Assembly: GCA_001003705.1 (NCBI GenBank)
Contig: LCPQ01000001.1
Location: 58,008 to 122,007, forward strand
Origin: Parcubacteria group bacterium GW2011_GWA2_48_9
GTDB lineage: Bacteria > Patescibacteriota > Patescibacteriia > UBA10025
Reading direction: 5' to 3'
Length of the DNA stretch: 64,000 bases
Of the stretch, positions 1 to 64,000 are shown one piece after another. Both the position numbers and the translations under genes were made by a program. Positions within the stretch are counted from its first letter, which is position 1, and the number at the start of each line of letters is the position of its first letter. Under the pieces are notes generated by a model. It was not told the origin of the DNA. It was given only the letters and a program-made list of their open reading frames with translations, and made no database searches.

Positions 1-503
1 GAAAGGAAATGGATTTTATCGGAGAAAAAACATTTGATGCGGTACCGGCAAAAGTTATCGGAAAAAACGTTTTTCCAGCTCCGCCATCTCTTCTAGTAAA
101 CAGGGGAGCGAGTGTAGGTATTTCTAGTGGCTCCGCTGTTATTACTGATGACGGTGTAATCATTGGTCGCGTCACAGATGTAACCTCCACAACTTCCTTA
201 ATCAGTCTTATTACCGATCCACAGAGTGAATTTGCGGCAAAAGTACAAAATGAAACCCTGAGCACTGGGATACTTCTTGGCTCACACGGTTTAGGCCTTC
301 AAATAATCAGAATTCCTTACGACCACTCACTGCTTACCGACCAACGTGTAGTAACAGCGGGTACCGAGGAAGGAATCCCACCGGACCTGTACGTAGGCAC
401 AATAGAATCTATACAGTACACGGAGGGGGAGCTTTTTCAATCGGCTGTCGTCGAGCCAGCAATTGATTTTGAAAATGTCAGTATTGTAGCAATAATACGC
501 TAG
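1..503 (+). CDS. mreC: Rod shape-determining protein MreC, C-terminal portion (the gene starts upstream of the window)
   Basis: ORF 9..503 is open to the window edge. The translation has the MreC C-terminal beta-barrel pattern (…VVTAGTEEGIPPDLYVGTIES…) and sits immediately upstream of mreD-like and PBP2 genes. Confidence 0.6.
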   Translation, partial: KEMDFIGEKTFDAVPAKVIGKNVFPAPPSLLVNRGASVGISSGSAVITDDGVIIGRVTDVTSTTSLISLITDPQSEFAAKVQNETLSTGILLGSHGLGLQIIRIPYDHSLLTDQRVVTAGTEEGIPPDLYVGTIESIQYTEGELFQSAVVEPAIDFENVSIVAIIR

Positions 504-518
504 CTCACAAAAAAAGTA

Positions 519-1049
519 ATGCGAACCGTAATATTTGTTGCAATCTTCGCTGCAATTGTAGCAATCACGCAGATAAGCTTTGTGTCCCAGAGCTCTTTCT
601 TAAGTACCTACACTCATCTTGCCTTGCTGACTTCCACGCTAGTAACAATATTTCTCAACCCAAAAGTTTCTGTGCCGTTCGTAGTTCTAGTGGGTATATT
701 TCTCGATGGGGTCACCACATTACCCATGGGTACTATGACTATTGCTCTTTCTGCATCAACTATAATCATTTGTTTCATTTTAAAGCCCTTGCTCCGAAAC
801 AAGTACATTCTTGTCTTGGTCACCACGGTTGTTGGGCCTAGCATACTTACGTTAGTTGCTTGGCTATTTGATAAGCTTTTTGCATGGTTTGGTGGTGCGG
901 GTACCCATCTCATCATGGGACAACAATTACTGCACCAGCTTTTATCAATTACGTCTGGTAACCTCGTTCTTTCAATTATTGTGCTGTTGGTAGGGAAGGT
1001 ATCGAGTGAATACATATCAAAGCGCTTTATTAAAGTTCAATCGCAGTGA
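519..1049 (+). CDS. mreD: MreD-like polytopic membrane protein
   Basis: 176-aa hydrophobic protein with 5–6 predicted TM segments. It lies between mreC and mrdA, and its stop overlaps the mrdA start, as in the conserved mreCD-mrdA arrangement. Confidence 0.5.
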   Translation: MRTVIFVAIFAAIVAITQISFVSQSSFLSTYTHLALLTSTLVTIFLNPKVSVPFVVLVGIFLDGVTTLPMGTMTIALSASTIIICFILKPLLRNKYILVLVTTVVGPSILTLVAWLFDKLFAWFGGAGTHLIMGQQLLHQLLSITSGNLVLSIIVLLVGKVSSEYISKRFIKVQSQ

Positions 1050-2989
1050 AGAACCCATTTATCATCGATGCAGATAGACAAAAGTCCATTAAGCACCGCG
1101 AAGTTGCTAGCTTCAGCCGTGATCGCGTTATAGGTACGGAAGTTCCCTGGATATTTCCAGAAACAGATTCAATCCGTATGCATACCGACGAAAAAAGAGT
1201 TCATTGGCTTTTTTTTCTCGGTATAGTAGTATTCAGTATACTCTTGTACCGCACAGCCTCGCTTCAAATTGCTTCTGGCGACCAGTACAGACTTTGGGCG
1301 GAGCAGAATCGAATTCGTATTCAGTCTGTCATAGCTCCCCGCGGGATAATTTTTGATAGGATGAATAAAGAACTGGTTAAGAACATCCCAAATTTTCAAC
1401 TCTTGTTAATCCCCGCAGACCTTCCTCGAGGTGCTGATCAATTAGCCGATGTTATTAATAACCTCACCCCCTACAGCGGACTGTCGTCCGATGATTTAGA
1501 AAACCTCATTGGCAATGCCGATAGTTCATCATACCAGCCGCTGCTCATTCGAGAGCACGTCCCGCATGACGAGGCAGTCGTTATTGAAATCGCGACACGC
1601 GACATTCCGGGAGTACACACGGAGATTACGGCATCGAGAGAGTATGTATACGATGACCAGCTAGCGCACGTACTTGGATATACCGGTAAGCTTACTGAAA
1701 AGGAGTATGAAAGTGTTCTCTCGGAAGGTGCGCAATATGAACTAAATGAAGTAACCGGTAAAAGCGGCATCGAAAAGTCATATGAGAATATACTCAGGGG
1801 AATAAATGGAAAACGTGAAGTTGAGGTAGATGCCCTTGGAAAAGTGCAAAGACTTATTACTGATTCACCCCCTACTCCTGGAAATAATCTCACACTTACC
1901 ATTGATGCTGCCCTACAATCTGAGTTATCACGGCGCATATCAGAGCAACTTGCACATCTTCCAAACTCCACAGGTGCTGCCGCTGTAGTACTCGACCCTC
2001 GTTCAGGTTCGATACTGGCCCTCGCTTCGCAGCCGAGTTATTCCTCAAACGCATTTATCACGGGCCAATCGGATGAGGAATACCAGGATCTTATTAATGA
2101 TCCCAAGAATCCACTTTTTTTTCGCACTATCAGCGGCGAATACCCTTCCGGTTCGGTCATTAAGCCAATTATTGCAGCGGCAGCACTCGAGGAGGGTATC
2201 GTTAATTCCAAAACTACTTTTTTAAGTACTGGCGGCGTTTCTGTTGGGCCTTGGTTTTTTCCAGATTGGAAAGCTGGTGGCCACGGAGTTACCGATGTTA
2301 AAAAGGCTATCGCAGAATCCGTCAATACCTTTTTTTACCTTGTTGGTGGCGGCGATAATGTAACAACGACCGGCCTTGGTGTTGAACGAATTCGAGAATA
2401 CGGAGAACGATTCGGCTTGTCGCACCCGTTGGGAATCGATTTACTCGGCGAGGCGTCTGGTTTTTTGCCCTCGAAACAGTGGAAAGAGGACACAAAAGGT
2501 GAGCCATGGTATATTGGCGATACGTATCATCTTTCAATCGGTCAAGGTGATCTTCTCGTCACACCCTTACAGGTCGCAAGCTACACGGCAACTATCGCAA
2601 ACGGTGGAACCCTGTACCAGCCATATCTCGTTAACGAAGTAAAAGATTCAACAGGAAGAATAATCTCACAACACGCAAAGAAGATACTTTCTTCGGGCTT
2701 TGTAAGCCCCGCAAATATTCAAATTGTACGAGAGGGCATGCGATCAGGGGTAACTTCAGGAAGTTCACAACAACTAGCATCCCTACCTTTTACAACGGCG
2801 GGCAAAACAGGCACTGCGCAGTTTGGTGCAGACTCAAAAACTCACGCGTGGTTTACTGCATTTGCGCCGTATGAGAACCCAGAAATCGTTATCACGGTAC
2901 TTGTGGAGGCGGGTGGAGAGGGCCATGCAGCAGCGCTGCCAATAGCTAAGGAAATCCTTTCATGGTGGTATGAAAATGCTCGCTTGTAA
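1046..2989 (+). CDS. mrdA: Penicillin-binding protein 2 (peptidoglycan D,D-transpeptidase)
   Basis: 647 aa with an N-terminal TM anchor, a PBP dimerisation domain and a transpeptidase domain carrying SxxK (…SVIKP…), SxN and KTG(T) motifs (…AGKTGTAQF…). Confidence 0.9.
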   Translation: MKNPFIIDADRQKSIKHREVASFSRDRVIGTEVPWIFPETDSIRMHTDEKRVHWLFFLGIVVFSILLYRTASLQIASGDQYRLWAEQNRIRIQSVIAPRGIIFDRMNKELVKNIPNFQLLLIPADLPRGADQLADVINNLTPYSGLSSDDLENLIGNADSSSYQPLLIREHVPHDEAVVIEIATRDIPGVHTEITASREYVYDDQLAHVLGYTGKLTEKEYESVLSEGAQYELNEVTGKSGIEKSYENILRGINGKREVEVDALGKVQRLITDSPPTPGNNLTLTIDAALQSELSRRISEQLAHLPNSTGAAAVVLDPRSGSILALASQPSYSSNAFITGQSDEEYQDLINDPKNPLFFRTISGEYPSGSVIKPIIAAAALEEGIVNSKTTFLSTGGVSVGPWFFPDWKAGGHGVTDVKKAIAESVNTFFYLVGGGDNVTTTGLGVERIREYGERFGLSHPLGIDLLGEASGFLPSKQWKEDTKGEPWYIGDTYHLSIGQGDLLVTPLQVASYTATIANGGTLYQPYLVNEVKDSTGRIISQHAKKILSSGFVSPANIQIVREGMRSGVTSGSSQQLASLPFTTAGKTGTAQFGADSKTHAWFTAFAPYENPEIVITVLVEAGGEGHAAALPIAKEILSWWYENARL

Positions 2990-3005
2990 TGTGTGGATAA
3001 CTCTC

Positions 3006-3034
3006 TTGACACTACGGCCACGCGCGACTATCAT
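3006..3034 (+). promoter_or_regulatory. Sigma70-like promoter: TTGACA, 17-nt spacer, TATCAT, upstream of greA
   Basis: Read directly: TTGACA at 3006-3011, a 17-nt spacer, TATCAT at 3029-3034. It lies about 80 nt upstream of the greA start. Confidence 0.5.
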
Positions 3035-3112
3035 CGATTAAGTAAGTTTTCGAAATTCAAACTAAAACTCTATCACCGAGATCCGTACTATAAATAGGAT
3101 CATCGGCTTAGA

Positions 3113-3589
3113 ATGGTACTTATGGATAAAAAAACCTATTTAACAGGCGAGGGCTTCAAGAAAGTCATACGTGAGCTCGATGAACTGAAGAATGTAAAAA
3201 GGAAGGTTATTGCTGAACGAATACAGGACGCAAAAGAACTCGGAGATTTATCGGAAAACGCAGAATACGCTGAAGCAAAGAATGAGCAGTCTTTTACTGA
3301 GGGGCGGATAGCTGAACTTGAAACAATAGTAAAAAATGCTGAGATTATAGACAGTTCTAAACTTACAGCTGTTTCTGTTGAGGTTGGCAATACAGTGAAA
3401 CTGAAAGCGGAAGAAAATATCAGCCGTGAGTTTTCAATTGTTGGATCCAATGAAGCCGATCCGAATACAGGGCGCATCTCTAATGAATCACCACTTGGAC
3501 AAGCAATGCTTGGGAAAAGAGTTGGTGAGGAGGTAGTGATTTTTACCCCCGGTGGAAGAATCTCATACACCATCGAGTCGATTATTTGA
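3113..3589 (+). CDS. greA: Transcription elongation factor GreA
   Basis: 158 aa with an N-terminal coiled coil (…KELGDLSENAEYAEAKNEQ…) and a C-terminal FKBP-like domain, typical of GreA/GreB. Confidence 0.9.
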   Translation: MVLMDKKTYLTGEGFKKVIRELDELKNVKRKVIAERIQDAKELGDLSENAEYAEAKNEQSFTEGRIAELETIVKNAEIIDSSKLTAVSVEVGNTVKLKAEENISREFSIVGSNEADPNTGRISNESPLGQAMLGKRVGEEVVIFTPGGRISYTIESII

Positions 3590-3655
3590 ATTAATAACTT
3601 GATGACGCTCATAGAAGAAAGTAGCGGTTTTTTGTATTGCCAGTAAGTCATTCAG

Positions 3656-5158
3656 GTGGTACTATATTGTAAAGAAGTTAACCCTATGATTGAACACCGG
3701 ACAGAGCGCGCCACCAGAGAGCAAAGAAGGAAAGCTCTCATTGAAAGAGGTTATAATCCGTATCCTGCTAGAGTTGCTCGTACGCATCAGTGCCGTGAGG
3801 TCGAAGTTAACTTTGATGCATTGGAGTCAAGTGCAGAACGAATCAGTATTACTGGCCGAATAAGATCATTGCGAAAACACGGCGGGTCATGTTTTCTTGA
3901 TCTTGAAGACCAGAGTGGACGACTTCAGGTTTTTGTAAAAAAAGATTCAGTCGGTGATTCTACCTATTCTCTCCTAGTAGATTTCACTGACGTTGGCGAC
4001 TTTGCAGAAATTTCCGGTACGGCATATCGCACCCAGCGTGGTGAAAAATCACTTCTTGCGCAAACCTACAGAATTATCAGTAAATCCCTTGAACCGCTTC
4101 CTGAAAAATGGCACGGGCTTTCAGACGTTGAAGTACGTTATCGGAAAAGGTATTTAGATCTACTGGCCAATTCTGAGATAAAAACAGTTTTTAAAAAACG
4201 CGATCTCATAATGAGGGCAGTGAGAAAATTTTTGGAAGCAGAGCAATGCATGGAAGTCGAAACTCCAGTGTTGCAGCCGATTCCCGGAGGCGCGCTGGCG
4301 CGCCCATTTACTACTCACCATAACGCGCTTGGCAGTGATTTCTATCTTCGTGTGGCTCCAGAGTTGTACCTTAAACGGCTTATTGTCGGAGGTTTTGAAA
4401 AAGTATACGAAGTAGCCCGCTGTTTTAGGAATGAAGGTGTCGACCATTCCCACAATCCTGAATTCACTCAAGTAGAATGCTATATCGCCTATATGGACTA
4501 TGAGAAATTAATGGAATTTATTGAGCAGTTGATAGCGAGTACAGTTACTGCTGTTACCGGAGAACTTAAAACTGAGTTTGAGGGACACATGATAGAATTC
4601 TTTGCACCTTTTCAACGGATTACATTTCGAGACGCATTACAAAAATACGCGAAAATTGATATTGATAAGTTCCCAGAAACCTCCTCACTCCACAAAGAAC
4701 TTTTACGAAGGGATTTCCGGGTTGAACCAGGGTGGCAAAGGGCTGAAATGATGGATGAGCTCTTAAAAGACTTTGTGCGTCCCGCGCTCATTCAGCCAAC
4801 ATTCATCTATCGATACCCGGTTGAATTATCACCACTTTCAAAAAAAACTGAGGATGATCAGCGTTACGTCGAGCGATTTCAGCTTTTCTGTGCAGGAAAA
4901 GAAATAGTTAATGCATTTTCAGAAATAAACGATGCTATCGACCAGCGTGAACGATTTACGGACCAGGATAGGCGGCGAGCACAGGGTAATGAAGAACTGC
5001 ACAGAATTGATGAAGAATTCCTTGATGCACTTGCACACGGCATGCCGCCGACAGCAGGATTCGGGCTGGGGATAGACAGACTAACAAACATTTTAACAAA
5101 TACACACTCAATTAAAGAAGTGATTTTCTTTCCTACGTTAAAGCCGAGTGCGCAATGA
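3656..5158 (+). CDS. lysS: Lysine--tRNA ligase (class II)
   Basis: 500 aa with an N-terminal OB anticodon-binding domain and class II motifs (…FRNEGVDHSHNPEFT…, …GLGIDRL…). Confidence 0.9.
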   Translation: MVLYCKEVNPMIEHRTERATREQRRKALIERGYNPYPARVARTHQCREVEVNFDALESSAERISITGRIRSLRKHGGSCFLDLEDQSGRLQVFVKKDSVGDSTYSLLVDFTDVGDFAEISGTAYRTQRGEKSLLAQTYRIISKSLEPLPEKWHGLSDVEVRYRKRYLDLLANSEIKTVFKKRDLIMRAVRKFLEAEQCMEVETPVLQPIPGGALARPFTTHHNALGSDFYLRVAPELYLKRLIVGGFEKVYEVARCFRNEGVDHSHNPEFTQVECYIAYMDYEKLMEFIEQLIASTVTAVTGELKTEFEGHMIEFFAPFQRITFRDALQKYAKIDIDKFPETSSLHKELLRRDFRVEPGWQRAEMMDELLKDFVRPALIQPTFIYRYPVELSPLSKKTEDDQRYVERFQLFCAGKEIVNAFSEINDAIDQRERFTDQDRRRAQGNEELHRIDEEFLDALAHGMPPTAGFGLGIDRLTNILTNTHSIKEVIFFPTLKPSAQ

Positions 5159-5712
5159 CCCCTTCCCGTAGTGAGGCATGGAAACTACTAAATGAGTTTA
5201 CAAAATCGCCAAGTCTTATTAAGCATATGATTGCCGTGGAGGCGGCTATGCGTGCATATGCGAAAAAATTTAATGCAGACCAGGACTGGTGGGGGATAGT
5301 CGGACTACTGCACGACTTTGACTACGAGCGCTACCCTGACCTGAAGGATCATCCGTTTCAAGGTGCGGAAGTTTTAAGAAAGCATAAATACCCTGAGGGC
5401 ATTATTCACGCTATTCTTGCGCATGCACCACATACAGGGGAGCCGAGAGACTCGCTTGCGAAGAAGGCCATCTACGCTGTCGATGAATTATGCGGGTTTA
5501 TAGTCGCAGTTACATTGGTTCGTCCGTCAAAACATTTGAGTGACGTGAGCGTCGAGTCTGTTAAAAAGAAAATGAAGGACAAGGCATTTGCGCGCCAGGT
5601 CAGCCGTGAAGACATTGTTCAGGGAGCCGAAGAACTCGAGATGCCGCTGAATGATCACATAGCTACGGTACTATTATCGATGCAAGGTGTAGCCAGTGAA
5701 CTGGGGTTATGA
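5155..5712 (+). CDS. HD-domain phosphohydrolase
   Basis: 185 aa with an H…HD motif (…GLLHDFDYE…) and a later …HAILAH… His cluster. There is a 4-nt overlap with the lysS stop. Confidence 0.75.
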   Translation: MTPSRSEAWKLLNEFTKSPSLIKHMIAVEAAMRAYAKKFNADQDWWGIVGLLHDFDYERYPDLKDHPFQGAEVLRKHKYPEGIIHAILAHAPHTGEPRDSLAKKAIYAVDELCGFIVAVTLVRPSKHLSDVSVESVKKKMKDKAFARQVSREDIVQGAEELEMPLNDHIATVLLSMQGVASELGL

Positions 5713-5829
5713 GAAACAGGTAGTAGCCCCATATCCTTTGCCCATGCGGTATTCTAGTACGAGTCAAAAAAATACACGGGCAGGTTCGGAAGACTGCGAA
5801 GCGAAATCCAATAAGCAAGTAATATACAT

Positions 5830-7104
5830 ATGCTCGATATTAAATACATAAGACAGCAGCGAGCCGAAGTGATACAGAGTTTGGCTACAAGAAAAGTACG
5901 CGCTGATAGAATCGAATTAGTCATGCAGTTAGATGAGAATCATCGGCAGCTCCTCCAGAAGCTTGAGGATATTCGCGCCGAAAAAAATACCATTTCTAAG
6001 TCGATTACGTCATTAAGCCCTAAGGAAAAATCTCGCGTGCTTCAACGCATGGCAGACCGTTCGAAAGAAGAAAAAAAACTGGAGCAAAACACTGCTGAAA
6101 TTGAATCCAAGCGAATAGAAGCGCTTGGTGCATTACCAAACCTCCCTCATCAGAGTGTTCCCGTCGGAAATGACCAATCTCAAAATAAAGTCGTAAAAAC
6201 TGTTGGAAACAAACCTGACCTTGGATTCACCCCACTTGACTACATTACACTGAGTGAACGCCATGGACTTATTGACATTGTTCGCGCTGCAAAAATAAGT
6301 GGTTCACGATTCGGATATCTTACTGGCAATGGCGCACAACTTTGGTTCGCGCTCATGCAATACACTTTTGACATACTCCGTTCGAACGGCTTTTCATTTT
6401 TTTTCCCCCCCGTACTGGTAAAAAAACAAATAATGGAAAATACCGGTTACGATTCATATATTGAGGGCCAGGAGGCATACTACATCGAAAAAGATGATTT
6501 ATTTCTCATAGGGACGGGTGAACATGCGCTTGTGCCGTATCACAGCGGAGAAACATTGCCATCAGAGACCCTCCCGCGCCTTTATGCGGCATACTCGACG
6601 TGCTTTCGGAGAGAGGCGGGAAGCTACGGTAAGGACACAAAAGGTATTATGCGTGTACACCAGTTCGATAAAATTGAAATGGTTATTATCACGGATCCAG
6701 ACACCTCTTGGGACCAATTCGATAAGCTAGTAGAAATACAGGAACGCATAGTCACGGGACTCAAACTACCATATCATTTACTGGAGGTATGTACTGGTGA
6801 TCTTCCAAAACCGTCAGCAAAAGTTATTGACCTCGAGTGTTGGGTTCCATCTGAAGGACGCTATCGAGAAACCCATTCGGCTTCAAATTGCACCGATTAC
6901 CAGGCGCGTCGCAACATGATTAGATGTAAGGAGTCGGATCAACCAACGTCATTCGTTCACATTCTGAATGCTACGGCGATCACCCCGCGTACGCTTGTTG
7001 CCATCATTGAAAATTATCAGCTTGCTGACGGTTCAATACAGATACCACAAGCACTCCAACCGTACTTTGCGGGAAAATTAGTACTCACCCCTTCGACAAA
7101 ATAA
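5830..7104 (+). CDS. serS: Serine--tRNA ligase
   Basis: 424 aa with an N-terminal coiled-coil arm and class II core motifs (…FRREAGSYGKDTKGIMRVHQF…). Confidence 0.9.
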   Translation: MLDIKYIRQQRAEVIQSLATRKVRADRIELVMQLDENHRQLLQKLEDIRAEKNTISKSITSLSPKEKSRVLQRMADRSKEEKKLEQNTAEIESKRIEALGALPNLPHQSVPVGNDQSQNKVVKTVGNKPDLGFTPLDYITLSERHGLIDIVRAAKISGSRFGYLTGNGAQLWFALMQYTFDILRSNGFSFFFPPVLVKKQIMENTGYDSYIEGQEAYYIEKDDLFLIGTGEHALVPYHSGETLPSETLPRLYAAYSTCFRREAGSYGKDTKGIMRVHQFDKIEMVIITDPDTSWDQFDKLVEIQERIVTGLKLPYHLLEVCTGDLPKPSAKVIDLECWVPSEGRYRETHSASNCTDYQARRNMIRCKESDQPTSFVHILNATAITPRTLVAIIENYQLADGSIQIPQALQPYFAGKLVLTPSTK

Positions 7105-7110
7105 ATTTGC

Positions 7111-8256
7111 TTGTGCATGGCTACGAATACTACTTGGGTTGAAATTTCTCGACAGGCACTTAAGCACAACGTACAACTTTTTCAGGCTATGCTACGTCGA
7201 TCAGGATCGACGCTCATGGCAGTGGTGAAGTCAAACGCCTACGGCCATGGAATATCCGAGACTGCTCGAATTACTCAAGCATTGGGAGTTCGATGGTTTG
7301 GTGTTGCTGACACGAAAGAAGCGTTATTCCTAAGGAAAGAAGGGATTAGGTCGCGAATCCTCGTTTTGAGCTTCATCCAGCGAGATCTTGTTGCACATGC
7401 ACTTAAATCAAATATATCTTTACCGGTACACGATTATTCTATGGCGCTGATAATTTCTCGCATAGCTGTACGTACAAGGCATAAAGCGAATATTCATATT
7501 AAGATTGACACTGGCACTCATAGACTGGGAATAGCTGCCACCGACGCACTACATATTGTGCAGCGAATCTTGAAATTGCCCAACATTAACTTGGAGGGCT
7601 TTTTCACTCACTTCGCTGATTCAGAAAATCCGGACCAGCAATTTACAAACAAACAAACTGCCATTTTCAATAGTACCATCCAAGAAATGAAACGTAACGG
7701 AATTATAAGTAAAATGTGCCATGCTGCCTGCAGTGCTTCTACGCTCCTCAATAGGTCCTCACATATGAATCTTGCGAGAGTGGGTCTATCACTCTACGGC
7801 CTTTCTCCTCTGGAAAAAGAGCACCTTTCAATATCTCATAAGTTACGGCCCGTGCTTTCATGGAAAACAAGAATTATACAGGTTAAAACGGTTGTGAAGG
7901 GCGATACCATCGGTTATGGAAGAACGTTTCGTGTAAAGCACAAAATGCGCATAGCAACGATCGCTGTTGGTTACTGGGATGGTTATGACCGTAAGCTCTC
8001 AAATACCGGGAGGGTACTAGTACATGGGGCATACGCACCACTCATTGGAAGGGTGTGTATGAATGTATCCATGGTCGACGTCACTAACATTACTTCCTGT
8101 AAAGCTGGCGATGAGGTAGTCTTACTTGGCTCCCCTCGTAGAAGTAAATACGCGAGTAGGGGAGTCACTGCGGGGGAATTAGCTAGGAAGATAGGAACTA
8201 TCAACTACGAGGTAGTGACGCGGATTAACCCGCTGCTTCCGAGAATAATTGTGTAA
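7111..8256 (+). CDS. alr: Alanine racemase
   Basis: 381 aa with the PLP-lysine motif AVVKSNAYGHG and the C-terminal beta-domain. It is adjacent to ddl. Confidence 0.9.
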   Translation: MCMATNTTWVEISRQALKHNVQLFQAMLRRSGSTLMAVVKSNAYGHGISETARITQALGVRWFGVADTKEALFLRKEGIRSRILVLSFIQRDLVAHALKSNISLPVHDYSMALIISRIAVRTRHKANIHIKIDTGTHRLGIAATDALHIVQRILKLPNINLEGFFTHFADSENPDQQFTNKQTAIFNSTIQEMKRNGIISKMCHAACSASTLLNRSSHMNLARVGLSLYGLSPLEKEHLSISHKLRPVLSWKTRIIQVKTVVKGDTIGYGRTFRVKHKMRIATIAVGYWDGYDRKLSNTGRVLVHGAYAPLIGRVCMNVSMVDVTNITSCKAGDEVVLLGSPRRSKYASRGVTAGELARKIGTINYEVVTRINPLLPRIIV

Positions 8257-8267
8257 TAACCACATCC

Positions 8268-9395
8268 ATGCCAACAAAGAAATTACGAACCATTGCAGTC
8301 ATCTTCGGTGGACGGACTCCCGAACATGAAGTATCCATCGTATCAGCGCGTTCAGTAATAGAAGGACTCAAAATTACAGGCAATACGGTCGTACCCATTG
8401 GCATAACAAAAGAAGGACAGTGGCTTTTGGGAAGTGAAGCCCAAAAACTCCTCGAGGGAGCTGCACCGGACATGGAACACGCAACTGAGGGTACTATTCT
8501 TCCAGTCCCTATTGATGGGACATTCGCTTCTTCGGTCGCCCCGCGCATAAGAACACTAAAATCGCTTGATGTTGTTTTCCCAGTTATTCATGGCCCACTG
8601 GGAGAAGATGGATCGCTCCAAGGACTTTTTGAACTTGCAAACTTACCCTACGTAGGTGCTAACGTCCTTGGATCAGCAGTCGGCATGGACAAGGCAGTGA
8701 TGAAACGGCTCTTTATTGTTGCTGGCCTTCCAGTAGCAGAGTTCATAACCTTCGTAAAAGGGGAGTGGCTGAGAGACCGGAGAACAATCCTGAAAGAACT
8801 CTCGCAACTTACGTATCCTCTGTTTGTAAAGCCAGCAAATATGGGGTCATCAGTAGGTATATCGAAAGTACATGACCATAAACAACTCGCAAAAGCAATT
8901 GCACTAGCTCTAACGTACGATAGAAAAGTCCTTGTTGAAAAAGCCTTAAAGGGAGCGCGTGACATTGAATGCTCGGTCGTTGGCAATGATTTCCCTAAGT
9001 CGTCAATTCCGGGTGAAGTAGTCTCATCAAACGAATTTTATGATTATGACGCAAAATACGTTGACGGAAAGTCTCAAGCAATAATTCCTGCCCGGCTTCC
9101 TAAGGCAATGATGCGGAAAATTCAAGATATGGCGATTCAAGCGTTCCAGGCAATAGACCTGTGCGGTATGGCTCGCGTTGACTTTCTTGTTCACGGAAAA
9201 ACAATTTGGGTCAATGAAGTGAACACTATCCCTGGCTTCACCCCCATCAGTATGTACCCAAAACTTTGGGATGCGTCAGGAATTTCATACCCGCGACTAC
9301 TCGATGAGCTTGTCACGCTTGCAATCGAGCGACACAAAGAAAAGCAAGGGCTCAGCAGAACGTACGCGCCAAAAGTTGCGTGGCATAAAAAGTAA
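8268..9395 (+). CDS. ddl: D-alanine--D-alanine ligase
   Basis: 375 aa with the ATP-grasp fold and the typical N-terminal motif (…IAVIFGGRTPEHEVS…) and C-terminal motif (…ARVDFLV…NEVNTIPG…). Confidence 0.9.
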   Translation: MPTKKLRTIAVIFGGRTPEHEVSIVSARSVIEGLKITGNTVVPIGITKEGQWLLGSEAQKLLEGAAPDMEHATEGTILPVPIDGTFASSVAPRIRTLKSLDVVFPVIHGPLGEDGSLQGLFELANLPYVGANVLGSAVGMDKAVMKRLFIVAGLPVAEFITFVKGEWLRDRRTILKELSQLTYPLFVKPANMGSSVGISKVHDHKQLAKAIALALTYDRKVLVEKALKGARDIECSVVGNDFPKSSIPGEVVSSNEFYDYDAKYVDGKSQAIIPARLPKAMMRKIQDMAIQAFQAIDLCGMARVDFLVHGKTIWVNEVNTIPGFTPISMYPKLWDASGISYPRLLDELVTLAIERHKEKQGLSRTYAPKVAWHKK

Positions 9396-9414
9396 ACTAT
9401 CCTTTCTGTAACTA

Positions 9415-10263
9415 ATGCGTTGGTCTTACCGATATAGAAAAAACCCAATATCAGCCCGGAAAGCGGATACGGTGGGGGATACTCGCCGTGCTCACGGTCA
9501 AAAACAACTTTTTGGGAAAAAGTTAGGCTCGTATTCGTTAATGCTGGTACTCGATGCAGCGCTTCTTATTGTGTACGTATTTCTTTATTCTCCCTTGCTT
9601 GTCATAGACCAACTGCACATATCCGGTGGCGAAAATGTGTCAGAAGCAGTGATCCAAACACTAGTACGTGATTACAATAAAACACTACGATTCGGGATTA
9701 TTCCACAAACAAACCTACTGGCATTTTCTGCTTCTAGTTTTAAAGATTACGTCTCGGAACAATTTGACTTTGAGGAAATCTCCGTGCAAAAAAAACTTTT
9801 TCATACGCTGACTATCAATGTAAAGGAGAAGTCGCCTTTCGCACTTTTTTATTCGGTAGATAGGAAATTTCTTATAGAAAAAAACGGATTTATAGCAGGG
9901 GAGTACACGGGAGATATTGGAAATGAACAAGCGTTTCAAAAAATAGTGGAGGAGGTTGCACTTGGCGAACCAAAAGTAGCCGATCAGCTTGTTTCACCCG
10001 ATACAGCACTCTTTATGCAGGGTTTCCCCGCAAAACTGTCCGGTGATGCAGGACTGACGTTTTCCGAGTGGACTATACCGTCGCGTGATTCTCAACGCCT
10101 ACATGCGCGCGTCTCTGACGGGTGGTATATAGTTTTTCAAATGCAAAAGGATCTTACGCAACAATATCAGAATTTTCTGACTATTTGGAACGAGAAGCTT
10201 GCTGTTAATCCACCAAGTGAGTACGTCGATGTTCGCATAACCGATAGGGTATTCTTTAAATAA
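9415..10263 (+). CDS. ftsQ: FtsQ/DivIB-like cell division protein (single TM plus POTRA-like domain)
   Basis: 282 aa with a basic N-terminus, one TM segment and a periplasmic POTRA-like region. It sits directly downstream of ddl, as in dcw clusters. Confidence 0.55.
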   Translation: MRWSYRYRKNPISARKADTVGDTRRAHGQKQLFGKKLGSYSLMLVLDAALLIVYVFLYSPLLVIDQLHISGGENVSEAVIQTLVRDYNKTLRFGIIPQTNLLAFSASSFKDYVSEQFDFEEISVQKKLFHTLTINVKEKSPFALFYSVDRKFLIEKNGFIAGEYTGDIGNEQAFQKIVEEVALGEPKVADQLVSPDTALFMQGFPAKLSGDAGLTFSEWTIPSRDSQRLHARVSDGWYIVFQMQKDLTQQYQNFLTIWNEKLAVNPPSEYVDVRITDRVFFK

Positions 10264-10272
10264 GCACGCCAC

Positions 10273-10722
10273 ATGCTTTTACTTGCACACATTGTTGCTG
10301 GCTCATCTATCGGGGTACTGGCAAAAAACGGCGGGGAAGCGTTCGCTCTGGGCATGATCTCACATTTTGTAATGGATACGCTTCCTCACTGGAACTATAT
10401 CCTACGCGTCCCAATTACTCTCAAAAAGATTGTTGCCTACAGTCCTGACGTACTTACTCCATTGATCGTATTTTGGTGCTTTGTGACAGCCTTTCCAGAG
10501 CAGTCGGGGATAATTACACTCGCTACGCTAGGAGCCGTATTTCCAGACATAATCTCAATGATAGCTTTAGTATCAAAAACCTTAAGGGCTACGGTAGTAA
10601 TTCGTGTATTTCAAAAATTTCACAGTTCGATTCAATGGGAAATCGGTATATTGCCCGGCATGACAGTACAAGTGTTCGCTACTGCTGCCATACTACTTGC
10701 CACGAGGGTTTGGTACCCATAA
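10273..10722 (+). CDS. YdjM-like (DUF457) membrane-bound putative metal-dependent hydrolase
   Basis: 149-aa hydrophobic protein. The N-terminus (MLLLAHIVAGSSIGVLAKN) and the …SHFVMDTLPH… motif resemble the YdjM family. Family assignment is tentative. Confidence 0.4.
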   Translation: MLLLAHIVAGSSIGVLAKNGGEAFALGMISHFVMDTLPHWNYILRVPITLKKIVAYSPDVLTPLIVFWCFVTAFPEQSGIITLATLGAVFPDIISMIALVSKTLRATVVIRVFQKFHSSIQWEIGILPGMTVQVFATAAILLATRVWYP

Positions 10723-10814
10723 TACTCGAAATGATTGTGTCTTGGTTCGTCTAAGATATATTGTGCGACGCATGATACTGTAAATATAAGAAGCGCTATA
10801 TTGATCCCCTTGCG

Positions 10815-12077
10815 CTAAGGGAGATAGTCCAGTGGGTTAACTGGTATGCCGCTGAGACGCACTTCAAAATGAAGATGTGGGCCTGTAGTGAGGCGTCCGG
10901 CGCCAGGTGTGCCCGGCATACCGCCAGAGAGGCCTATCTGCTGTCCCCTAACGACGTACTGCTCTTCAGAAACGTCTATTCTACTGACATGACCAAACAC
11001 GGTTGAAAGCTCGTTTCCATGGACAATCATTATAAAACTATACCCCATTCCAGCGTTTCTAGCTCGAGCTACATATCCATCGGCAGGCGCATAGAGAGCA
11101 GTACCTTGTGGAACTCGAATATCAATGGCTGGATGTTCAAAATACTTTCTGTATGGGTATGTCGGATCCTGGAAGTACGCGGAAATGCCGTTGTGTGACA
11201 TTACGGGCCATGACAACGTAGCGTTGCTATCTAAGAGATCATCCCCACCCTCTCTAAGCTTATCGCGCACATTCTGCTCGATAGTATAGATCTCAGAGTT
11301 AATCTGTTTTTGATCGAGTTGAGCTTCTTCGAGCAGGTCCTCAAATACTTCCTGGCTTTCTTTTGTCTGGTCAAGCAGAGTGAGTTTGTACGTTTGCTGG
11401 CTCTCCAAATCTCCAATGGAAAGAGTAAGCTTGCCCTCCAGGCTAGAAAGCTCTTCTTTCTTTTTCGACTGGACGTTCTGTTCTTCTTCGAGTTCCTGCT
11501 TAGCATCCTTCAGCGAAGTCAGATTTTTTGAAATAGTTGTTTCGATATCCTCAAGAGACTTAACGTAATCAAAGTATCCTGATATCGATGAATTCGTAAG
11601 AAAAACAGCAAGCATGTCGTGGCTGTCGGATATATTGAGCTGGCGAATATACTCAGAAAGTTGCCCCTTGAGCATCCCGAGCATCTCACGGCTTTTCTCT
11701 ATGTCAAGAGTGAGTCGTTCAATCTCTAGCCGTGCACGATCTGACTCAAGTTTAATACGCTCAATGTCGGCGTTAGTTTGAGTTATTTGAGAATCAAGTA
11801 ATGTCAGCTGGCCCTGTATTGATAGAGCCTCTTGGCGTTTGATATCCAGACTTTCTTCATATTGTTCAATCTTCTGATTAATCTCGTCAATGAGCAACTT
11901 TTTCTCCTCAATCTGTTTATTGAGTTCTTGGTACTCTTCCGTTGTCGCATTGTCGCTTGCCTGGGCCGCCAACTCACTGCCGCCGTGCACAAAGTAAAAA
12001 ACCGCCAGTACGAGTATTCCGAGTACCAGTGGAAAAGCGCGCATTAAATGGTTTTGTTTCTGTTTGAAATATACCAT
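10815..12077 (-). CDS. M23 (LytM-type) peptidase with a long N-terminal coiled coil (EnvC-like)
   Basis: 420 aa with a signal/TM segment and about 250 aa of heptad-rich coiled coil. The C-terminal M23 domain carries HxxxD and HxH motifs (…GPHLHFEV…). Confidence 0.85.
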   Translation of the reverse strand: MVYFKQKQNHLMRAFPLVLGILVLAVFYFVHGGSELAAQASDNATTEEYQELNKQIEEKKLLIDEINQKIEQYEESLDIKRQEALSIQGQLTLLDSQITQTNADIERIKLESDRARLEIERLTLDIEKSREMLGMLKGQLSEYIRQLNISDSHDMLAVFLTNSSISGYFDYVKSLEDIETTISKNLTSLKDAKQELEEEQNVQSKKKEELSSLEGKLTLSIGDLESQQTYKLTLLDQTKESQEVFEDLLEEAQLDQKQINSEIYTIEQNVRDKLREGGDDLLDSNATLSWPVMSHNGISAYFQDPTYPYRKYFEHPAIDIRVPQGTALYAPADGYVARARNAGMGYSFIMIVHGNELSTVFGHVSRIDVSEEQYVVRGQQIGLSGGMPGTPGAGRLTTGPHLHFEVRLSGIPVNPLDYLP

Positions 12078-12111
12078 ATCAGCGTTATTGCAGGCACATC
12101 ATAGCACAGAT

Positions 12112-13593
12112 TTAGGCTTTTTTCAAGCCCTGGGCAAGAATGAGGGCCGTAGCTACTCGTTGAGTAATTACCTCTCTTCCAAGTACCGCCATCATGGCAA
12201 ATACATCAGGACTGGCTTTTTTGCCGGATATGGCAACCCGGAGTGGCCAAAGTATTTCGCCATTCTTCTTGCCACTTGATTTTATCCGATTTACAAAAAG
12301 GTCGCGAAGTACGGGCTCAGTAAAGTCTTCGTCATTCATCTTTTCTAATACCTCGGAAACAAAAATAAGTGCGACAAGCGCAGTTTCCTTCGTACCGGGT
12401 GCCGGAATCAATAATGCCGGGTCGTAGGCAATGTCTTTTTGAAAAAAGTAACTCCCCCATTCCCCTATTTCTTCTAAGGTCTCGATGCGATCACGAATGG
12501 AGACGAGAAGATTGGCGAGTTTCTCATCAGAAATTTCTTTGTCGGTAACGAACTTTCGTGCAAAAGGGGCGAGTCTGTTCGGCTCCATCGTACGTAGGTA
12601 CGATGCGTTTGTCCATCGCATTTTCTGAATATCAAAAATTGATGGTGCCTTATTAACTTTTTCAATAGAAAATCCATTTGTAAGCTGATTGAGAGTGAAA
12701 AATTCTCGATCGCCCCCTGGATTCCACCCAAGTAACGCGATGTAGTTAATGACCGCTTGAGGGAGAAATCCGCGCTGCCTGTATTCAAGCGCTGGTTCTG
12801 CGCCGTGTCGTTTAGAGAGTTTGGTTCTGTCACTGCCGAGGATCATCGGCAAGTGTGCAAAAAATGGCGGTGTCCATTCAAGGGCTTTGTAAAGAAGTAT
12901 ATGCTTGGGTGTCGAAGGGAGCCATTCTTCGGCACGTATGACATGAGATATGTTCATTAAGTGGTCGTCTACAACATTTGCGAGATGATACGTAGGAAAT
13001 CCATCAGACTTAAGCAACACCTGGTCGTCGATAGTCGCACACTCAAACGTTACCTCTCCTCTAATCATGTCTCGAAATGTTAAGCTACCTTCGGTTGGAA
13101 CACGTAAGCGTATTGTATGGGATGTGCCAGAGACGAGTCGTGACTTCACCTCAGATGGGTTTAGAGCGCGACACAGACCATCATAGCGCGGAGTTTGTTT
13201 TTCACTAGCTTGTTTTTTCCGCAAGGAGTCTAGTCGCTCCGTAGTGCAAAAACACGGGTAGGCAGCACTTCGTTCAAGTAATTCACTAACGTGTGTTTGA
13301 TAGATCTTTTTTCGTTTTGATTGAATGTAGGGACCGGCATCGCCGATTGACTTTTCAAATGGATCCAATGGATCCGGACCTTCGTCCCATATGAGTCCGT
13401 ACCACTGCAACGCTTCTATAATATTTGCAAGCGATTCTGGGACGTATCTCGCCGCATCAGTGTCTTCAATTCGTAAAATAAAGGTGCCACCGTGTTTTTT
13501 TGCAAAAAGGTAATTAAATAAGGCTGTTCGCAGGCCTCCAATATGCAGAAAACCAGTCGGTGATGGTGCGAATCGCACCCGTACGTTCTTCAT
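12112..13593 (-). CDS. gltX: Glutamate--tRNA ligase
   Basis: The start was moved to the internal MKNVRVRFAPSPTGFLHIGG (HIGH motif). The KMSKS-type motif is …KLSKRHG…. The ATG overlaps the stop of the upstream transporter gene (ATGA). Confidence 0.9.
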   Translation of the reverse strand: MKNVRVRFAPSPTGFLHIGGLRTALFNYLFAKKHGGTFILRIEDTDAARYVPESLANIIEALQWYGLIWDEGPDPLDPFEKSIGDAGPYIQSKRKKIYQTHVSELLERSAAYPCFCTTERLDSLRKKQASEKQTPRYDGLCRALNPSEVKSRLVSGTSHTIRLRVPTEGSLTFRDMIRGEVTFECATIDDQVLLKSDGFPTYHLANVVDDHLMNISHVIRAEEWLPSTPKHILLYKALEWTPPFFAHLPMILGSDRTKLSKRHGAEPALEYRQRGFLPQAVINYIALLGWNPGGDREFFTLNQLTNGFSIEKVNKAPSIFDIQKMRWTNASYLRTMEPNRLAPFARKFVTDKEISDEKLANLLVSIRDRIETLEEIGEWGSYFFQKDIAYDPALLIPAPGTKETALVALIFVSEVLEKMNDEDFTEPVLRDLFVNRIKSSGKKNGEILWPLRVAISGKKASPDVFAMMAVLGREVITQRVATALILAQGLKKA

Positions 13594-14663
13594 ATAATAT
13601 CCTTGATAAAGTAATAGATCTCTGCGAGAACGCCAACACCAAAAAGTGTGCCGACCAGTATAATCCACAAGGGCGAGCGTGCTTTTTCCGGCTCGAACTT
13701 TTTCTTAGCCTTGCGATACATTGCGAGGATGAGTAACCCTTCAAATCCAAGGAGAATGCCGCCAATGAGTGAAATAACCCAAATAAAATCGTTGAGGCCA
13801 AAAAAGTACAGTGCAAGTGGCACAACGCAAGCAAGAAGCCATGCGTAGAATTTCCTCACGCCAAAATCGTATCGATAGGTATTTGTGATGCTTAAACCAA
13901 GGGCCAAAAAAGAGGTAAAGGTAGTAATAAATCCAAAGACGTAGCCGAGTGTTATGACACCGTCACCGAGTGATGACGTGAGTCCGGATATTGCCTCGAT
14001 TGAGGTATCGGAGCCCGTGATACCCAGAACGAGAAAAACGAACAGAAGGTATATTGTTAAACTGACGAAAAGACCAGCTACAAGTACTCGCGAAAATACT
14101 CGGCCTGAAACACCGACGATATCGCGAATCTCTGGAATAACCGAGCTGCCCCAAAATGAAAACATGACGGCGCCAAATGGCAATAAAAGATTTTCAGGAT
14201 AAAAAGTGTTTAAATTTGAAAATTCAATTTTCTTCCAACCTGCTATAACAAGCCCTGTGACAATAATAATGAAAATAGCTAGAAAAAAAAGTTCTGTGGA
14301 AGCGATAGATTTCCTTCCTCTGAGAACTAATGTCGCACCAATACTAAAAAAAATGAGGACCCCAAAAATATCGGGTAGTGGGAATAACGTGCTTGAGAAA
14401 AGATCGGACAGAAACCCCCCGCCAACGATAAGGTATGCGAGCAAGCTTCCCGTAAAACCAATAACCACCACGTATGCATATGCACTATGTATGAAGTATA
14501 CGATTCCTCCAAGTACGACGCAGTATACCAACGTAGGAATAAAGCCGACTCGACTGGCAATGTAGGGCAAGCCAAAAATACCTACCCCTATGACCGTACC
14601 GGAAAGCACCGCTAGCCCAAGAAAGAATTTTTTCCATTCCATGAGGTAAGTATACCACCACAA
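13590..14663 (-). CDS. Polytopic membrane transporter, possibly an amino-acid permease
   Basis: 357 aa with about 10 TM segments. The N-terminal …GTVIGVGIFGLPY… resembles amino-acid transporter signatures. Confidence 0.5.
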   Translation of the reverse strand: MWWYTYLMEWKKFFLGLAVLSGTVIGVGIFGLPYIASRVGFIPTLVYCVVLGGIVYFIHSAYAYVVVIGFTGSLLAYLIVGGGFLSDLFSSTLFPLPDIFGVLIFFSIGATLVLRGRKSIASTELFFLAIFIIIVTGLVIAGWKKIEFSNLNTFYPENLLLPFGAVMFSFWGSSVIPEIRDIVGVSGRVFSRVLVAGLFVSLTIYLLFVFLVLGITGSDTSIEAISGLTSSLGDGVITLGYVFGFITTFTSFLALGLSITNTYRYDFGVRKFYAWLLACVVPLALYFFGLNDFIWVISLIGGILLGFEGLLILAMYRKAKKKFEPEKARSPLWIILVGTLFGVGVLAEIYYFIKDII

Positions 14664-14688
14664 GACCTTTTTTTAAAGGTTTTTTTAT

Positions 14689-15848
14689 TTACTCATCCTG
14701 AAGTACCAAGTCCTGTTCCGTGCCAGTTTTAAGCATCAAATCTGATCGGGGGGTAGATGTACTCACCGTTTTTCGGAAGCCGATTCGGTCAGGCGCGTGC
14801 ACAGGGGCAAGACGATGTAAAGTGCCCCAATGCACCGTTTCTTCCCCAAAGCGGTCATTCAAGACATCCATGGCGGCATAGACCGCGTCTTTTCGCGGCT
14901 GTGCCCAAAAACATCCTTGGTGCGATAACGTCCTCAGTCGAAAGACGCCGATGGCGAACGACTGCGCAGTATACGAACCAATCAGGCGTTCCAGGATACG
15001 CCAACCAAGCCGAAATATCTCGTCACCCCCCGTAAGAGAGCGGCTGAGAGTAACGTTTTTCCCATAGTAGCCACCTTCGCGAAGACCGACCGAAACGAAA
15101 AGCCCCTGTGCTTCCAGTCCGCGTGTACGCACATCCCTGCCAGTACGTTCCGCAAGCCGCATGAGTACTGACTGATAAAACCTCCGGTCAGTCGTACGGG
15201 TACGCAAAACATGTGAGTGCCCGATGGATTTCGGCTGTTCGACTGGCGTGGCCAGACGCGCCGGGGCGAGTTCGATACCATTGACATTCGCCCAAAGTTC
15301 ATGTCCTCTGATGCCGAGCAAACGCTTCAAGGCGTGCGGCTCGCACATCATGAGTTCGTCGAGCGTCCGAATGCCCAAAAGATGGAGACGGGCGGCAGTG
15401 CGATCAGCGATGCCCCACGCTTCTATCAGGTCGCGCCCCTTGAGATACCCCAAAAGGTTGTTGCGACTCAAAACCACTATCCCTCCTTTTTCACACGTGT
15501 CAGAACCGAATTTGGCCAGCCATCGAGTCGGCGCGATGCCTATGGAGTTCGTACATCCGAATACTGCCTGATGATAGAAAAGATTTTTTCAGTCGTCGAA
15601 CGGTACTTCGACGGATCGACTTCTACTAATATGATATCTGGGTATAAAAACTTTGCCTCGTCGGCACGACAACCGGTCTTAATGCCCACCGCCTTCGCTT
15701 CCTTCGATGAAGCGAGAATACACCCGTGCGGTGTCATGGTGGCGACAACTCCCAAGGGTTTCCCGCGTAGCGTAGGATTCGCCTGCTGCTCAACGCTGGC
15801 AAAGTACGAATTCATGTCCAGATGCATAATGATGCGCTTCGCTGGCAT
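14689..15848 (-). pseudogene. dinB: DNA polymerase IV (Y-family, DinB) disrupted by an internal deletion of about 130 nt plus a frameshift
   Basis: ORF 15540..15848 encodes DinB residues about 1–100 (…HLDMNSYFASVEQ…). ORF 14689..15477 and its upstream extension encode residues about 145–360 (…GIAPTRWLAKFGSD…YLKGRDLIEAWGIADRTAARL…). The segment holding the catalytic SIDEAxLD motif is absent. Translating both frames across 15530-15590 shows the two halves abut in different frames. Confidence 0.6.
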
Positions 15849-15862
15849 ATATGACAGTATCG

Positions 15863-16111
15863 CTATTCAATTTGTATCTCACTCAATACCCATATCAGGC
15901 GCTCAGGGTCATACTCCAGTCCATACGTGTTTCCTCCGTCTGAAACGGCAAAACACCATACATAGCGGGAACCTACCCGTTTCCGATATACCAAGTTCAC
16001 CCTTTCCACATCATATCGCTTTCCTGCCCGTAAAAAGGCTAAAGGACGGACTTTCACGCCGTCAAAGTCCACAACCACCCGTATGGGCTCCCGCATGCGT
16101 TCTACGAGCAT
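15863..16111 (-). CDS. Small hypothetical protein (82 aa) immediately upstream of dinB and co-oriented with it
   Basis: ORF with a 14-nt gap to dinB. No family recognised. Confidence 0.35.
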   Translation of the reverse strand: MLVERMREPIRVVVDFDGVKVRPLAFLRAGKRYDVERVNLVYRKRVGSRYVWCFAVSDGGNTYGLEYDPERLIWVLSEIQIE

Positions 16112-16299
16112 ATAATGCGTCTGAGAGGGTCCTTATTTATGGGTAATCCCCTTCTAAACCCTCTGCATTCATTATACCGAAGAAAAACCGAACATGCAAG
16201 CCCCACGTGACGCTCGTCCTGAAGCTACGCGATAGTGAAGCAGAAGGACCTCATTGAGCGACGCTGGCCAGATAACACCTTCTGTCCTAGCGGGAGCAC

Positions 16300-17253
16300 T
16301 TATACATTTTTTACTTCCACTGGTGATGTGCTGGTAAAAGCAGTGTCAACAGTAGGCCGAGGAGGTTCGATGTATTTTCTTCCAGACCTCTGCACCATGT
16401 AAATCGATCCCACAAGAATGATGCCACCAATGACTTGAGTTGTTACCAAAGCTTGATCAAGAAAAATCCAGTTGAGCGCTACCGCTGAAAACGGAAAAAC
16501 CAGCTCAGCAATTGTTGCTACGGAAGCTTTAGTTGATTTGAGGCCGTAGTAATAAATGAGTAGGGCTCCTGTACCCGTAAAAACTGTGATGAGTAGCAGA
16601 CGAGTAATATCTGTGCCAGACAATCCTCCCAGAAGGTGGAGGGTTCGCTGTGTGACGATAAAAAACAACATAAAGAGTAATGCAACGCTCAAACGGAGTG
16701 ATGTCAAGGCTGGATATGTTAACTTACGAAGCACATACCTACCCATCACTGTTGACCCGCCCCAAAAGAAAGCAGCCAAGAGCGCATACCATACCCCTTT
16801 CATACTCGTGAGCGAAAGGTTTCCTATCCCGTCCGGGAATGAAACGAAGTATGCGCCTCCAAGCGCCAAAAGCGTCCAGATCCAAAACGATGTGGCGAGA
16901 CGTTCTTTGAGGAGAAGCGCCGCTAATACTAATGCGATTATCGGCTGAGTTTTTTGCAATAAGATCGCTACGGTTGGCGAAACATATGTAAATGCAGACG
17001 TGAAAAAATACGTCGCCAGAGCCGAACCCCCGACGGCGATAAACAGCACTGCCCACAACTCCTTCCGATTCAATGCCTCAAACTGTTTTCTACTCTTCCA
17101 AAGAATTGGAAGAAGTAAAATAGCCCCAAAAAGATGCTCATAAAAAACAATCGTCGAGCTCGAGATACCCTCCGTTAACGGCTGACGAAGTAATGAATCA
17201 GCACTCCAAAGTAGAGCCGCTATCATTATGAAAAATGCACCGTACTTCCGCAT
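16300..17253 (-). CDS. EamA/DMT-family transporter
   Basis: 317 aa with 10 TM segments and two EamA-like repeats. Confidence 0.75.
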   Translation of the reverse strand: MRKYGAFFIMIAALLWSADSLLRQPLTEGISSSTIVFYEHLFGAILLLPILWKSRKQFEALNRKELWAVLFIAVGGSALATYFFTSAFTYVSPTVAILLQKTQPIIALVLAALLLKERLATSFWIWTLLALGGAYFVSFPDGIGNLSLTSMKGVWYALLAAFFWGGSTVMGRYVLRKLTYPALTSLRLSVALLFMLFFIVTQRTLHLLGGLSGTDITRLLLITVFTGTGALLIYYYGLKSTKASVATIAELVFPFSAVALNWIFLDQALVTTQVIGGIILVGSIYMVQRSGRKYIEPPRPTVDTAFTSTSPVEVKNV

Positions 17254-17335
17254 ATTGGAGCTAAGAGTACACCCCCCTATGTATCGGTGTCAATATTCCT
17301 TCGCAGGACTTATTCTTAATTTGTATCTTTTCCTT

Positions 17336-19279
17336 TTACAATTCCTCCCACGTCTCATCCAAAGCTCTCCAAATTCCACCTGGCCCTGAAGTAAATGATG
17401 TACTGGCAAGACCTGACTCGTACGTGACCTCCACATTATTATCGAGCTGTAACAAATACCCAGTCGCCTCATTCAACTCAGCGTTATTACTTATTTCAAG
17501 CATCCCTTGGCTCGTGAAGAAAATAGCGCCGCTGACATTATTTTGGATATGTATTGCAGGGTCTGTAAGAGCAGTTATACCCTTGTTTGTAGATGCAACC
17601 ATGACATAGCTATCAGCTGCGCCGGACCCCTGAATGTCACCATTATTGTTTATAACTACTTTTCCTTGTGTTTGTTGGTATGAAGGGTCGTCAACGATAA
17701 TAACTGAACTTTGGGATCCAAAGGATGGGGACAGTTTGATATCAGCGTTGTTATCTATGGTAAGATTGCCTTTGACCCAAATAATACCATTCATTGTTAC
17801 TTGGGCGCTGTTAGTTATGAAAAGGTTTCCATCTATCTTCACGGGACCAAGAGTGGTTCCATTTGGCACTGTATATGTAGTTCCCACCCCTCCTGGCGGA
17901 GTAACGACTCCTCCTATTTCAGCATCAATTTCCCACTGCTTAATCTGTGCATTTGAAATCGGCATGTTCTCTGGAGGCGCGTCAACAGGAGGATCAACTG
18001 CGGTTGGGCAGGTTTTTACTCCGGATACCGTGTTGCTGCTCTCAGTTTCACACGTGAGATTGCCACTGATCACTGAGTTCGTCACATTCTCGGCGGTTAC
18101 ATTCCCGGCAATGGTACCTTGGTTGATTGACCCGCATTCCACATCACCAGCTACGGTCGTGCTTTCCATGATCTGACATTCGACATTGGCGGAGATATTT
18201 GAAGTTTGAATAGTATTGGCATGAACAAATCCTCCGGCTGTCGCCGGCACTCGCAAACCAGTAATGGAGGTCGGGACCCCACCCATGAAGACTTTAAAAC
18301 CGAAATCGGCGTTTGCGCTCTGCCATGGGTCGCTACCCCAGTCTTTGGAAAACATACCGATCCCGTTCCCGTAACCCGCGTTATCGTGAGCCCCCCATAT
18401 CCAATACTTACTGGCATTTTTACTACCTACGTCAAAAATTATCCAGTACGTAGATCCTTTTATGAGAGGTGGGGTGGTGTTAAAAGTAATATCTATCCAA
18501 CCATATGTAGTGGTCACCAGTGTTGCATTCAGTGTCCCGGAGGCAAGTTCTGTAGTTCCGGGTAATCCAGCATTATCTGTCACTATATGCATCGTAGCGT
18601 TCGATGGGCTGCCGACTTTTTTTATATATAAGCTGATTTTATTCATGACATTTGTTTCTCCTGCTTTGAAGCTCTGTGCAGCATCAGTTTCATTGGTTGT
18701 CCTTCCGACATCATATTCAGAGCTCTGGACTATCTGGCTTTGGTCAGGTGTAAGGGCGGTCCCCCCGGCGACAATGACACTTCCTTGTATTTCAGCGTTG
18801 TTACCGGCGGTGATACTGCCATTCGAGTAGACATTCCCTTTCACAATCGCATTATTGTCCATATTAAGCCCCCCTTCACCTACTTGAACACCGTAATAAA
18901 AGGATGCCTCACTTGTTGCGGGTTCGTCTGTTGCTGTTACCCGTATAGTTCGTTGCACATTGCCTGTGGTTCCGACGGATGTAACCTCCTTGTTGTCACC
19001 AACAACAGCTACTGAAACAGAAAAGGAACCCGCGCCCAGTTGAGTAGTTTCTCCGATGTATGGATTACCACATACGGCAGGCTTGTTAAGACACCAGAGT
19101 GCCCGATCAATTCCTGCTTCAGCAAGCTGAAAAGCAAGTGTCCGACGCGTCTCTTTGCGCAACACAAAAGAGTTATAGGCAGTGGTCGAGGTAATCGCGA
19201 GGACGATTACAATGGCAGAACTCACCATGATCAGTGCCAGTATGAGTGCCTGTCCTTTATTTGTTCCTGAGACGTGCAT
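17336..19279 (-). CDS. Large type IV pilin-like protein (prepilin-type N-terminal helix plus about 600 aa Thr/Ser/Asn/Gly-rich beta-rich domain)
   Basis: The N-terminus (…NKGQALILALIMVSSAIVIVLAITS…) resembles a class III signal peptide with a hydrophobic helix. The remainder is low-complexity and repeat-like. It lies adjacent to two pseudopilin genes. Confidence 0.5.
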   Translation of the reverse strand: MHVSGTNKGQALILALIMVSSAIVIVLAITSTTAYNSFVLRKETRRTLAFQLAEAGIDRALWCLNKPAVCGNPYIGETTQLGAGSFSVSVAVVGDNKEVTSVGTTGNVQRTIRVTATDEPATSEASFYYGVQVGEGGLNMDNNAIVKGNVYSNGSITAGNNAEIQGSVIVAGGTALTPDQSQIVQSSEYDVGRTTNETDAAQSFKAGETNVMNKISLYIKKVGSPSNATMHIVTDNAGLPGTTELASGTLNATLVTTTYGWIDITFNTTPPLIKGSTYWIIFDVGSKNASKYWIWGAHDNAGYGNGIGMFSKDWGSDPWQSANADFGFKVFMGGVPTSITGLRVPATAGGFVHANTIQTSNISANVECQIMESTTVAGDVECGSINQGTIAGNVTAENVTNSVISGNLTCETESSNTVSGVKTCPTAVDPPVDAPPENMPISNAQIKQWEIDAEIGGVVTPPGGVGTTYTVPNGTTLGPVKIDGNLFITNSAQVTMNGIIWVKGNLTIDNNADIKLSPSFGSQSSVIIVDDPSYQQTQGKVVINNNGDIQGSGAADSYVMVASTNKGITALTDPAIHIQNNVSGAIFFTSQGMLEISNNAELNEATGYLLQLDNNVEVTYESGLASTSFTSGPGGIWRALDETWEEL

Positions 19280-19847
19280 GTGTTTGTAATGTGTGAGTTA
19301 GTGTGCGCTGACCAGCTATGGTAGATATGGTAAACGTACTTGCGACATCGTAACTATTCTCCGGATCGGTATCGGTATAAGTAAACGTGAGATCTTCTAT
19401 GTGAGATCCGAGAACTTCCGTTCTGTCTGTGCGCGAACTCGTATCATCTGCATCGGTAACGCGAAGCATTTTTGTAGTATCGAGAGGATCCAAGGTGAGA
19501 ACCATGTAATCGTATGTATTCGGAATAATAGATCCGTCACCATCAATGGCAAGCGCCTCAAGAATTACTGTAGTTGAACCTGTGAGGTATGGCTGAGAAA
19601 GGATACTCTTCGATTGGACGATCCTTGATGAAGGAAGTACTGTGTCACTAATGCGCTTTGCTATTGTCGACGCTTCAAATAGTAACTCCTGCTTTACGCG
19701 AGAATCACGAGCTGTCCGTGAAAAATTAATAAAGAGCGGACCAAGTAGTGTGACTAAAGTGACAAGCACCCCGATAGTAATGAGCATATCAACAAGAGTG
19801 AATGCTCCTCTAGGTTTCGTTGTGTTCCTTAAGAATCGTACAGGCAT
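19257..19847 (-). CDS. Prepilin-type (pseudopilin / minor pilin) protein
   Basis: N-terminus …KPRGAFTLVDMLITIGVLVTLVTLL… matches the G-F-T-L-(I/V)-E-like prepilin cleavage and methylation motif. Confidence 0.6.
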   Translation of the reverse strand: MPVRFLRNTTKPRGAFTLVDMLITIGVLVTLVTLLGPLFINFSRTARDSRVKQELLFEASTIAKRISDTVLPSSRIVQSKSILSQPYLTGSTTVILEALAIDGDGSIIPNTYDYMVLTLDPLDTTKMLRVTDADDTSSRTDRTEVLGSHIEDLTFTYTDTDPENSYDVASTFTISTIAGQRTLTHTLQTHARLRNK

Positions 19848-19860
19848 TAAGGTAAAACAC

Positions 19861-20760
19861 TCAGTCTATTAATATAGATGGTGTTAGAGAGCGACTGAAG
19901 CGTTGCCACCCGGAAGCAACCTGATCTACTGTTTCTGTAACTGCTGGAAAACTCCAGAAGTTACTTGTTATATTTGATACAAAAACATCATCAAAGTCGG
20001 CGGTAACACCGTCGAGTGCCGCGAGCGCATAGAGCCCTTGATCAAATGTGTTGTCATTGATGGGTGCACCGGTTTCATAGCTCCCATTAATGGAGATAGT
20101 AAACGCTCCGCCAGTCGCCGTTACCCGCATCGAATACCACACATCTTTCGAAAATGCTTTCGCCTTTGTCCAGAGTTGAGTCTGCACTCCTTCTACCACA
20201 CGAACCATTGTTATCTGAGCCGCAGATACACTAATAAGGTAGTAATTCTGCGTGTCATGATAGCGTATGTACATCCCGGTGCGCCAGCTAGCTTGGGATT
20301 CGTTTCGTGCACGGAAATATAACTCCATGGTAGCATCTCCAATGCGCCCGACAGGGACAATCTGCCTACTTGGATTTGCACTGCCAGTAGCACTGCCAGC
20401 TGCATAGACATAGGGTGAAGACCTTGGGTTCACAGGGTCTTGAATTGACCAATTTCCGCTGTTGTAGCCAACTTCAATGAAAGATGTCGCGGTTCGATTT
20501 CCTAAATCAGCAAAAGACGCGCTACGCAAAGCCTCCACCTCCTCGATCAGTAATTGGCGCGCAAGTGTTAGGTATTGGCTATGTCGCTGTAGCCTCTGGG
20601 TGTTACTGAATCCTGCAACAACAATCACGAGAATAGTCACTACACCAATTGCTATGACTGTCTCAATGAGGCCTACTCCGCTTCGCCCTGCAAAAGATTG
20701 GCGTGCACTCGCCGTACGTATATCCTCCATGTGTGGGTGTATTATACCATATTTATACAA
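19861..20760 (-). CDS. Prepilin-type (pseudopilin) protein
   Basis: N-terminus …GRSGVGLIETVIAIGVVTILVIV… shows the prepilin motif with Glu at +5. Confidence 0.55.
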   Translation of the reverse strand: MYKYGIIHPHMEDIRTASARQSFAGRSGVGLIETVIAIGVVTILVIVVAGFSNTQRLQRHSQYLTLARQLLIEEVEALRSASFADLGNRTATSFIEVGYNSGNWSIQDPVNPRSSPYVYAAGSATGSANPSRQIVPVGRIGDATMELYFRARNESQASWRTGMYIRYHDTQNYYLISVSAAQITMVRVVEGVQTQLWTKAKAFSKDVWYSMRVTATGGAFTISINGSYETGAPINDNTFDQGLYALAALDGVTADFDDVFVSNITSNFWSFPAVTETVDQVASGWQRFSRSLTPSILID

Positions 20761-20796
20761 AAAATCAACCCACTTGTGAAACTGTCAGTTTTTTAA

Positions 20797-21375
20797 TTAT
20801 TGAGTTCTTACCGAAAATCGAATATCTTCGACTCGGTGTAAATTTCTTTTTGCGTCGTCAAACTTCTGTCGCAAATAGCCAGTAAGATTGCAACGAAGAA
20901 GTTCTTCGACAACATGTTCAACAACAGCATGTACGGTGTCTACACGTGCCTTATCGCCTTGTGTCGCAGCGGCAACTGATAATCTCACTAATTCACCAGT
21001 AACATCGGCGAGTGCGCCGATAGTTTCATCATACTCGGGCTCAAATGGTGTGGTGATCTCAATAGTCCCTTTGGTAACAAATGTATAATACATCAGTGCT
21101 TCAAGGTACTCTTCCATAGCTGCACGAATTGAACCTTCATATCGTAGCTTAGACTCTCGCTTCCACATGGAACGCAGTTTTTTCAAATCTCGTTCCGCCT
21201 CACGAATTTCCCTACGCGCTTCTTTGACATTGTCACGATGCAGCGAAAAAATTGCACGTTTCGAGTGTTGAAGCGCGCCTTGGGAGTACGCAAACGATTT
21301 TGAACGTGACTGACTGAAGGCTTGGGCAGCTGATAGTAGCGATCGAAAAAAGCGTGATTCAGACATTGTCTTCAT
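20797..21375 (-). CDS. Translin-like helical protein (tentative)
   Basis: 192-aa all-helical protein. The C-terminal half (…EEYLEALMYYTF…YDETIGALADVTGELVRLSV…) resembles the translin (E)Y…GLxDLTGELxR signature. Recognised by eye only. Confidence 0.45.
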   Translation of the reverse strand: MKTMSESRFFRSLLSAAQAFSQSRSKSFAYSQGALQHSKRAIFSLHRDNVKEARREIREAERDLKKLRSMWKRESKLRYEGSIRAAMEEYLEALMYYTFVTKGTIEITTPFEPEYDETIGALADVTGELVRLSVAAATQGDKARVDTVHAVVEHVVEELLRCNLTGYLRQKFDDAKRNLHRVEDIRFSVRTQ

Positions 21376-21622
21376 TCTCTATCCGAGCATTTTCAGCAAT
21401 TTCAGGAAAACTGGATTGAAGGTTTTCGCGCAGTACAACCGAATCTTCATCCTCCGTCATGCGCCCATCTTCTATAAACTCACTAATAACCTCGTCAATG
21501 AGTGACTCGAACTCTTCGTACGTTAATGAAGGGTTCTCCATCTTCTTCTGAATATTTTTGATTATCTCGGTGGTTAGTTCTGGTGCTTCCATGGTCTTAT
21601 GCGTTATCTCCGTTTTGTTCAA
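21359..21622 (-). CDS. Small acidic hypothetical protein (87 aa)
   Basis: ORF overlapping the neighbouring genes by a few codons. Very Glu/Asp-rich. No family recognised. Confidence 0.3.
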   Translation of the reverse strand: MNKTEITHKTMEAPELTTEIIKNIQKKMENPSLTYEEFESLIDEVISEFIEDGRMTEDEDSVVLRENLQSSFPEIAENARIENEDNV

Positions 21623-21815
21623 ACTTTTTCTTGATATTTTCGATCTTATTTTCCACTTCTTTAAGCTTTGTCTTTAGTTTTTGAGCAATCGCTAAACCTT
21701 CTTCAAATTTTTTCAACCCCTCATCAATTTCAATATCGCCGCGTTCAAATTCAGTGGCAATTTTTTCCAGGTCATCAAAGAGCTTCCCGAAACTTGTTGC
21801 TAGCTGTTTTGGCAT
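21597..21815 (-). CDS. xseB: Exodeoxyribonuclease VII small subunit
   Basis: 72 aa (…SFGKLFDDLEKIATEFERGDIEIDEGLKKFEEGLAIAQKLKTKL…) matches XseB. It lies directly downstream of xseA. Confidence 0.85.
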   Translation of the reverse strand: MPKQLATSFGKLFDDLEKIATEFERGDIEIDEGLKKFEEGLAIAQKLKTKLKEVENKIENIKKKFEQNGDNA

Positions 21816-21817
21816 AA

Positions 21818-22987
21818 CTAGGTTACTTGTGAAATTACTTCACCCTTAGCAAGGCGTGTAGACAGTATATCACCCTTTACAGTATCCTGAGAACCCTTCA
21901 GGACTTTACCACCTTTTCGGGTAACACTGTACCCCCTGTCGAGAGTGGACTGCGGAGACAGTGTCCTCACAAGACGCTCGAGATGCTGAACTTTCTCATA
22001 CTTTTTACGAATAGCATAATCGAATTCCCGGAACGAAGTAATGAATCGCTGGTACACATTTTGTGCTTTTTCCGTTTGCGAGCGCATCATAGTTTCGAGA
22101 AGTCCTAATGAACGCTGTGCCCGATCCTGGTATCTTTCGATCGTTTCTCGAAGGCCATCCTCTAGCGAAGCTGCGAGTGTTTCGATTTGAAAAAGGATTT
22201 CCCTTCTGTCAGGGACCACCCGTTCTGCGGCATTCGATGGTGTGGACGCACGGACATCAGCGACCAAATCAGCGATTGTCCAGTCGCGTTCGTGCCCAAC
22301 ACCACACACAACGGGAACTCGCGAACCAAATATGGCCCGAGCAAGATCCTCGGAGTTAAACGACTGGAGATCCTCCAGAGACCCACCTCCACGCGTTAAT
22401 ATTATTGCGTCCACTTCTTTTACGCTACTGAGATATCTCAGCGCCTTTACAATCGATGAGATAGAGCCAGGGCCTTGAACCCCTACGGGCGCGAACTGAA
22501 TAGTCACTCCGCTCCAACGATTGTTCATGACACGAACTACATCTGTGTATGCTGCTGCGTCAGGCGACGTAATAAGTCCTACTATATGAGGAAAACGGGG
22601 CAACGCCCGTTTGCGCTCCTCCGCGAATAGTCCTTCTTTTTCGAGCTTGTCTTTCAACATGAGCAGCGCCTTATTCAGGGCGCCTTTTCCGACCAATTCA
22701 ATTTCTCGTACGCGCACATGGAATCCGCCACTTTTTTTAAAGAGTGATGCGTTTCCATGAACTCGAATTTCCATGCCGTCCTCGAGGATAGTATGGAGAT
22801 CATATTTCATCATGAAACAGACTACCCTTGAAGATTCGTCTTTTAGTTCGAAAAAAATGAGTCGTTCTTGTGCGAGGCGGTACCCTGTCACTTCCCCTTG
22901 GATAGACACGTTGCCTAATCCATCCTCCAGGTACTCCTTGATCGCGGAGACAAACTCCGACACAGAATAGACCTTGTTTGCACTCAT
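21818..22987 (-). CDS. xseA: Exodeoxyribonuclease VII large subunit
   Basis: 389 aa with an N-terminal OB fold (…VSIQGEVTGYRLAQERLIFFELKDESSRVVCFMMKY…) and a catalytic core (…RGGGSLEDL…). Confidence 0.9.
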   Translation of the reverse strand: MSANKVYSVSEFVSAIKEYLEDGLGNVSIQGEVTGYRLAQERLIFFELKDESSRVVCFMMKYDLHTILEDGMEIRVHGNASLFKKSGGFHVRVREIELVGKGALNKALLMLKDKLEKEGLFAEERKRALPRFPHIVGLITSPDAAAYTDVVRVMNNRWSGVTIQFAPVGVQGPGSISSIVKALRYLSSVKEVDAIILTRGGGSLEDLQSFNSEDLARAIFGSRVPVVCGVGHERDWTIADLVADVRASTPSNAAERVVPDRREILFQIETLAASLEDGLRETIERYQDRAQRSLGLLETMMRSQTEKAQNVYQRFITSFREFDYAIRKKYEKVQHLERLVRTLSPQSTLDRGYSVTRKGGKVLKGSQDTVKGDILSTRLAKGEVISQVT

Positions 22988-23106
22988 ACCTATAGGGTAC
23001 CAAAAAGTGCGCTCCGTGTCATTGACAGTAACACTACTACATGGTACAAACGATCCAATCGCTCTGTATTCAACTTAAAAGGAGGAGGTGCGTGGAAACT
23101 ATCAGA

Positions 23107-23571
23107 ATGACCGTGTGCTTCCCTCTTACGGGAACGCACATTTGGCTTGGTAAAAAGAAACGCAGTTTCGGCAGCGGACTCTGGAACGGATTTGGCGGAC
23201 GCCAAAAACTCGGTGAAACGATCCGGGAAACTGCGAAACGTGAGTCGCACGAAGAGGCAGGTATTATGCTTATCCGCATGAAACGGGTAGCTGTAATTCG
23301 CTTTGTCTTTCGGCAAACACGGATTGCGTGCGAGGTCCACTATCACCTCTCTACTCAGTGGAGAGGTGTACCCGTCGAGACGGAAGAAATGTTTCCAGCC
23401 ATATTCGAAATCGACGACATCCCTTACGGGACTATGTGGCCAGCGGACAAATTGTATCTGCCTGTCGTGCTATCCGGAGGACTCTGGGTCGGGACATGCA
23501 TCTACAGCGACCCCGTAAAACGGCGACTCATTCGCCTTGATCTTTCAGAAACCAAGAGGCTTCCATACTGA
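23107..23571 (+). CDS. Nudix hydrolase (MutT-like)
   Basis: Nudix box GGRQKLGETIRETAKRESHEEAGI. The start was moved to an internal Met (MTVCFPL…). Confidence 0.8.
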   Translation: MTVCFPLTGTHIWLGKKKRSFGSGLWNGFGGRQKLGETIRETAKRESHEEAGIMLIRMKRVAVIRFVFRQTRIACEVHYHLSTQWRGVPVETEEMFPAIFEIDDIPYGTMWPADKLYLPVVLSGGLWVGTCIYSDPVKRRLIRLDLSETKRLPY

Positions 23572-23580
23572 CAGACGTCT

Positions 23581-23614
23581 GAGGCCCCGCATCAACTGTT
23601 GGGGTCTTTTTCTT
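23581..23614 (+). terminator. Rho-independent terminator downstream of the Nudix gene
   Basis: GAGGCCCC…GGGGTCTT stem (8 bp including G-U pairs) followed by TTTTTCTT. Confidence 0.5.
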
Positions 23615-24431
23615 ATTCCGGAGCGTTTTCTCCACTTCTCACTCTTTCTTTCTGTCTTAAGGAAATAATATACACTACAAAAAATATTGGCGTCATAATC
23701 GCCAAAAAAGGAATAAGAAACTCATCAGATGTAAGAAAGTAACCCGTAATGATTAAACCGACTGTTTGCGCAACTACGAGAATCATCGCAGAAACCTTCC
23801 CAAAATCTCGAAACAAAATAAGGGTGAAAAGAACAAGAAACATGAAGTCACCGCTTCCTAAGCTGATATTTCCAACTGACACGGATGGGAAAAGAAAATT
23901 TGGCCTCGTTGTCTGGACAGGAACGGTAAAGGTTGGTAATACAAATTCAGTCAAAATTATGTCGTAGGCCGTCCATAGAATTGCTATAGCACATAGTACC
24001 TTAGTGCGGAGGTAGTCCATGCGGATGAGCAGTGTCGCCGCGCCAAACGTTACGAGAATGACTATCACACCCAAAAGCCAAAAAGATGGAAATAGAAGAT
24101 ACGATCCAAAAATGACCCCCGAGCCGACAAGTCCAGCAAGAATTGAGAGAAAGTTCGATTGCAGCCATCTCATTGCGAACAGGAAAAAGGATTCAAAAAG
24201 CAGCAATGCAAAAAGCGTCATGAAAATACGGGAAGGACCTGGAATACCTCCCGAAGTAGAAATGAGGTACCAGACCACGACGCCAATCACCAGAGCGAGA
24301 AAGACTGAGGGAAGACTGACTTTATTTGGAAGTCGACGTTTCAATTCTTCCTTCGTTGGCACCTCGCGGTAATACCAAATCGCGAGAAAACCCGCCAGGA
24401 GAAAAATTGCGGCGAGAATTACGAAGTCCAC
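23613..24431 (-). CDS. Polytopic membrane protein with YD and GxGD motifs, candidate GxGD intramembrane aspartyl protease (prepilin-peptidase or presenilin-like)
   Basis: 272 aa with about 8 TM segments. …WTAYDIILTEF… and …ISLGSGDFMFLVL… sit within TM helices, as in A24/A22 GxGD proteases. No PilD-type gene is otherwise visible in the window. Confidence 0.4.
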   Translation of the reverse strand: MDFVILAAIFLLAGFLAIWYYREVPTKEELKRRLPNKVSLPSVFLALVIGVVVWYLISTSGGIPGPSRIFMTLFALLLFESFFLFAMRWLQSNFLSILAGLVGSGVIFGSYLLFPSFWLLGVIVILVTFGAATLLIRMDYLRTKVLCAIAILWTAYDIILTEFVLPTFTVPVQTTRPNFLFPSVSVGNISLGSGDFMFLVLFTLILFRDFGKVSAMILVVAQTVGLIITGYFLTSDEFLIPFLAIMTPIFFVVYIISLRQKERVRSGENAPE

Positions 24432-24501
24432 AAATTTAGAGAATCTTTTTAACCACCATTGTTAATACGTGGGATACAGTATACGACACACTCGTAGAAG
24501 C

Positions 24502-25206
24502 TCAAAATGAGGATAAAGACTTCAAGATTAATTCAAACCAAAGTCGATGGCCTTCGGGATTCGGATGATATTTATCTGGAGCGAAAATATGCATTCCCGG
24601 AGGAGCATAGGGAATTATATGGGTAACATTTGAATATTTCTCGCATGTTTCAGCCAAAATCGTAGCATACCGATGTTCACGGAAACGCATAATCATCCGG
24701 TGTCCACCAATGAGCGCGGGTAACTCAGACATTTTTGCAGGACCAGCGATGACCACCTGTTTGGCAACAGCAGAGTATGCATCAAGCACTTCGCGTGTGG
24801 CCAGGGCAAATCTACGCAGGGGAGTAAACTTATACACATCGTTCGAAGATACGATAAGAACCACCAGGTCGTACCTTTCATCTGGTGCGCCCTGGTTAGC
24901 GAGGTCGATCATTCGTACGCCCGGTTTCCCCTTGTTTACAACAGTTACATAATGAGTGGTACTGAAATGCTGAGCAAGCAACCCTGCTATTGTTTGCTCT
25001 GGAGTGTAAGCTCCGACACCAGCGGCAACACTGTCTCCATGGACAAGTATTTTCATCTGTGAATTTGATAGGTCGCCCATGACTATAGTTCCACGGTGAG
25101 TAAGGCGCGAAACCCCCCATATCCGAAACAAATAATAACCAGAAGATGCTACCCGTATACACAGGTAGAACAGGATGCCAAACCCAAGATAAGTTACAAC
25201 CTCCAT
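24502..25206 (-). CDS. SGNH/GDSL-family hydrolase
   Basis: N-terminal TM segment, then …ILVHGDSVAAG… (GDS block). A second motif (…PDKYHPNPEGHRL…) is consistent with the SGNH catalytic His block. Confidence 0.7.
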   Translation of the reverse strand: MEVVTYLGFGILFYLCIRVASSGYYLFRIWGVSRLTHRGTIVMGDLSNSQMKILVHGDSVAAGVGAYTPEQTIAGLLAQHFSTTHYVTVVNKGKPGVRMIDLANQGAPDERYDLVVLIVSSNDVYKFTPLRRFALATREVLDAYSAVAKQVVIAGPAKMSELPALIGGHRMIMRFREHRYATILAETCEKYSNVTHIIPYAPPGMHIFAPDKYHPNPEGHRLWFELILKSLSSF

Positions 25207-25239
25207 ATGATTGCTATAACGAAAAAAAATAAACGCGTC

Positions 25240-25926
25240 CTACTGTATGGAAGTTCTGAGTTTGTTCAAGAGCTTACTTCCATTCGCACAGAGGAATCGA
25301 TGATCGGTATCAACGACCCGTCGACCATCGAAATCACAGAAACGCGCACCCGCCTCTTTCGAGCCATGGCGAGTCAGCCTGGAAATGATATCATGATTAC
25401 GTGGTCCTGATGAACGATAACTTGCCATGAAAGCGATCGTCGAGTGCGAAAGTTCGCGCACCTTATTTACATGGAGGCGACGATTGCCTACATACGCACC
25501 TTGTCCTCGAATTGCAGAGTACGTCGTATGTAGTAATGGATGGTAGATTACTGAAGCGAGAAGCATTTTCCTATAGAGCAGCGCTATCGGTACTGTAAAG
25601 TTCGGAATACCGATAACAAAATTATACGTTCCATCGAGGGGATCAACTACCACAGTAAAATCGGAGTGCCTGCTCAACATCCCGGCTTCTTCTGAAATAA
25701 TGTTATATTTTGGAAATTTCCGAGTAAGTACGCTTAAAATTGCCGATTCCGACCCGAGGTCCGCTCGTGTGACGAAATCGCTCTCGTGTGTTTTCTTTTT
25801 TTGTCGAAGCTCTTCGCCAAAGTAACCACGCACTACTCTTCCGCCAGCTTCGGCAGCGCTCACCATGACCCGGAGAGACCGCCTCACAGTTTGCAGTGAT
25901 ATTTCGGCTGAAAAAATAGTACTCAT
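25240..25926 (-). CDS. Inositol monophosphatase-family phosphatase
   Basis: …ISEEAG… and …VVDPLDGTYNF… are metal-binding motifs of the IMPase/FBPase superfamily. Confidence 0.8.
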   Translation of the reverse strand: MSTIFSAEISLQTVRRSLRVMVSAAEAGGRVVRGYFGEELRQKKKTHESDFVTRADLGSESAILSVLTRKFPKYNIISEEAGMLSRHSDFTVVVDPLDGTYNFVIGIPNFTVPIALLYRKMLLASVIYHPLLHTTYSAIRGQGAYVGNRRLHVNKVRELSHSTIAFMASYRSSGPRNHDIISRLTRHGSKEAGARFCDFDGRRVVDTDHRFLCANGSKLLNKLRTSIQ

Positions 25927-25966
25927 AACAACTTGAGTAGACTAGGAAAGTTGAATCTTCATGAAT

Positions 25967-27691
25967 CTACCAGCTCCCTCCGCCGCCGCCGCCGAAACCA
26001 CCGCCAGAAAATCCGCCGCCGCCGAAACCGGATGATCCGCCCCCGGCACTCGATGGATGTGATGACATTGTGGAATTCAGATTTGAGGACATGTCAGACA
26101 TTACAGAGGCGAAGATTACTGCATTAAAAACACCAGCGCCCGATCCCTCATACCACTCAGGCTGCGCTTTGTAAATATCTGCAAACTGACCCGCCCATTG
26201 CTTTTCCACTCCTAGCGACATGGCATAGGGAAGGAAGTGTTCGAACTGTTCTGGCGTTCTGCCTGGAGGATTATAAAACTTTAAACGCTCCTTCTCCGTG
26301 ACTGACAGGAACCATTTAAAACCCTGGATGTGCTCTTTTACTTCGGCGCCAAAAAGTGTCTTAGCAGGCATGATCCATCCATAGAAACAGACAAGAGCGC
26401 CAGTGATCACCCCAACTACCACCATCCAGCCTGAAAAGCCTGGCAGTAAAAACAACGAAATCCCTAAGATTACCAACCCGACTGTTAGATAACGCTTTCT
26501 AATCGCATCAGGATTATGTAGGTAGTATTTTTTTTGCACCAAACTCTCATACATAGCCTTCTTGATATCAGGCAAATGCTTGTAAAATTTATTCTTTAAG
26601 TCGCTCATCTCAACACTCTCCCCCACCTTCCTGTTACCAAACAGCGATTCAAATATCTCTTTTTCGGCAGCATCGAGACCCACATCTTCTTCTTTCAGTT
26701 TAGTAAATGCAAAATCCTTTTTGCCCTTCTGTGCAATTTTTACGTACCCTTTCACTGCCATACCTACAATTGCCGCTGAAATATCTTTCAGGTCAGCTCG
26801 CTCATCCCACAGTGAACCCAGCACCGCCGTACTCATGTTTTCTGGGGGTTCATACATGGGGATTACTGGCTGTCGCGCTTTCGGATCACGTCCCTTGAGG
26901 TACCAATGTCGGTGAAGTAATGCCCAAACAATGAGCGGAATAAACGCATACCAATTGTCATAAAGAAAATCGGCTACACTTTGTAAAATCGGAGGCTTCT
27001 TAATCACTCCTTTCGGCAGTCCGACAACGATAGTAAGTCCCTCTCCTGCATTAAACGCGCTGTCTGATTGAAAACTAACTACGCCAGCCGTAGAGACATC
27101 ATAACTGCAATCAGAAGCTGCTGATCCATTCGGACCAGTGTAGCAGGCATGTCGTATGTCAGTCGCGGGTATGCTCTGGGGTAAAAAGACCACCGCAGAC
27201 GATTGTTTTATCGAAACAAGCCATTCGTTCCCAGTGACGTTCCAATACAACTCATCATGATCGTCAAAAAAGTTTACCCCCCGACGAATTTTGTAAACGA
27301 TTTTGTAGTGGCGAACTCCATCTACAAAAACATTCGGATCACCTATCTTAATCGAAACCTTTCCTCCTGACCGAGAAGTTGAAAACTGCTGTTCAGCACC
27401 GAGCCCATCTGTCACAGAGAGCACGTCCAGCCGAAGAGAATACTTAGCTCCATTGCGCGTGTACTGGTACGGAATGTCGCGAAAAATGCCGTGACGTTCG
27501 AGTACGCCGAAATCATACGTGATTTCCTCTGTAACTACCAGTGAGCTGTCTTTGTGAATAACAATTGAGGCCGAAAAATCACTCACATGCTCCTCACTAG
27601 TTTGCGCGTTCGCGGTAAACGGTACAAGCATGCCACAGAAGACGACCAATACAGCTGTCAGCAAGATCTTCTTTGTAGCTATGTATTCCAT
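25967..27691 (-). CDS. DUF2207-like membrane protein with a C-terminal poly-Gly tail
   Basis: 574 aa with a signal peptide, a roughly 230-aa ectodomain, TM segments and a cytoplasmic region ending …GGGSSGFGGGGFSGGGFGGGGGGSW. Confidence 0.6.
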   Translation of the reverse strand: MEYIATKKILLTAVLVVFCGMLVPFTANAQTSEEHVSDFSASIVIHKDSSLVVTEEITYDFGVLERHGIFRDIPYQYTRNGAKYSLRLDVLSVTDGLGAEQQFSTSRSGGKVSIKIGDPNVFVDGVRHYKIVYKIRRGVNFFDDHDELYWNVTGNEWLVSIKQSSAVVFLPQSIPATDIRHACYTGPNGSAASDCSYDVSTAGVVSFQSDSAFNAGEGLTIVVGLPKGVIKKPPILQSVADFLYDNWYAFIPLIVWALLHRHWYLKGRDPKARQPVIPMYEPPENMSTAVLGSLWDERADLKDISAAIVGMAVKGYVKIAQKGKKDFAFTKLKEEDVGLDAAEKEIFESLFGNRKVGESVEMSDLKNKFYKHLPDIKKAMYESLVQKKYYLHNPDAIRKRYLTVGLVILGISLFLLPGFSGWMVVVGVITGALVCFYGWIMPAKTLFGAEVKEHIQGFKWFLSVTEKERLKFYNPPGRTPEQFEHFLPYAMSLGVEKQWAGQFADIYKAQPEWYEGSGAGVFNAVIFASVMSDMSSNLNSTMSSHPSSAGGGSSGFGGGGFSGGGFGGGGGGSW

Positions 27692-27945
27692 ACAAGCAGT
27701 ATATCACTTTTTGAGATGTTAGCACATAAATGGTTCGTGAATAGAGGGAAAAAACATTGCCAGATTAGGACACTTTCAGCCCCTTGACAAGAAGTATGGG
27801 CATGGGAGTAGACTAACGATGCCAGTAATATGGCACATTGACAGACCGAGAGAAACCCGGTTGGGTTTTGTTTTGCAGGGTTGACACCCTGCAGTAATAC
27901 CTACAGGTACCTAAACCAGTTTCCTTCAGTAAGGGGTGATGATGT

Positions 27946-28365
27946 ATGCAAAACGGATCAAGAATAACATGGACAAAGGTGGATACTTTGTTCGTGTTCC
28001 TGTCCGTATGGACTGTCGTGCAGTTTACGATGTGTCTGATGGAATTCCTCCACTGGGACAACTACGCTGTTCCATTGGAGATGCCACTCAGTTACTTCCT
28101 TCTCGTCATGATCTATGTGCTCCGAAAGGAAGTGGATCGGTGGCTCAAAAAGTCTTTGCGGAAACGCAAGGGCGAGTATTTCCTCCTGGGGTGGTGGCTT
28201 GCAATGCTCGTGATGTTTGTCATCGAGTTTATGACGCTAGGCCGCTACTCCGTACCTTCACGGATGGTCGAGACGTGCATCTGGGTCCTTATCCCATACT
28301 GCTTGTCTGCGCTCTCGAAAATCCTGCACACGTATTCATCAACGCGTAACGGACCACAACGGTAG
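27946..28365 (+). CDS. Small membrane protein (hypothetical)
   Basis: 139 aa with 3–4 TM segments. A strong terminator lies downstream. Confidence 0.3.
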   Translation: MQNGSRITWTKVDTLFVFLSVWTVVQFTMCLMEFLHWDNYAVPLEMPLSYFLLVMIYVLRKEVDRWLKKSLRKRKGEYFLLGWWLAMLVMFVIEFMTLGRYSVPSRMVETCIWVLIPYCLSALSKILHTYSSTRNGPQR

Positions 28366-28442
28366 TATCACACAGCGAGGGTTGAAAATGCACACAACCT
28401 CACCATGTCTGAGCCCCAACCAGTTTCATCGGTTTTTCAAAT

Positions 28443-28500
28443 GGCAGGAAGGATCTCGGCGTGTCTCCGAGTATCTTTCCTGCCAGTCAATGTTTTTGAT
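28443..28500 (+). terminator. Long imperfect hairpin followed by a T-run (rho-independent terminator)
   Basis: GGCAGGAAGGAT-CTCGG-cgtgtct-CCGAG-tATCTTTCCTGCC, followed by agtcaatgttttt. Confidence 0.5.
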
Positions 28501-28519
28501 ACTAATTTGAGGAAGACGA

Positions 28520-29302
28520 TCAGGTGTTACCTGGTCGTTTTAGTGTGCTGCGTTCACGCAATACCGCAATAGAAAATTTGACTGTTGCCGTGAGGATTCG
28601 CGGAAATCTCCATGGCTGCTTGAGAAGTCGAAAAAACCACTCAAGACCAAGGGCGCGCACCCAACTAGGTGCCCTACGTATCGAGCCGGATACGTAGTCA
28701 AAAACACCACCGACACCCACGGCAATTTTTACCGTTGGTAGTCGAGAAAGTGCAGCAGCAATCCATTTCTCCTGTTTCGGATGGCCAAAGGCAACAAAAA
28801 TAACATCCGGCTTGACTTCGTTGATATAGCTTAATAGAAATGCTTGCTCATCAGCATCGATAACTATACGCGTGTCTTCGAGCAGTATATGCGGGCCGCT
28901 TGCAGCTCCAGCCACACGCAATAAGGGAAACTGCACTTTTAGCCGCTGTGCAGCCCTGTATGCTACGTGCTGATCTTTTCCACCAAGAAAGAAAACAGAC
29001 TTGCTATCCCGTTCGGCAATAAACAATAAATCGTGAAAAAGATCATACCCAGTGTAGCGCGAAGGGCGAGTCCCACTGATGAGACGTGTGGCGAGAACAA
29101 GCCCTGCGCCATCCACCGTAGTGAGTGATGAATTATTGATGAGCGCAAGAAATTCGGAGTCCTTTTGCGCCCACATAACCATCTCGGGGTTAAGGGTGAC
29201 AATATGGTGCTGGCCGCCTTTCAATAACCATGATTCAAGAAGATGGCGCACATCCTGCTTTGAAAAAGTATCAACTCGAGTGGAAAGAATATGCAGGCTC
29301 AT
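28520..29302 (-). CDS. WecB/TagA/CpsF-family glycosyltransferase (N-acetylmannosaminyltransferase-like)
   Basis: 260 aa. …IVTLNPEMVM…, …VFFLGG… and …GVGGVFDY…EWFFRL… are characteristic of this family. Confidence 0.8.
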   Translation of the reverse strand: MSLHILSTRVDTFSKQDVRHLLESWLLKGGQHHIVTLNPEMVMWAQKDSEFLALINNSSLTTVDGAGLVLATRLISGTRPSRYTGYDLFHDLLFIAERDSKSVFFLGGKDQHVAYRAAQRLKVQFPLLRVAGAASGPHILLEDTRIVIDADEQAFLLSYINEVKPDVIFVAFGHPKQEKWIAAALSRLPTVKIAVGVGGVFDYVSGSIRRAPSWVRALGLEWFFRLLKQPWRFPRILTATVKFSIAVLRERSTLKRPGNT

Positions 29303-29868
29303 ATGAATATTTGCTTTACAAGCGTGTACACGGGGCCGTCAGTTGTAAGAGTGCTTTTCATAATGTCGATTGTATGTACCGGGCATGTTGCAGAAAAGTG
29401 TATCAATGAATACTGCACGGCATTCAGAACACCCGCGCGCGTACGCCCAATAGTCACATGGGGCCTGAATGGCTGCACATCAAGCGGTACCAATCCGAAT
29501 GCTTCTAGTCGTGTCGATAGTGCCGCAGTAAGTGAGTCGAGTAATACATTTTCCATGACAGAAAGTGCAACTACACGAGCTCTCTTTGCACTTGGCAAAA
29601 ACTCAAATTCCTGAATTTCGAGCTTAAAGGGACGAACGTCAGCTGTACATTTCGAAACAATATCTGATAGAGCTATAAGTTCGCTTTTTTCCACTTCACC
29701 GATAAATCGAAGGGTTACGTGGGCTTGTCTGGGATCCACCCAATGGACACCGGCCATCTTCACCTTTAAAACTCCGATCAGATCGCGGAGCTGCCTACGT
29801 ACAACTTCGGTAAGTGGGATGGAAATAAATACCCTTTTCACGTTAAAATAGTATACCATGAGCACCAA
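29299..29868 (-). CDS. thpR: RNA 2',3'-cyclic phosphodiesterase (2H phosphoesterase, LigT/ThpR)
   Basis: Two H-x-T-x motifs (…HVTLRF… and …HVTIGR…) in a 189-aa protein. Confidence 0.8.
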   Translation of the reverse strand: MVLMVYYFNVKRVFISIPLTEVVRRQLRDLIGVLKVKMAGVHWVDPRQAHVTLRFIGEVEKSELIALSDIVSKCTADVRPFKLEIQEFEFLPSAKRARVVALSVMENVLLDSLTAALSTRLEAFGLVPLDVQPFRPHVTIGRTRAGVLNAVQYSLIHFSATCPVHTIDIMKSTLTTDGPVYTLVKQIFI

Positions 29869-29949
29869 ATATCAGTCACCCATTCTACATCGACAAAAGG
29901 GGTTTTCCGTGATATACTCCTTGATGCGAAAAAATCACCTGATCGAAGC

Positions 29950-31332
29950 ATGAAGGCTTTTATTAAAAATATTATAGCTTGCTCCTTAGCTCTCGTACTT
30001 CTGGCACCGTCTGCTTCAGAAGCAATTTTTAATCCAAACTTTATACTAGGAGACCGTGATCTCGTTGATAGTACTTCCATGTCTGTCGATCGTGTTCAAA
30101 GCTTCCTACAATCGCAAGGGAGCGGTCTTGCATCATACGTTACAGACGCACCAGGAGGATTGCGGAAAACAGCTGCTCAAGTGATCTATGAAGCTGGTCG
30201 TTATTGGGGCATCAACCAACGTTACTTGATGGTGCGAATGCAAGTCGAACAAAGTTTAGTGACCGATAGCACTCCGAGCGAGCGGCAGTTAAACTGGGCG
30301 ACAGGGTACGCTGTCTGTGATTCGTGTTCGACAAGCGACCCCGCAATACAGCAATACCGTGGATTTTTTAACCAAGTCAACTGGGCCGCGAGAAGAATTC
30401 GAGAAAGATACCTTCCTGACCTCGCACAAAACGGGGTCACTTTCACCGGCTGGGGTCCTGGCAAAACGAAAAAGACGGGCGACGGATACTTCGTTACCCC
30501 CGAAAATAATGCGACATCGGTTATGTATACGTACACTCCCTATGTGTATAATGCAAATTACAATGTATGGCGTTTTTGGAACACTTGGTTTATCCGCCAT
30601 TATCCGGACGGTTCACTTCTGCAAGATAGCGCTTCTGGAGGAATCTGGAAAATTGAAAATGGGAAGCGACGCCCATTCCAATCACGGTCCGCTTTCTTCT
30701 CACGATATGATGCAAACCAAGCTATACCTGTTTCAAAGACTGACTTAGAGGCTTATACTATTGGCGCCCCTATAAAATTTCCAAACTATGCACTCGTGCT
30801 TTCCTCGAACGGCAAAGTATATTTGCTTGACGGGGATTCTAAACGGTGGATAGTCTCGCCTGAAGTTTTTAGGGCTATAGGGTTTAATCCGGAAGAAATT
30901 ATTACTGTATCAGACAGCGACTTGGCAACATATACCAATGGCGAACCAGTTTCTTTACAGAGCGCATATCCTTCGGGGGTATTGTTTCAATCGTTGCAAA
31001 CCGGCGGAATTTCATTTATTAAAGATGGTGTACGACACTCCGTGTGGTCACGGGAAATCCTTAATTCGCAATTCAAAAACCGCTCTGTGGCAACCGTCAA
31101 CGATGAAGTCATACAGCGATTTGCAAAGGGCGACCCGATTCTTTTCCGTGACAGCGAACTGGTCACTTCACCAGGCAACCGAAGCGTATTCTTTATCTCA
31201 AACGGCATAAAACGACCTATCGCATCTAAGGAAGCGTTTGACGCATTGGGCTTTCGGTGGGAAAATATTATCAGGACGTCGGACAAAGCTTTAGAAATCC
31301 ACCCGACAGGTTCACAAATCAAGCTCGAATAA
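29950..31332 (+). CDS. Secreted protein with four tandem repeats of about 50 aa
   Basis: Signal peptide MKAFIKNIIACSLALVLLAPSASEA. The C-terminal half holds four repeats of the pattern KRxIxSxExFxxxGFxxxxIxxVSDxxLxxYxxGxPI. Confidence 0.5.
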   Translation: MKAFIKNIIACSLALVLLAPSASEAIFNPNFILGDRDLVDSTSMSVDRVQSFLQSQGSGLASYVTDAPGGLRKTAAQVIYEAGRYWGINQRYLMVRMQVEQSLVTDSTPSERQLNWATGYAVCDSCSTSDPAIQQYRGFFNQVNWAARRIRERYLPDLAQNGVTFTGWGPGKTKKTGDGYFVTPENNATSVMYTYTPYVYNANYNVWRFWNTWFIRHYPDGSLLQDSASGGIWKIENGKRRPFQSRSAFFSRYDANQAIPVSKTDLEAYTIGAPIKFPNYALVLSSNGKVYLLDGDSKRWIVSPEVFRAIGFNPEEIITVSDSDLATYTNGEPVSLQSAYPSGVLFQSLQTGGISFIKDGVRHSVWSREILNSQFKNRSVATVNDEVIQRFAKGDPILFRDSELVTSPGNRSVFFISNGIKRPIASKEAFDALGFRWENIIRTSDKALEIHPTGSQIKLE

Positions 31333-31337
31333 ACCCT

Positions 31338-32135
31338 ATGCTCGTATTCGCCGCAATTACTCCACATCCTCCAATAGTCATTCCAACGATTGGCAAGGAT
31401 AACATGAAGTTTGTAACAAAGACGGTAAATGCCTACCGAGAGCTTGGGGAAGATATGTACGCAGCCCGGCCTGACACGATTATCGTGATTTCACCCCATG
31501 GCCCAATGTTACAGAATGCCTTCGCAATAAACCTCATGCCGCGTTTCGGGGCAAACTTTGAGGAATTTGGCGATCTGGTCACCTGGTTTACTATCCCCGG
31601 AGATGTCGGCTTCACCCACCAATTGAAGGAACATATTGAGACCCGTTACCCCGTCGTTCTTATGTCACAGGAAAAACTCGACCACGGTGTCGGTGTTCCC
31701 CTTTACTTCCTGACACAGAACCTTAACCGCAACAATGTTAAACTTATTCCGATGTCCTTCTCGCTGCTCGATTATGAAAGCCACTTCGAATTCGGGCGTG
31801 CGCTCCAAGAAGAAATTATCAACGATAATCGTCGTATTGCAGTAGTGGCCTCCGGCGACCTTTCGCATAAATTAACTGAGCACTCACCCGCAGGATATAA
31901 CCCGAAGGCAAAGGAATTCGACGAACACCTTATCCAACTCATAAAAAAGAATGACGTAGCAGGAATCCTCCACCTGAACCGCGAACTCGTAGAGGAGGCC
32001 GCTGAATGCGGACTGAGATCAATTATTATCCTCCTGGGTATATTGAATAGCATGCGCGTGAAGCCGAATATTATGAGTTACGAAGCCCCGTTTGGTGTCG
32101 GCTATCTTACTGCGTCATTCACATTAGGAAATTAG
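31338..32135 (+). CDS. Class III extradiol dioxygenase / MEMO1-like (LigB superfamily) protein
   Basis: …AAITPHPPIVIP…, …ISPHGP…, …LDHGVGVPL… and …ASGDLSHKL… resemble LigB/MEMO1-family metal-binding motifs. The start was moved to the internal ATG at 31338. Confidence 0.6.
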   Translation: MLVFAAITPHPPIVIPTIGKDNMKFVTKTVNAYRELGEDMYAARPDTIIVISPHGPMLQNAFAINLMPRFGANFEEFGDLVTWFTIPGDVGFTHQLKEHIETRYPVVLMSQEKLDHGVGVPLYFLTQNLNRNNVKLIPMSFSLLDYESHFEFGRALQEEIINDNRRIAVVASGDLSHKLTEHSPAGYNPKAKEFDEHLIQLIKKNDVAGILHLNRELVEEAAECGLRSIIILLGILNSMRVKPNIMSYEAPFGVGYLTASFTLGN

Positions 32136-32146
32136 ACTTTTTTTCG

Positions 32147-32902
32147 ATGCGTGTTATACCGATCCGAACTCCCCTCATCAAGCCGGGTGAGGATGTGATT
32201 GACGTGCTTCTTGTACATTTAAAGCACATGCGCGTACATAATGGCGATGTGGTAAGCATATCTTCAAAAGTCGCAGGCCTCGCGGAAGGAAGGATTGTAA
32301 AGCTTCATTCGATACTTCCACGTAGTCACGCCCGTTTAATGGCACGTACATACCACCTACTCCCCTCATTTGCACAAGTGGTTATCGACCATGCCGACAG
32401 GGTTATTGGCGGAGTGCCTGGAACGCTTATTACTCTAAAAAATGGCATTATTGTACCAAATGCCGGTGCAGATCAGTCAAACGCTCCACCGGGGTTTGCG
32501 ATTTTGTGGCCGAAATCGCCAGAAGTACTTGCTGAAAAGATACGAAAAGCCATAAGAAAAGAACTTCACAGAAATATCGGCGTGATAATCACCGACTCTG
32601 GATTCATTCCTGGGAGGCGAGGCACTGTCGGTATCGCCATTTCAGTGGCGGGCTTCGATCCTGTTCGTGATGAACGTGGAAAACCGGACCTCTTCAGACG
32701 GAAAATGCGATTGACAAGGGTTAATGTGGCTGATAGTCTGGCAACAGCCGCTCAAGTAGTGAGCGGTGAACGAAATGAATGTATCCCGTTCGTACTTATA
32801 AAAGAAAGTTACGTTCCTCTCACGTCAATACCGGCAAAAAAACTTACCCGCCGCTTGATAATGAGAAGATCGCAGGACCTTTTTAAGCACCATCTGACAT
32901 AA
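32147..32902 (+). CDS. CofE-like protein (F420-0:gamma-glutamyl ligase family fold)
   Basis: …IPIRTPLIKPGEDVIDVL… and …ITDSGFIPGRRGTVGIAISVAGF… are typical of CofE/FbiB-N family proteins. Confidence 0.7.
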   Translation: MRVIPIRTPLIKPGEDVIDVLLVHLKHMRVHNGDVVSISSKVAGLAEGRIVKLHSILPRSHARLMARTYHLLPSFAQVVIDHADRVIGGVPGTLITLKNGIIVPNAGADQSNAPPGFAILWPKSPEVLAEKIRKAIRKELHRNIGVIITDSGFIPGRRGTVGIAISVAGFDPVRDERGKPDLFRRKMRLTRVNVADSLATAAQVVSGERNECIPFVLIKESYVPLTSIPAKKLTRRLIMRRSQDLFKHHLT

Positions 32903-32910
32903 TTCATAAT

Positions 32911-33597
32911 ATGAAAAAAACGCTTGTCATTGTCCTCGGCCTCACTATCTCATTATTCGCACTTCAAATCCCGTTTTCGGTGCTTATTGGAGGTTCAAAT
33001 CAGCAATTTTCAATGTTCGATTTTATTGCCCCGTCTCTAGGCGGATTTTTTGGTTCAATCATAGGTGCAATAACCATCGTGGCGGCAAAAGCATTCAATA
33101 CGTTCGCGCATGAAGAACCATTTAACATGATCAATGTTATACGACTATTTCCACTTGCATTTGGCGCATTGTACTTTGGGTTACGAAAATTCCCTTTTGT
33201 AAAGGCATTTATTCCACTACTTTGTATGGTGCTTTTTAACCTGCATCCAGAGGGTCGCGGTGCATGGTATTACTCTCTCTACTGGCTAATTCCAGTTGTG
33301 GCACTTCTCACACCACACAGCCTCATCTTCAAGAGCCTTGGTGCAACGTTTACAGCCCACGCAGTCGGTGGCGTTGCTTTCTTGTATGCATTTAACCTGC
33401 CCGCAGAGGTCTGGATTGCGCTCATACCAATCGTGTTTATCGAACGCATGCTCTTTACCGCAGGGATCGCCGCATCTTATCTCGCCACGAACTCAGTTCT
33501 CGCATTTATAAGCTCGCATCCTAAATTTGCATTTATGGCTCGACTAGTCGATGTCCAGTATGTGTTCTCCAGGTCATTTCTGAAGAAATTCGTCTGA
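32911..33597 (+). CDS. Polytopic membrane protein (hypothetical; ECF S-component-like size and topology)
   Basis: 228 aa with about 6 TM segments. It lies immediately downstream of the CofE-like gene. Confidence 0.4.
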   Translation: MKKTLVIVLGLTISLFALQIPFSVLIGGSNQQFSMFDFIAPSLGGFFGSIIGAITIVAAKAFNTFAHEEPFNMINVIRLFPLAFGALYFGLRKFPFVKAFIPLLCMVLFNLHPEGRGAWYYSLYWLIPVVALLTPHSLIFKSLGATFTAHAVGGVAFLYAFNLPAEVWIALIPIVFIERMLFTAGIAASYLATNSVLAFISSHPKFAFMARLVDVQYVFSRSFLKKFV

Positions 33598-33729
33598 ATT
33601 TCTTCATCGAATTGCATCCTAGATCAGCGAACCATATATAGTTACTCTGATATCTCGCCCAATTGACACTCTCATTCATGAATGTGGCGGCTTTTTCTAG
33701 CTACAAATACTTGATACAATGAATGAGCT

Positions 33730-35565
33730 ATGTACGCAGAAGTAATACTTTCTCGACGTTTTCCGAAATCAATGGGGGTTTTTGACTACAAAGTTCCTGA
33801 GTCGCTTTTGGGTCGTATCAGAGTGGGACACCTTGTATCAATCCCTTTCAGAAAAAGTGTGGCCGAAGGGGTTGTTGTCCGTCTGAAAGAAAACCCCTTT
33901 CCCGGAGTTTCAATAAAGACACTGACAGGGATCACTGATGATCCTCCACTGTTAACTGACCAGCAACTCCAGTTCGCTCAGTGGATGTCCGACTACTATG
34001 CCGTATCAATCGGCACGGTCATTAAATCAATGATTCCCGGCATCCCGAAGCGTACCCGCGTTCGAGCAATTATGGAATGGCCAAAAATAACGCCAACGAC
34101 ACCAACAAACATTACGCGCAGCGAACAGCCGGTTTTGGTGTGGATCGAAAGCGTAGGGTTGCGACAAGACTGGTATGCGACTTTTTTTAGTACGTTAAAA
34201 AAACAAACATTGGTTGTCCTCCCTGAGGTTGCAAAAGTCCATTTTTTCCTAGCTCTCGTACCCCCAGATCTTAGGAAACATACCGTGGTAGTTCATAGCA
34301 AACTCGGAATAGCAGAATTCTACGATGCGTGGAAAAAAATACGAAACGGGTCAGCGCGGCTCATCGTTGGAACTAAAATGTCGGTGTTCTTGCCATTTTC
34401 TTCGCTTGATAGCATCCTCGTTGATGATGAGCACGACGAAGACCATAAGCAATATGATCAAAATCCACGTTTTGACGTGCGAACGTCGGTTCTAACGCTT
34501 AAAAAACTTTTTTCGTGTGGACTATGGTTTGTTTCGCCAGCTCCGACAGTCGAGCGATACTTTCAGGCCGCTGCGGGACATATGACACTTCAAAAAGAGA
34601 CAAGCAAAGTACGTCCAGCTATCTCAATAGTTGACATGAAGGAGGAGCGGGTAAAAAAGAATTTTTCACTTATATCTGACGCGCTTCATGACACATTGCA
34701 AGCTTCCTTAAGCAAAAAAAGCAGGGTTTTTCTTTTTCTTAATAGACGCGGTGAAGCTTCAACCGTCGTATGTAAAGAATGCGGTCATACGGTCTTTTGT
34801 CCGGATTGTAAGCGCCCTCTCGCCATACATACTCAAAAGCGGCAAACGGAGCTAGTATGCCATGCGTGCAACGCGCGCCATGAACTCATACGATGCGGAC
34901 ACTGCTCGTCAGTATCCTTCAAATACATCGGCGGAGGTACACAGCGCCTAGAAAGAGAGGTTATAAATGCTTTTCCGGGCACAGCGGTATCACGTCTAGA
35001 TGCGGATACTACGCTATATAACGCTACGGCAGAGATTGTCATCGGTACCGAACTCGCGAGAAAAAGGATTGTGCTCACAGAATTCCTGTGTATCGGCGTT
35101 ATTGCGGCGGATATCATGTTTCAAAGACCCGATTTTCGCTCCTCGGAGAAAGCGTTTCAATCGCTTACTGAACTTCTCACAGAATCGTCTCATAGCGCAT
35201 CAATTATCATCCAAAGCTACTCTCCACATCATCCGGCCATCACCCATCTACTATCAAACGACCTGGAAGCTTTTTACAGAAATGAACTTACTGAAAGAAA
35301 GGAACACTTATACCCCCCGTATTCGCAAATTGTAAAACTCATGAATACACATTACAACGACCCCGAAGCATCAATACGACTTATTCAAAAGTTTAAGGCA
35401 GATAAGCTCTCCGCCTATGAACTCCCCCACCAGGGAGGTCAACATAACAGACCTACTGTCATTCTCAAGCTTCCGCTTGAAACCACCATGCGACAATGGA
35501 AGGTCATTGTGAGCCGCATACCTGACACCTGGCTGATAGACCGTGACCCCGTCTCATTGTCGTAG
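33730..35565 (+). CDS. priA: Primosomal protein N' (PriA)-like protein with a degenerate Walker A motif
   Basis: It has a 3'-DNA-binding N-terminal domain, a DExH box (…VDDEHDEDHKQ…) and a Cys4-type zinc ribbon (CKECGHTVFCPDCK…CHACN…CGHC). Where GxTGSGKT(E) is expected the sequence reads …WIESVGLRQDWYAT…. Confidence 0.8.
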   Translation: MYAEVILSRRFPKSMGVFDYKVPESLLGRIRVGHLVSIPFRKSVAEGVVVRLKENPFPGVSIKTLTGITDDPPLLTDQQLQFAQWMSDYYAVSIGTVIKSMIPGIPKRTRVRAIMEWPKITPTTPTNITRSEQPVLVWIESVGLRQDWYATFFSTLKKQTLVVLPEVAKVHFFLALVPPDLRKHTVVVHSKLGIAEFYDAWKKIRNGSARLIVGTKMSVFLPFSSLDSILVDDEHDEDHKQYDQNPRFDVRTSVLTLKKLFSCGLWFVSPAPTVERYFQAAAGHMTLQKETSKVRPAISIVDMKEERVKKNFSLISDALHDTLQASLSKKSRVFLFLNRRGEASTVVCKECGHTVFCPDCKRPLAIHTQKRQTELVCHACNARHELIRCGHCSSVSFKYIGGGTQRLEREVINAFPGTAVSRLDADTTLYNATAEIVIGTELARKRIVLTEFLCIGVIAADIMFQRPDFRSSEKAFQSLTELLTESSHSASIIIQSYSPHHPAITHLLSNDLEAFYRNELTERKEHLYPPYSQIVKLMNTHYNDPEASIRLIQKFKADKLSAYELPHQGGQHNRPTVILKLPLETTMRQWKVIVSRIPDTWLIDRDPVSLS

Positions 35566-35607
35566 CTACCGCTAGACGAAAGAATATCCTCACGGTACTA
35601 TGCGCCT

Positions 35608-36903
35608 ATGAGTGTACTCACAGTAACTTACCACCCGAACAGCCTCCTCCGAGCAACATTACTACCCGTGGAACTCGGCGCGCTTCAATCACCAGGAATA
35701 CAAAAAATGATCGATACAATGGTTGAGACGATGTTCGCCAAGAACGGTATTGGTATTGCAGCAAACCAAGTTGGTAAGAATCACCAGATTGCTATCCTTA
35801 ATACGGCGGAAGGTCCGGTGATAATTATTAATCCTCGGATTACGAAACTATCAATCCTGAAGGAGAACGGCGAAGAAGGCTGTCTCTCTGTTCCTGGCCT
35901 TTTCGGCATGGTAAGAAGACACCGGTCACTTACGTTGAGTGCATATGACCGCCACGGAAAATCATTTACCATGAAGGCGCGGGGCCTACTGGCTAGAGTC
36001 ATACAGCATGAAGTTGACCATCTCAATGGTATTCTCTTTCAATCAATTGACGTGGTCGGCGTTTTGACGCAACCAGACAAACCAGCCGGCAGGGGGTACC
36101 ATCTAATTGAGTCCCCTATTAAGAGACTTGCGCGGCGATATAAACTTCCTATCTACCAGCCCTTAACAGTGACCGATCCGTCTAGTATCGAGTTACTATC
36201 GGGACTCTCTCTCGACGTTGTCGTACTCGCTGCGTATGGTGAGTTGATCCCTAAAAAACTCTTGTCATTGCCTCGATGTGGCTGGTTGAACGTGCATGCA
36301 TCACTTTTGCCGAGACTGCGTGGCGCATCCCCCATCCAGCACGCACTTTTGGAGGGATACACAGAAACCGGCATTACCCTGATGAAAATGGTGGAAAAAC
36401 TTGACGCGGGCCCGGTGATCGCCAAATCTGTAATACTAGTTGATAAAGATGATACAGCCGGCTCACTCCATGACAAACTCGCCTTGCTAGGCGCGAAGTG
36501 CATTGAGGAGTATCTCATTGCTTACCTTACTGATCGGCGGCCAATAACCGAACAAGACCATGAGCAAGCGACATATTGCAAAAAAATTCGCAGTAGTGAC
36601 GCCCGTATCGATTGGCACGCATCTGCCGATGAGATTAATAGGCTTGTTCGCGCAATGAATCCAGCGCCTGGCGCCTTTACCCAATTTAATGGTAATCAAG
36701 TTAAGATTTTTGCCATTGAAACTTTTCAACATGAAGTTATTGGGCCTCCAGGAACTGTGGGAGGTGTTGGCGCGCATTTAGTGGTGTCGTCAGGTACTAG
36801 ACCATTACATATTCTTTCGCTTCAACTTCCAGGCAAGAAAAAAGTGACCGGTGCGGAATTCATCAACGGCCATAGGAATATACTCCCTTTTTCATTCGTA
36901 TAG
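35608..36903 (+). CDS. Peptide deformylase – methionyl-tRNA formyltransferase fusion protein
   Basis: The N-terminal about 150 aa carry all three Def motifs (GIGIAANQ, EEGCLSVPG, QHEVDHLNG). The Fmt core follows directly, starting at …DVVGVLTQPDKPAGRG… with …NVHASLLPRLRGASPIQ…. The Def C-terminal helix and the first roughly 27 Fmt residues are missing. Confidence 0.85.
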   Translation: MSVLTVTYHPNSLLRATLLPVELGALQSPGIQKMIDTMVETMFAKNGIGIAANQVGKNHQIAILNTAEGPVIIINPRITKLSILKENGEEGCLSVPGLFGMVRRHRSLTLSAYDRHGKSFTMKARGLLARVIQHEVDHLNGILFQSIDVVGVLTQPDKPAGRGYHLIESPIKRLARRYKLPIYQPLTVTDPSSIELLSGLSLDVVVLAAYGELIPKKLLSLPRCGWLNVHASLLPRLRGASPIQHALLEGYTETGITLMKMVEKLDAGPVIAKSVILVDKDDTAGSLHDKLALLGAKCIEEYLIAYLTDRRPITEQDHEQATYCKKIRSSDARIDWHASADEINRLVRAMNPAPGAFTQFNGNQVKIFAIETFQHEVIGPPGTVGGVGAHLVVSSGTRPLHILSLQLPGKKKVTGAEFINGHRNILPFSFV

Positions 36904-37085
36904 TCATACCCTGCATCATACTGCGCAAAATGCTCATAACTGCGCGTGATGTTGTGTACGACATTGGGTGTATCGATGAACATAGGGCACCCGTACAGTA
37001 GGCTTCGAACTCTCACCGCTTGCCTATGGTAAAGCGCGATTAAATATATGGCAGTGAAATGCAAACATTCGCGTATTACATAAAG

Positions 37086-37132
37086 ACTTCAGAAAGGCAG
37101 ATCTCACTGAAGCTGCCGTGGTGTTTTTTTGT
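37086..37132 (+). terminator. Hairpin plus T-run (rho-independent terminator) about 190 nt downstream of def–fmt
   Basis: CTTCAG/GGCAG…CTGAAG/CTGCC stem followed by GTGGTGTTTTTTTG. Confidence 0.45.
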
Positions 37133-37284
37133 TACAGGCGTTATGAGTGACATTTGTCGTTTTCTCGCAAGCAGATGCCGCCCAAACACATTGGTCATTT
37201 CTTACGGCTTTACAATTCCAGGCTGGAAACCGCAAGAAATCATCCACACAAATCAAATGCGCAAATTCTTATACGTCTACCGAA

Positions 37285-38793
37285 CTATTCAACCGTAGTG
37301 GCGCTATGCTTTATGCGCTTTCGAAGCTTTCGGGTAACATCAAAACCAAGATACTTCCCTAGCATCAGACGTGTTACTGCATCAGTAGCAGGAATAGAGC
37401 CAAAAAATATCAACGTGACGGGCAAAAGTGCCCACTGAAATATCATGATAAGGTACCGCCACTTACTTGCTTGTGGCGGTTTTGGTGGTAAAAGTGTCGC
37501 ACCGAGAATTGCAGAAAGAAAAATTCCCAGCATTGCTGCGCTCATGAGCCAGGAGAGGATATTCGGCGCATTCTGAGCTATTGCATCAACAGTTTTTTGC
37601 TGTTGTGCGATCCAAAGCGGGAGCCGTCCTACAATAAAGATGACAATGGGTGCGGTAGCCCATGAGTACACTCCTTCGAGCTGGTTGAAAACGTAACGAA
37701 ACTTTACGACAAATGGCATACGTGCATTTATGCCAAAATTCCAAATCATCCATGGAAAGTTTTCGACACCATACGCCCATCTGCGCTGCTGTTTGTACTG
37801 GCTCTTTACGGTTTGCCAAAACGTTCTGCCACTCACGATATCCATTGAAAGAGGGATGTAGAGTGGCTCGATCCGATAATCGCCATCATAGTGCATCAGG
37901 CCCTGCAGCCCAATGCGTGAATCTTCTGTAACTATGTCTCGTTGCCAAAACCCGACATCAACCAGGGCCTGAAAGCTCATGCTATGTGATGAAAAGGTGT
38001 ACATCCTTTCAGGACGTAGCTGTTCTGACATGAGCCAAAACGTCGTACTGTATGAAACAACGCGACTGAACGCGTGCGTTTCCCACACGTTGTTGTTAAA
38101 AAGCGGCACAGGCTGAAAGCTAGCATGCGTCGGATTTGGATGAGTAAAATAACGGTACGTAAGATATGAAAAATACTGCGAGTGGACAACGGTGTCAGCA
38201 TCAAAAGATGAAACAATCACTTTATCGTAATGCACACCCAACGTGTCAATAAGCTTCTTCGCCTCATTGCCAGCCCATGCAATATTTGACCCCTTTCCCG
38301 GCAAGTCGCCAGGGGCGTTTTGCGGGTGCACAGTTATAAGAAAATCAAAAAAGACTTTTCCAAATTCTGACCGCAATGTGTTAGCAATACGGAGAAAATC
38401 ATTCGCATCTTTTTCTTCGCCAGCAAGGACCACGATAAACCGATCTAAAGGAAATGACGATCTTGTGAGCCCGTTAAAAGTGTCACGTAGCACTTCATAG
38501 GGTTCTTTATATGTCGGTATGAAGATTAAATGATATACCGTGCGCCAATCAGTCAATTGTTCACACTTCTCTAGCCAGTCAACAGACGATTCTTTCCTGA
38601 AACGGCTATACCCCAAATACACATACACCATCATGTAACTGATCCTCACGAGCCAGTATAGATCAAATACAATGATAAAATATATAGCCCAAATTGGGCG
38701 GAAGACAGACAGTCCGAGCGCAATCGCAAACGTAGCCCAAACCATGAGGCCGGGAACCATCTCAAGAAGACGATATTTTCGGTAATCAGTCAT
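37285..38793 (-). CDS. Processive family-2 glycosyltransferase (cellulose/hyaluronan-synthase-like membrane GT2)
   Basis: 502 aa with TM segments flanking a GT2 domain. It carries D, DxD-like (…SFDADTV…) and Q(Q)xRW (…QQRRWAYG…) motifs. Confidence 0.8.
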   Translation of the reverse strand: MTDYRKYRLLEMVPGLMVWATFAIALGLSVFRPIWAIYFIIVFDLYWLVRISYMMVYVYLGYSRFRKESSVDWLEKCEQLTDWRTVYHLIFIPTYKEPYEVLRDTFNGLTRSSFPLDRFIVVLAGEEKDANDFLRIANTLRSEFGKVFFDFLITVHPQNAPGDLPGKGSNIAWAGNEAKKLIDTLGVHYDKVIVSSFDADTVVHSQYFSYLTYRYFTHPNPTHASFQPVPLFNNNVWETHAFSRVVSYSTTFWLMSEQLRPERMYTFSSHSMSFQALVDVGFWQRDIVTEDSRIGLQGLMHYDGDYRIEPLYIPLSMDIVSGRTFWQTVKSQYKQQRRWAYGVENFPWMIWNFGINARMPFVVKFRYVFNQLEGVYSWATAPIVIFIVGRLPLWIAQQQKTVDAIAQNAPNILSWLMSAAMLGIFLSAILGATLLPPKPPQASKWRYLIMIFQWALLPVTLIFFGSIPATDAVTRLMLGKYLGFDVTRKLRKRIKHSATTVE

Positions 38794-38857
38794 GTGGCTG
38801 TTCTTTCTGAATAAAATTCATTATACTGCAAAGTGGTATTCCTGAAAACTGCCACTT

Positions 38858-39274
38858 ATGGAGCCAAAACTATTTGTCGCTACGAAAGCGTTTATTATCT
38901 ATCGGGAAAAGGTTCTTATTGTCCGAGAATCACACTCGTATGCTGATGGAACAAACGCAGGCAAGTTCGATGTCGTTGGCGGACGAATGCACCCAGGTAC
39001 ACGATTTGATGAAAATCTTAAACGTGAAGTTAAGGAGGAAACGGGGTTGGATATCGCTGTCGGTCTGCCGTTTTTTGTCAACGAATGGTATCCTAAGGTG
39101 AGAGGAGAGCAATGGCAAATAATTGGCATGTTCTTTTCATGTCGAGCTCAAGGGGCAAAGGTACTATTGAGTAGTGACCACGTTGATTACTTGTGGATTC
39201 AACCGACGGACTACGCCAAGTATCCACTTATAGAGAATCTTGTACCCGCCTTTAAAGCGTTTATCGAACTCTAG
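38858..39274 (+). CDS. Nudix hydrolase
   Basis: Nudix box GGRMHPGTRFDENLKREVKEETGL. Confidence 0.75.
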   Translation: MEPKLFVATKAFIIYREKVLIVRESHSYADGTNAGKFDVVGGRMHPGTRFDENLKREVKEETGLDIAVGLPFFVNEWYPKVRGEQWQIIGMFFSCRAQGAKVLLSSDHVDYLWIQPTDYAKYPLIENLVPAFKAFIEL

Positions 39275-39276
39275 AT

Positions 39277-39966
39277 ATGCTTAAGATTGGTCATCGTGGC
39301 GCCGCTGGACACGAGCCGGAAAATACGATGATATCTTTTCAGCGTGCAATTGATATGGGGGCAGACGCCATCGAGCTGGATGTGCAAACGACAAAAGACG
39401 GTGAAGTCATTGCCATGCATGATGCAACTGTCAATAGAACAACTAACGGAGGTGGACGGGTATCACATTTATTATCAGTAGATATACGACGTTTGCGAAC
39501 CAAAAAAAGGAACCAGCCAATCCCAGCATTACGTGAAATCCTCGATGTTTACCAAAACAACCGAGCAATATTTATTGAGATTAAAGACCTTAATAGTGTT
39601 AAATACGTTGCTGACCTGCTACTAAAGCGAGACCACTTTCATAACATTGTTGTCATTTCACTGAACAGACAAGTACTCAAGTCTTTCAATGCACATGCAC
39701 CAAATATTAACACCGGATCATCGTTTATAATACCACCATTTCCGCTGCCGTTTGTCGCGCAGCACTTCATTATCCCTCGTGCACGAATACTAAACGCGCA
39801 GTGGATAAATCTTTTTCATCCTATGATCACTCAATCCCTCGTTATAAGCCTTCACAAAAATGGTTTCAAGGTTAATGCATGGACAGTTGATACGCCAAGT
39901 GCCATAGAACGAATGAGACGATACGGTGTAGATGGCATTATTTCTAACTTCCCGGATCGCCTATGA
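39277..39966 (+). CDS. Glycerophosphodiester phosphodiesterase
   Basis: …IGHRGAAGHEPENT…ELDVQTTKDGEVIAMHD… is the GDPD signature. Confidence 0.85.
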   Translation: MLKIGHRGAAGHEPENTMISFQRAIDMGADAIELDVQTTKDGEVIAMHDATVNRTTNGGGRVSHLLSVDIRRLRTKKRNQPIPALREILDVYQNNRAIFIEIKDLNSVKYVADLLLKRDHFHNIVVISLNRQVLKSFNAHAPNINTGSSFIIPPFPLPFVAQHFIIPRARILNAQWINLFHPMITQSLVISLHKNGFKVNAWTVDTPSAIERMRRYGVDGIISNFPDRL

Positions 39967-40829
39967 TTACTGTTATCCTAACGAGTTCTACGGAACATTT
40001 TAGAAAACGACTTGAATCCGCTGGCGATATCCAGGTCATGGATTCTGATGTAAATAATGACGGAAAAAGGGTCTTCCCTGATGGTGAGGCCTATGCGAGA
40101 CTTTCTCATGCTGATGAACTTGCGGGTAGGGTCATCATCCTCCATTCAGGTGCACCGTACCCTAACCGCGGGTTGCTTGAGCTGGAGATGCTGATCGAAA
40201 TTGTCAGGAATTCCCCATCTGGTGTTCCTGAGATATTTTTTACATATTTTCCGTATGGGATGCAGGACGCGCAATTTCAAATAGGCGAGATAAATGTAGC
40301 AGATAACATTTTTAGAAAGCTCACATCATACTACGGCATAAAGAAAATTTACACTGTCGACCTCCACTGCGCTGGCAAACTATGGATGGTGAAATATCCA
40401 GTAGTCAACGTCTCCGCACTCGAACTACTGAGAGGCGTGGCATCACAAGAATACCCAGATGCGGTATTTGTCACTCCTGACAGCGGACATGAGCGCCGCA
40501 CCGGTATCAAAGGGGCTAAAAAGACGCGCATACATTCTTATCACTCTGAACTGCATTTTGATGATACCATGAAAAGCCTTGTGGTCGGGAAAACCGTTGC
40601 GGTCGTCGACGACATCCTCGAAACAGGCGGTACATTAGATCATTTTTACGATGAATGTAAAAAATATGGCGCAAAAGAGCTACTTGCACTCATCGCGCAT
40701 GGCATCCTCCGCGATGGGATTAATCGTATAACGAATAAATACAAACAGCTGTATCTCACGAATTCGGTAAACCATCCTGAAACGAACGTAGACATCACCC
40801 CACTCATTATTCAAACACTCAATACTTGA
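39963..40829 (+). CDS. prs: Ribose-phosphate pyrophosphokinase-like phosphoribosyltransferase
   Basis: The N-terminal Prs-like domain is followed by the PRPP-binding loop …VAVVDDILETGGTL…. Confidence 0.7.
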   Translation: MITVILTSSTEHFRKRLESAGDIQVMDSDVNNDGKRVFPDGEAYARLSHADELAGRVIILHSGAPYPNRGLLELEMLIEIVRNSPSGVPEIFFTYFPYGMQDAQFQIGEINVADNIFRKLTSYYGIKKIYTVDLHCAGKLWMVKYPVVNVSALELLRGVASQEYPDAVFVTPDSGHERRTGIKGAKKTRIHSYHSELHFDDTMKSLVVGKTVAVVDDILETGGTLDHFYDECKKYGAKELLALIAHGILRDGINRITNKYKQLYLTNSVNHPETNVDITPLIIQTLNT

Positions 40830-40830
40830 T

Positions 40831-42147
40831 ATGCTCCAATCTGATTTCCCATACTACAATACCATTGACCAAATCTACCATACACGGTGGGTTACCGATA
40901 AGCTCGCTAGAATTGAGCGACTACGAGGTATCATTGCCGATCTATGGCCGGCAGGTCATCCGACGCGCTTTATTCATGTCGCTGGTACGAGTGGTAAGGG
41001 CTCTGTATGCAAATTTCTTGAAGCTGGATTTCGAACGATTGGTTCAGCTGGTTCACTTACTGGTCCACATCTTTTCGATTACTGCGAGCGCTTCAGTATT
41101 GGGACGAATGATGTGACACACGCGGATGTTACAGATGCGTGGGAAAACACTGTGCGTCCACTATCGGTAGCCATGGCACGAACTACAGATAAAGAAGGAC
41201 TGGGATTTGGAGAAGTTACTATGCTCATAGCGCTTGTCCTTTTTGAGAGGTACAAATTGCAATGGGCCGCAATCGAGGGATTTGTTGGGGGCAGATATGA
41301 CTACCCAATGGCACTCAATGTTGATGCAACTATTCTTACAAATGTAGGAAACGACCACGCCCATCTGCTAGGCCAAAATAAGTGGCAACGCACATTAGAT
41401 AAAGCTGGTATCTCACGAAAAGGTATCCCACTGATCCTGGGAACCAGCGACCTCGACGTTGTCTCGATAGTTGATTCGGTATGTTCTCACGTTGGTGCCG
41501 AGTTGCTCCCCACCCGGCCTCAAAATACGCAGTATTGCGATGACTACGTCCGCAATCATTCACAGGAAATGCCATCTGATGCCCTCCTCCATGCTACACA
41601 CCAGGTGGTGAATGCTGCTACTGCACTCACAGCATTACAACGGCTCATTCCCCATCCTGATGTGCAGAAAATTATTGGAACGATGGCATCACTTACCATG
41701 CCAGGACGTCTACAACAGATTGAGGAAGGTATTTATATCGATGTTGCACACAACCCCGATAAAATTCTTCGACTTGTCGATGAAGTCAAAAAACGATTTG
41801 TGAACCGAAAGAAGCTTTTTCTCGTTGGATTGTCAAAGAAGCGCTCAGGGAATGAAGTACTCACTCCCATTATGGATATAGCTGACACTGTTATAGTCTC
41901 ATTGCCATCCCACCAAGGTGTCGACCCAATGGAGGTTGGTAAGGAACTTGCGTCCTATAATAAAGGCACGAGGCTAGAAGTGATTCAGAATCCCCAAAAG
42001 GCTATCGCGAAATTGAGGCATCTCCGCAATCACGGCGATGCTATCATCATCACTGGTTCAACATATCTTATAGATGATGCCATCAATCCTGACAGGCTAC
42101 TTCAGCATATTGGCGCCTCTGCCGGATGGAGATCAACTACTGTATAA
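40831..42147 (+). CDS. folC: Folylpolyglutamate synthase / Mur-ligase-family protein
   Basis: P-loop …HVAGTSGKGSV… and Mur ligase middle and C-terminal domains. 438 aa. Confidence 0.75.
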   Translation: MLQSDFPYYNTIDQIYHTRWVTDKLARIERLRGIIADLWPAGHPTRFIHVAGTSGKGSVCKFLEAGFRTIGSAGSLTGPHLFDYCERFSIGTNDVTHADVTDAWENTVRPLSVAMARTTDKEGLGFGEVTMLIALVLFERYKLQWAAIEGFVGGRYDYPMALNVDATILTNVGNDHAHLLGQNKWQRTLDKAGISRKGIPLILGTSDLDVVSIVDSVCSHVGAELLPTRPQNTQYCDDYVRNHSQEMPSDALLHATHQVVNAATALTALQRLIPHPDVQKIIGTMASLTMPGRLQQIEEGIYIDVAHNPDKILRLVDEVKKRFVNRKKLFLVGLSKKRSGNEVLTPIMDIADTVIVSLPSHQGVDPMEVGKELASYNKGTRLEVIQNPQKAIAKLRHLRNHGDAIIITGSTYLIDDAINPDRLLQHIGASAGWRSTTV

Positions 42148-42157
42148 AGAAAGCTTT

Positions 42158-42286
42158 CTAAAACGCCTCTTCTCCATTTTGCGTCTCTGTTACTTCAAAG
42201 CCGGCATGGTGCAAACTGGCATGAAGAACTCCACGAACTGCTTTTTCGTCTTCAACTATTAAGATTTTTCTTTGTTGCTCTGCCAT
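42158..42286 (-). pseudogene. Response-regulator receiver-domain remnant (about 42 aa)
   Basis: MAEQQRKILIVEDEKAVRGVLHASLHHAGFEVTETQNGEEAF matches the first roughly 40 residues of a CheY-like REC domain and then stops. There is no downstream continuation in any frame. Confidence 0.45.
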
Positions 42287-42332
42287 AAGCCTATGATGTA
42301 TAAGTTGTAGGTACTGGTATCTTACAATGCCC

Positions 42333-43145
42333 TTACCTGGCGAGCCAAGAGCGCAAATCGCTGTATGACATAAGGTTGAGGATATTTCCAGGCTTGATGC
42401 CACGGCTAAAAAGACGATTAACCCCAAGGGTCAATTGACTATGCTGACGCGCAGTAAGTTTCCCGGTTTCTCCATCAACGTCAGGATGGATATCAGTCCC
42501 TAGAGAAACCATGGCCCCTACTTCCCCAATTAAATCAATAAAGTTCTCGTCATATTGCCATGAGGTATTGTATTCTACCGCAATGTTATTTTTTTTCGCG
42601 ACGGTAAGTACTTCCCTCCAATTGTCTAATGTAAGCGGAAAAACATACCTCGTCGGGTGGCTAAGAATATGGACTCGCGAAGACTCGAGAGAAGAACGGA
42701 AATCCCGCATTATCACTTGGGGATCTTTTTCATTTAAGCCTCCGTGTCGAGCAATTATCACAATATCAAGTTGTGAAAGTATATAGTCAGGAACCTCTAA
42801 TTTTCCATTGGGCATGATGCTCATCTCCACACCTATCAGAACATGAAAATCCTTTAACTTCCCTTCTGATTGAAGATCATCCATCCGCTGCTGATTTTCG
42901 AGAAGCTCCTTTGCGCGCCGTGCGTCTATGGTATGCGGAGAGACAGGGTTAGTCGGGTGTTGCACTATTGCAACATACTCCATTCCAATATCATTTTTTG
43001 TCATTTCAACCATGTCAAAAAGCGACTGCGGACCGCATGAAACAGGGTCGCCTCGTATCTCACCGGCATGGTGGGTGGAACACTCCGTATGGTGACTATG
43101 GACATGAAGATCCCCCCGCAGACGATACGTTGGTGAGCTGTTCAT
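42333..43145 (-). CDS. PHP-domain metal-dependent phosphoesterase
   Basis: …DLHVHSHHTECSTHHAGE… and distal His/Asp motifs of the PHP fold. 270 aa. Confidence 0.7.
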   Translation of the reverse strand: MNSSPTYRLRGDLHVHSHHTECSTHHAGEIRGDPVSCGPQSLFDMVEMTKNDIGMEYVAIVQHPTNPVSPHTIDARRAKELLENQQRMDDLQSEGKLKDFHVLIGVEMSIMPNGKLEVPDYILSQLDIVIIARHGGLNEKDPQVIMRDFRSSLESSRVHILSHPTRYVFPLTLDNWREVLTVAKKNNIAVEYNTSWQYDENFIDLIGEVGAMVSLGTDIHPDVDGETGKLTARQHSQLTLGVNRLFSRGIKPGNILNLMSYSDLRSWLAR

Positions 43146-43154
43146 ATGTTCTAC

Positions 43155-44004
43155 TCAATATTTTTCTACTTTGATGTGCATCCACTTCTTTCCCTGCGGA
43201 AGTGCCCGTAGAATCAGCCCATGCTTGGCGCCAATTTGTTGAACAACTGACGCCGAATTGATCGATGCCAGTCTGAGCGCGTAGTCAATGTCGCCCGGAC
43301 GTTTAATCAAACCTGCAACAAACCCGGAGCCGTATGCATCACCAGCACCCGTCGTATCGACTGCCTTCACCGGGTTGATCACTACCTTTCTCACTGTCAT
43401 GCCATCGCATACCCATGAACCTTTTTTACCTTCAGTGATCACGGCAATGCCGTCACATACGCGATCCATTCCTCTCACAAAGTGCAACGTGGGTTCTATA
43501 CTTCCTTGCCATAGACAGAGCTTTCTTTAACAGCGGAATGTTCCCTGCTAGCGAAGAGATATAAAACCACCGTGTGCGGGCTTTCGACCAAGAAACGTCG
43601 TTAGGCTGAAGTGTATGACTGACACCACGGTATACGAGAATAGTGCGTTCACCGCTAGAGGTCAAAAAAATAGTCGAATACCCAGTCCGGCCTTCCGGAT
43701 CTGTAATGACAAAAGGGAGATATATGCCATACGACATTAAGAGACGTTTAACTGACTCGCCAGCGGGATCTAAGCCGACTCTCGTTACGACAGCTGTACG
43801 CAGGCCTTGGCGTGAAAAGGTTACAGCAGTATTCGTCGCTCCGCCCCCAACTTCAAAGAGCACATCGTCGAGCTCAACTTTTGTCCCAAACGCGAAACAC
43901 TCCGCCTGCCCAGTAATAAAGCGTTTATCGCGGATAATGCGGAATCGTTTGCTTACCAGGTAGACATCCTGAGTTGCCTGGCCGATAGAAATTACGTCGT
44001 ACAT
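43155..44004 (-). pseudogene. PfkB-family carbohydrate kinase (ribokinase-like) split by a frameshift, possibly with a small internal deletion
   Basis: ORF 43453..44004 carries the N-terminal GG motif (…FEVGGGATNTAV…). ORF 43155..43487 carries the C-terminal DTTGAGDAY motif. The two are in different frames, overlapping by about 35 nt. Confidence 0.55.
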
Positions 44005-44005
44005 A

Positions 44006-44986
44006 TTAGCGTTTCCTTCTCAATACAGTATACACCGCTTTAGTGATGTCAGCAGCAGCAAGATGGTATTTTTTCATAAGCTCAGAAGGTTTTCCAGACT
44101 CACCAAAAGTATCCCCTACTCCTATACGTTGAATTGGCACGGGTAGTGCCTCACTCAGGAGCTCCGCTACCGCAGCACCCATCCCTCCAGTAATTTGATG
44201 TTCTTCGGCAGTTACTATCGCACCTGTCTTCTTGGCAGAATGTATAATTGTTCGCCGATCAGCTGGTTTGATGGTGTGATTATTTACTACTTCCACGTGA
44301 ATTCCTTTTGTACGCAAGTTTTTGGCCACCATAAGCGCTTCATACACTAGCGCGCCGCAGGCTATGATAGTAACATCGGTTCCAGGATGATAGATTTCTG
44401 CCTTGCCGATCGCAAAGGGTGTTCTGGGCGTGGTAACCACCGGCACCGCTTCACGCCCCATGCGTATATACACCGGTCCTTTGACCTTCACAGCGGCCAA
44501 TACGGCCTTCTCGGCCTCTAGCGCGTCTACAGGAGCAATAACCGTCATGTTTGGTAGTACGCGCATTATTGCAATGTCTTCGAGTGCTTGATGCGTTGCA
44601 CCGTCAGGCCCCACTGAGATCCCCGCATGTGCCCCAATGATTTTTACATTAGCTTTACTGTAACAGATTGATACGCGAATTTGATCCCAATTCCTCCCTG
44701 GGGAGAAAACTGCATATGAAACAATAAACGGAATTTTTCCTGCTAGTGCAAGACCGGCACTGATTCCCGCCATATTTTGCTCGGCCACACCTATTTCGAA
44801 GAATCTTTCTGGGAACGAATTCCGAAATACGAGCGATCTTGTCGATTCAGTTAAATCGGCACACAAAACCACCACGTTCCGGTTTTTCTTTCCAGCCTTT
44901 ACAACGCCCGTACCGTACCCATCACGCATCGGCACCAATTTTACTCCCCGTGAAAATACACTTGGTGATAGATATAACTTATTCAT
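44006..44986 (-). CDS. tkt: Transketolase, C-terminal (pyrimidine-binding) subunit
   Basis: 326 aa with the Pyr and C-terminal transketolase domains (…GVAEQNMAGISAGLAL…). Confidence 0.85.
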   Translation of the reverse strand: MNKLYLSPSVFSRGVKLVPMRDGYGTGVVKAGKKNRNVVVLCADLTESTRSLVFRNSFPERFFEIGVAEQNMAGISAGLALAGKIPFIVSYAVFSPGRNWDQIRVSICYSKANVKIIGAHAGISVGPDGATHQALEDIAIMRVLPNMTVIAPVDALEAEKAVLAAVKVKGPVYIRMGREAVPVVTTPRTPFAIGKAEIYHPGTDVTIIACGALVYEALMVAKNLRTKGIHVEVVNNHTIKPADRRTIIHSAKKTGAIVTAEEHQITGGMGAAVAELLSEALPVPIQRIGVGDTFGESGKPSELMKKYHLAAADITKAVYTVLRRKR

Positions 44987-45715
44987 GCTCCGAAGTGATT
45001 TTACCTTTGAGCGTCCTCAATGAATTTAGATCCTTCATTGCGCGTACTGCTTCTTGACCTTCCGGCGGTTTCCCATGCCAGTGAAAGTCAAACTCCATAA
45101 AACCAACACCTTTGCCTGGAATTGTATGACAGATAATTGCTACCGGTTTATCCCAAATTGCACGCGCCGTATGGCAGGCATCAATGATCTGTTGGATATT
45201 GTGACCATCTACCTCAAGTACGTGCCAATTGAATGACTCGTATTTTTTTCTGAGGGGCTCGATAGGCATGATGTCCTCCACTGGCCCATCTATTTGGATG
45301 CGAGTCTGCCCGCAAGCGCCATGCCAATAGATTGTGAGAGTCCCTGACCTAGCGGGCCGCTAGTATTTTCAATTCCTGGCAATGAACGATTGTGTGGATG
45401 ACCTTGGAGGCGCGAGTTAATTTTTCGAAGTGTATGGAGCTCTTTTACTGGAAAATAGCCTGCGTGCGCAAGCACTGCATACAGCACCGGAGCGAGATGG
45501 CCTGCGGAAAGTACCAGGCGATCTCGGTCGGGCCACTCGGGGCGCCGAGTATCATACCGCAAAACGCAAAAATAGAGTGCAGTAAATACGTCCGCCATAT
45601 CGAGCGGCCCGGCAGAGTGACCGGAGCCGGCGCTAACGAGCATTTTGATAATATCTTTCCGTATGTGGTTCGCTATCGACTCCAGTTCTGCGATTGAATA
45701 CGAACGTTTCTTCAT
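44979..45715 (-). pseudogene. tkt: Transketolase N-terminal (TPP-binding) subunit disrupted by an internal deletion of about 150 nt plus a frameshift
   Basis: ORF 45290..45715 ends …GPLGQGLSQSIGMALAGRLASK*. The next frame resumes at …IQIDGPVEDIMPIEPLRKKYESFNWHV…. The intervening GDGE…N TPP-binding segment (about 45–50 aa) is missing, and the halves are in different frames. Confidence 0.6.
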
Positions 45716-45727
45716 AGCGTCAGTATA

Positions 45728-46366
45728 TCACAGGCCAACACTGCGTCGCACTTCGCGAAGTGCTTCAAGTGGGTCCTGCGCCGAAAAAAGGTAGGAGTTC
45801 ACCGCAAATGAAGTAGCGCCGGCGGCACGCGCTTTTTTCGCCGTATCAGGGGTAACGCCGCCATCCAGCTCGATTGGTAAAAACGGCACCGCAACTCGTA
45901 TCTGCGCTATACGGTCAAGCATTTCTGTATGAAATTCTCCCCCTTCAAATCCCGGCGTGACGCCCAGTACCAGCACTCTATCAACGACCGTAAAGTACGG
46001 CCCGATGCGTTCAAGCGGAGTGGCGGGCGCAATACCGATACCCACTTCCAGCCCTAGTTTTTTCGCTACGGCGATATGGGCGGCAATGTCACCAGACGAC
46101 TCTATGTGAATGATGATTCGTTTTGCACCAGCTTGGTACCAGTCCTGTATATACATAGTGGGATCCTCGACCATGAGCTGCGCTTCAACAGAAAACTTTG
46201 CAAGCTCGGATGGAAATGCTGCTGCCTCTAAAGTAGTGTTACGCGCAAACACACCGTCGACGACATCTATCTGAATCCACGCCGTATGAGCATCGAGTAA
46301 ACTCAGACGTTCATGTGCCACATCTGCCGATTTTACTAGCAGTGTAGGAAGAACTTCTATTTTCAT
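45728..46366 (-). CDS. rpe: Ribulose-phosphate 3-epimerase
   Basis: 212-aa TIM barrel (…IQIDVVDGVFARN…, …IHIES…, …LVLGVTPGFEGGEF…). Confidence 0.85.
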   Translation of the reverse strand: MKIEVLPTLLVKSADVAHERLSLLDAHTAWIQIDVVDGVFARNTTLEAAAFPSELAKFSVEAQLMVEDPTMYIQDWYQAGAKRIIIHIESSGDIAAHIAVAKKLGLEVGIGIAPATPLERIGPYFTVVDRVLVLGVTPGFEGGEFHTEMLDRIAQIRVAVPFLPIELDGGVTPDTAKKARAAGATSFAVNSYLFSAQDPLEALREVRRSVGL

Positions 46367-46812
46367 CGTTCCAGTTTGGCAATTTTACGTTTTCTGCGCT
46401 GATATCGATCGACGGGTAAAAACGACGAGTGTAACCAGCGAATAACTATTCGTTTCGCAACCCCGAAGGTAACGTAATCTGCTGGAAGACACAGTACATT
46501 CACATCATCCTCTCGTCTACTCCTTGCCGCTACTGACTCTTGCCAGACGGTGCCGGCACGGACCCCGTGAAACTTATTTGCCGCTATGTCCATGCCAATA
46601 CCAGTCGAACAAACGAGAATTCCGAGATTCGCCCTTTTTCCAATTTTTTTCGCGACCAATTTGGCAACATCTGGGTAATCCGCTATTCTCGAGTCGTGTG
46701 TTCCGACATCATGTACGGTATACCCTTGTGTATGTAGAAAAGCGGCTAAACGGTTTTTTAATTTATAACCGCGGTGATCAGCGCCGAGATAGATAATTTG
46801 CTTCAGAATCAT
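46363..46812 (-). CDS. rpiB: Ribose-5-phosphate isomerase B
   Basis: 149 aa (…IYLGADHRGYKLK…GILVCSTGIGMDIAANK…) is the RpiB/LacAB signature. Confidence 0.9.
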   Translation of the reverse strand: MILKQIIYLGADHRGYKLKNRLAAFLHTQGYTVHDVGTHDSRIADYPDVAKLVAKKIGKRANLGILVCSTGIGMDIAANKFHGVRAGTVWQESVAARSRREDDVNVLCLPADYVTFGVAKRIVIRWLHSSFLPVDRYQRRKRKIAKLER

Positions 46813-46818
46813 GGCTAT

Positions 46819-47193
46819 CTACGTGAAATCAACAGGCCGAAAACCTTGCGCGGTAATACTGCATTCTTGCCGCACACGCACCCCGCGCTCTTCAAGATAC
46901 GTTAGCAAAGGTTCGCTCGCCGTACCGGGATTGAGAAACACCTCTTTTACACCCTTGTCAATGATTTGGGGGGCTATGGTGAGCCCCACGTCGGACCTGA
47001 CATAGACACTGGCTACATCTACAGTGCCAGGGATTTCATTCAAGGATTTGTAAGCTTTCAAACCTTCGATGAATTGTTCGTGTAAATTGACAGGATACAC
47101 TTCATACCCGGCGAGCCGAAAAGCGCGTACAGCTTTGTTCCCGAATTTACTACGATCTGCAGACGCGCCAATGATGGCAGCAGTTTTTGTCAT
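46819..47193 (-). CDS. CoA-binding-domain protein (YccU-like)
   Basis: 124 aa (…AAIIGASADRSKFGNKAVRAFRLAGYEVYPVN…) is a Rossmann-type CoA-binding fold. Confidence 0.75.
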   Translation of the reverse strand: MTKTAAIIGASADRSKFGNKAVRAFRLAGYEVYPVNLHEQFIEGLKAYKSLNEIPGTVDVASVYVRSDVGLTIAPQIIDKGVKEVFLNPGTASEPLLTYLEERGVRVRQECSITAQGFRPVDFT

Positions 47194-47255
47194 TGATAGT
47201 GAGGGTTAGTATATATGCAACGGCGTAATCGAATGATTATGGGGTGTACGTGTAA

Positions 47256-48644
47256 CTATTTCTTGCTTTCAGCAAGCGGCAAAAGAACTGTTACCTGTGT
47301 TCCAACACGTTCAATACTATCGACGTATATTTCGCCTTTCATAAGACGTATCAATTCTTTGGTAATCCATAAACCTAACCCCGTACCTGTGACAGAGTTC
47401 GTTTCGCGATTTTGAATCCGATAAAACTTTTCAAATAGCCGCTCTCGATCTTTTCCAGACATCCCTATACCAGTGTCAATAATTTTTACTTCAGCCATAT
47501 GCTCCTTTTGGACAAGCGTTACACGCACAGAACCCTTCAGGGTATACTTAATCGCGTTCCCGATGAGATTAACCAGAACCTGCCGTAAACGGTCCGGGTC
47601 GCACAAGATTTCAGGAAAGGGTTTCTTTGGTTCTTCGAAGCTTACTGTAAGACCATCAGCTTTGGCTTGAGCTTCGAGTTGAATAATCACATTTCTAACG
47701 GCGGCTAACAGGTCATGAGGGGCAATAGACATTTTCAGTCTTCCCTGCTCAATTCGTGACACATTGAGAAGATCTTCAACAAGTTCTGCGAGCTGCTTCG
47801 AAGCGGTTTGAATGAGAAGGAGTTTTTCAAGTACCACTCCTTCCACTGGGCCAAATTGGTTCGTTGTCAACATCTGAAGATACCCTTGAATTCCAGTAAT
47901 TGGCGTCCGAAGTTCATGCGATGCCATAGAAATAAAATCATCCTTCATCTGATCCACTTCCTTGAGTTTACGGAAGAGCATCGCATATTCAAAGAGCCTG
48001 GTATTGGTAATGAGCAGCAGCACGATGATGACAATGGTGATGACGAGGACTAGGACTGAGCGGTTAATATTCTGTTCAGTGAGATCGTCAATGATTTTTG
48101 AAGATATTTTCATCGAAACTAGCGCAACCTTTTCTCCAGCTGAATCTTTCACAGGACTCGTTACTACCCAAAATCGTTCACTGCCCCGATCAGCTTTCGT
48201 ACCTTCAAATGCCGTAGAGATACCAGAAGATTGGGTAGTATATGCGATACTTTCATGCGTTTTCCACGCAATTGTATAGTTAAGAAATGATGTCACCGTC
48301 CCAACAGCAGACGGGTCAACGCTGACAATAACTCGAAAATCCTCGCCGTTAGGTACGAGTACGTCGAGTCCGTAAATTTCATCACTTGCAGAGGTTATTC
48401 GATCAACGTATGACTGTACCTTTTGCAGTTGATCAATATCATCCTGCACTAGTGAGCTGAATAAGCTCGTTGCTAAATACGCTTTTCGCTCGAGTTCCAC
48501 ATCTATAACCTTTTGTGAATTTTGTATCAAGAATACAGAGTTCAGTACCACAGCAATTGGAATCAGTAAAAGCAAAATAACTGCATAGGTAACCTGGAAA
48601 TACTTCCGCAGAAATAAATTTGTGTCCCCGGAAAAAAGACGCAT
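47256..48644 (-). CDS. Sensor histidine kinase (two TM segments flanking an extracytoplasmic sensor domain; HisKA plus HATPase_c)
   Basis: H-box …SHELRTPITGI… with N, G1 and G2 boxes in the C-terminal ATPase. No cognate response regulator is adjacent. Confidence 0.85.
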   Translation of the reverse strand: MRLFSGDTNLFLRKYFQVTYAVILLLLIPIAVVLNSVFLIQNSQKVIDVELERKAYLATSLFSSLVQDDIDQLQKVQSYVDRITSASDEIYGLDVLVPNGEDFRVIVSVDPSAVGTVTSFLNYTIAWKTHESIAYTTQSSGISTAFEGTKADRGSERFWVVTSPVKDSAGEKVALVSMKISSKIIDDLTEQNINRSVLVLVITIVIIVLLLITNTRLFEYAMLFRKLKEVDQMKDDFISMASHELRTPITGIQGYLQMLTTNQFGPVEGVVLEKLLLIQTASKQLAELVEDLLNVSRIEQGRLKMSIAPHDLLAAVRNVIIQLEAQAKADGLTVSFEEPKKPFPEILCDPDRLRQVLVNLIGNAIKYTLKGSVRVTLVQKEHMAEVKIIDTGIGMSGKDRERLFEKFYRIQNRETNSVTGTGLGLWITKELIRLMKGEIYVDSIERVGTQVTVLLPLAESKK

Positions 48645-48660
48645 ACCTAGCTGTTTAGCA

Positions 48661-50685
48661 TTAAGCCCGTTTCATTCGGACTAATCTGATGAGTACGTAA
48701 ATAAAGAATCCTCCAAGTACTAGGAGAATGGCAATAATTATGTATTCTCGAACTAGTTCTGAAGACGTTGATTCAACATTAGTATACCCGCGCAGGTATT
48801 CTTCCTCATTAACGGCGCGTGCGCTGCGGACAAAGAAAGAGAAGGATGAGCTTTTTTTATCAATCTTTCCTGTTTCGTCGGTGATGGTCGCATAAACCTC
48901 GTGCTTACCGTCAAGAATTTCTTTATCAAGTACATAGCTGAAATTTCCATTCGCGTCAGTCTTTGTTACGACAACTATTGGTGAGCTATAGATAAAGATT
49001 GTAATTGTGGAATATGGGGGGCCAATCCCACTAATAACAATGCTGTTCCCTTGGTCTACAATTGTAGAATTGAATACTGTTATAATCTGCAAGTCTTCAG
49101 AGGTGATTCCTGATGTGATCGGGTTATCTACTGGCAAACCTTTTACAAAGGTGTTGAACTCTTCGGCACCTTGGGATCCAATGCCATCCTCAAGGGATCC
49201 CGATCCGCCAGGGTTTTCTCCAGCTAATACCTCCTCTGCGTCGAGACGTCCGTCACTATCACTGTCAAGAGTATTCGGATTAAGGCCATACTGTTCTTCA
49301 ACTGTATTAGGAATACCGTCGCCATCGTCATCGGCAGGCATGGGCGAATATTCCACAGGTGTAGTTGCAGTCGACGTGTTTGAAATATGCAATTGAACGG
49401 GCTTACTTGCATAGAGATCGCCCGATAGCATTTCCACTCGGGCTATTATTTCATAGGTAGCATTCTCAGTGCCACTAGTGTCCCACTGTGTTTTCCATAC
49501 GTCACCTTCATTATTACCTACACCAATGAAAATATTACTCCGTGAACCGTTTAAATAAAAAGATGTGAGCTTAATGTTCGATCCACTAACTTTTGCTGAA
49601 AGTTCGACAGTGCCCTGAACCGTGGCTCCAGAACTCGGTGAAATGATATTTATAATGGGCGGCGCAGCTTGTTCATCCCCCGAGGTATTGGTAGACGAGT
49701 TAGTAGTATTTGTGTTGTTATTCGAATTGGACGCATCGCTGCTAGGCTGACTAACACATTCACGGGATGTTTCCGGTTTCCCCGCATCAGTATTGCATGC
49801 GTGAGAATCAACACAATTTCGCGTCTGACTTTTACTGATACAAACCGACCAAGTGCCACACTCCCATTGTACGGCACAGAGTGGTGCATTTGAGACTTCA
49901 ATCCAGCGGGTGTATACAGATTCTAAAAAGACACCTGGGCGGGTCTTTATGTTTAACCTGACTTCATAATTTCCATCCGGCACCGATGTGGTGTCCCAGG
50001 TACTTGACCATACTGAAAGCGATGGCGATGACTGCGCTCTCGTTGCGGCTTGACTGACGGTGACTGGCCCGGATTCGCGAATATGAACTTCCGCAGCTTC
50101 GCCAGGGAGGGTGGCCGTAATCGTCACCACGCCAGAAGCTTTTTGTTGGTCGCCTGAAAAAGAAAGCTGGTAAGTATTGTGGATGTAGATTGGTCCGAAT
50201 ACTGGAGGCAGTCCAGCACTATTGGAAAGTTGAAGAGGTGACCCGGCAGTATCCTTTGCAAATACGTTTACAGAATACGAACCATTGGGAATATGCATAG
50301 TTTCGCAACGAAGACGCCATATCCCTGTAGTATCGTGCGATATAGTCTCGCAATGGCCATCAGCTATTATATTTCCCTGCTGAAGATATGTAATGCCTAC
50401 AGCCGCAGTTATTCCATCCGGCACAAAGCGTATATGAAATTCCGATTGCCCTTGCAGGACAGGTGGTTGCACTGATGATGTGTCGGGCGAAATTATATAT
50501 ACGATTGAAACAGTCCCCGAGCCCGGGATCGTTACCTGATCACTTGGAGGGTTCACCTGCGCAGATACATGGAAAGAAACCCCAAATACTACAGATGAAA
50601 TAGCATACGTACAAACTACAACTCCTGCCAGGGTTGCGAGTGTCTGTTTCAAAGTATATGAAAAATGTATTTTCTTTGCCTCCAT
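48661..50685 (-). CDS. Large cell-surface protein with an N-terminal signal/anchor, Ig-like beta regions, a Cys-rich module, acidic DxDxDG calcium-binding-like motifs and a C-terminal TM anchor
   Basis: 674 aa with an N-terminal hydrophobic segment. It has a Cys-rich stretch (CAVQWECGTWSVCISKSQTRNCVDSHACN), a poly-N/S/T linker, …ADDDGDGIPN… and …DSDSDGRLDAEE…. The C-terminal TM is …IIIAILLVLGGFFIYVLIRLVRMKRA. Confidence 0.5.
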   Translation of the reverse strand: MEAKKIHFSYTLKQTLATLAGVVVCTYAISSVVFGVSFHVSAQVNPPSDQVTIPGSGTVSIVYIISPDTSSVQPPVLQGQSEFHIRFVPDGITAAVGITYLQQGNIIADGHCETISHDTTGIWRLRCETMHIPNGSYSVNVFAKDTAGSPLQLSNSAGLPPVFGPIYIHNTYQLSFSGDQQKASGVVTITATLPGEAAEVHIRESGPVTVSQAATRAQSSPSLSVWSSTWDTTSVPDGNYEVRLNIKTRPGVFLESVYTRWIEVSNAPLCAVQWECGTWSVCISKSQTRNCVDSHACNTDAGKPETSRECVSQPSSDASNSNNNTNTTNSSTNTSGDEQAAPPIINIISPSSGATVQGTVELSAKVSGSNIKLTSFYLNGSRSNIFIGVGNNEGDVWKTQWDTSGTENATYEIIARVEMLSGDLYASKPVQLHISNTSTATTPVEYSPMPADDDGDGIPNTVEEQYGLNPNTLDSDSDGRLDAEEVLAGENPGGSGSLEDGIGSQGAEEFNTFVKGLPVDNPITSGITSEDLQIITVFNSTIVDQGNSIVISGIGPPYSTITIFIYSSPIVVVTKTDANGNFSYVLDKEILDGKHEVYATITDETGKIDKKSSSFSFFVRSARAVNEEEYLRGYTNVESTSSELVREYIIIAILLVLGGFFIYVLIRLVRMKRA

Positions 50686-50724
50686 AGCTTACAACGATGT
50701 TATTATGATACCATTTTTTTGCCT

Positions 50725-50768
50725 TTTTGTCAAAGAAAAAACCCCTCGCCGTTTGCTGTGACGAGGGG
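50725..50768 (-). terminator. Rho-independent terminator (minus strand) downstream of the CDP-alcohol phosphatidyltransferase gene
   Basis: CCCCTCG…CGAGGGG stem with a 13-nt loop, followed on the minus strand by TTTTTTCTTT. Confidence 0.5.
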
Positions 50769-50788
50769 GTGATCGCTCCTCCACCCAC

Positions 50789-51478
50789 TTACGAAGTATC
50801 AAGTGCGGAGAAAATCTTATACGCCTCAATCATTCGTTTGACGAGGACGTACACAGTCAGTGCGCAGACAGTGAACAAGCTTACCCAGAAGAATACCGTC
50901 AGCTCATCATACTGCACATACCGCGTGCACAGGCAGACTACAATGACAGCGACGTGAAATCCTGCTCGAGTAAGCGGCCTCTGTTGCTTCTTAAACGTGT
51001 GACCATGCTTTTCAAGGGTTGCGCGCAGGTAGCTCGAAATAATATGAGATCCCAGCGCAATCACGAGCCCGAAGACCAGCACTCGTTCTTCGAAGCCGTC
51101 AGCAGGATACATGCGGATCGTCCTCATGATGAGGCCAGTAAAAATAAAAAGATCCGCAATCCTGTCAATGAGTCCGTCGAGGATATAGCCCATCTGTTTG
51201 AGGTACATCTTCCTCGATCCTGAGGCGTCGAGCAGTCGGGCAAGCTCTCCGTCGACGACATCGCAGATGCCATTTGCTGCAAGAAGTAGGACAGCTGCCC
51301 ACCATGATCCCATCCAGAGTGCATACCCGACACCCAGGGCAAATACAGCGCTGAACCCTGTTACCCAGTTCGGATCGATCCGAAGACGCTCGAGAACTGT
51401 GACGACTGGATGCAAAATCCATGCCGCACCGCGATGGAGAACTGTAGATCGCAATACAACCTTCGTAGATTGTGTCAT
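50789..51478 (-). CDS. CDP-alcohol phosphatidyltransferase-family protein
   Basis: …DVVDGELAR…G…LDGLIDRIAD… matches the D-G-x2-A-R…G-x3-D-x3-D signature. Polytopic membrane protein. Confidence 0.8.
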   Translation of the reverse strand: MTQSTKVVLRSTVLHRGAAWILHPVVTVLERLRIDPNWVTGFSAVFALGVGYALWMGSWWAAVLLLAANGICDVVDGELARLLDASGSRKMYLKQMGYILDGLIDRIADLFIFTGLIMRTIRMYPADGFEERVLVFGLVIALGSHIISSYLRATLEKHGHTFKKQQRPLTRAGFHVAVIVVCLCTRYVQYDELTVFFWVSLFTVCALTVYVLVKRMIEAYKIFSALDTS

Positions 51479-51577
51479 GACTACTACCCCCTAGTAAAGT
51501 GTGCTGTTTCAGTTATTTATAACACCCTACACCATACCCAAAAAACGCACAAGCGAGGTTGCCCGCCATTGTATCAG

Positions 51578-52363
51578 CTAAGTAAGCGATTCTATTAACT
51601 TACCGATAAAGAAAGCTACCGATGACGCTATAACGCCGACGAGGAGCATCTCTGCGCCAGACCGTAACCACGACTTCTGGTTTAATCTTGACCGGAATGC
51701 ACCTGCCACAAAGAGGGTTGCCCCAGATAAAACAATTGAGAGAGTAAATTTGCCGTCCTTGACTAGCGGAAAAATAAACGGTATGAGTGGAGCCAGCCCG
51801 GCAATAAGGAACGAAATGAACGTCGCCAGGGCATGTCGTGCCGGTGAACCGTCCCCCTCATCAACGATCCCCAAATGCTCTCGCATCATGAGCCTCAACC
51901 ATCCTTGCTGATTCGAGCTCACTACTTCAACTGCCCTCTCGAGATCCGCGCCGCTAAAGCCGTATTTGGAGAGAATTTCGTTTGTCTCATCAATTTCCCG
52001 TTCACGGTGGTGCCTCAGCTCCCACGCTTCGCGTTCCTTCTGCGCATTTTGGTAGCCCTGCTCCGACTTTTTACCGAGATAGTTTCCCAGCGCCATCGAA
52101 ACACCGTCAGCCATCAGGTTTGCAAACCCTAGAATTAGAACTATCGTTGGCGAAAGGCCACCCCCGATCGATCCAGCAACTATGGCAAACGTAGTAACAA
52201 TGCCGTCACTTGCGCCAAAAACAGCGTCACCAATATACCTACCTCCGGTACGTTGATGAAAAGATTCTTCCAGTTCCTGCATGGAAAATCTCCCCTTGCG
52301 ACGAAGGTCCTGTTCTGTTTTCGCGTACTCACGCGATAGCACTTTTTCTTGCTCGAAATCCAT
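51578..52363 (-). CDS. VIT1/CCC1-family putative iron/manganese transporter
   Basis: An N-terminal cytoplasmic helical region precedes the VIT membrane domain (…GASDGIVTTFAIVAGSIGG…). The start was moved to the internal MDFEQEK…. Confidence 0.7.
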   Translation of the reverse strand: MDFEQEKVLSREYAKTEQDLRRKGRFSMQELEESFHQRTGGRYIGDAVFGASDGIVTTFAIVAGSIGGGLSPTIVLILGFANLMADGVSMALGNYLGKKSEQGYQNAQKEREAWELRHHREREIDETNEILSKYGFSGADLERAVEVVSSNQQGWLRLMMREHLGIVDEGDGSPARHALATFISFLIAGLAPLIPFIFPLVKDGKFTLSIVLSGATLFVAGAFRSRLNQKSWLRSGAEMLLVGVIASSVAFFIGKLIESLT

Positions 52364-52367
52364 TTTG

Positions 52368-53159
52368 TTAAGATGAAAGAAACTTATAAATACGGCTGTA
52401 GTGTCGTGTAAGAAATTCAGTGGACATGAGTGAATGTTCCTTGCCGCGCAACAGAACATAGGTGCAACCAATCTTTTTTGCGAAATGTTTGCCCGGCAGA
52501 TACGGCACGATCGGGTCATTTTTTTCATGCATGATCATGACCTTTTTTCCAGCTACCTTTGACGCATGCGCTACGGGATTATAAAACACTCCATTATACA
52601 GTTTTTTCACGTCGTGTTTCGAACAGCGATACCCTTCCCCGAAACTTTCTTTCGTAAGGCGGTAGAGCCAGTTAGCGGGCTCAGACTTCTTTTGTGCATT
52701 CCAGTCTACCACAGGGGCGAGGGCAAGGACTTTTGTTACAGACGGGTGGGTTGATGCTAATAGAGCTGCCGGACCGCCGAAGCTCGTGCCAATAAGGTAC
52801 ACCGAGCGGGGTTTTATTCTATACCTCCTACCGCTTATGGTATCCTTAAAACCCTTTTTTATGCCCTTAATAACGTCGAGAATGTCTAGGTGTGGTGATT
52901 TCCTTAAAAATTCACCCTTGCTTTCCCATGTGCCACGGTAGCGTGGGTGAAACGCCCAATATCCCTTTTTTGAAAGGAACTCAAGCTCATCTCGCTTGTT
53001 TGGTACTGTGGGCATACCTTGGCAAAGAATGATCACCTTATGTGACCTTCTTACTGGCGGTAAAAATTCTGCAACAATATCTTTTGCGAACCGCGTACGA
53101 AGTGGCCTCATAGATGTAGTATAATAAAAAAAGTGGTCACTGAGAACGTTTTGTGACAA
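52368..53159 (-). CDS. Alpha/beta-fold hydrolase
   Basis: Nucleophile elbow …LIGTSFGGPAA… and a C-terminal …MIMHEKNDPIVPY… acid/His region. Confidence 0.7.
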   Translation of the reverse strand: MSQNVLSDHFFYYTTSMRPLRTRFAKDIVAEFLPPVRRSHKVIILCQGMPTVPNKRDELEFLSKKGYWAFHPRYRGTWESKGEFLRKSPHLDILDVIKGIKKGFKDTISGRRYRIKPRSVYLIGTSFGGPAALLASTHPSVTKVLALAPVVDWNAQKKSEPANWLYRLTKESFGEGYRCSKHDVKKLYNGVFYNPVAHASKVAGKKVMIMHEKNDPIVPYLPGKHFAKKIGCTYVLLRGKEHSLMSTEFLTRHYSRIYKFLSS

Positions 53160-53874
53160 TAAACTTCGGTAGAGTCACTGCGATGATTACAGCAAACATG
53201 GCAACGGCAAGATATATCAGCCTTACTCCTTCACTTACCTCGAGCAACTTCTGACCGTATGTCGTGAGTATCAAGCCAGTGGATAAAAAGCCAATAGAAA
53301 TGATCTTCAGAAACCTACGAAACGAAATTGTTGAAAGTCCGATAGCGAAGCTTGCAACGTCGACTGGAAAAGCCGGAAGGAGGTACACCAGCCACATCAT
53401 CAGTTCGTTTCTTCCGAGAAAAGCGTCATAGAGGGAGAGTTGCTCCTTTTTTACTAAACGTCCGACTATGGGGCGGCCAAATTTACGTGATATCCAAAAG
53501 GCGAGAGTTGATCCGATCATATTTCCAACCCACGCATAGAGTATACCCGGCCAAACGCCATAGAGAATCCCTAAGGCGATAACTACTACCCCGCCAGGTA
53601 TCGGTGCAATAACCGTTTCGGCGATAATGATGGCCATAACGACAAACGGACCACCGCCCCCGAACTGTGATGTCCAGGTCTCAACTTCATCCCTCCCAGG
53701 AAAGTATTTACCAAAAAAGGCAAAGGCGACCATCATAAGAAGAAAGAACCCTATGATGGCAACATCCGTACGCCAAAGTGCACGGTTACGTTTAAATGCG
53801 TTAGCAAAATTATGTAAAACACCCATGTGTCTATTGTAGCATGAGTCACCGTTCTTGAGATTAAGCAAAAGCAC
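53137..53874 (-). CDS. DedA/TVP38-family membrane protein
   Basis: 245 aa with about 5–6 TM segments and the DedA-like re-entrant region. The true start is probably the internal Met near 53826. Confidence 0.7.
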   Translation of the reverse strand: MLLLNLKNGDSCYNRHMGVLHNFANAFKRNRALWRTDVAIIGFFLLMMVAFAFFGKYFPGRDEVETWTSQFGGGGPFVVMAIIIAETVIAPIPGGVVVIALGILYGVWPGILYAWVGNMIGSTLAFWISRKFGRPIVGRLVKKEQLSLYDAFLGRNELMMWLVYLLPAFPVDVASFAIGLSTISFRRFLKIISIGFLSTGLILTTYGQKLLEVSEGVRLIYLAVAMFAVIIAVTLPKFIVTKRSQ

Positions 53875-53946
53875 AAGGGGGCGCCACCTATCGGTGACAC
53901 CCCCACGTACGCGTGCAAGGTTGTAGTAAGATTACTTCTTCAGCTA

Positions 53947-54738
53947 CTACTTTGCCAGCTCAGCATCAATAACCGAGGCAAACTGTTCGTACGGTACCGC
54001 TCCTGAGACGAGCGTCCCATTGACGAAGGTCGCGGGTGTTCCCTGTACGCCGTATTGGGTTCCTTGAGTTGTGTCGTCCTGTACTTTTGACTGGTATTTG
54101 CCTGAGTCGAGACAACCATCAAACTGGCTCTGGTTCAACCCGAGGCCCCCGGCAGCACTCTTAAAGTTTTCTATGCTTAACGTGCCGGCCGCATTCATCT
54201 CAAAAAGCTTATCATGCATCTCCCAAAACTTACCTTGCTCTGCCGCGCATTCAGAGGCCTCTGCAGCCTTCTGCGCCAAGGGATGAAGTGATGTCAAGGG
54301 AAAGTGCCGATAGATAAGCCGTACATCATCTCCATATGTGTCGAGAATCCGCTGCGTAGTTGGATTAACCTGTTCACAGAATGGGCACTGAAAATCTGAA
54401 TATTCCACTAATGTGACTTTCGCGTTTTCACCGCCGCGAATATAATCATCGTCGCGAATAGGAATGTCGACCACTGTTGGAGCAGCTGTGGGCGCAGCGG
54501 CAGTCGGGGCAGTATTTGTTGGGGCAACAGTGTTTGTAGTCGTCCCTGCAACTTTCCCGGTGTTTGAATTCTTAGAACCTACGCTGCCTCCCGTCCGAAG
54601 CATGGAGAAAGTCAGCATAAAACCTATGAAACTGATTGCGGCTATCCCTGAAACAAGTCCGAAGTAGAAGGTCATTTTCGATGAACCCTGGAATAAACCT
54701 TGTTCCGATTCTTGTGGCTGCGTACGTTCATGGTCCAT
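53947..54738 (-). CDS. DsbA-like thioredoxin-fold oxidoreductase with N-terminal TM anchor and a Thr/Ala-rich linker
   Basis: CxxC active site …DFQCPFCEQ… in a DsbA-type domain. It has its own promoter carrying a TACTAC-N5-GTAGTA operator. Confidence 0.8.
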   Translation of the reverse strand: MDHERTQPQESEQGLFQGSSKMTFYFGLVSGIAAISFIGFMLTFSMLRTGGSVGSKNSNTGKVAGTTTNTVAPTNTAPTAAAPTAAPTVVDIPIRDDDYIRGGENAKVTLVEYSDFQCPFCEQVNPTTQRILDTYGDDVRLIYRHFPLTSLHPLAQKAAEASECAAEQGKFWEMHDKLFEMNAAGTLSIENFKSAAGGLGLNQSQFDGCLDSGKYQSKVQDDTTQGTQYGVQGTPATFVNGTLVSGAVPYEQFASVIDAELAK

Positions 54739-54787
54739 ATTGGCATGCCTGAGGTTAATGGGTAAGATTAGGTAAATACTAAATATC

Positions 54788-54823
54788 TACTACACATTGT
54801 AGTAGAACTGTAGGATCAGTCAA
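54788..54823 (-). promoter_or_regulatory. Promoter of the DsbA-like gene with overlapping BlaI/CopY-type operator
   Basis: Minus strand reads TTGACT, a 16-nt spacer, then TACAAT. The perfect inverted repeat TACTAC-acatt-GTAGTA at 54788-54804 overlaps the -10. The core TACAnnnTGTA resembles BlaI/MecI/CopY boxes. Confidence 0.55.
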
Positions 54824-54845
54824 GAAAGTTATACACACCCTAAAA

Positions 54846-57053
54846 TTATTTCCATCTCTTAAGAAGAAGGGAGTTTGCGACCACGGATACACTTGAGAGA
54901 GCCATAGCCGCACCGGCAATCTCAGGACGGAGTTGCCATCCAAAAATAGGGTAGAAAATTCCGGCAGCAATGGGAATCCCGGCAATATTGTAGATGAGCG
55001 CCCAAAAAAGGTTCTGAACTATCTTTCGGAAGGTTCTTCGTGAAAGTGTGATGGCATGGACAACGTCGCGAAGATCGTTCTTGACCAGCACGATTTGCCC
55101 GGTCTCGAGGGCCACATCTGTCCCCGACCCAATGGCGATCCCAAGATCTGCTGTCGCAAGCGCCGGAGCGTCGTTGATGCCATCGCCGACGAAAGCAACT
55201 CTTTTTCCCCGTCCCTGCAGCTTCTTCACTTCATTTGCTTTGTCTTCCGGGAGGACTTCCGCGAGAATATAGCTGATGCCGATTTGTCCGGCTACCGCAT
55301 TGGCGGTGCGCTGGTTATCTCCTGTAATCATGGCAGTATGAATACCGAGCTTTTCAAGACTGCTGATCGCATCCGAAGCGTTGTCTTTCACCGTGTCGGC
55401 CACAGCAATCAATCCTGCCGCAGCATTTCCGATCCCGATGATCATGACGGTCTTGCCTTCATGCTCGAGACGTTCGAGGTCAGCATCAAGCTGCATAATA
55501 TCGATATGCTCTCGATCGAAGAGTCGCCGGTTTCCTAGCATCACCCTCTGGCCGTCAATGTTGCCGACTACCCCATGGCCCGGTACTGCAGTAAAGTACT
55601 CGACCTCAGATAGGGTAAGCGCATCCTGTGCGGCGCGTGTAACGATCGCTTCTGCCAAAGGATGTTCTGATCGCTTCTCGACTGATGCAGCATACATCAA
55701 TAGTGTGTGTTCATCTACCCCAGATGCCGTCACAATATTAGTCACGACTGGCTTGCCATTCGTCAATGTACCGGTCTTGTCGAACATAACAATATCGATC
55801 CTCCGCGCAGCTTCAAGCGCCTCGCCTCCTTTAATTAAAATACCCTTGGAGGCGCCTATGCCCGTGCCGGTGATGATTGCAGTGGGTGTAGCAAGGCCAA
55901 GGGCACAGGGGCAGGCGATAACCAAAACTGCGACAAATGCGAGCAAGCTTGGGACAAAAGGTTGGAGCGCAATAAAGTACCACGCAATAAACGTGATAAG
56001 TGCAATAGCAATGACGGCGGGAACAAAGTACGCCGAAACTCTGTCAGCAAACCGTTGAATGGGCGCTTTAGACGCTTGAGCATCTTCGACAAGTTTAATG
56101 ATGCCTGCAAGTAACGTGTCTTTACCAACTTTTGTGGCCTTAAAAATGAATGTTCCGTGTTTGTTGATCGTCCCGCCTATGACAACAGATTCAACGATCT
56201 TTTCGGTGGGGATGCTCTCACCTGTTACCATTGATTCATCAACTGATGAGGCTCCTTCTTCGACGACGCCGTCAACGGGGATTTTTGTACCAGGCTTGAC
56301 GCGAATTCGGTCACCGACGACAACATCGTTCAGGGAAATCTCAATCTCGCTGTTCCCACGAACCACGATAGCTGTCTTCGGGGCCAAGCCCATCAGCTTT
56401 TTGATCGCTTCTCCTGTTTTGCCCTTTGCCCGCGCTTCGAGCCATTTACCCAACAGAACAAACGCGATGAGAATACTGCCGATCTCAAAGTATACTTCTC
56501 CCGCCACAAGGCCGAGGACTACGATGATCGAATACACATACGCAGTTGATGTACCAATCGCAATGAGAGAATCCATGTTAGCCGTTCGGGCTTTCAGAGC
56601 GCCCCAGAAACCCCGATAAAATTGCCATCCCGCCCAAAACTGTATTGGCGTAGCAAAGAGAAACTGCAGCCATTCGCGATACGGAACGCTTTCAATAACT
56701 GGAAAAACTCGCATGCCCATGCTCAATACAAGGACAGGAAGTGAGAGCGCCACGCTTATGGCGAATTTACTTTTCAACTTTCGTATTTCATTCCTCCGGC
56801 TTTCTTCCTCACTTTGGCGAGATTCGTCGTTTTCCTTCAGCTCTTTCGCCCCATAGCCTACGGCTTCGACTCCTTTTACAAGGGCGCTGATGTTGGTAAT
56901 GGAAGAATCATACACCACATGCGCTCGTTCCGTACCGTAATTCACTGAGGTTTGCTGGACACCACTGACACGTTTCAACCCACGTTCAATTAGCTGAGCG
57001 CAGCTTGCGCAATGCATTCCAGATACTGACAATAGTACGTTCTGATCGGCCAT
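54846..57053 (-). CDS. copA: Copper-translocating P1B-type ATPase
   Basis: N-terminal HMA domain (…GMHCASCAQLIE…), TM CPC motif (…IACPCALGLATP…), DKTGTLT phosphorylation site and GDGINDAP hinge. Confidence 0.95.
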   Translation of the reverse strand: MADQNVLLSVSGMHCASCAQLIERGLKRVSGVQQTSVNYGTERAHVVYDSSITNISALVKGVEAVGYGAKELKENDESRQSEEESRRNEIRKLKSKFAISVALSLPVLVLSMGMRVFPVIESVPYREWLQFLFATPIQFWAGWQFYRGFWGALKARTANMDSLIAIGTSTAYVYSIIVVLGLVAGEVYFEIGSILIAFVLLGKWLEARAKGKTGEAIKKLMGLAPKTAIVVRGNSEIEISLNDVVVGDRIRVKPGTKIPVDGVVEEGASSVDESMVTGESIPTEKIVESVVIGGTINKHGTFIFKATKVGKDTLLAGIIKLVEDAQASKAPIQRFADRVSAYFVPAVIAIALITFIAWYFIALQPFVPSLLAFVAVLVIACPCALGLATPTAIITGTGIGASKGILIKGGEALEAARRIDIVMFDKTGTLTNGKPVVTNIVTASGVDEHTLLMYAASVEKRSEHPLAEAIVTRAAQDALTLSEVEYFTAVPGHGVVGNIDGQRVMLGNRRLFDREHIDIMQLDADLERLEHEGKTVMIIGIGNAAAGLIAVADTVKDNASDAISSLEKLGIHTAMITGDNQRTANAVAGQIGISYILAEVLPEDKANEVKKLQGRGKRVAFVGDGINDAPALATADLGIAIGSGTDVALETGQIVLVKNDLRDVVHAITLSRRTFRKIVQNLFWALIYNIAGIPIAAGIFYPIFGWQLRPEIAGAAMALSSVSVVANSLLLKRWK

Positions 57054-57077
57054 AAAGAATATGCAGTAAGCTAATCG

Positions 57078-57449
57078 TTATTCGACCACAATCTTCCCCT
57101 GATACATCCCCATATCGCATGTAAAAGGGATTTCCCCTGTTTCGGTAGGAGTAAACTCAACATCAGTCATGCCAAATGCCTTGAGATCCTTCCGAATCTT
57201 CATCCCCTCAAAGGTAACATACCGCGAACAATCCGCATGTTCTTGGCGGTTAAAGTGAAGGCGTACGGGAATCCCCGCTTTTACCGTAATGATGTTTGGA
57301 TCGTATGCCCCTTTTACTAAGATGGTGATTTCTTGTACACCGCTATTCATTTCCGCTTTTTCCTGCTTCCTTTGGAACCGGAGCCAAAGAAAAAAAATTC
57401 CGAAAATACCCGCTGTAAGGACGATGCCGATAACTTGACGTGAATCCAT
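57078..57449 (-). CDS. Small membrane-anchored cupredoxin-like protein
   Basis: 123 aa with an N-terminal TM segment. The C-terminal domain ends …FTCDMGMYQGKIVVE, a Cupredoxin_1-like CxxGMxxGxI motif. It is a paralogue of the next gene. Confidence 0.55.
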   Translation of the reverse strand: MDSRQVIGIVLTAGIFGIFFLWLRFQRKQEKAEMNSGVQEITILVKGAYDPNIITVKAGIPVRLHFNRQEHADCSRYVTFEGMKIRKDLKAFGMTDVEFTPTETGEIPFTCDMGMYQGKIVVE

Positions 57450-57492
57450 GGCCGTCTTATGAAACTATAATCAACCTTCGCATGTTCAGGTG

Positions 57493-57930
57493 TTAAATGA
57501 CATTAATCGTACCCCGAAACATCCCCATAGAGCATTGAAAAACAATGGAACCCTTCTCCTGTGCAACGAATTCAACCGTATCTTCTCCTGTTGTTTGTAG
57601 ATTCTTAGTTATTCCAAGCTTTGGAATTGTGAACGACCGCGCGCATCCGTAGGTATTGTTTGTCACTAATTTCATTCGTACCCTCTGTCCTTGCTTAACA
57701 GTCACTTGGGAGGGAGAATATCCATTTGAAGCAACGTTGATGGTTACAGAGTCGGAAACGACGTCAACATCTTGATCTGTATCCCCCTGGTCTACGGTGG
57801 CATCTGCATTCAGGCCGCTCCCTAACCTCCACGCTATTCCGCCGCCGATGACGATGACCAGGCCGACAATAATCATTATATTAGTAAAAGACTTACTATC
57901 ATCCGACTGTTTGCTATTTTGTCGTTTCAT
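57493..57930 (-). CDS. Small membrane-anchored cupredoxin-like protein (paralogue)
   Basis: 145 aa with an N-terminal TM segment, ending …FQCSMGMFRGTINVI. It has the same architecture as 57078..57449. Confidence 0.55.
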   Translation of the reverse strand: MKRQNSKQSDDSKSFTNIMIIVGLVIVIGGGIAWRLGSGLNADATVDQGDTDQDVDVVSDSVTINVASNGYSPSQVTVKQGQRVRMKLVTNNTYGCARSFTIPKLGITKNLQTTGEDTVEFVAQEKGSIVFQCSMGMFRGTINVI

Positions 57931-57952
57931 ACTATAAGTACAAAATTAATTA

Positions 57953-58708
57953 TTACTTACTAAACCAGGATTCCGGCTGAAAATCATTGAGCGCACGGTT
58001 GATATACACATTTGTCAAATACAGTTGATTCGTTATCATGAGAACTCCAATCAGCATCAAGAGTGCTGCGCTGACCATCGTGACCATTCTATGGTGCTTT
58101 TTAATAAACTGAGTGGCTTCGATTATTCTGCTGTAAAAAAGGGTAAACGTGAGAAGGGCAACTGCAAGACCAAGCGAGTAGAGGCTGAAATACGCGATAC
58201 CGCTGCCAATATTCCCTGTCTGACTTACCAGCGCTACGACACCGAGGAGAAAGGGACCGATGCATGGAGTCCAGACAAAAGCGAACGTGGCACCAAAAAA
58301 CAGGTTTCCGATAAACGTGCGCTGGTGTGGCTTCCAGTGAATCCGAGCTTCGCCGTTCATCCAGCGGAGAAATGATAGCGGATAAACAAAATTGAGTCCA
58401 AGGAGAAATACTACAGCCCCAGCAACTACTGCTATGATCTCCCGTGCGCTACCAATCGCCTCCGCAGCAACACCGATAAGCGCACCCAATGGAATAAAGA
58501 TAAGAAAAAATCCGAGAACGAAACCAGTGGCATTTGAAAGAATTTGGCGGCGGAAAGTATGACTGTCATCGGTAGTTCGCAATTCCTCGGTACTCAACCC
58601 AGTAATGGTGGTGAGATACGCGGGGAGCAAAACGACGACGCAGGGAGAAATGATTGAAAGAACACCGTAGAAAAACGAAAAGAAAAATGGTATAGTGCTA
58701 ATATCCAT
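57953..58708 (-). CDS. ccdA: CcdA/DsbD-family thiol-disulfide transporter (membrane electron-transfer protein)
   Basis: 251 aa with 6+ TM segments and conserved Cys in TM1 (…LSIISPCVVVLLPAYL…) and TM4 (…WTPCIGPFL…). Confidence 0.8.
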   Translation of the reverse strand: MDISTIPFFFSFFYGVLSIISPCVVVLLPAYLTTITGLSTEELRTTDDSHTFRRQILSNATGFVLGFFLIFIPLGALIGVAAEAIGSAREIIAVVAGAVVFLLGLNFVYPLSFLRWMNGEARIHWKPHQRTFIGNLFFGATFAFVWTPCIGPFLLGVVALVSQTGNIGSGIAYFSLYSLGLAVALLTFTLFYSRIIEATQFIKKHHRMVTMVSAALLMLIGVLMITNQLYLTNVYINRALNDFQPESWFSK

Positions 58709-58711
58709 GCG

Positions 58712-58960
58712 CTAGGAAACTAGTTCACGTGCCTCATATCCTGTCTTTCTGATTTGGTCAAAAATCTTCTCTCTCGTAATCTTTCCGGGGTCGAAGACAA
58801 TCTCGCCAGTGTTGTGCTGTTCGTTGATTTTCACCACTACGCCAATATCCTCGAGGTCCATGGTTATGAGCCGGCTACAAGATGCACAATGCATACCTGA
58901 AATAGTAATGTTCATTGTCTCCATATCATCTATTGCAAAAACACCGATCTCGGTCCCCAA
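58712..58960 (-). CDS. copZ: Heavy-metal-associated copper chaperone (CopZ-like)
   Basis: 82 aa with GMHCASC metal-binding motif and an HMA ferredoxin-like fold. Confidence 0.8.
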   Translation of the reverse strand: MGTEIGVFAIDDMETMNITISGMHCASCSRLITMDLEDIGVVVKINEQHNTGEIVFDPGKITREKIFDQIRKTGYEARELVS

Positions 58961-59883
58961 ACCATAAGGAGTATCCCGGCAAGCACGACAGCAAAATTCA
59001 GTAAAGTATACGGCCAGAATCCATACGGGCGTACTTCCTGGCGCCCGTGTTTATGTTCCTTATATACCAGATAACTCATCCCAGCCAAAATCATCAGCGT
59101 CGCGACAAAAAAGATAGGCAGAAATATGGTGAGACGATCGGAGAACATCATCACCGCTGTCATTGCCCCCATAGTACCCCCCATCAAACCAGCCATCATA
59201 CCTTCCATGATACCCATAATTCCACAGCAGGCACCTACCCATCCGCCTACGCCCATACCTATGATCATGCCAAAAACCGATCCAACAAACATGCCATTAG
59301 TAGTTCCAATGACAATACCAAGGAGTAATCCGGAAATCATTCCGATAGTCATACCGATCATCATACCTGTCATACAAGACACGGCTCCGCGAAAAGCGCG
59401 CAAGTGCCTGATTGCCCCGCCGGTAGCCACCACGGCAATTATGAGATAACCGATATACTGACCGTAGTTTCCCCAGAATGATTCAACATTCCAGAAGAAA
59501 ACGAAGTAAGTAAAATATGCGAGAGCTGCGACAACCACAAGTGTCCCCAGAGTGGATTTAATCACATTCTTTTCAAATGTGTACGCGGCTGGATCTTTGA
59601 AAAAAGATTGTTTGACGCGTCGCACTCGCTCGGACAATGATTCCCCACTGTCCCGGTCTTGCACAGACGTCTCAGACGCACTATAACCGACATTGGCGAT
59701 AGCTTCACGTACCTTTGAGAAGGGTACAATTGCCGGGTCATAACGAAGCTCAACGCGCTCACTTGTATACCGAATATCCTCCACCTCAACACCTATCCGC
59801 CCGAGAGCTTTTGTAATAGTTTTCTCACATGCATCGCAATGCATCCCCTGTATCCAAATGTCTTTGACGATTGTTTCGGTCAT
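58930..59883 (-). CDS. HMA-domain protein fused to a Met/Gly-rich polytopic membrane domain
   Basis: N-terminal HMA domain (…IQGMHCDACEKTI…), then several TM helices packed with MxxxM/GxxxG patterns (…MIGMTIGMISGLLLGIVIG…FGMIIGMGVGGWVGACCGIMGIMEGMMAGLMGG…). Confidence 0.6.
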   Translation of the reverse strand: MTETIVKDIWIQGMHCDACEKTITKALGRIGVEVEDIRYTSERVELRYDPAIVPFSKVREAIANVGYSASETSVQDRDSGESLSERVRRVKQSFFKDPAAYTFEKNVIKSTLGTLVVVAALAYFTYFVFFWNVESFWGNYGQYIGYLIIAVVATGGAIRHLRAFRGAVSCMTGMMIGMTIGMISGLLLGIVIGTTNGMFVGSVFGMIIGMGVGGWVGACCGIMGIMEGMMAGLMGGTMGAMTAVMMFSDRLTIFLPIFFVATLMILAGMSYLVYKEHKHGRQEVRPYGFWPYTLLNFAVVLAGILLMVWGPRSVFLQ

Positions 59884-59894
59884 AGTTATTAAGT

Positions 59895-60938
59895 TTATTG
59901 AGCTTTTGACTGCACTTCCTCGCAGGTCGTCGCATGCCCCGAGGGGTCTGTTATGCATGTCTTATTTTCGGGCATATTTAAAAGAAGCTGCGGAATAATC
60001 CCTGGACATACGGTCGACTGGGACATAAGATGCGCCGCCGTACCATCGACCGGCATTTGTGGGGCAGCAGAGATGGAGTGGGAAAAAACTATTGAACCCA
60101 TAAAAAACAACAGAGCTACAAGTGGGATAATGACAGCGACCCGCGTATGTGGGTAAAACTGTCTATTAATAATTCGCTCAATACGGTCATTAATAGCGGA
60201 AAAAGCGGGGATGGTGGCTGGAATCATTGTTTCACGGACTTTCAACGCCTTTACGAGCGCCCTACCCAGAAAATGATCCGTGCCCTGTTGTCGAATAGCT
60301 GCTTCATCAGCAGAAATTTCCAATAACGTTTTAATATATTCAGCGAACTTCGCGATCCCAGGGATAAACCAGAATACCTTTGTAAAAAAATGTACAATGA
60401 GAAGTCGGCTAGTGTCCCGCTTTATGCAATGGTGTTCTTCATGCAGAAGAACTCCGAGAAGTTCGCCATCGTTGAGCATTTCTATCATACCCCTACTGAT
60501 ATAGATAGTCGGGTGCGAAAAACCGGCACTTACAACGTAAGAACGGGAATCATCAATTTCAAGGACTGGAAATCCTACCCGTTCAGTAATTTTCTGAAGT
60601 CTCATGCTCATGTTCTTACTAGTTTTAGAGCGGAGTGAACGAATATAATTTGCAGTCCGGATAAACGTCACAGCTAGTAAAATAACCGCCACGAAGAAAA
60701 ACACACTTACTGCACCCAACAGGGCAATATTGATTGAGCTCAATACGACGTCTTTGCCCGTCAATCCCGCTATAAGCTGGCTGCAGGCATGAACGAATTC
60801 AGCAAGTACAACACCAACAAACCCTGAAATATGAGGGATAAGGTTAAGTGCGAGCACGAGAGCGCCTAAGACAAGCCCAAGGCCGCTTAATGCAAAAAGA
60901 GAGAACTGCCGACCGCTTGTTTGATCAGATACGTTCAT
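59895..60938 (-). CDS. M56-family (BlaR1/MecR1-like) membrane zinc metalloprotease signal transducer lacking a PBP sensor domain
   Basis: N-terminal polytopic domain with HExxH (…LLHEEHHCIKRD…). The C-terminal roughly 100 aa is extracytoplasmic and His/Met/Cys-containing (…HLMSQSTVCPGIIP…KTCITDPSGHATTCEEV…), with no transpeptidase-like motifs. Confidence 0.8.
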   Translation of the reverse strand: MNVSDQTSGRQFSLFALSGLGLVLGALVLALNLIPHISGFVGVVLAEFVHACSQLIAGLTGKDVVLSSINIALLGAVSVFFFVAVILLAVTFIRTANYIRSLRSKTSKNMSMRLQKITERVGFPVLEIDDSRSYVVSAGFSHPTIYISRGMIEMLNDGELLGVLLHEEHHCIKRDTSRLLIVHFFTKVFWFIPGIAKFAEYIKTLLEISADEAAIRQQGTDHFLGRALVKALKVRETMIPATIPAFSAINDRIERIINRQFYPHTRVAVIIPLVALLFFMGSIVFSHSISAAPQMPVDGTAAHLMSQSTVCPGIIPQLLLNMPENKTCITDPSGHATTCEEVQSKAQ

Positions 60939-61317
60939 TGCTTTTCTCCCTAATTTTCTTTTCGAGAAGCTCGAGTTTTTTCGGGTCTACCTTATCAAGC
61001 GTCTTGACAAACTCAGCGATGGCCACATCACCACACTCGGATATAAGCTTCTTGATGATATCGCCGGAAGCACGAGAAAAAAAAGATTCGCGTTTTTGCG
61101 CCGCTGAGTACTCAAAAGCGCCAGTGTGATCCTTTCGATTCAAGAGTCGCTTCTCCGCGAGGCGGTACATAACCGTCATAACGGTGGTATATGCTATGTG
61201 TCGCTTCTTCCGAAGAATTTTCACAACATCGCGCACCGTAACGGTACCCCGCTCCCAGATAATTTCCATAATTTGTTTTTCAAGCTCTCCGAGTAGGTAG
61301 AATGAGTGTTTTGTCAT
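60925..61317 (-). CDS. BlaI/MecI/CopY-family winged-helix repressor (without C-terminal CxC metal cluster)
   Basis: 130 aa (…LGELEKQIMEIIWERGTVTVRDVV…AYTTVMTVMYRLAEKRLL…) is the penicillinase-repressor fold. The C-terminus is a coiled coil with no CxCxxxxCxC motif. Confidence 0.85.
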   Translation of the reverse strand: MTKHSFYLLGELEKQIMEIIWERGTVTVRDVVKILRKKRHIAYTTVMTVMYRLAEKRLLNRKDHTGAFEYSAAQKRESFFSRASGDIIKKLISECGDVAIAEFVKTLDKVDPKKLELLEKKIREKSNERI

Positions 61318-61336
61318 AACTAGGGTGGATAATCTC

Positions 61337-61373
61337 TACTACGAAATGTAGTATCTCTGAATAAAGGTGTCAA
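61337..61373 (-). promoter_or_regulatory. Promoter of the copY-like operon with overlapping BlaI/CopY-type operator
   Basis: Minus strand reads TTGACA, a 17-nt spacer, then TACATT. The inverted repeat TACTAC-gaaat-GTAGTA at 61337-61353 overlaps the -10. Arrangement and arms are the same as at 54788-54804. Confidence 0.55.
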
Positions 61374-61425
61374 GAGGTGCTTATCGATTTGGCTCAAGGG
61401 CGTCCTGCCTGTCGGCAGACAGGGA

Positions 61426-61881
61426 TCAGGTCCCTACCGGTTCATGCTGAATACGTCGATATGCTGTGACGTTCGTGATCAAGATGCCAAGATAAAAAAG
61501 CAACCCATATACGCAAGCGGGTAAACCGGTAAAGGTAAGTTTGAGAATCCAAACCTCGTACACAATTAGAGTTGATGAAAAAAGTGTTCCAACGACACCG
61601 AGAATAATTAGCGCTTTGATCATGCTCTTCTTCGGTTTTCCCGCTAATGCTGCGGCTGACAGGAGAAATACCGTGAAGAACATTGCAAAACCGTATACAC
61701 AGGTGGGTAAACCGAAAATAAGTACCTTAGCTGGACCGCCGCACGAAACTAACCAATTCAAAGGACCTTGGTGACAACTAGGACCGATAAGATTCCAATA
61801 AGTTAAATACCCCGAGAGTAAACTCCCGGCAAATGCAAAAGTGAGGCTGACGATAGCTAGTTTACGATTACTTGTCATCAT
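61426..61881 (-). CDS. Small polytopic membrane protein with internally duplicated GLPxCVYG motifs and a Cys-rich loop
   Basis: 151 aa with 4 TM segments. Loop …IGPSCHQGPLNWLVSCGGP…. Two halves each contain GLP(T/A)CVYG(F/L) at a helix start. It lies downstream of arsR–YHS in the same orientation. Confidence 0.4.
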   Translation of the reverse strand: MMTSNRKLAIVSLTFAFAGSLLSGYLTYWNLIGPSCHQGPLNWLVSCGGPAKVLIFGLPTCVYGFAMFFTVFLLSAAALAGKPKKSMIKALIILGVVGTLFSSTLIVYEVWILKLTFTGLPACVYGLLFYLGILITNVTAYRRIQHEPVGT

Positions 61882-61910
61882 AGACTCATGTGGTTAACAA
61901 GAACTTACTA

Positions 61911-62387
61911 CTAAATATACCGGACAGCCCGTTTTTCAAATGCAGTTTTACAGCCAGAGGCGCAAAAGTAATATTCGCTCCGCTTATACCAAGAAGATAG
62001 AACAGCAGTCTCAGGAGAGAGTTTCATGCCGCATACAGGATCAATAACGCGCGGTATAGCAGCTTTTTGGCTTATTCGGCTCCATGGTTGAGACTTTTTC
62101 TGGTCAACGAGAATTCCGTGGATGGCATCAAAGGCTTTTGCCACATTATGATGTGCCAGGCAGTACGTCATTTCACGTCCCTCTCGCTTAGGAAGAACCA
62201 GGCGTTCTTGCCGCAACACCTGCAAATGCTGGCTGACGTTTGATTGCGCCATTCCGGTCATTCGCTGTATATCGGTTACCGTCAACGAATGGCTGCGCAA
62301 AAGCTGTATAATTTCCAGGCGTTTGGGGTTGGCAAGCGCTTGAAAAATGCCGCTGTCTTGTTTAAATGCGTCGTTATACATATTCAA
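61911..62387 (-). CDS. ArsR/SmtB-family transcriptional regulator fused to a C-terminal YHS/TRASH metal-binding domain
   Basis: HTH …LANPKRLEIIQLLRSHSLTVTDIQRMTGMAQSNVSQHLQVLR…. C-terminal …DPVCGMKL…YYFCASGCKTAF… is the YHS/TRASH Cys signature. Confidence 0.75.
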   Translation of the reverse strand: MNMYNDAFKQDSGIFQALANPKRLEIIQLLRSHSLTVTDIQRMTGMAQSNVSQHLQVLRQERLVLPKREGREMTYCLAHHNVAKAFDAIHGILVDQKKSQPWSRISQKAAIPRVIDPVCGMKLSPETAVLSSWYKRSEYYFCASGCKTAFEKRAVRYI

Positions 62388-62394
62388 TAAGCTG

Positions 62395-62422
62395 AATATA
62401 TCAAATCAGTTTATTCTGTCAA
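62395..62422 (-). promoter_or_regulatory. Sigma70-like promoter of the arsR–YHS gene
   Basis: Minus strand reads TTGACA (62417-62422), a 16-nt spacer, then TATATT (62395-62400). The -10 ends only about 7 nt from the start codon, so the mRNA may be leaderless or carry a very short leader. Confidence 0.45.
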
Positions 62423-62629
62423 CACGCGGTTATCCACAGCTACATCAACAACAAAAACCGTATACATACGTACGGACGTCAATAAGTTTATTTAATGTAC
62501 CTCTTCCTCCAGAACTCGGATTCGGTTCTGGGCGCCACGCACGCTCGCGGCTTCGAATCCAAGCTGCGTTACCAAAAAACCTTATCATCTTGCACAATGT
62601 TTGCTTGATTAACCTCGTCTATTCCCTTT

Positions 62630-62700
62630 CTCCGGGACTTGGATTCGAACCAAGATACCAGGCTTCAAAGGCCTGTGTCCTACCATTAGACGATCCCGGA
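62630..62700 (-). tRNA. tRNA-Gln (anticodon UUG)
   Basis: Folded by hand. Acceptor UCCGGGA/UCCCGGA with the U1-A72 pair typical of bacterial tRNA-Gln. D-arm GUCU-AAUGGUA-GGAC. Anticodon arm CAGGC-CUUUGAA-GCCUG. T-arm CUUGG-UUCGAAU-CCAAG. Discriminator G. No encoded CCA. Confidence 0.8.
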
Positions 62701-62762
62701 ATACACTAAAACAACTGGCCTATGCACGCACAGTATACGGATTCAGCTATACAGTGTAAAGA

Positions 62763-63680
62763 CTATACTTTGAGATACTTCCCTACTGCGACTGCCGAAC
62801 TGATCACGCTTAACCCCATAGCTATGACAAGCTGTAGAAGCATGATTGAAAGCAAGTGCGACGTGAAATACTGCAAGAGATTGAAATCATAGCCCTCAAA
62901 GAGTGTAGCAATGTAAGGAGAGACTACATGCACAAAAGGATACAGAAGTGCCATGGAAAACAGTACTGCTATGAACGCGTAGAGAATACTTTCTAATACA
63001 AACGGGAATCGGATGAACCAGTTCGATGCGCCAACAAGTTTCATAATACCTATCTCCTCACGATGCGTGTAAATCGTAATACGAATAGTGTTGAATATAA
63101 TAAGTATACTGATTAAAACAAATACACCCGTTACGAGCATTCCGATACGCTGCACCCTCGAAGCGATATCTGAAAGCCGGTCGGTGATCACCTGATTATC
63201 ATCGAAATTACTGTTTTCAATTAACTCCGCATAATCAGGGTCTTCGAGCATTTCGAGAATCAACGGGTAGTCTTCGATATTTTTCGCCTTTATCACGAGT
63301 GTCGCACCGAGCGGGTTCTCCTCAAGTTCATCAAGTGACTGGATAATCTCCGGATCATTTACGTGCCGCTCGCGAAAACGACGTTCAGCCTCTTCTTTTG
63401 AAACAAGGGTTACATTGTCGACGCTTCGTAATGACTCGAAACGATATTGAATATTCTGGATCTCTTGCTGGTCGACATCAGGGTTAAAGTACACTGATAC
63501 GTCAATCTTATTTTCAATAGATGATACCACTTCGCGTGCAACGACATTTACTCCGCCAACCATGCTCACAGAGAATAAGGTGAGTACGAGAATGATCACC
63601 GTTACCACGGAAAGCCAAATGTTTCGCCAGAAACCCTGAAGGGCAAAATGGAAAGCTCGAATGAGTGAAGTTACAATCAT
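62763..63680 (-). CDS. ftsX: Cell-division ABC transporter permease FtsX
   Basis: 305 aa with a TM segment, a large periplasmic loop, three further TM segments and the conserved FtsX C-terminal region. It is directly downstream of ftsE. Confidence 0.85.
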   Translation of the reverse strand: MIVTSLIRAFHFALQGFWRNIWLSVVTVIILVLTLFSVSMVGGVNVVAREVVSSIENKIDVSVYFNPDVDQQEIQNIQYRFESLRSVDNVTLVSKEEAERRFRERHVNDPEIIQSLDELEENPLGATLVIKAKNIEDYPLILEMLEDPDYAELIENSNFDDNQVITDRLSDIASRVQRIGMLVTGVFVLISILIIFNTIRITIYTHREEIGIMKLVGASNWFIRFPFVLESILYAFIAVLFSMALLYPFVHVVSPYIATLFEGYDFNLLQYFTSHLLSIMLLQLVIAMGLSVISSAVAVGKYLKV

Positions 63681-63686
63681 ATGGTT

Positions 63687-64000
63687 TTACAAAAGGTATC
63701 TTCCGGTTTTCTGGTCGGAGATTACCATGCCCTGGTCTATCGTCACGACTCGCTTATGGAGCATATTCACAATTTCCCGGTTATGAGTTACGAGCACAAT
63801 TGTTGTTCCAAACTCGTTTATCTTCCGAAGAAGTTCGATAATATCATGGGCGTTGATTGCATCCAGATTACCTGTCGGTTCATCAGCGACGAGGATCTTT
63901 GGGCGATGAACGAGTGCTCTGGCGATGACCGCTCGTTGCTGCTCGCCGCCGGATACCTCACGCGGAAAACGGTCCATTTTTCCTTCGAGTCCGACTATCT
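63687..64000 (-). CDS. ftsE: Cell-division ABC transporter ATP-binding protein FtsE (C-terminal part; the gene continues beyond the window end)
   Basis: ABC signature and Walker B (…SGGEQQRAVIARALVHRPKILVADEPTGNLD…) plus the H-loop (…LVTHN…). The ORF is open to the window edge. Confidence 0.8.
   Translation of the reverse strand, partial: IVGLEGKMDRFPREVSGGEQQRAVIARALVHRPKILVADEPTGNLDAINAHDIIELLRKINEFGTTIVLVTHNREIVNMLHKRVVTIDQGMVISDQKTGRYLL

What the first reader, a model, noticed from the sequence alone, without database searches (positions are those of the whole stretch)
59895..61317. BlaR1-like M56 protease with a short His/Met/Cys ectodomain in place of a PBP sensor, paired with a CopY-like repressor that lacks the Cu-binding CxC cluster
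The 347-aa M56 protein keeps the HExxH protease core (LLHEEHHCIKRD) in the membrane domain. Its C-terminal extracytoplasmic part is only about 100 aa and carries candidate metal ligands (…HLMSQSTVCPGIIP…CITDPSGHATTCEE…). It has none of the SxxK, SxN or KTG motifs of beta-lactam-sensing BlaR1. The partner repressor ends in a coiled coil with no CxCxxxxCxC motif, so it cannot sense Cu(I) the way Enterococcus CopY does. Together these suggest metal sensing outside the cell and derepression by proteolysis.
Basis: partly seen in the sequence, partly recalled or inferred. Interest (0 to 1): 0.6.

Follow-up and report, generated by a model that had tools for sequence, protein, structure and literature searches.

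The report
Protease-controlled copper-efflux switch in Kerfeldbacteria
A repressor gene and a membrane protease gene sit at the head of a copper-export operon in an uncultured Candidatus Kerfeldbacteria genome, and the pair most likely switches the operon on by cutting the repressor when copper rises, as the PetR/PetP pair does in cyanobacteria.

Summary
At 59895-61317 (-) a 130-aa BlaI/CopY-family repressor (one Cys, no CxC) overlaps a 347-aa M56 gluzincin that has no penicillin-binding sensor. One correction: the tail after the last membrane helix is about 57 aa, not about 100.

The pair heads a conserved operon: HMA-membrane protein, HMA, CcdA, two CupA-like cupredoxins, and a Cu(I) P1B-1 ATPase. 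A palindrome, TACTAC-N5-GTAGTA, overlaps the -10 of this operon's promoter and of a downstream DsbA-like gene's promoter.

Homologues down to 40% identity keep the whole operon. Relatives near 23% identity, and pairs from Actinomycetota, Chloroflexota and Paenibacillus, also sit beside copper genes.

The closest characterised system is cyanobacterial PetR/PetP, where a sensor-less BlaR-type protease degrades a CxC-less repressor when copper is present. So derepression by proteolysis is well supported, though only by inference.

The proposed His/Met/Cys ectodomain metal site is not supported:
- The His and Met residues are not conserved.
- The four outer-face Cys are conserved, but their counts are coupled in parity between loop and tail, which fits disulfides.
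- They lack CxxC or CxC spacing.
- AlphaFold models the tail poorly.

Verdict: a new variant of a known kind, of moderate interest.

The parts
61337..61353 (.). Operator 1: perfect palindrome TACTAC-N5-GTAGTA between the -35 box and the repressor start codon
   Evidence: One search gives an exact match. It overlaps the -10 hexamer of the promoter-like site TTGACA-17-TACATT at 61373-61345 (10 of 12 matches). The same palindrome lies upstream of the repressor gene in L001, L003 and L027, with near-matches in L006, L007, L028, L029 and L030.
60925..61317 (-). BlaI/MecI/CopY-family winged-helix repressor, 130 aa, without a CxC metal site
   Evidence: Pfam PF03965 at 95.1 bits. TIGR02698 CopY_TcrY at 54 bits, below the cut-off of 121.95. 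The best solved relative is 2g9w at E = 8e-10, followed by BlaI and MecI. The only Cys (C95) is replaced by F, Y or W in relatives. The conserved segment VAIAE|F103 aligns with the BlaI N101|F102 cleavage site.
59895..60938 (-). Sensor-less M56 membrane gluzincin, 347 aa. It has H166-E-E-H-H170 and E207-x-x-x-D211, an outer loop carrying C52, a last membrane helix at about 266-288, and a tail of about 57 aa carrying C311, C328 and C339
58930..59883 (-). HMA (CxxC) domain fused to a Met/Cys/Gly-rich polytopic membrane domain, 317 aa from the likely start. The open frame extends to 59958
   Evidence: Only the HMA domain is recognised by Pfam. The protein is highly conserved and always follows the protease gene in L001, L002, L003 and L006. 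The 317-aa form is the one in public records.
58712..58960 (-). Small CopZ-like HMA protein. The ORF is listed from a TTG start, and homologues are called at 67-74 aa
   Evidence: Pfam HMA match, and NCBIfam CopZ-type hits below cut-off. Conserved in synteny.
57953..58708 (-). CcdA/DsbD-type thiol-disulfide membrane transporter
   Evidence: Pfam DsbD_TM at 54 bits. Conserved in all subfamily loci. It also sits next to BlaI-M56-CopA in L008 and L017, and near them in L018.
57493..57930 (-). Membrane-anchored cupredoxin-like protein with a CSMGM motif
   Evidence: Pfam Cupredoxin_1 at 51.8 bits. Its CxMxM motif equals the CupA Cu(I) ligands C111/M113/M115 (PMC5646241).
57078..57449 (-). Second membrane-anchored CupA-like cupredoxin, with a CDMGM motif
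   Evidence: Pfam Cupredoxin_1 at 65 bits. Motif read and compared with CupA.
54846..57053 (-). CopA, a P1B-1 Cu(I)-exporting ATPase with an N-terminal HMA domain
   Evidence: Pfam E1-E2_ATPase, Hydrolase and HMA matches. The sequence shows CPC, YN(x4)P and MALSS. Assigning these motifs to the P1B-1 class rests on my own knowledge.
54788..54804 (.). Operator 2: TACTAC-N5-GTAGTA in front of the DsbA-like gene
   Evidence: One search gives an exact match. It overlaps the -10 of TTGACT-16-TACAAT at 54823-54796 (10 of 12 matches). An equivalent site lies before the DsbA-like genes of L001, L002, L003 and L006.
53947..54738 (-). Membrane-anchored DsbA/thioredoxin-like protein (CPFC motif), a probable second target of the repressor
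   Evidence: Homologues in L001, L002 and L003 carry Thioredoxin_4/DSBA hits. Operator 2 lies directly upstream.

Best explanation
This is a two-gene switch of the BlaI/BlaR1 type. It heads and autoregulates a copper-defence regulon in a Candidatus Kerfeldbacteria (Patescibacteria) genome.

**Shown by sequence**
- The repressor gene and the M56 gluzincin gene overlap.
- They are followed by an HMA-membrane protein, an HMA protein, CcdA, two CupA-like cupredoxins and a Cu(I) P1B-1 ATPase.
- A perfect palindrome, TACTAC-N5-GTAGTA, overlaps the -10 hexamer of the operon promoter and of the promoter of the next gene, a DsbA-like oxidoreductase.

**Inferred mechanism**
- Without copper stress, the repressor dimer occupies both palindromes and blocks RNA polymerase.
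- Under copper stress, the membrane protease becomes active. Its active site (HEEHH...ExxxD) faces the cytoplasm.
- The protease cuts the repressor in its dimerisation region, probably at E102|F103, the position that aligns with N101|F102 of BlaI.
- DNA binding is lost. Cu(I) efflux genes (CopA and CupA-like chaperones) and envelope thiol-redox genes (CcdA and DsbA-like, comparable to the Scs system) are then expressed.
- This is the logic demonstrated for PetR/PetP in Synechocystis, here wired to copper export rather than to the plastocyanin/cytochrome c6 switch.

**The ectodomain**
- The outer face of the protease consists of a loop of about 30 aa (residues 34-65, with C52) and a tail of about 57 aa (with C311, C328 and C339).
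- These four Cys are best read as two disulfides that staple the loop to the tail. The result would be a mini-ectodomain occupying the place of the EL1-sensor contact in BlaR1.
- Whether this element perceives copper, for example through thiol chemistry, or is only structural is unresolved.
For: **Domain assignments**
- Searches give the family matches.
- The HEXXH and EXXXD motifs and an invariant Arg252 are seen across 59 relatives. They match the BlaR1 catalytic motifs H201EXXH and E242XXXD described in PMC9834060.

**Conserved operon**
- The operon is identical in L001 (65% identity in the protease), L002 (91%), L003/L005 (43%) and L006 (40%).
- Sister-clade members at about 23% identity: L024 has blaI-M56-86aa-CupA-like-copA. 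L029 has blaI-M56-rhodanese-[HMA-DsbD_TM-cupredoxin]-[HMA-DsbA]-copA.

**Association with copper genes in other phyla**
- blaI-M56-ccdA-copA occurs in Chloroflexota (L008) and in Actinomycetota (L017).
- In a second Actinomycetota locus (L018), ccdA lies on the opposite strand between the pair and copA.
- blaI-M56-copC-copD occurs on a Paenibacillus lautus plasmid.

**Operators**
- locate the palindromes and the promoter-like sites.
- PetR operators in petE promoters have the same build, TACGAC-N5-GTCATA (Dataset S2 of 10.1101/2020.07.31.226407).

**Precedent**
- PetR lacks the CopY Cu site.
- PetP is a four-helix M48/M56 protease without a sensor domain.

**Repressor**
- It has no CxC.
- C95 is F, Y or W in relatives.
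- The A-x-F segment is conserved.

**Outer-face Cys**
-.
Against: - No experiment exists for this system. Every mechanistic step (DNA binding, cleavage, copper dependence) is inferred from homologues.
- No copper-binding site was identified in either protein. PetP's proposed Met ligands in the TM2-TM3 loop have no counterpart here, since residues 34-70 contain no Met.
- The C52/C311 pair is conserved in relatives that are not next to copper genes, for example P0007 with YceI and L027/L004 with Cys-rich secreted proteins. It is therefore a general feature of the family rather than a copper-specific site.
- An ArsR-YHS/TRASH regulator lies just upstream (61911-62387). No clear terminator separates it from the operon, so a second, cytoplasmic metal sensor may contribute.
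Confidence: 0.6

Rival explanations
1. The outer-face Cys network (C52 with C311, C328 and C339) is itself the sensor. Cu(I) binding to reduced thiols, or copper-catalysed oxidation of them, changes the loop-tail contact and activates the protease.
For: - The four Cys are the only conserved candidate ligands. They lie on the extracytoplasmic side.
- Sister-clade proteins have CGC in the loop where this subfamily has H-x-C in 4 of 5 members.
- The regulon encodes CcdA and a DsbA-like protein, so the redox state of envelope thiols is actively managed.
- In BlaR1 the equivalent loop, EL1, carries the signal.
Against: - The parity coupling of loop and tail Cys counts, the long Cys spacings, and the near absence of CxxC/CxC or Met/His motifs in 130 tails fit structural disulfides.
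- The same Cys pair occurs in family members with no copper genes nearby.
- The tail has low pLDDT.
Confidence: 0.25
2. The pair senses envelope thiol/disulfide or general envelope stress rather than copper itself. Copper genes are only one of several outputs in the family.
For: - Family members with the same operator head operons of Cys-rich secreted proteins (L027, L004, L028) or YceI (L030) instead of copA.
- In the window the second operator controls a DsbA-like gene, and the operon contains CcdA.
Against: - In this subfamily every locus carries the full CupA/CopA set.
- Copper genes recur next to such pairs in four other lineages.
- The only characterised relative responds specifically to copper.
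Confidence: 0.12
3. The repressor senses Cu(I) directly, like CopY, through C95 with His residues at the dimer interface. The protease only clears the released protein or is unrelated.
For: - C95 and the 'ECGD' context are conserved in the four subfamily repressors.
- The family is named after CopY, and public records label the protein 'CopY family'.
Against: - There is no CxC or CxCx4CxC, and the TIGR02698 score is below cut-off.
- C95 is F, Y or W in the sister clade, including the copA-linked L024 and L029. That indicates a buried core position.
- H64 is not conserved.
- The protease gene overlaps the repressor gene in every locus.
Confidence: 0.05
4. The adjacent ArsR-YHS/TRASH protein is the real copper sensor of the operon, acting through read-through from its own promoter. 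The BlaI/M56 pair integrates some other signal.
For: - An ArsR HTH is fused to a YHS metal-binding domain at 61911-62387. It has a strong promoter-like site at 62422-62395.
- No canonical terminator lies before the blaI promoter.
- An ArsR-YHS homologue also follows copA in L018.
Against: - No ArsR-YHS homologue was found next to the operon in L001, L003 or L006, while BlaI-M56 is always present.
- The operon has its own promoter with an operator on the -10.
Confidence: 0.08

Closest known systems
PetR/PetP (Slr0240/Slr0241) of Synechocystis sp. PCC 6803 and other cyanobacteria (Garcia-Canas et al., bioRxiv 10.1101/2020.07.31.226407; PNAS 2021 commentary PMC7896320)
   Same: - A BlaI/CopY-family regulator without the CopY CxC site.
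- The adjacent, overlapping gene encodes an M48/M56 membrane protease of about 300-350 aa that lacks the penicillin-binding sensor.
- The system is linked to copper.
- The operator is built from hexamer half-sites spaced by 5 nt: TACGAC-N5-GTCATA in petE promoters, TACTAC-N5-GTAGTA here.
   Different: - The output here is a Cu(I)-efflux and thiol-redox operon, not petE/petJ.
- The host is a non-photosynthetic CPR bacterium.
- PetP's conserved Met pair in the TM2-TM3 loop is absent.
- This protein has a conserved outer-face Cys quartet and a 57-aa tail.
- The operator half-site differs at one base.
- Sequence orthology with PetP was not tested.
BlaI/BlaR1 and MecI/MecR1 of Staphylococcus aureus (PMC9834060)
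   Same: - The M56 gluzincin core has HEXXH...EXXXD and a cytoplasm-facing active site.
- The repressor fold is shared, and a Phe sits at the position of the BlaI P1' residue.
- The expected mechanism is derepression by cleavage.
   Different: - There is no penicillin-binding sensor domain and no SxxK or KTG motif.
- NCBIfam blaR1_generic scores 26.5 bits against a cut-off of 400.
- The regulated genes are for copper, not beta-lactam resistance.
- Operator spacing is N5 rather than TACA-N2-TGTA.
CopY-CupA-CopA operon of Streptococcus pneumoniae, and CopY of Enterococcus hirae (PMC5646241, PMC7253601, PMC11672702)
   Same: - A Penicillinase_R-family repressor heads an operon with a membrane-anchored cupredoxin chaperone carrying CxMxM and a CopA P1B-1 ATPase.
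   Different: - CopY senses Cu(I) and Zn(II) itself through C-terminal CxC motifs, binds the cop box TACANNTGTA, and has no partner protease gene.
- Here there is no CxC and no cop box, TIGR02698 scores below cut-off, and an M56 protease gene is inserted.
Rv1846c/Rv1845c of Mycobacterium tuberculosis. 2g9w is the best solved match to the repressor; its identity as Rv1846c BlaI is from my own knowledge
   Same: - It is the closest solved repressor structure (E = 8e-10).
- From memory, it is paired with a BlaR-like protease that lacks the sensor domain.
   Different: - As far as I know it is not linked to copper export.
- Its operator and regulon were not compared here.
Scs (suppressor of copper sensitivity) system of Salmonella, Proteus and Caulobacter (own knowledge)
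   Same: - A DsbD/CcdA-type membrane reductase together with DsbA/DsbC-like thioredoxin-fold proteins, deployed against copper stress in the envelope. The CcdA and DsbA-like genes of this regulon resemble that arrangement.
   Different: - Scs is controlled by other regulators and is not fused into a copA operon.
- Homology beyond the Pfam domains was not tested.

Membership tests
Peptidase M56 (BlaR1/MecR1-type membrane gluzincin) | Match to Pfam PF05569 above the gathering score | tested here: met
   58.6 bits against a cut-off of 31, covering residues 75-254.
Peptidase M56 (BlaR1/MecR1-type membrane gluzincin) | Gluzincin catalytic motifs HEXXH and EXXXD (H201EXXH / E242XXXD in BlaR1) | tested here: met
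   H166-E-E-H-H170 and E207-I-S-A-D211. H, E, H, E and D are invariant in 59 aligned relatives. The motif definition comes from PMC9834060.
Peptidase M56 (BlaR1/MecR1-type membrane gluzincin) | Fold of the BlaR1 transmembrane and protease domain | tested here: met
Peptidase M56 (BlaR1/MecR1-type membrane gluzincin) | Protease domain on the cytoplasmic side, between membrane helices, with the C-terminus outside | tested here: met
   K+R density is 6 of 23 residues after helix 66-92 and 2 of 59 in the tail. Whether there are three or four membrane helices before the protease domain is unresolved. Relatives have a basic N-terminus and an amphipathic 34-65 segment, which favours three.
BlaR1/MecR1 beta-lactam sensor-transducers | C-terminal penicillin-binding sensor domain with SxxK, SxN and KTG | tested here: not met
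   The tail is only about 57 aa. No SxxK or K[ST]G is present. NCBIfam blaR1_generic scores 26.5 bits against a cut-off of 400.
BlaI/MecI/CopY repressors (Penicillinase_R) | Match to Pfam PF03965, comprising a winged-helix domain and a helical dimerisation domain | tested here: met
   95.1 bits against a cut-off of 22.6, covering residues 9-123. PDB matches are 2g9w, 1sd4 and 1okr.
BlaI/MecI/CopY repressors (Penicillinase_R) | Cleavage site with a near-invariant P1' Phe in the dimerisation domain (N101|F102 in BlaI) | tested here: inconclusive
   AIAE102|F103 aligns with LVLN|F of BlaI, and A-x-F is conserved in 14 relatives. Cleavage itself cannot be tested here.
CopY/TcrY copper-sensing repressors (TIGR02698) | C-terminal CxCx4CxC or CxC Cu(I)/Zn(II) site | tested here: not met
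   There is one Cys only (C95) and no CxC. The feature definition comes from PMC11672702 and PMC7253601.
CopY/TcrY copper-sensing repressors (TIGR02698) | Score at or above the equivalog cut-off | tested here: not met
   54 bits against 121.95.
CopY/TcrY copper-sensing repressors (TIGR02698) | cop box operator TACANNTGTA upstream of the operon | tested here: not met
   The window holds only two matches, at 41337 and 49057, which is no more than chance. None lies in the promoter.
PetR/PetP-type copper-dependent proteolytic switch | CxC-less BlaI-family regulator with an adjacent, overlapping gene for a sensor-less M48/M56 membrane protease | tested here: met
   compared with the description of PetRP.
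PetR/PetP-type copper-dependent proteolytic switch | Operator with half-sites spaced by 5 nt (core GAC-N5-GTC) | tested here: inconclusive
   The build and spacing are the same, TAC[T]AC-N5-GT[A]GTA, against TACGAC-N5-GTCATA. The core here reads TAC-N5-GTA rather than GAC-N5-GTC.
PetR/PetP-type copper-dependent proteolytic switch | Conserved Met pair (M53/M58) in the loop between TM2 and TM3, proposed as Cu ligands | tested here: not met
   There is no Met in residues 34-70 of the window protein. The feature is described.
PetR/PetP-type copper-dependent proteolytic switch | Copper-dependent degradation of the regulator by the protease | not testable with these tools
   This needs in vivo or in vitro proteolysis assays.
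PetR/PetP-type copper-dependent proteolytic switch | Sequence orthology with cyanobacterial PetP and PetR | not tested
   No PetP or PetR sequence could be obtained. The paper's supplements hold only accession numbers and promoter sequences.

The most novel reading that the evidence does not exclude
Sensor-less BlaI/M56 pairs may form a widespread, cross-phylum class of copper-responsive proteolytic switches. The lineages seen are Patescibacteria, Actinomycetota, Chloroflexota, Paenibacillus and Cyanobacteria.

The signal would be read on the outer face by a thiol network: a Cys in the first outer loop paired with Cys in the short C-terminal tail. Copper binding to these thiols, or copper-catalysed oxidation of them, would activate the cytoplasmic protease site.

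This would give a concrete mechanism for how PetP-type proteases perceive copper, a question left open in 2021. It would also tie copper sensing directly to envelope disulfide stress.
Probability: 0.22. Interest if true: 0.7.

Novelty: new variant of a known kind. Interest (0 to 1): 0.48.

Why it matters
**What is known.** Copper control by regulated proteolysis of a BlaI-family regulator has one characterised example, PetR/PetP. It governs the cyanobacterial plastocyanin/cytochrome c6 switch. How that protease senses copper is unknown.

**What this locus adds.**
- The same two-protein logic heads classical Cu(I)-efflux operons in CPR bacteria.
- The association with copper genes recurs in at least four other lineages.
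- This suggests a general alternative to the CopY, CsoR and CueR sensors, one that text searches of the held literature did not find described.

**What it makes testable.**
- The comparative data narrow the candidate sensing elements. His and Met can be discarded.
- A loop-tail Cys network is conserved across 160 relatives and can be tested by mutagenesis and thiol trapping.

**Interest for CPR biology.** These bacteria have very small genomes and few regulators. The locus also links copper export with envelope thiol-redox maintenance in a single regulon.

Tried and rejected
**Ideas tested and rejected**
- His303, His335 and Met305 as ligands. They vary even at 91% identity and are gapped in most relatives.
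- Classical Cu(I) motifs in the tails. CxxC occurs in 2 of 130, CxC in 2 of 130, and MxM or MxxM in at most 11 of 130.
- Direct copper sensing by repressor C95. It is F, Y or W in relatives, including copA-linked ones.
- A cop box operator. TACANNTGTA is absent from the promoter.
- C171, which directly follows HExxH (HEEHHC), as a regulatory ligand. It is invariant in the subfamily but present in only 22 of 160 relatives and absent from the copA-linked sister clade.

**Technical dead ends**
- The word-indexed protein search returned only 2 homologues. The exhaustive HMMER search was needed.
- Alignments A3 and A4 were too diverse for locus scanning.
- The metagenome scan returned only 3 sister-clade loci.
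- P0006 has no contig on record.
- The afdb50 library was unavailable.
- The PetP sequence could not be retrieved from the paper's supplements.
- Model coordinates are not exposed, so Cys-Cys distances could not be measured.
- The parity test treats 50%-identity cluster representatives as independent, so it overstates significance.
Full report
**1. What is in the sequence**

- On the minus strand, ORF 60925..61317 encodes a 130-aa protein and ORF 59895..60938 a 347-aa protein. The two overlap by 14 nt.
- The first matches Pfam Penicillinase_R at 95.1 bits (cut-off 22.6). The second matches Peptidase_M56 at 58.6 bits (cut-off 31).
- The protease has HEEHH at residues 166-170 within LLHEEHHCIKRD, and E207-ISA-D211. 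It has no SxxK and no K[ST]G. The repressor has a single Cys (C95) and no CxC.
- NCBIfam confirms that neither protein is a full member of the named functional families. blaR1_generic scores 26.5 bits against 400, and CopY_TcrY scores 54 bits against 121.95.
Hydropathy, charge distribution and the model place the last membrane helix at about 266-288. The extracytoplasmic tail is 55-59 aa, not about 100 aa.
- Positions in alignments A1-A3 and in the model are one lower than the full-protein numbers used here, because the initial Met was left out of those references.
- The exact proteins are public: KKW02433.1 and KKW02434.1 from Candidatus Kerfeldbacteria / Parcubacteria GW2011_GWA2_48_9. They carry only family-level names.

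**2. Surroundings**

Downstream on the same strand lie, in order:
- an HMA domain fused to a Met/Cys/Gly-rich membrane domain (58930-59883);
- a small HMA protein;
- a CcdA/DsbD_TM protein;
- two membrane-anchored Cupredoxin_1 proteins;
- a P-type ATPase with HMA, CPC, YN(x4)P and MALSS motifs.

Both cupredoxins carry CxMxM (CSMGM and CDMGM). This is the arrangement of the Cu(I) ligands C111/M113/M115 of pneumococcal CupA (PMC5646241). The gene set is therefore a copY-cupA-copA type Cu(I)-efflux operon, with a protease gene and thiol-redox genes added.

Upstream lie a VKOR homologue and an ArsR-YHS fusion regulator.

**3. Operator**

- Between a TTGACA box and the repressor start codon lies the perfect palindrome TACTAC-ATTTC-GTAGTA (61337-61353).
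- It covers the -10 hexamer of a promoter-like site scoring 10 of 12 (TTGACA-17-TACATT).
- A second perfect copy (54788-54804) covers the -10 of TTGACT-16-TACAAT, directly upstream of a DsbA-like gene (53947-54738) that follows copA.
- The same palindrome stands upstream of the repressor genes, or of the first downstream target genes, in related loci. These are L001, L002, L003, L004, L006, L027 and L028, with degenerate forms in L007, L029 and L030.
- No cop box (TACANNTGTA) is present in the promoter.
- The petE promoters used to define the PetR site read TACGAC-N5-GTCATA. That is the same hexamer-N5-hexamer build, differing at one base per half-site.

**4. Relatives and their contexts**

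- The word-indexed search found only two homologues, at 91% and 65% identity.
- An exhaustive HMMER search of 1.84 billion representatives found 5,237 hits at E <= 1e-3 but only four at E <= 1e-30. The immediate subfamily is small. All of the best 150 hits are short (202-375 aa), sensor-less M56 proteins.
- Every subfamily locus with flanking DNA has the same gene order: blaI, M56, HMA-TM, HMA, ccdA, two cupredoxins, copA, dsbA. These loci are L001, L002, L003 (the same place as L005) and L006, reaching down to 40% identity in the protease.
- A larger sister clade at about 23% identity has CGC in the loop and four Cys in the tail. Its contexts are mixed:
  - L024 has blaI-M56-86aa-CupA-like-copA.
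  - L029 has blaI-M56-rhodanese-[HMA-HMA-DsbD_TM-cupredoxin fusion]-[HMA-DsbA fusion]-copA.
  - L027, L028 and L004 are followed by Cys-rich secreted proteins.
  - L007 has no obvious copper gene nearby.
- More distant pairs also sit beside copper genes. blaI-M56-ccdA-copA occurs in a Chloroflexota MAG (L008) and an Actinomycetota MAG (L017).
- In a second Actinomycetota MAG (L018), ccdA lies on the opposite strand between the pair and copA.
- blaI-M56-copC-copD occurs on Paenibacillus lautus plasmid pAZOPL1.
- A tail-less Paenibacillus-type relative is followed by YceI instead.
- CopA is present in only one to a few copies per genome. Finding it within 10 kb in 3 of 14 unrelated loci is therefore well above expectation. 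This estimate is my own inference.

**5. Structure and topology**

- An AlphaFold model built on 59 aligned relatives has mean pLDDT 83 and pTM 0.78. The membrane and protease core is above 90. The loop around residues 41-60 scores 58-69, and the tail from about 291 onwards scores 44-59.
- The segment after helix 66-92 is strongly basic (6 K+R in 23 residues). The tail is acidic (2 K+R and 5 D+E in 59 residues). In 58 longer relatives the N-terminus is basic (3.0 K+R in 13.7 residues), and the 34-65 segment is amphipathic with charged residues.
- The most consistent topology is N-terminus in, loop 34-65 out, protease domain in, tail out. This puts C52 on the same side as the tail.
- In BlaR1 the corresponding extracellular loop, EL1, contacts the sensor domain and carries the signal (PMC9834060).

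**6. The proposed metal ligands**

- His303 is H, R, H, H, H, R across the six subfamily sequences. His335 is H, Y, H, Q, I, gap. Met305 is M, I, M, M, A, S. Across 160 relatives these columns are mostly gaps.
- The Cys residues are conserved: C52 in 149 of 160, C311 in 137 of 160, C328 in 87 of 160 and C339 in 65 of 160.
- Counting Cys in the loop and in the tail gives these classes (loop, tail): (2,4) 50; (1,1) 33; (1,3) 18; (1,0) 15; (2,2) 12; (2,3) 9. The sum is even in 118 sequences and odd in 40.
- With one loop Cys, the tail count is odd in 51 sequences and even in 7. With two loop Cys, it is even in 62 and odd in 11. Fisher p = 1e-17. The sequences are related, so this p value overstates independence.
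- Spacing between successive tail Cys has a median of 9 residues. CxxC and CxC each occur in 2 of 130 tails, and Met or His pair motifs in at most 11.
- This pattern is what disulfide pairing between loop and tail predicts. It is not what Cu(I) thiolate sites look like.
- The window protein has 1 + 3 = 4 such Cys, which would make two disulfides. Genes for oxidative folding (VKOR, DsbA-like) and for reductant export (CcdA) are in the same neighbourhood.
- The C52/C311 pair also occurs in relatives with no copper genes nearby. It is therefore a family feature rather than a copper-specific site.

**7. The repressor**

- Its best solved relative is 2g9w (E = 8e-10), followed by S. aureus BlaI and MecI.
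- The segment VAIAE-F103-VKT aligns with LVLN-F102-AKN of BlaI. The A-x-F motif is conserved in all 14 repressors compared.
- BlaR1 cleaves BlaI at N101|F102, and the P1' Phe is nearly invariant (PMC9834060).
- C95 is conserved only in the subfamily and is F, Y or W elsewhere, including the copA-linked L024 and L029. H64 varies.
- Direct copper sensing by the repressor is therefore unlikely.

**8. What is already known**

- PetR/PetP of Synechocystis is a BlaI/CopY-family regulator without the CopY copper site. It is paired with an overlapping gene for a four-helix M48/M56 protease lacking the beta-lactam sensor.
- PetR is degraded after copper addition. [quoted passage not shown]
- The authors could only suggest two loop Met residues as ligands. 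[quoted passage not shown]
- CopY repressors, by contrast, sense Cu(I) through CxC motifs and are described only in Lactococcus, Streptococcus and Enterococcus.
- Text searches of the held literature found no description of a BlaI/M56 pair controlling a copA operon, nor of such systems in Patescibacteria. Absence from this library does not prove absence from the literature.

**9. Conclusion**

- The locus is best explained as a PetRP-like proteolytic switch wired to copper efflux and envelope thiol-redox maintenance. My confidence is about 0.6, and all mechanistic steps are inferred.
What remains is a conserved Cys network that looks like disulfides but could still be a thiol-based sensor (probability about 0.2-0.25).
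- The finding is a new variant of a known kind and of moderate interest. Its value lies in extending the PetRP paradigm to copper detoxification in several phyla. It also supplies a sharply defined, testable candidate for the sensing element.

Noticed in passing
window 58930-59883 (-): An HMA (CxxC) domain is fused to a polytopic membrane domain that is extremely rich in Met, Gly and Cys (SCMTGMMIGMTIGM, GACCGIMGIMEGMMAGLMGG). No Pfam or NCBIfam model covers the membrane part. It is 61-96% identical in four related loci and always follows the protease gene. It could be an undescribed Cu(I) permease or a co-sensor.
   Followed up: partly
window 61426-62387 (-): An ArsR-type HTH is fused to a C-terminal YHS/TRASH metal-binding domain (61911-62387). 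It has its own strong promoter-like site (62422-62395) and is followed by a VKOR homologue (61426-61881). This may be a second, cytoplasmic metal sensor. It is not conserved next to the operon in L001, L003 or L006, but an ArsR-YHS homologue follows copA in L018.
   Followed up: partly
window 57078-57930 (-): Two tandem membrane-anchored cupredoxin-like proteins carry the CupA-type CxMxM motif. The charge flanking their anchors differs: basic residues come after the anchor in one and before it in the other. They may therefore face opposite sides of the membrane.
   Followed up: no
L027 9097-10240; L004 1789-2935; L028 9042: In sister-clade loci the blaI-M56 pair is followed by another TACTAC-N5-GTAGTA site and then by Cys-rich secreted proteins. 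In L027 these end in ...MVGGC, and several proteins carrying an S-C-x-C-T motif lie further downstream. This is a different, uncharacterised regulon for the same type of switch.
   Followed up: partly
L029 9824-12593: The functions encoded as separate genes in the window appear here as fusion proteins before copA. One is a 580-aa HMA-HMA-DsbD_TM-cupredoxin protein with CWMGM and a C-terminal CGCGGGSGSCGG. The other is a 329-aa HMA-DsbA protein. The fusions argue that these components work together.
   Followed up: no
L032 6226-9381 (Paenibacillus lautus plasmid pAZOPL1, NZ_CP032413.1): An annotated BlaI/MecI/CopY regulator and an M56 metallopeptidase (286 aa, HESFHC, ending ...MECI) lie directly upstream of CopC and CopD genes. 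A heavy-metal P-type ATPase is nearby. This is a cultivable organism in which the copper-protease hypothesis could be tested.
   Followed up: partly
L008, L017, L018 (Chloroflexota and Actinomycetota MAGs): Distant blaI-M56 pairs sit next to ccdA and copA. Their proteases lack the soluble tail. They keep a Q-S-C-x-P-like Cys inside an extra hydrophobic C-terminal segment, resembling SQSTVCP of the window protein.
   Followed up: partly
window 62629-62701 (-): tRNA-Gln (anticodon TTG) lies between the copper region and the FtsX/FtsE genes.
   Followed up: no

What the first reader, a model, noticed from the sequence alone, without database searches (positions are those of the whole stretch)
61426..62476. 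ArsR–YHS/TRASH fusion regulator co-transcribed with a small membrane protein carrying duplicated GLPxCVYG motifs, with an upstream hairpin/inverted repeat
The regulator joins an ArsR/SmtB HTH to a C-terminal YHS/TRASH Cys motif (DPVCGM…YYFCASGCK). The downstream 151-aa membrane protein has an internal duplication: GLPTCVYGF and GLPACVYGL each begin a helix. It also has a loop with two spaced Cys (PSCHQGPLNWLVSCGGP), suggestive of a thiol-based metal or redox site. Upstream of the -35 lies the imperfect palindrome CCGTATACATACGTACGG (62458-62475). On the minus strand this is followed by a T-run, so it could terminate tRNA-Gln read-through rather than act as an operator. The -10 lies only about 7 nt from the start codon.
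Basis: partly seen in the sequence, partly recalled or inferred. Interest (0 to 1): 0.5.

Follow-up and report, generated by a model that had tools for sequence, protein, structure and literature searches.

The report
Copper regulator plus unusual VKOR-like protein
This is the head of a copper-resistance gene cluster in a tiny uncultivated (Patescibacteria) bacterium: a repressor with a built-in cysteine metal-sensing domain is transcribed together with a membrane enzyme related to vitamin K epoxide reductase. That enzyme has lost the family's hallmark CXXC site and carries a re-arranged pair of cysteines instead.

The parts
62629..62701 (-). tRNA-Gln(UUG), the upstream neighbour. Degenerate copies of its 3' half follow it.
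   Evidence: ARAGORN; Rfam tRNA, 65 bits; alignment with L081.
62458..62475 (-). It is weak and not conserved, and is probably insignificant or at most a weak terminator.
62430..62438 (-). TGTGGATAA, the 9-mer of a DnaA box, 7 nt upstream of the -35 box. It recurs upstream of promoters in Patescibacteria loci.
62417..62422 (-). -35 box, TTGACA.
   Evidence: TTGAC lies at the equivalent place in 46 of 55 related loci.
62395..62400 (-). Extended -10 box, TGnTATATT. Its last five bases belong to the left operator arm.
62380..62399 (.). Predicted ArsR-YHS operator, ATATTCA-N6-TGAATAT (family core ATATTC-N8-GAATAT). It overlaps the -10 box, the likely transcription start and the first two bases of the ATG.
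   Evidence: It is the only copy in the window. Arms are conserved and the spacer varies in L081-L088. 55 of 65 metagenome loci carry it at the same offset.
61911..62381 (-). ArsR/SmtB-YHS fusion regulator, 156 aa, with the conserved ATG start.
   Evidence: P0173 is 100% identical (Kerfeldbacteria MAG).
62196..62330 (-). Winged helix-turn-helix (Pfam HTH_5).
   Evidence: NCBIfam HTH_metalloreg, 83 bits.
61917..62048 (-). YHS/TRASH-type metal-binding domain, DPVCGM...YYFCASGC.
   Evidence: The Asp and three Cys are invariant.
61426..61881 (-). VKOR-like four-TM membrane protein lacking CXXC (called VKORL here).
61732..61788 (-). Extracytoplasmic loop carrying the invariant pair C36 and C47.
   Evidence: The model shows a beta-hairpin here.
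61687..61713 (-). Motif 1, GLPTCVYGF, at the start of TM2. C61 aligns with an Ala of canonical VKOR.
61501..61527 (-). Motif 2, GLPACVYGL, at the start of TM4. C123 aligns with the first Cys of CXXC and G126 with the second.
61404..61430 (-). GC-rich stem-loop over the VKORL stop codon, with no U-run. It may be a weak terminator or processing site.
   Evidence: -21.7 kcal/mol, z = -1.0.
61336..61354 (.). Operator-like repeat CTACTAC-N5-GTAGTA in the promoter of the next unit (BlaI-like repressor). It marks the start of a separate regulon.
   Evidence: A second copy lies at 54787-54805, upstream of dsbA.

Best explanation
The locus is a two-gene, copper-responsive transcription unit at the head of a copper and thiol homeostasis island.

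1. Regulator. The ArsR-YHS protein is predicted to bind as a dimer to ATATTC-N8-GAATAT. That site overlaps the -10 box, the transcription start and the ATG of its own almost leaderless mRNA, so binding would repress transcription. Cu(I) (or Ag(I)) bound by the Asp and three Cys of the C-terminal YHS domain is predicted to release it. Shown here: domain composition, invariant ligands, operator conservation, and linkage to CopA. Inferred: the identity of the metal and the release mechanism.

2. Co-transcribed membrane protein. This VKOR-superfamily protein most likely acts as a thiol-disulfide oxidoreductase that re-oxidises a DsbA/MdbA-type thioredoxin-fold partner outside the cell. A DsbA is encoded in the same island at 53947-54738. 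The proposed electron path is partner, then loop pair C36/C47, then C123, then a C61-C123 disulfide between TM2 and TM4. That disulfide would replace the intrahelical CXXC. The final electron acceptor is unknown; published Parcubacteria genomes lack quinone biosynthesis.

3. Physiological role. Derepression by copper would raise this activity together with CopA efflux. That would keep exported cysteines oxidised, or the cop-encoded cupredoxin and DsbA proteins in the right redox state, during copper stress.

4. History of the locus. The ancestral order ArsR-YHS, VKORL, cupredoxin, CopA has been split in this genome. A cassette encoding BlaI, BlaR1, an HMA-membrane protein, CcdA and a cupredoxin, with its own operator, now lies between VKORL and the cupredoxin.
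For: Regulator:
- Pfam and NCBIfam domains.
- Invariant D/C/C/C, and no conserved alpha3 or alpha5 ArsR metal sites.
- It is the first gene of CopA, DsbD_2-cupredoxin, CopZ operons in distant Patescibacteria. CopA or HMA lies downstream in 39 of 67 metagenome loci, most of the others being short contigs.
- The operator has conserved arms and a variable spacer. It sits at a fixed offset ending in the ATG in 54-55 of 65 loci, with TTGAC upstream in 46 of 55.
- It is the only copy in the window.
- CopA has the CPC, YN and MxxSS copper signatures (read from the sequence).
- A YHS domain has been shown to act as a copper sensor in an adenylyl cyclase (PMC4626032). Archaeal CopT is an HTH plus a TRASH domain (PMC5328820).

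VKORL:
- Pfam VKOR above the gathering score.
- Four invariant Cys, all on the outer face.
- The LP residues of the two motifs form a beta-bridge in the model, which places C61 and C123 side by side.
- P0095 is the same domain followed by a fifth TM helix and a CPHC thioredoxin domain. It aligns over its full length with Synechococcus VKOR-Trx, E = 5.5e-19.
- DsbA lies directly upstream in 9 of 80 species loci, including one half-size archaeal gene.
- A published survey found the VKOR family adjacent to MdbA-like oxidoreductases in 88 of 750 CPR genomes (PMC6744442).

Copper link of the close clade, under three different arrangements:
- ArsR-YHS, VKORL, cupredoxin (4-nt overlap), CopA.
- Divergent from a CsoR-cop operon.
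- CopA, DsbD_2-cupredoxin, CopZ, DsbA, GpsA, VKORL.
- The window's 123-aa cupredoxin is 75% identical to the one that overlaps VKORL in L083.
Against: - No experiment exists on any member of either family.
- The second Cys of CXXC is the one that attacks quinone in studied VKORs (my recollection of the VKOR structure literature). It is absent here, so the chemistry cannot simply be copied from VKOR.
- Most family members (about 60 of 80 species loci) have no DsbA or cop gene nearby. The copper role may therefore be specific to this clade.
- In this genome the only operator copy controls just the two genes. The rest of the island has a different repressor.
- Why a disulfide-forming enzyme should help under copper stress is inferred, not shown.
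- A YHS Asp/Cys3 site could also bind Zn or Cd.
Confidence: 0.55

Rival explanations
1. The VKOR-like protein is not a redox enzyme. It is a membrane copper-handling protein, such as a Cu(I) binding site, a chaperone or a conduit. C61 and C123, each preceded by Pro as in the CPC motif of P-type ATPases, together with the loop Cys, would ligate Cu(I) at the outer face and pass it to the cupredoxin-like protein encoded next to it.
For: - The close clade is always embedded in cop clusters and is translationally coupled to a Cupredoxin_1 gene.
- CXXC has been lost and a two-helix Cys pair gained.
- Parcubacteria lack quinone biosynthesis, which removes the normal VKOR substrate (PMC4508563).
Against: - It is homologous to VKOR, with a retained loop Cys pair.
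- It is fused to a CPHC thioredoxin domain exactly as in Synechococcus VKOR.
- DsbA lies directly upstream in 9 species loci.
- Most family members are not near any copper gene.
Confidence: 0.15
2. The ArsR-YHS regulator senses something other than copper, for example Zn/Cd or thiol oxidation of its three Cys. The operon would then be a general envelope redox-stress unit rather than a copper one.
For: - Asp/Cys3 TRASH sites bind Cd or Zn in ribosomal protein L24e (PMC4626032, introduction).
- The co-transcribed gene is a thiol oxidoreductase homologue.
- In this genome the regulator's only operator does not precede CopA.
Against: - In about 40 independent loci the regulator is immediately followed by a CopA-type ATPase with an HMA domain and CopZ.
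- The window's CopA carries Cu(I)-type transmembrane motifs.
- A YHS domain has been shown to respond specifically to copper (PMC4626032).
Confidence: 0.12
3. The upstream palindrome at 62458-62475 is a functional element: either the operator or the intrinsic terminator of tRNA-Gln.
For: A 5-bp stem is followed by TTTTTGTTGTT on the minus strand. It lies between the tRNA and the -35 box.
Against: - The number of terminator-like sites in the region equals the chance expectation.
- Folding energy is no better than for shuffled sequence.
- The stem is destroyed in the closest relative while the flanks are conserved.
- A far better conserved operator exists 60 nt downstream.
Confidence: 0.05

Closest known systems
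Bacterial VKOR (Synechococcus VKOR-Trx, PDB 3KP9/4NV2; Mycobacterium and Actinomyces VKOR acting with DsbA/MdbA)
   Same: - Four-helix membrane bundle.
- SxYLxY-type TM1.
- Extracytoplasmic loop with a Cys pair, then G-(I/L)-P at the start of TM2.
- A thioredoxin-fold partner, either fused (P0095) or encoded next door.
- Best structural and sequence match.
   Different: - The TM4 CXXC is C-V-Y-G; the second Cys is lost.
- A new invariant Cys lies on TM2, where VKOR has Ala.
- The loop Cys spacing is 7-10 residues, against 5 in Synechococcus VKOR.
- The conserved loop Ser/Thr is not aligned.
- TM1-TM2 and TM3-TM4 are recognisably duplicated, and half-size homologues exist.
- The host lineages are reported to lack quinone synthesis.
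DsbB (E. coli)
   Same: It is a membrane four-helix enzyme that re-oxidises DsbA through two Cys pairs, so it is a functional analogue.
   Different: No sequence match was detected here. DsbB has a different arrangement of Cys pairs and depends on quinone.
Archaeal CopT/CopR (Sulfolobus copTMA/copRTA): an HTH plus a C-terminal TRASH domain
   Same: A DNA-binding HTH is fused to a Cys-rich TRASH/YHS-type metal domain, encoded next to copA and controlling it in response to copper (PMC5328820).
   Different: The DNA-binding domain here is an ArsR/SmtB winged helix, the organism is bacterial, and the operator is different. Homology between the two DNA-binding domains was not tested.
ArsR/SmtB metalloregulators (SmtB, CzrA, CadC, BxmR)
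   Same: Winged HTH (NCBIfam HTH_metalloreg, 83 bits). The protein is autoregulated from an AT-rich inverted repeat containing TGAA/TTCA-like arms that overlap the promoter.
   Different: None of the classical alpha3N or alpha5 ligand sets is conserved. Sensing is assigned to an appended YHS domain, about 20 residues beyond the core.
YHS domain of the Mycobacterium phlei adenylyl cyclase
   Same: A C-terminal YHS domain with one Asp and three Cys acts as a copper-sensing input module (PMC4626032).
   Different: The output there is a cyclase, not DNA binding.
CsoR-controlled cop operons
   Same: The regulated module is the same: CopA, CopZ and DsbD_2-cupredoxin. In L090 and L091 a CsoR-family gene replaces ArsR-YHS next to VKORL.
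   Different: CsoR has an unrelated fold and metal site.

Membership tests
VKOR family (Pfam PF07884) | Four-TM helical bundle with VKOR-like sequence. | tested here: met
VKOR family (Pfam PF07884) | CXXC redox motif at the start of TM4. | tested here: not met
   The motif is C123-V-Y-G126. No CXXC at this position occurs in nearly all of about 170 relatives; only two distant hits have CLYC. The alignment to 3KP9 places Gly opposite the second Cys.
VKOR family (Pfam PF07884) | Pair of Cys in the extracytoplasmic loop between TM1 and TM2. | tested here: met
   C36 and C47 are invariant. The first aligns with Cys50 of Synechococcus VKOR. The spacing differs.
VKOR family (Pfam PF07884) | Conserved loop Ser/Thr after the loop Cys pair. 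| tested here: inconclusive
   The aligned positions are Gly-Gly. A Ser/Thr instead precedes C47 in most members.
VKOR family (Pfam PF07884) | Works with a thioredoxin-fold (DsbA/Trx-like) partner. | tested here: met
   Genomic evidence only: the P0095 fusion to a CPHC Trx domain and DsbA directly upstream in 9 of 80 loci.
VKOR family (Pfam PF07884) | Reduces a quinone. | not testable with these tools
   This needs biochemistry. Parcubacteria are reported to lack quinone biosynthesis (PMC4508563).
ArsR/SmtB metalloregulators | Winged HTH of the ArsR type. | tested here: met
   HTH_5 at 51.7 bits. NF033788 at 83.4 bits against a cut-off of 55.
ArsR/SmtB metalloregulators | One of the known metal sites (alpha3/alpha3N CXC, or alpha5 D-x-H...H-x-x-E/H). 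| tested here: not met
   There is no Cys in the alpha3 region. The His residues in the alpha5 region are not conserved among homologues.
ArsR/SmtB metalloregulators | Autoregulation through an inverted repeat overlapping its own promoter. | tested here: met
   Sequence and comparative evidence only: the 6-8-6 repeat lies over the -10 box and the start codon in 55 of 65 loci. Binding was not tested.
YHS/TRASH metal-binding domain (PF04945) | One Asp and three Cys in D-x-x-C ... C-x-x-x-C. | tested here: met
   YHS at 40.8 bits against a cut-off of 30.3. D114, C117, C140 and C144 are invariant.
Archaeal CopT/CopR regulators | An HTH plus TRASH regulator encoded beside copA. | tested here: inconclusive
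   The architecture and the CopA linkage are analogous. Homology of the DNA-binding domains was not tested, so this is an analogue, not a member.

The most novel reading that the evidence does not exclude
The PxCVYG proteins of Patescibacteria and DPANN archaea may be a quinone-independent branch of the VKOR/DsbB world. In this reading the catalytic disulfide forms between two pseudo-symmetric helices. The half-size archaeal genes, which would work as homodimers, preserve the ancestral state. Electrons would then go to a non-quinone acceptor: in the cop-linked clade, the translationally coupled cupredoxin-like protein or copper itself. That would couple disulfide formation directly to copper redox chemistry in organisms without respiratory chains.
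Probability: 0.15. Interest if true: 0.8.

Novelty: new variant of a known kind. Interest (0 to 1): 0.55.

Why it matters
1. Regulator. This gives the ArsR/SmtB family a new kind of sensory site, an appended YHS domain. It also gives the reduced genomes of Patescibacteria a testable copper regulon. The operator and promoter are precisely defined and very widely conserved, and the message is probably leaderless.

2. VKOR-like protein. The clade shows that the VKOR fold can keep its thioredoxin partner while losing the CXXC motif thought to be essential for quinone reduction. This happens in lineages reported to lack quinones. That raises a concrete open question: what accepts the electrons of disulfide formation in these cells?

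3. Evolution of the fold. The clear two-fold internal repeat and the free-standing half-size genes offer a simple route for the origin of VKOR-type four-helix oxidoreductases.

Tried and rejected
- The hairpin as operator or terminator was rejected.
- Rfam found nothing between the tRNA and the promoter or elsewhere in 61300-62800, apart from tRNA-Gln.
- I searched the window for a second ArsR-YHS operator, for example upstream of CopA. There is none.
- I asked whether ArsR-YHS is a general neighbour of the VKOR-like gene. It is not. None of 80 species loci showed it adjacent, and none of 67 regulator loci has the VKOR-like gene downstream. The pairing is confined to the window's close relatives.
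- I asked whether the DnaA-box 9-mer next to the promoter is specific to this regulator. It is not; it recurs at many Patescibacteria intergenic sites.
- NCBIfam has no model for the membrane protein.
- Literature searches found no description of a VKOR clade without CXXC. One phylogeny explicitly removed sequences lacking the conserved residues (PMC4555120).
The closeness of C61 and C123 therefore rests on the secondary-structure bridges in the model, not on a measured distance.

Full report
**What is there.** All genes below lie on the minus strand.
- ftsE and ftsX (62763-63680) and tRNA-Gln (62629-62701) come first.
- A sigma-70-type promoter follows: TTGACA at 62422-62417, a 16-nt spacer, and TGnTATATT with its hexamer at 62400-62395. 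It matches 11 of 12 consensus positions.
- Next is a 156-aa ORF. I place its start at the ATG at 62381. Every relative starts there, and an identical 156-aa protein is on record from a Kerfeldbacteria MAG.
- After a 29-nt unstructured gap comes a 151-aa membrane protein (61426-61881).
- The following genes have their own promoter:
  - a BlaI-like repressor and a BlaR1-like M56 protease;
  - an HMA-domain protein with a Gly/Met-rich membrane domain;
  - CcdA and two Cupredoxin_1 proteins;
  - a CopA P-type ATPase with CPC, YN and MxxSS motifs;
  - DsbA and a VTT/DedA protein.
- The finding therefore sits at the head of a copper and thiol island in a Patescibacteria genome.

**The regulator.**
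- Pfam finds HTH_5 and YHS, both above threshold. NCBIfam finds the ArsR/SmtB metalloregulator model.
- In 21 homologues down to 39% identity, the YHS Asp and three Cys are invariant. No classical ArsR alpha3 or alpha5 ligand set is conserved.
- Context is consistent across Patescibacteria, including Saccharibacteria. The gene is immediately followed, often with overlapping stop and start codons, by CopA, then a DsbD_2-cupredoxin fusion, then a CopZ-like HMA protein.
- A metagenome scan gave 67 distinct loci. In 39 of them a CopA or HMA gene lies downstream on the same strand, and most of the rest are contigs that end too soon.
- Published work shows a YHS domain acting as a copper-specific input module (PMC4626032). 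It also describes archaeal CopT, an HTH plus a TRASH domain next to copA (PMC5328820).
- I therefore read this protein as the copper sensor of the Patescibacteria cop operon. It is a bacterial, ArsR-based counterpart of CopT.

**The operator.**
  - The terminator scan finds no more sites than chance.
  - The fold is no more stable than shuffled sequence.
  - In the closest relative the stem is lost, while the flanking sequence is nearly identical.
- A different inverted repeat, ATATTCA-N6-TGAATAT (62380-62399), overlaps the -10 box and ends in the start codon.
  - It occurs once in the window.
  - In relatives whose regulators are 40-69% identical, the arms are identical and the spacer differs.
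  - Of 65 metagenome loci with enough upstream sequence, 60 have the repeat with at most two mismatches. In 54 it starts exactly 18 nt before the A of the ATG.
  - The conserved core is ATATTC-N8-GAATAT. TTGAC lies at the -35 position in 46 of 55 loci.
- This is the signature of an autoregulatory operator that blocks RNA polymerase.
- The fixed 13 nt between the -10 box and the ATG, with no Shine-Dalgarno sequence, implies a leader of only a few nucleotides. The transcription start itself is inferred.

**The membrane protein.**
- Pfam assigns it to VKOR, just above the gathering score and only over TM1-TM3.
- A family profile hits the Synechococcus VKOR structures.
- The positive-inside rule puts all four Cys on the outer face.
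- The defining VKOR CXXC is absent.
  - Residue-level alignments place C123 opposite the first Cys and G126 opposite the second.
  - C61 on TM2 lies opposite an Ala.
- This is a clade property, not a local mutation. C36, C47, C61 and C123 are invariant. Nearly all of about 170 relatives from Patescibacteria and DPANN archaea carry PxC[VA]YG on both TM2 and TM4. Only two distant hits have a canonical CLYC.
- In the model the Leu-Pro residues of the two motifs form a beta-bridge. The two Cys therefore start neighbouring helices side by side.
The two halves align with 99% probability and score 93, against at most 18.7 for column-shuffled controls.
- At least 17 DPANN loci encode complete 70-83-aa half-proteins (TM1, loop, TM2) with no second half nearby. 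These would have to pair to build the bundle.

**What it does.**
- Three observations favour a disulfide relay over a pure metal site.
  - One relative (P0095) has the same domain followed by a fifth helix and a CPHC thioredoxin domain. It is collinear with Synechococcus VKOR-Trx over 270 residues.
  - A DsbA gene lies directly upstream in 9 of 80 species loci, including one half-size archaeal gene.
  - An earlier survey of CPR genomes found VKOR-family genes next to MdbA-like oxidoreductases (PMC6744442).
- The missing Cys is the one that reacts with quinone in studied VKORs (my recollection of the structural literature). Parcubacteria genomes are reported to lack quinone biosynthesis (PMC4508563). 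The acceptor and the final chemical step are therefore open.
- The copper connection is strong for the clade closest to the window, and it appears in three arrangements.
  - ArsR-YHS, VKOR-like, cupredoxin (4-nt overlap), CopA.
  - Divergent from a CsoR-cop operon.
  - CopA, DsbD_2-cupredoxin, CopZ, DsbA, GpsA, VKOR-like.
- Further species loci show the same linkage.
- The window's 123-aa cupredoxin is 75% identical to the one overlapping the VKOR-like gene in L083. This genome has therefore acquired the BlaI to Cupredoxin(145 aa) cassette between them.
- Most distant family members have no copper neighbours. The family is probably a general envelope oxidoreductase that this lineage recruited to the cop regulon.

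**Verdict.** The coding observations are confirmed and the hairpin is not meaningful. The best-supported explanation is a copper-derepressed two-gene unit. It encodes an ArsR-YHS autorepressor with a newly defined operator, and a VKOR-derived thiol oxidoreductase with a relocated active-site Cys pair. Both are new variants of known kinds, and neither has been studied experimentally. The main open question, and the main interest, is how a VKOR-like enzyme without CXXC, in quinone-poor organisms, disposes of electrons. A related question is whether copper or the adjacent cupredoxin is involved.

Noticed in passing
window 62430-62438 and 2992-3000; L014, L084 and many other loci: The 9-mer TGTGGATAA, a perfect DnaA-box sequence, lies 5-8 nt upstream of TTGAC -35 boxes. 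It often comes directly after terminator-like hairpins in Patescibacteria intergenic regions. There are 23 copies in 1.18 Mb of loci. It may be a lineage-wide promoter-proximal element.
   Followed up: partly
L017, L026, L030, L037-L039, L041 (about 60-70 nt downstream of TGTGGATAA): Several of these TGTGGATAA sites are followed by a conserved stretch, ...GTTCCAGGAAGTGG..., in unrelated loci. This may be the start of a conserved non-coding RNA gene.
   Followed up: no
window 61336-61354 and 54787-54805: The inverted repeat CTACTAC-N5-GTAGTA(G) occurs twice, against 0.07 expected. One copy overlaps the -10 box of the BlaI-like gene and the other lies between copA and dsbA. It is the likely operator of the BlaI-like repressor. 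That would place dsbA and the main cop genes in a regulon separate from the ArsR-YHS one.
   Followed up: partly
window 59895-61317: The BlaI-like repressor lacks the CopY Cys motif. It is paired with a BlaR1-like M56 protease (HEEHH) that has no penicillin-binding domain but has a Cys/His/Met-containing C-terminal tail. This is a candidate proteolytic sensor of extracytoplasmic copper or thiol stress.
   Followed up: no
window 58930-59958; L056 and L079 (archaeal): A protein with an HMA domain and a Gly/Met-rich membrane domain (GMMxGM repeats, CC motif) is 32% identical over about 300 residues to proteins in Micrarchaeota and Norongarragalinales loci. Those loci also carry BlaI, BlaR1, cupredoxin and CopA genes. 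This suggests a copper cassette shared between DPANN archaea and Patescibacteria.
   Followed up: partly
window 62476-62628; L081 7128-7400: Between tRNA-Gln and the promoter lie degenerate copies of the tRNA's T-arm and 3' end (CTTGGATTCGAAG...CGAATCCGAGTTCTGGAG). There is one copy in the window and two in the closest relative. They look like scars of integration at the tRNA gene, so the copper island may be, or have been, mobile.
   Followed up: partly
L052, L054, L056-L058, L064-L071, L075, L077-L079: These loci carry free-standing 70-83-aa half-VKOR-like genes (TM1, loop, TM2 with PTCVYG). They are mostly in DPANN archaea, and one is in a Gemmatimonadaceae MAG. Some have only one loop Cys. 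Several lie near CopA or DsbA.
   Followed up: partly
L090 and L091, 4225-4644: A conserved 137-138-aa gene with no Pfam match follows the CsoR-family gene and precedes the HMA-DsbD_2-cupredoxin gene in the cop operon that is transcribed divergently from VKORL.
   Followed up: no
window 61404-61430: A GC-rich stem-loop (-21.7 kcal/mol) overlaps the VKOR-like stop codon and has no U-run. It is unclear whether it terminates or merely attenuates read-through into the BlaI-like unit.
   Followed up: partly
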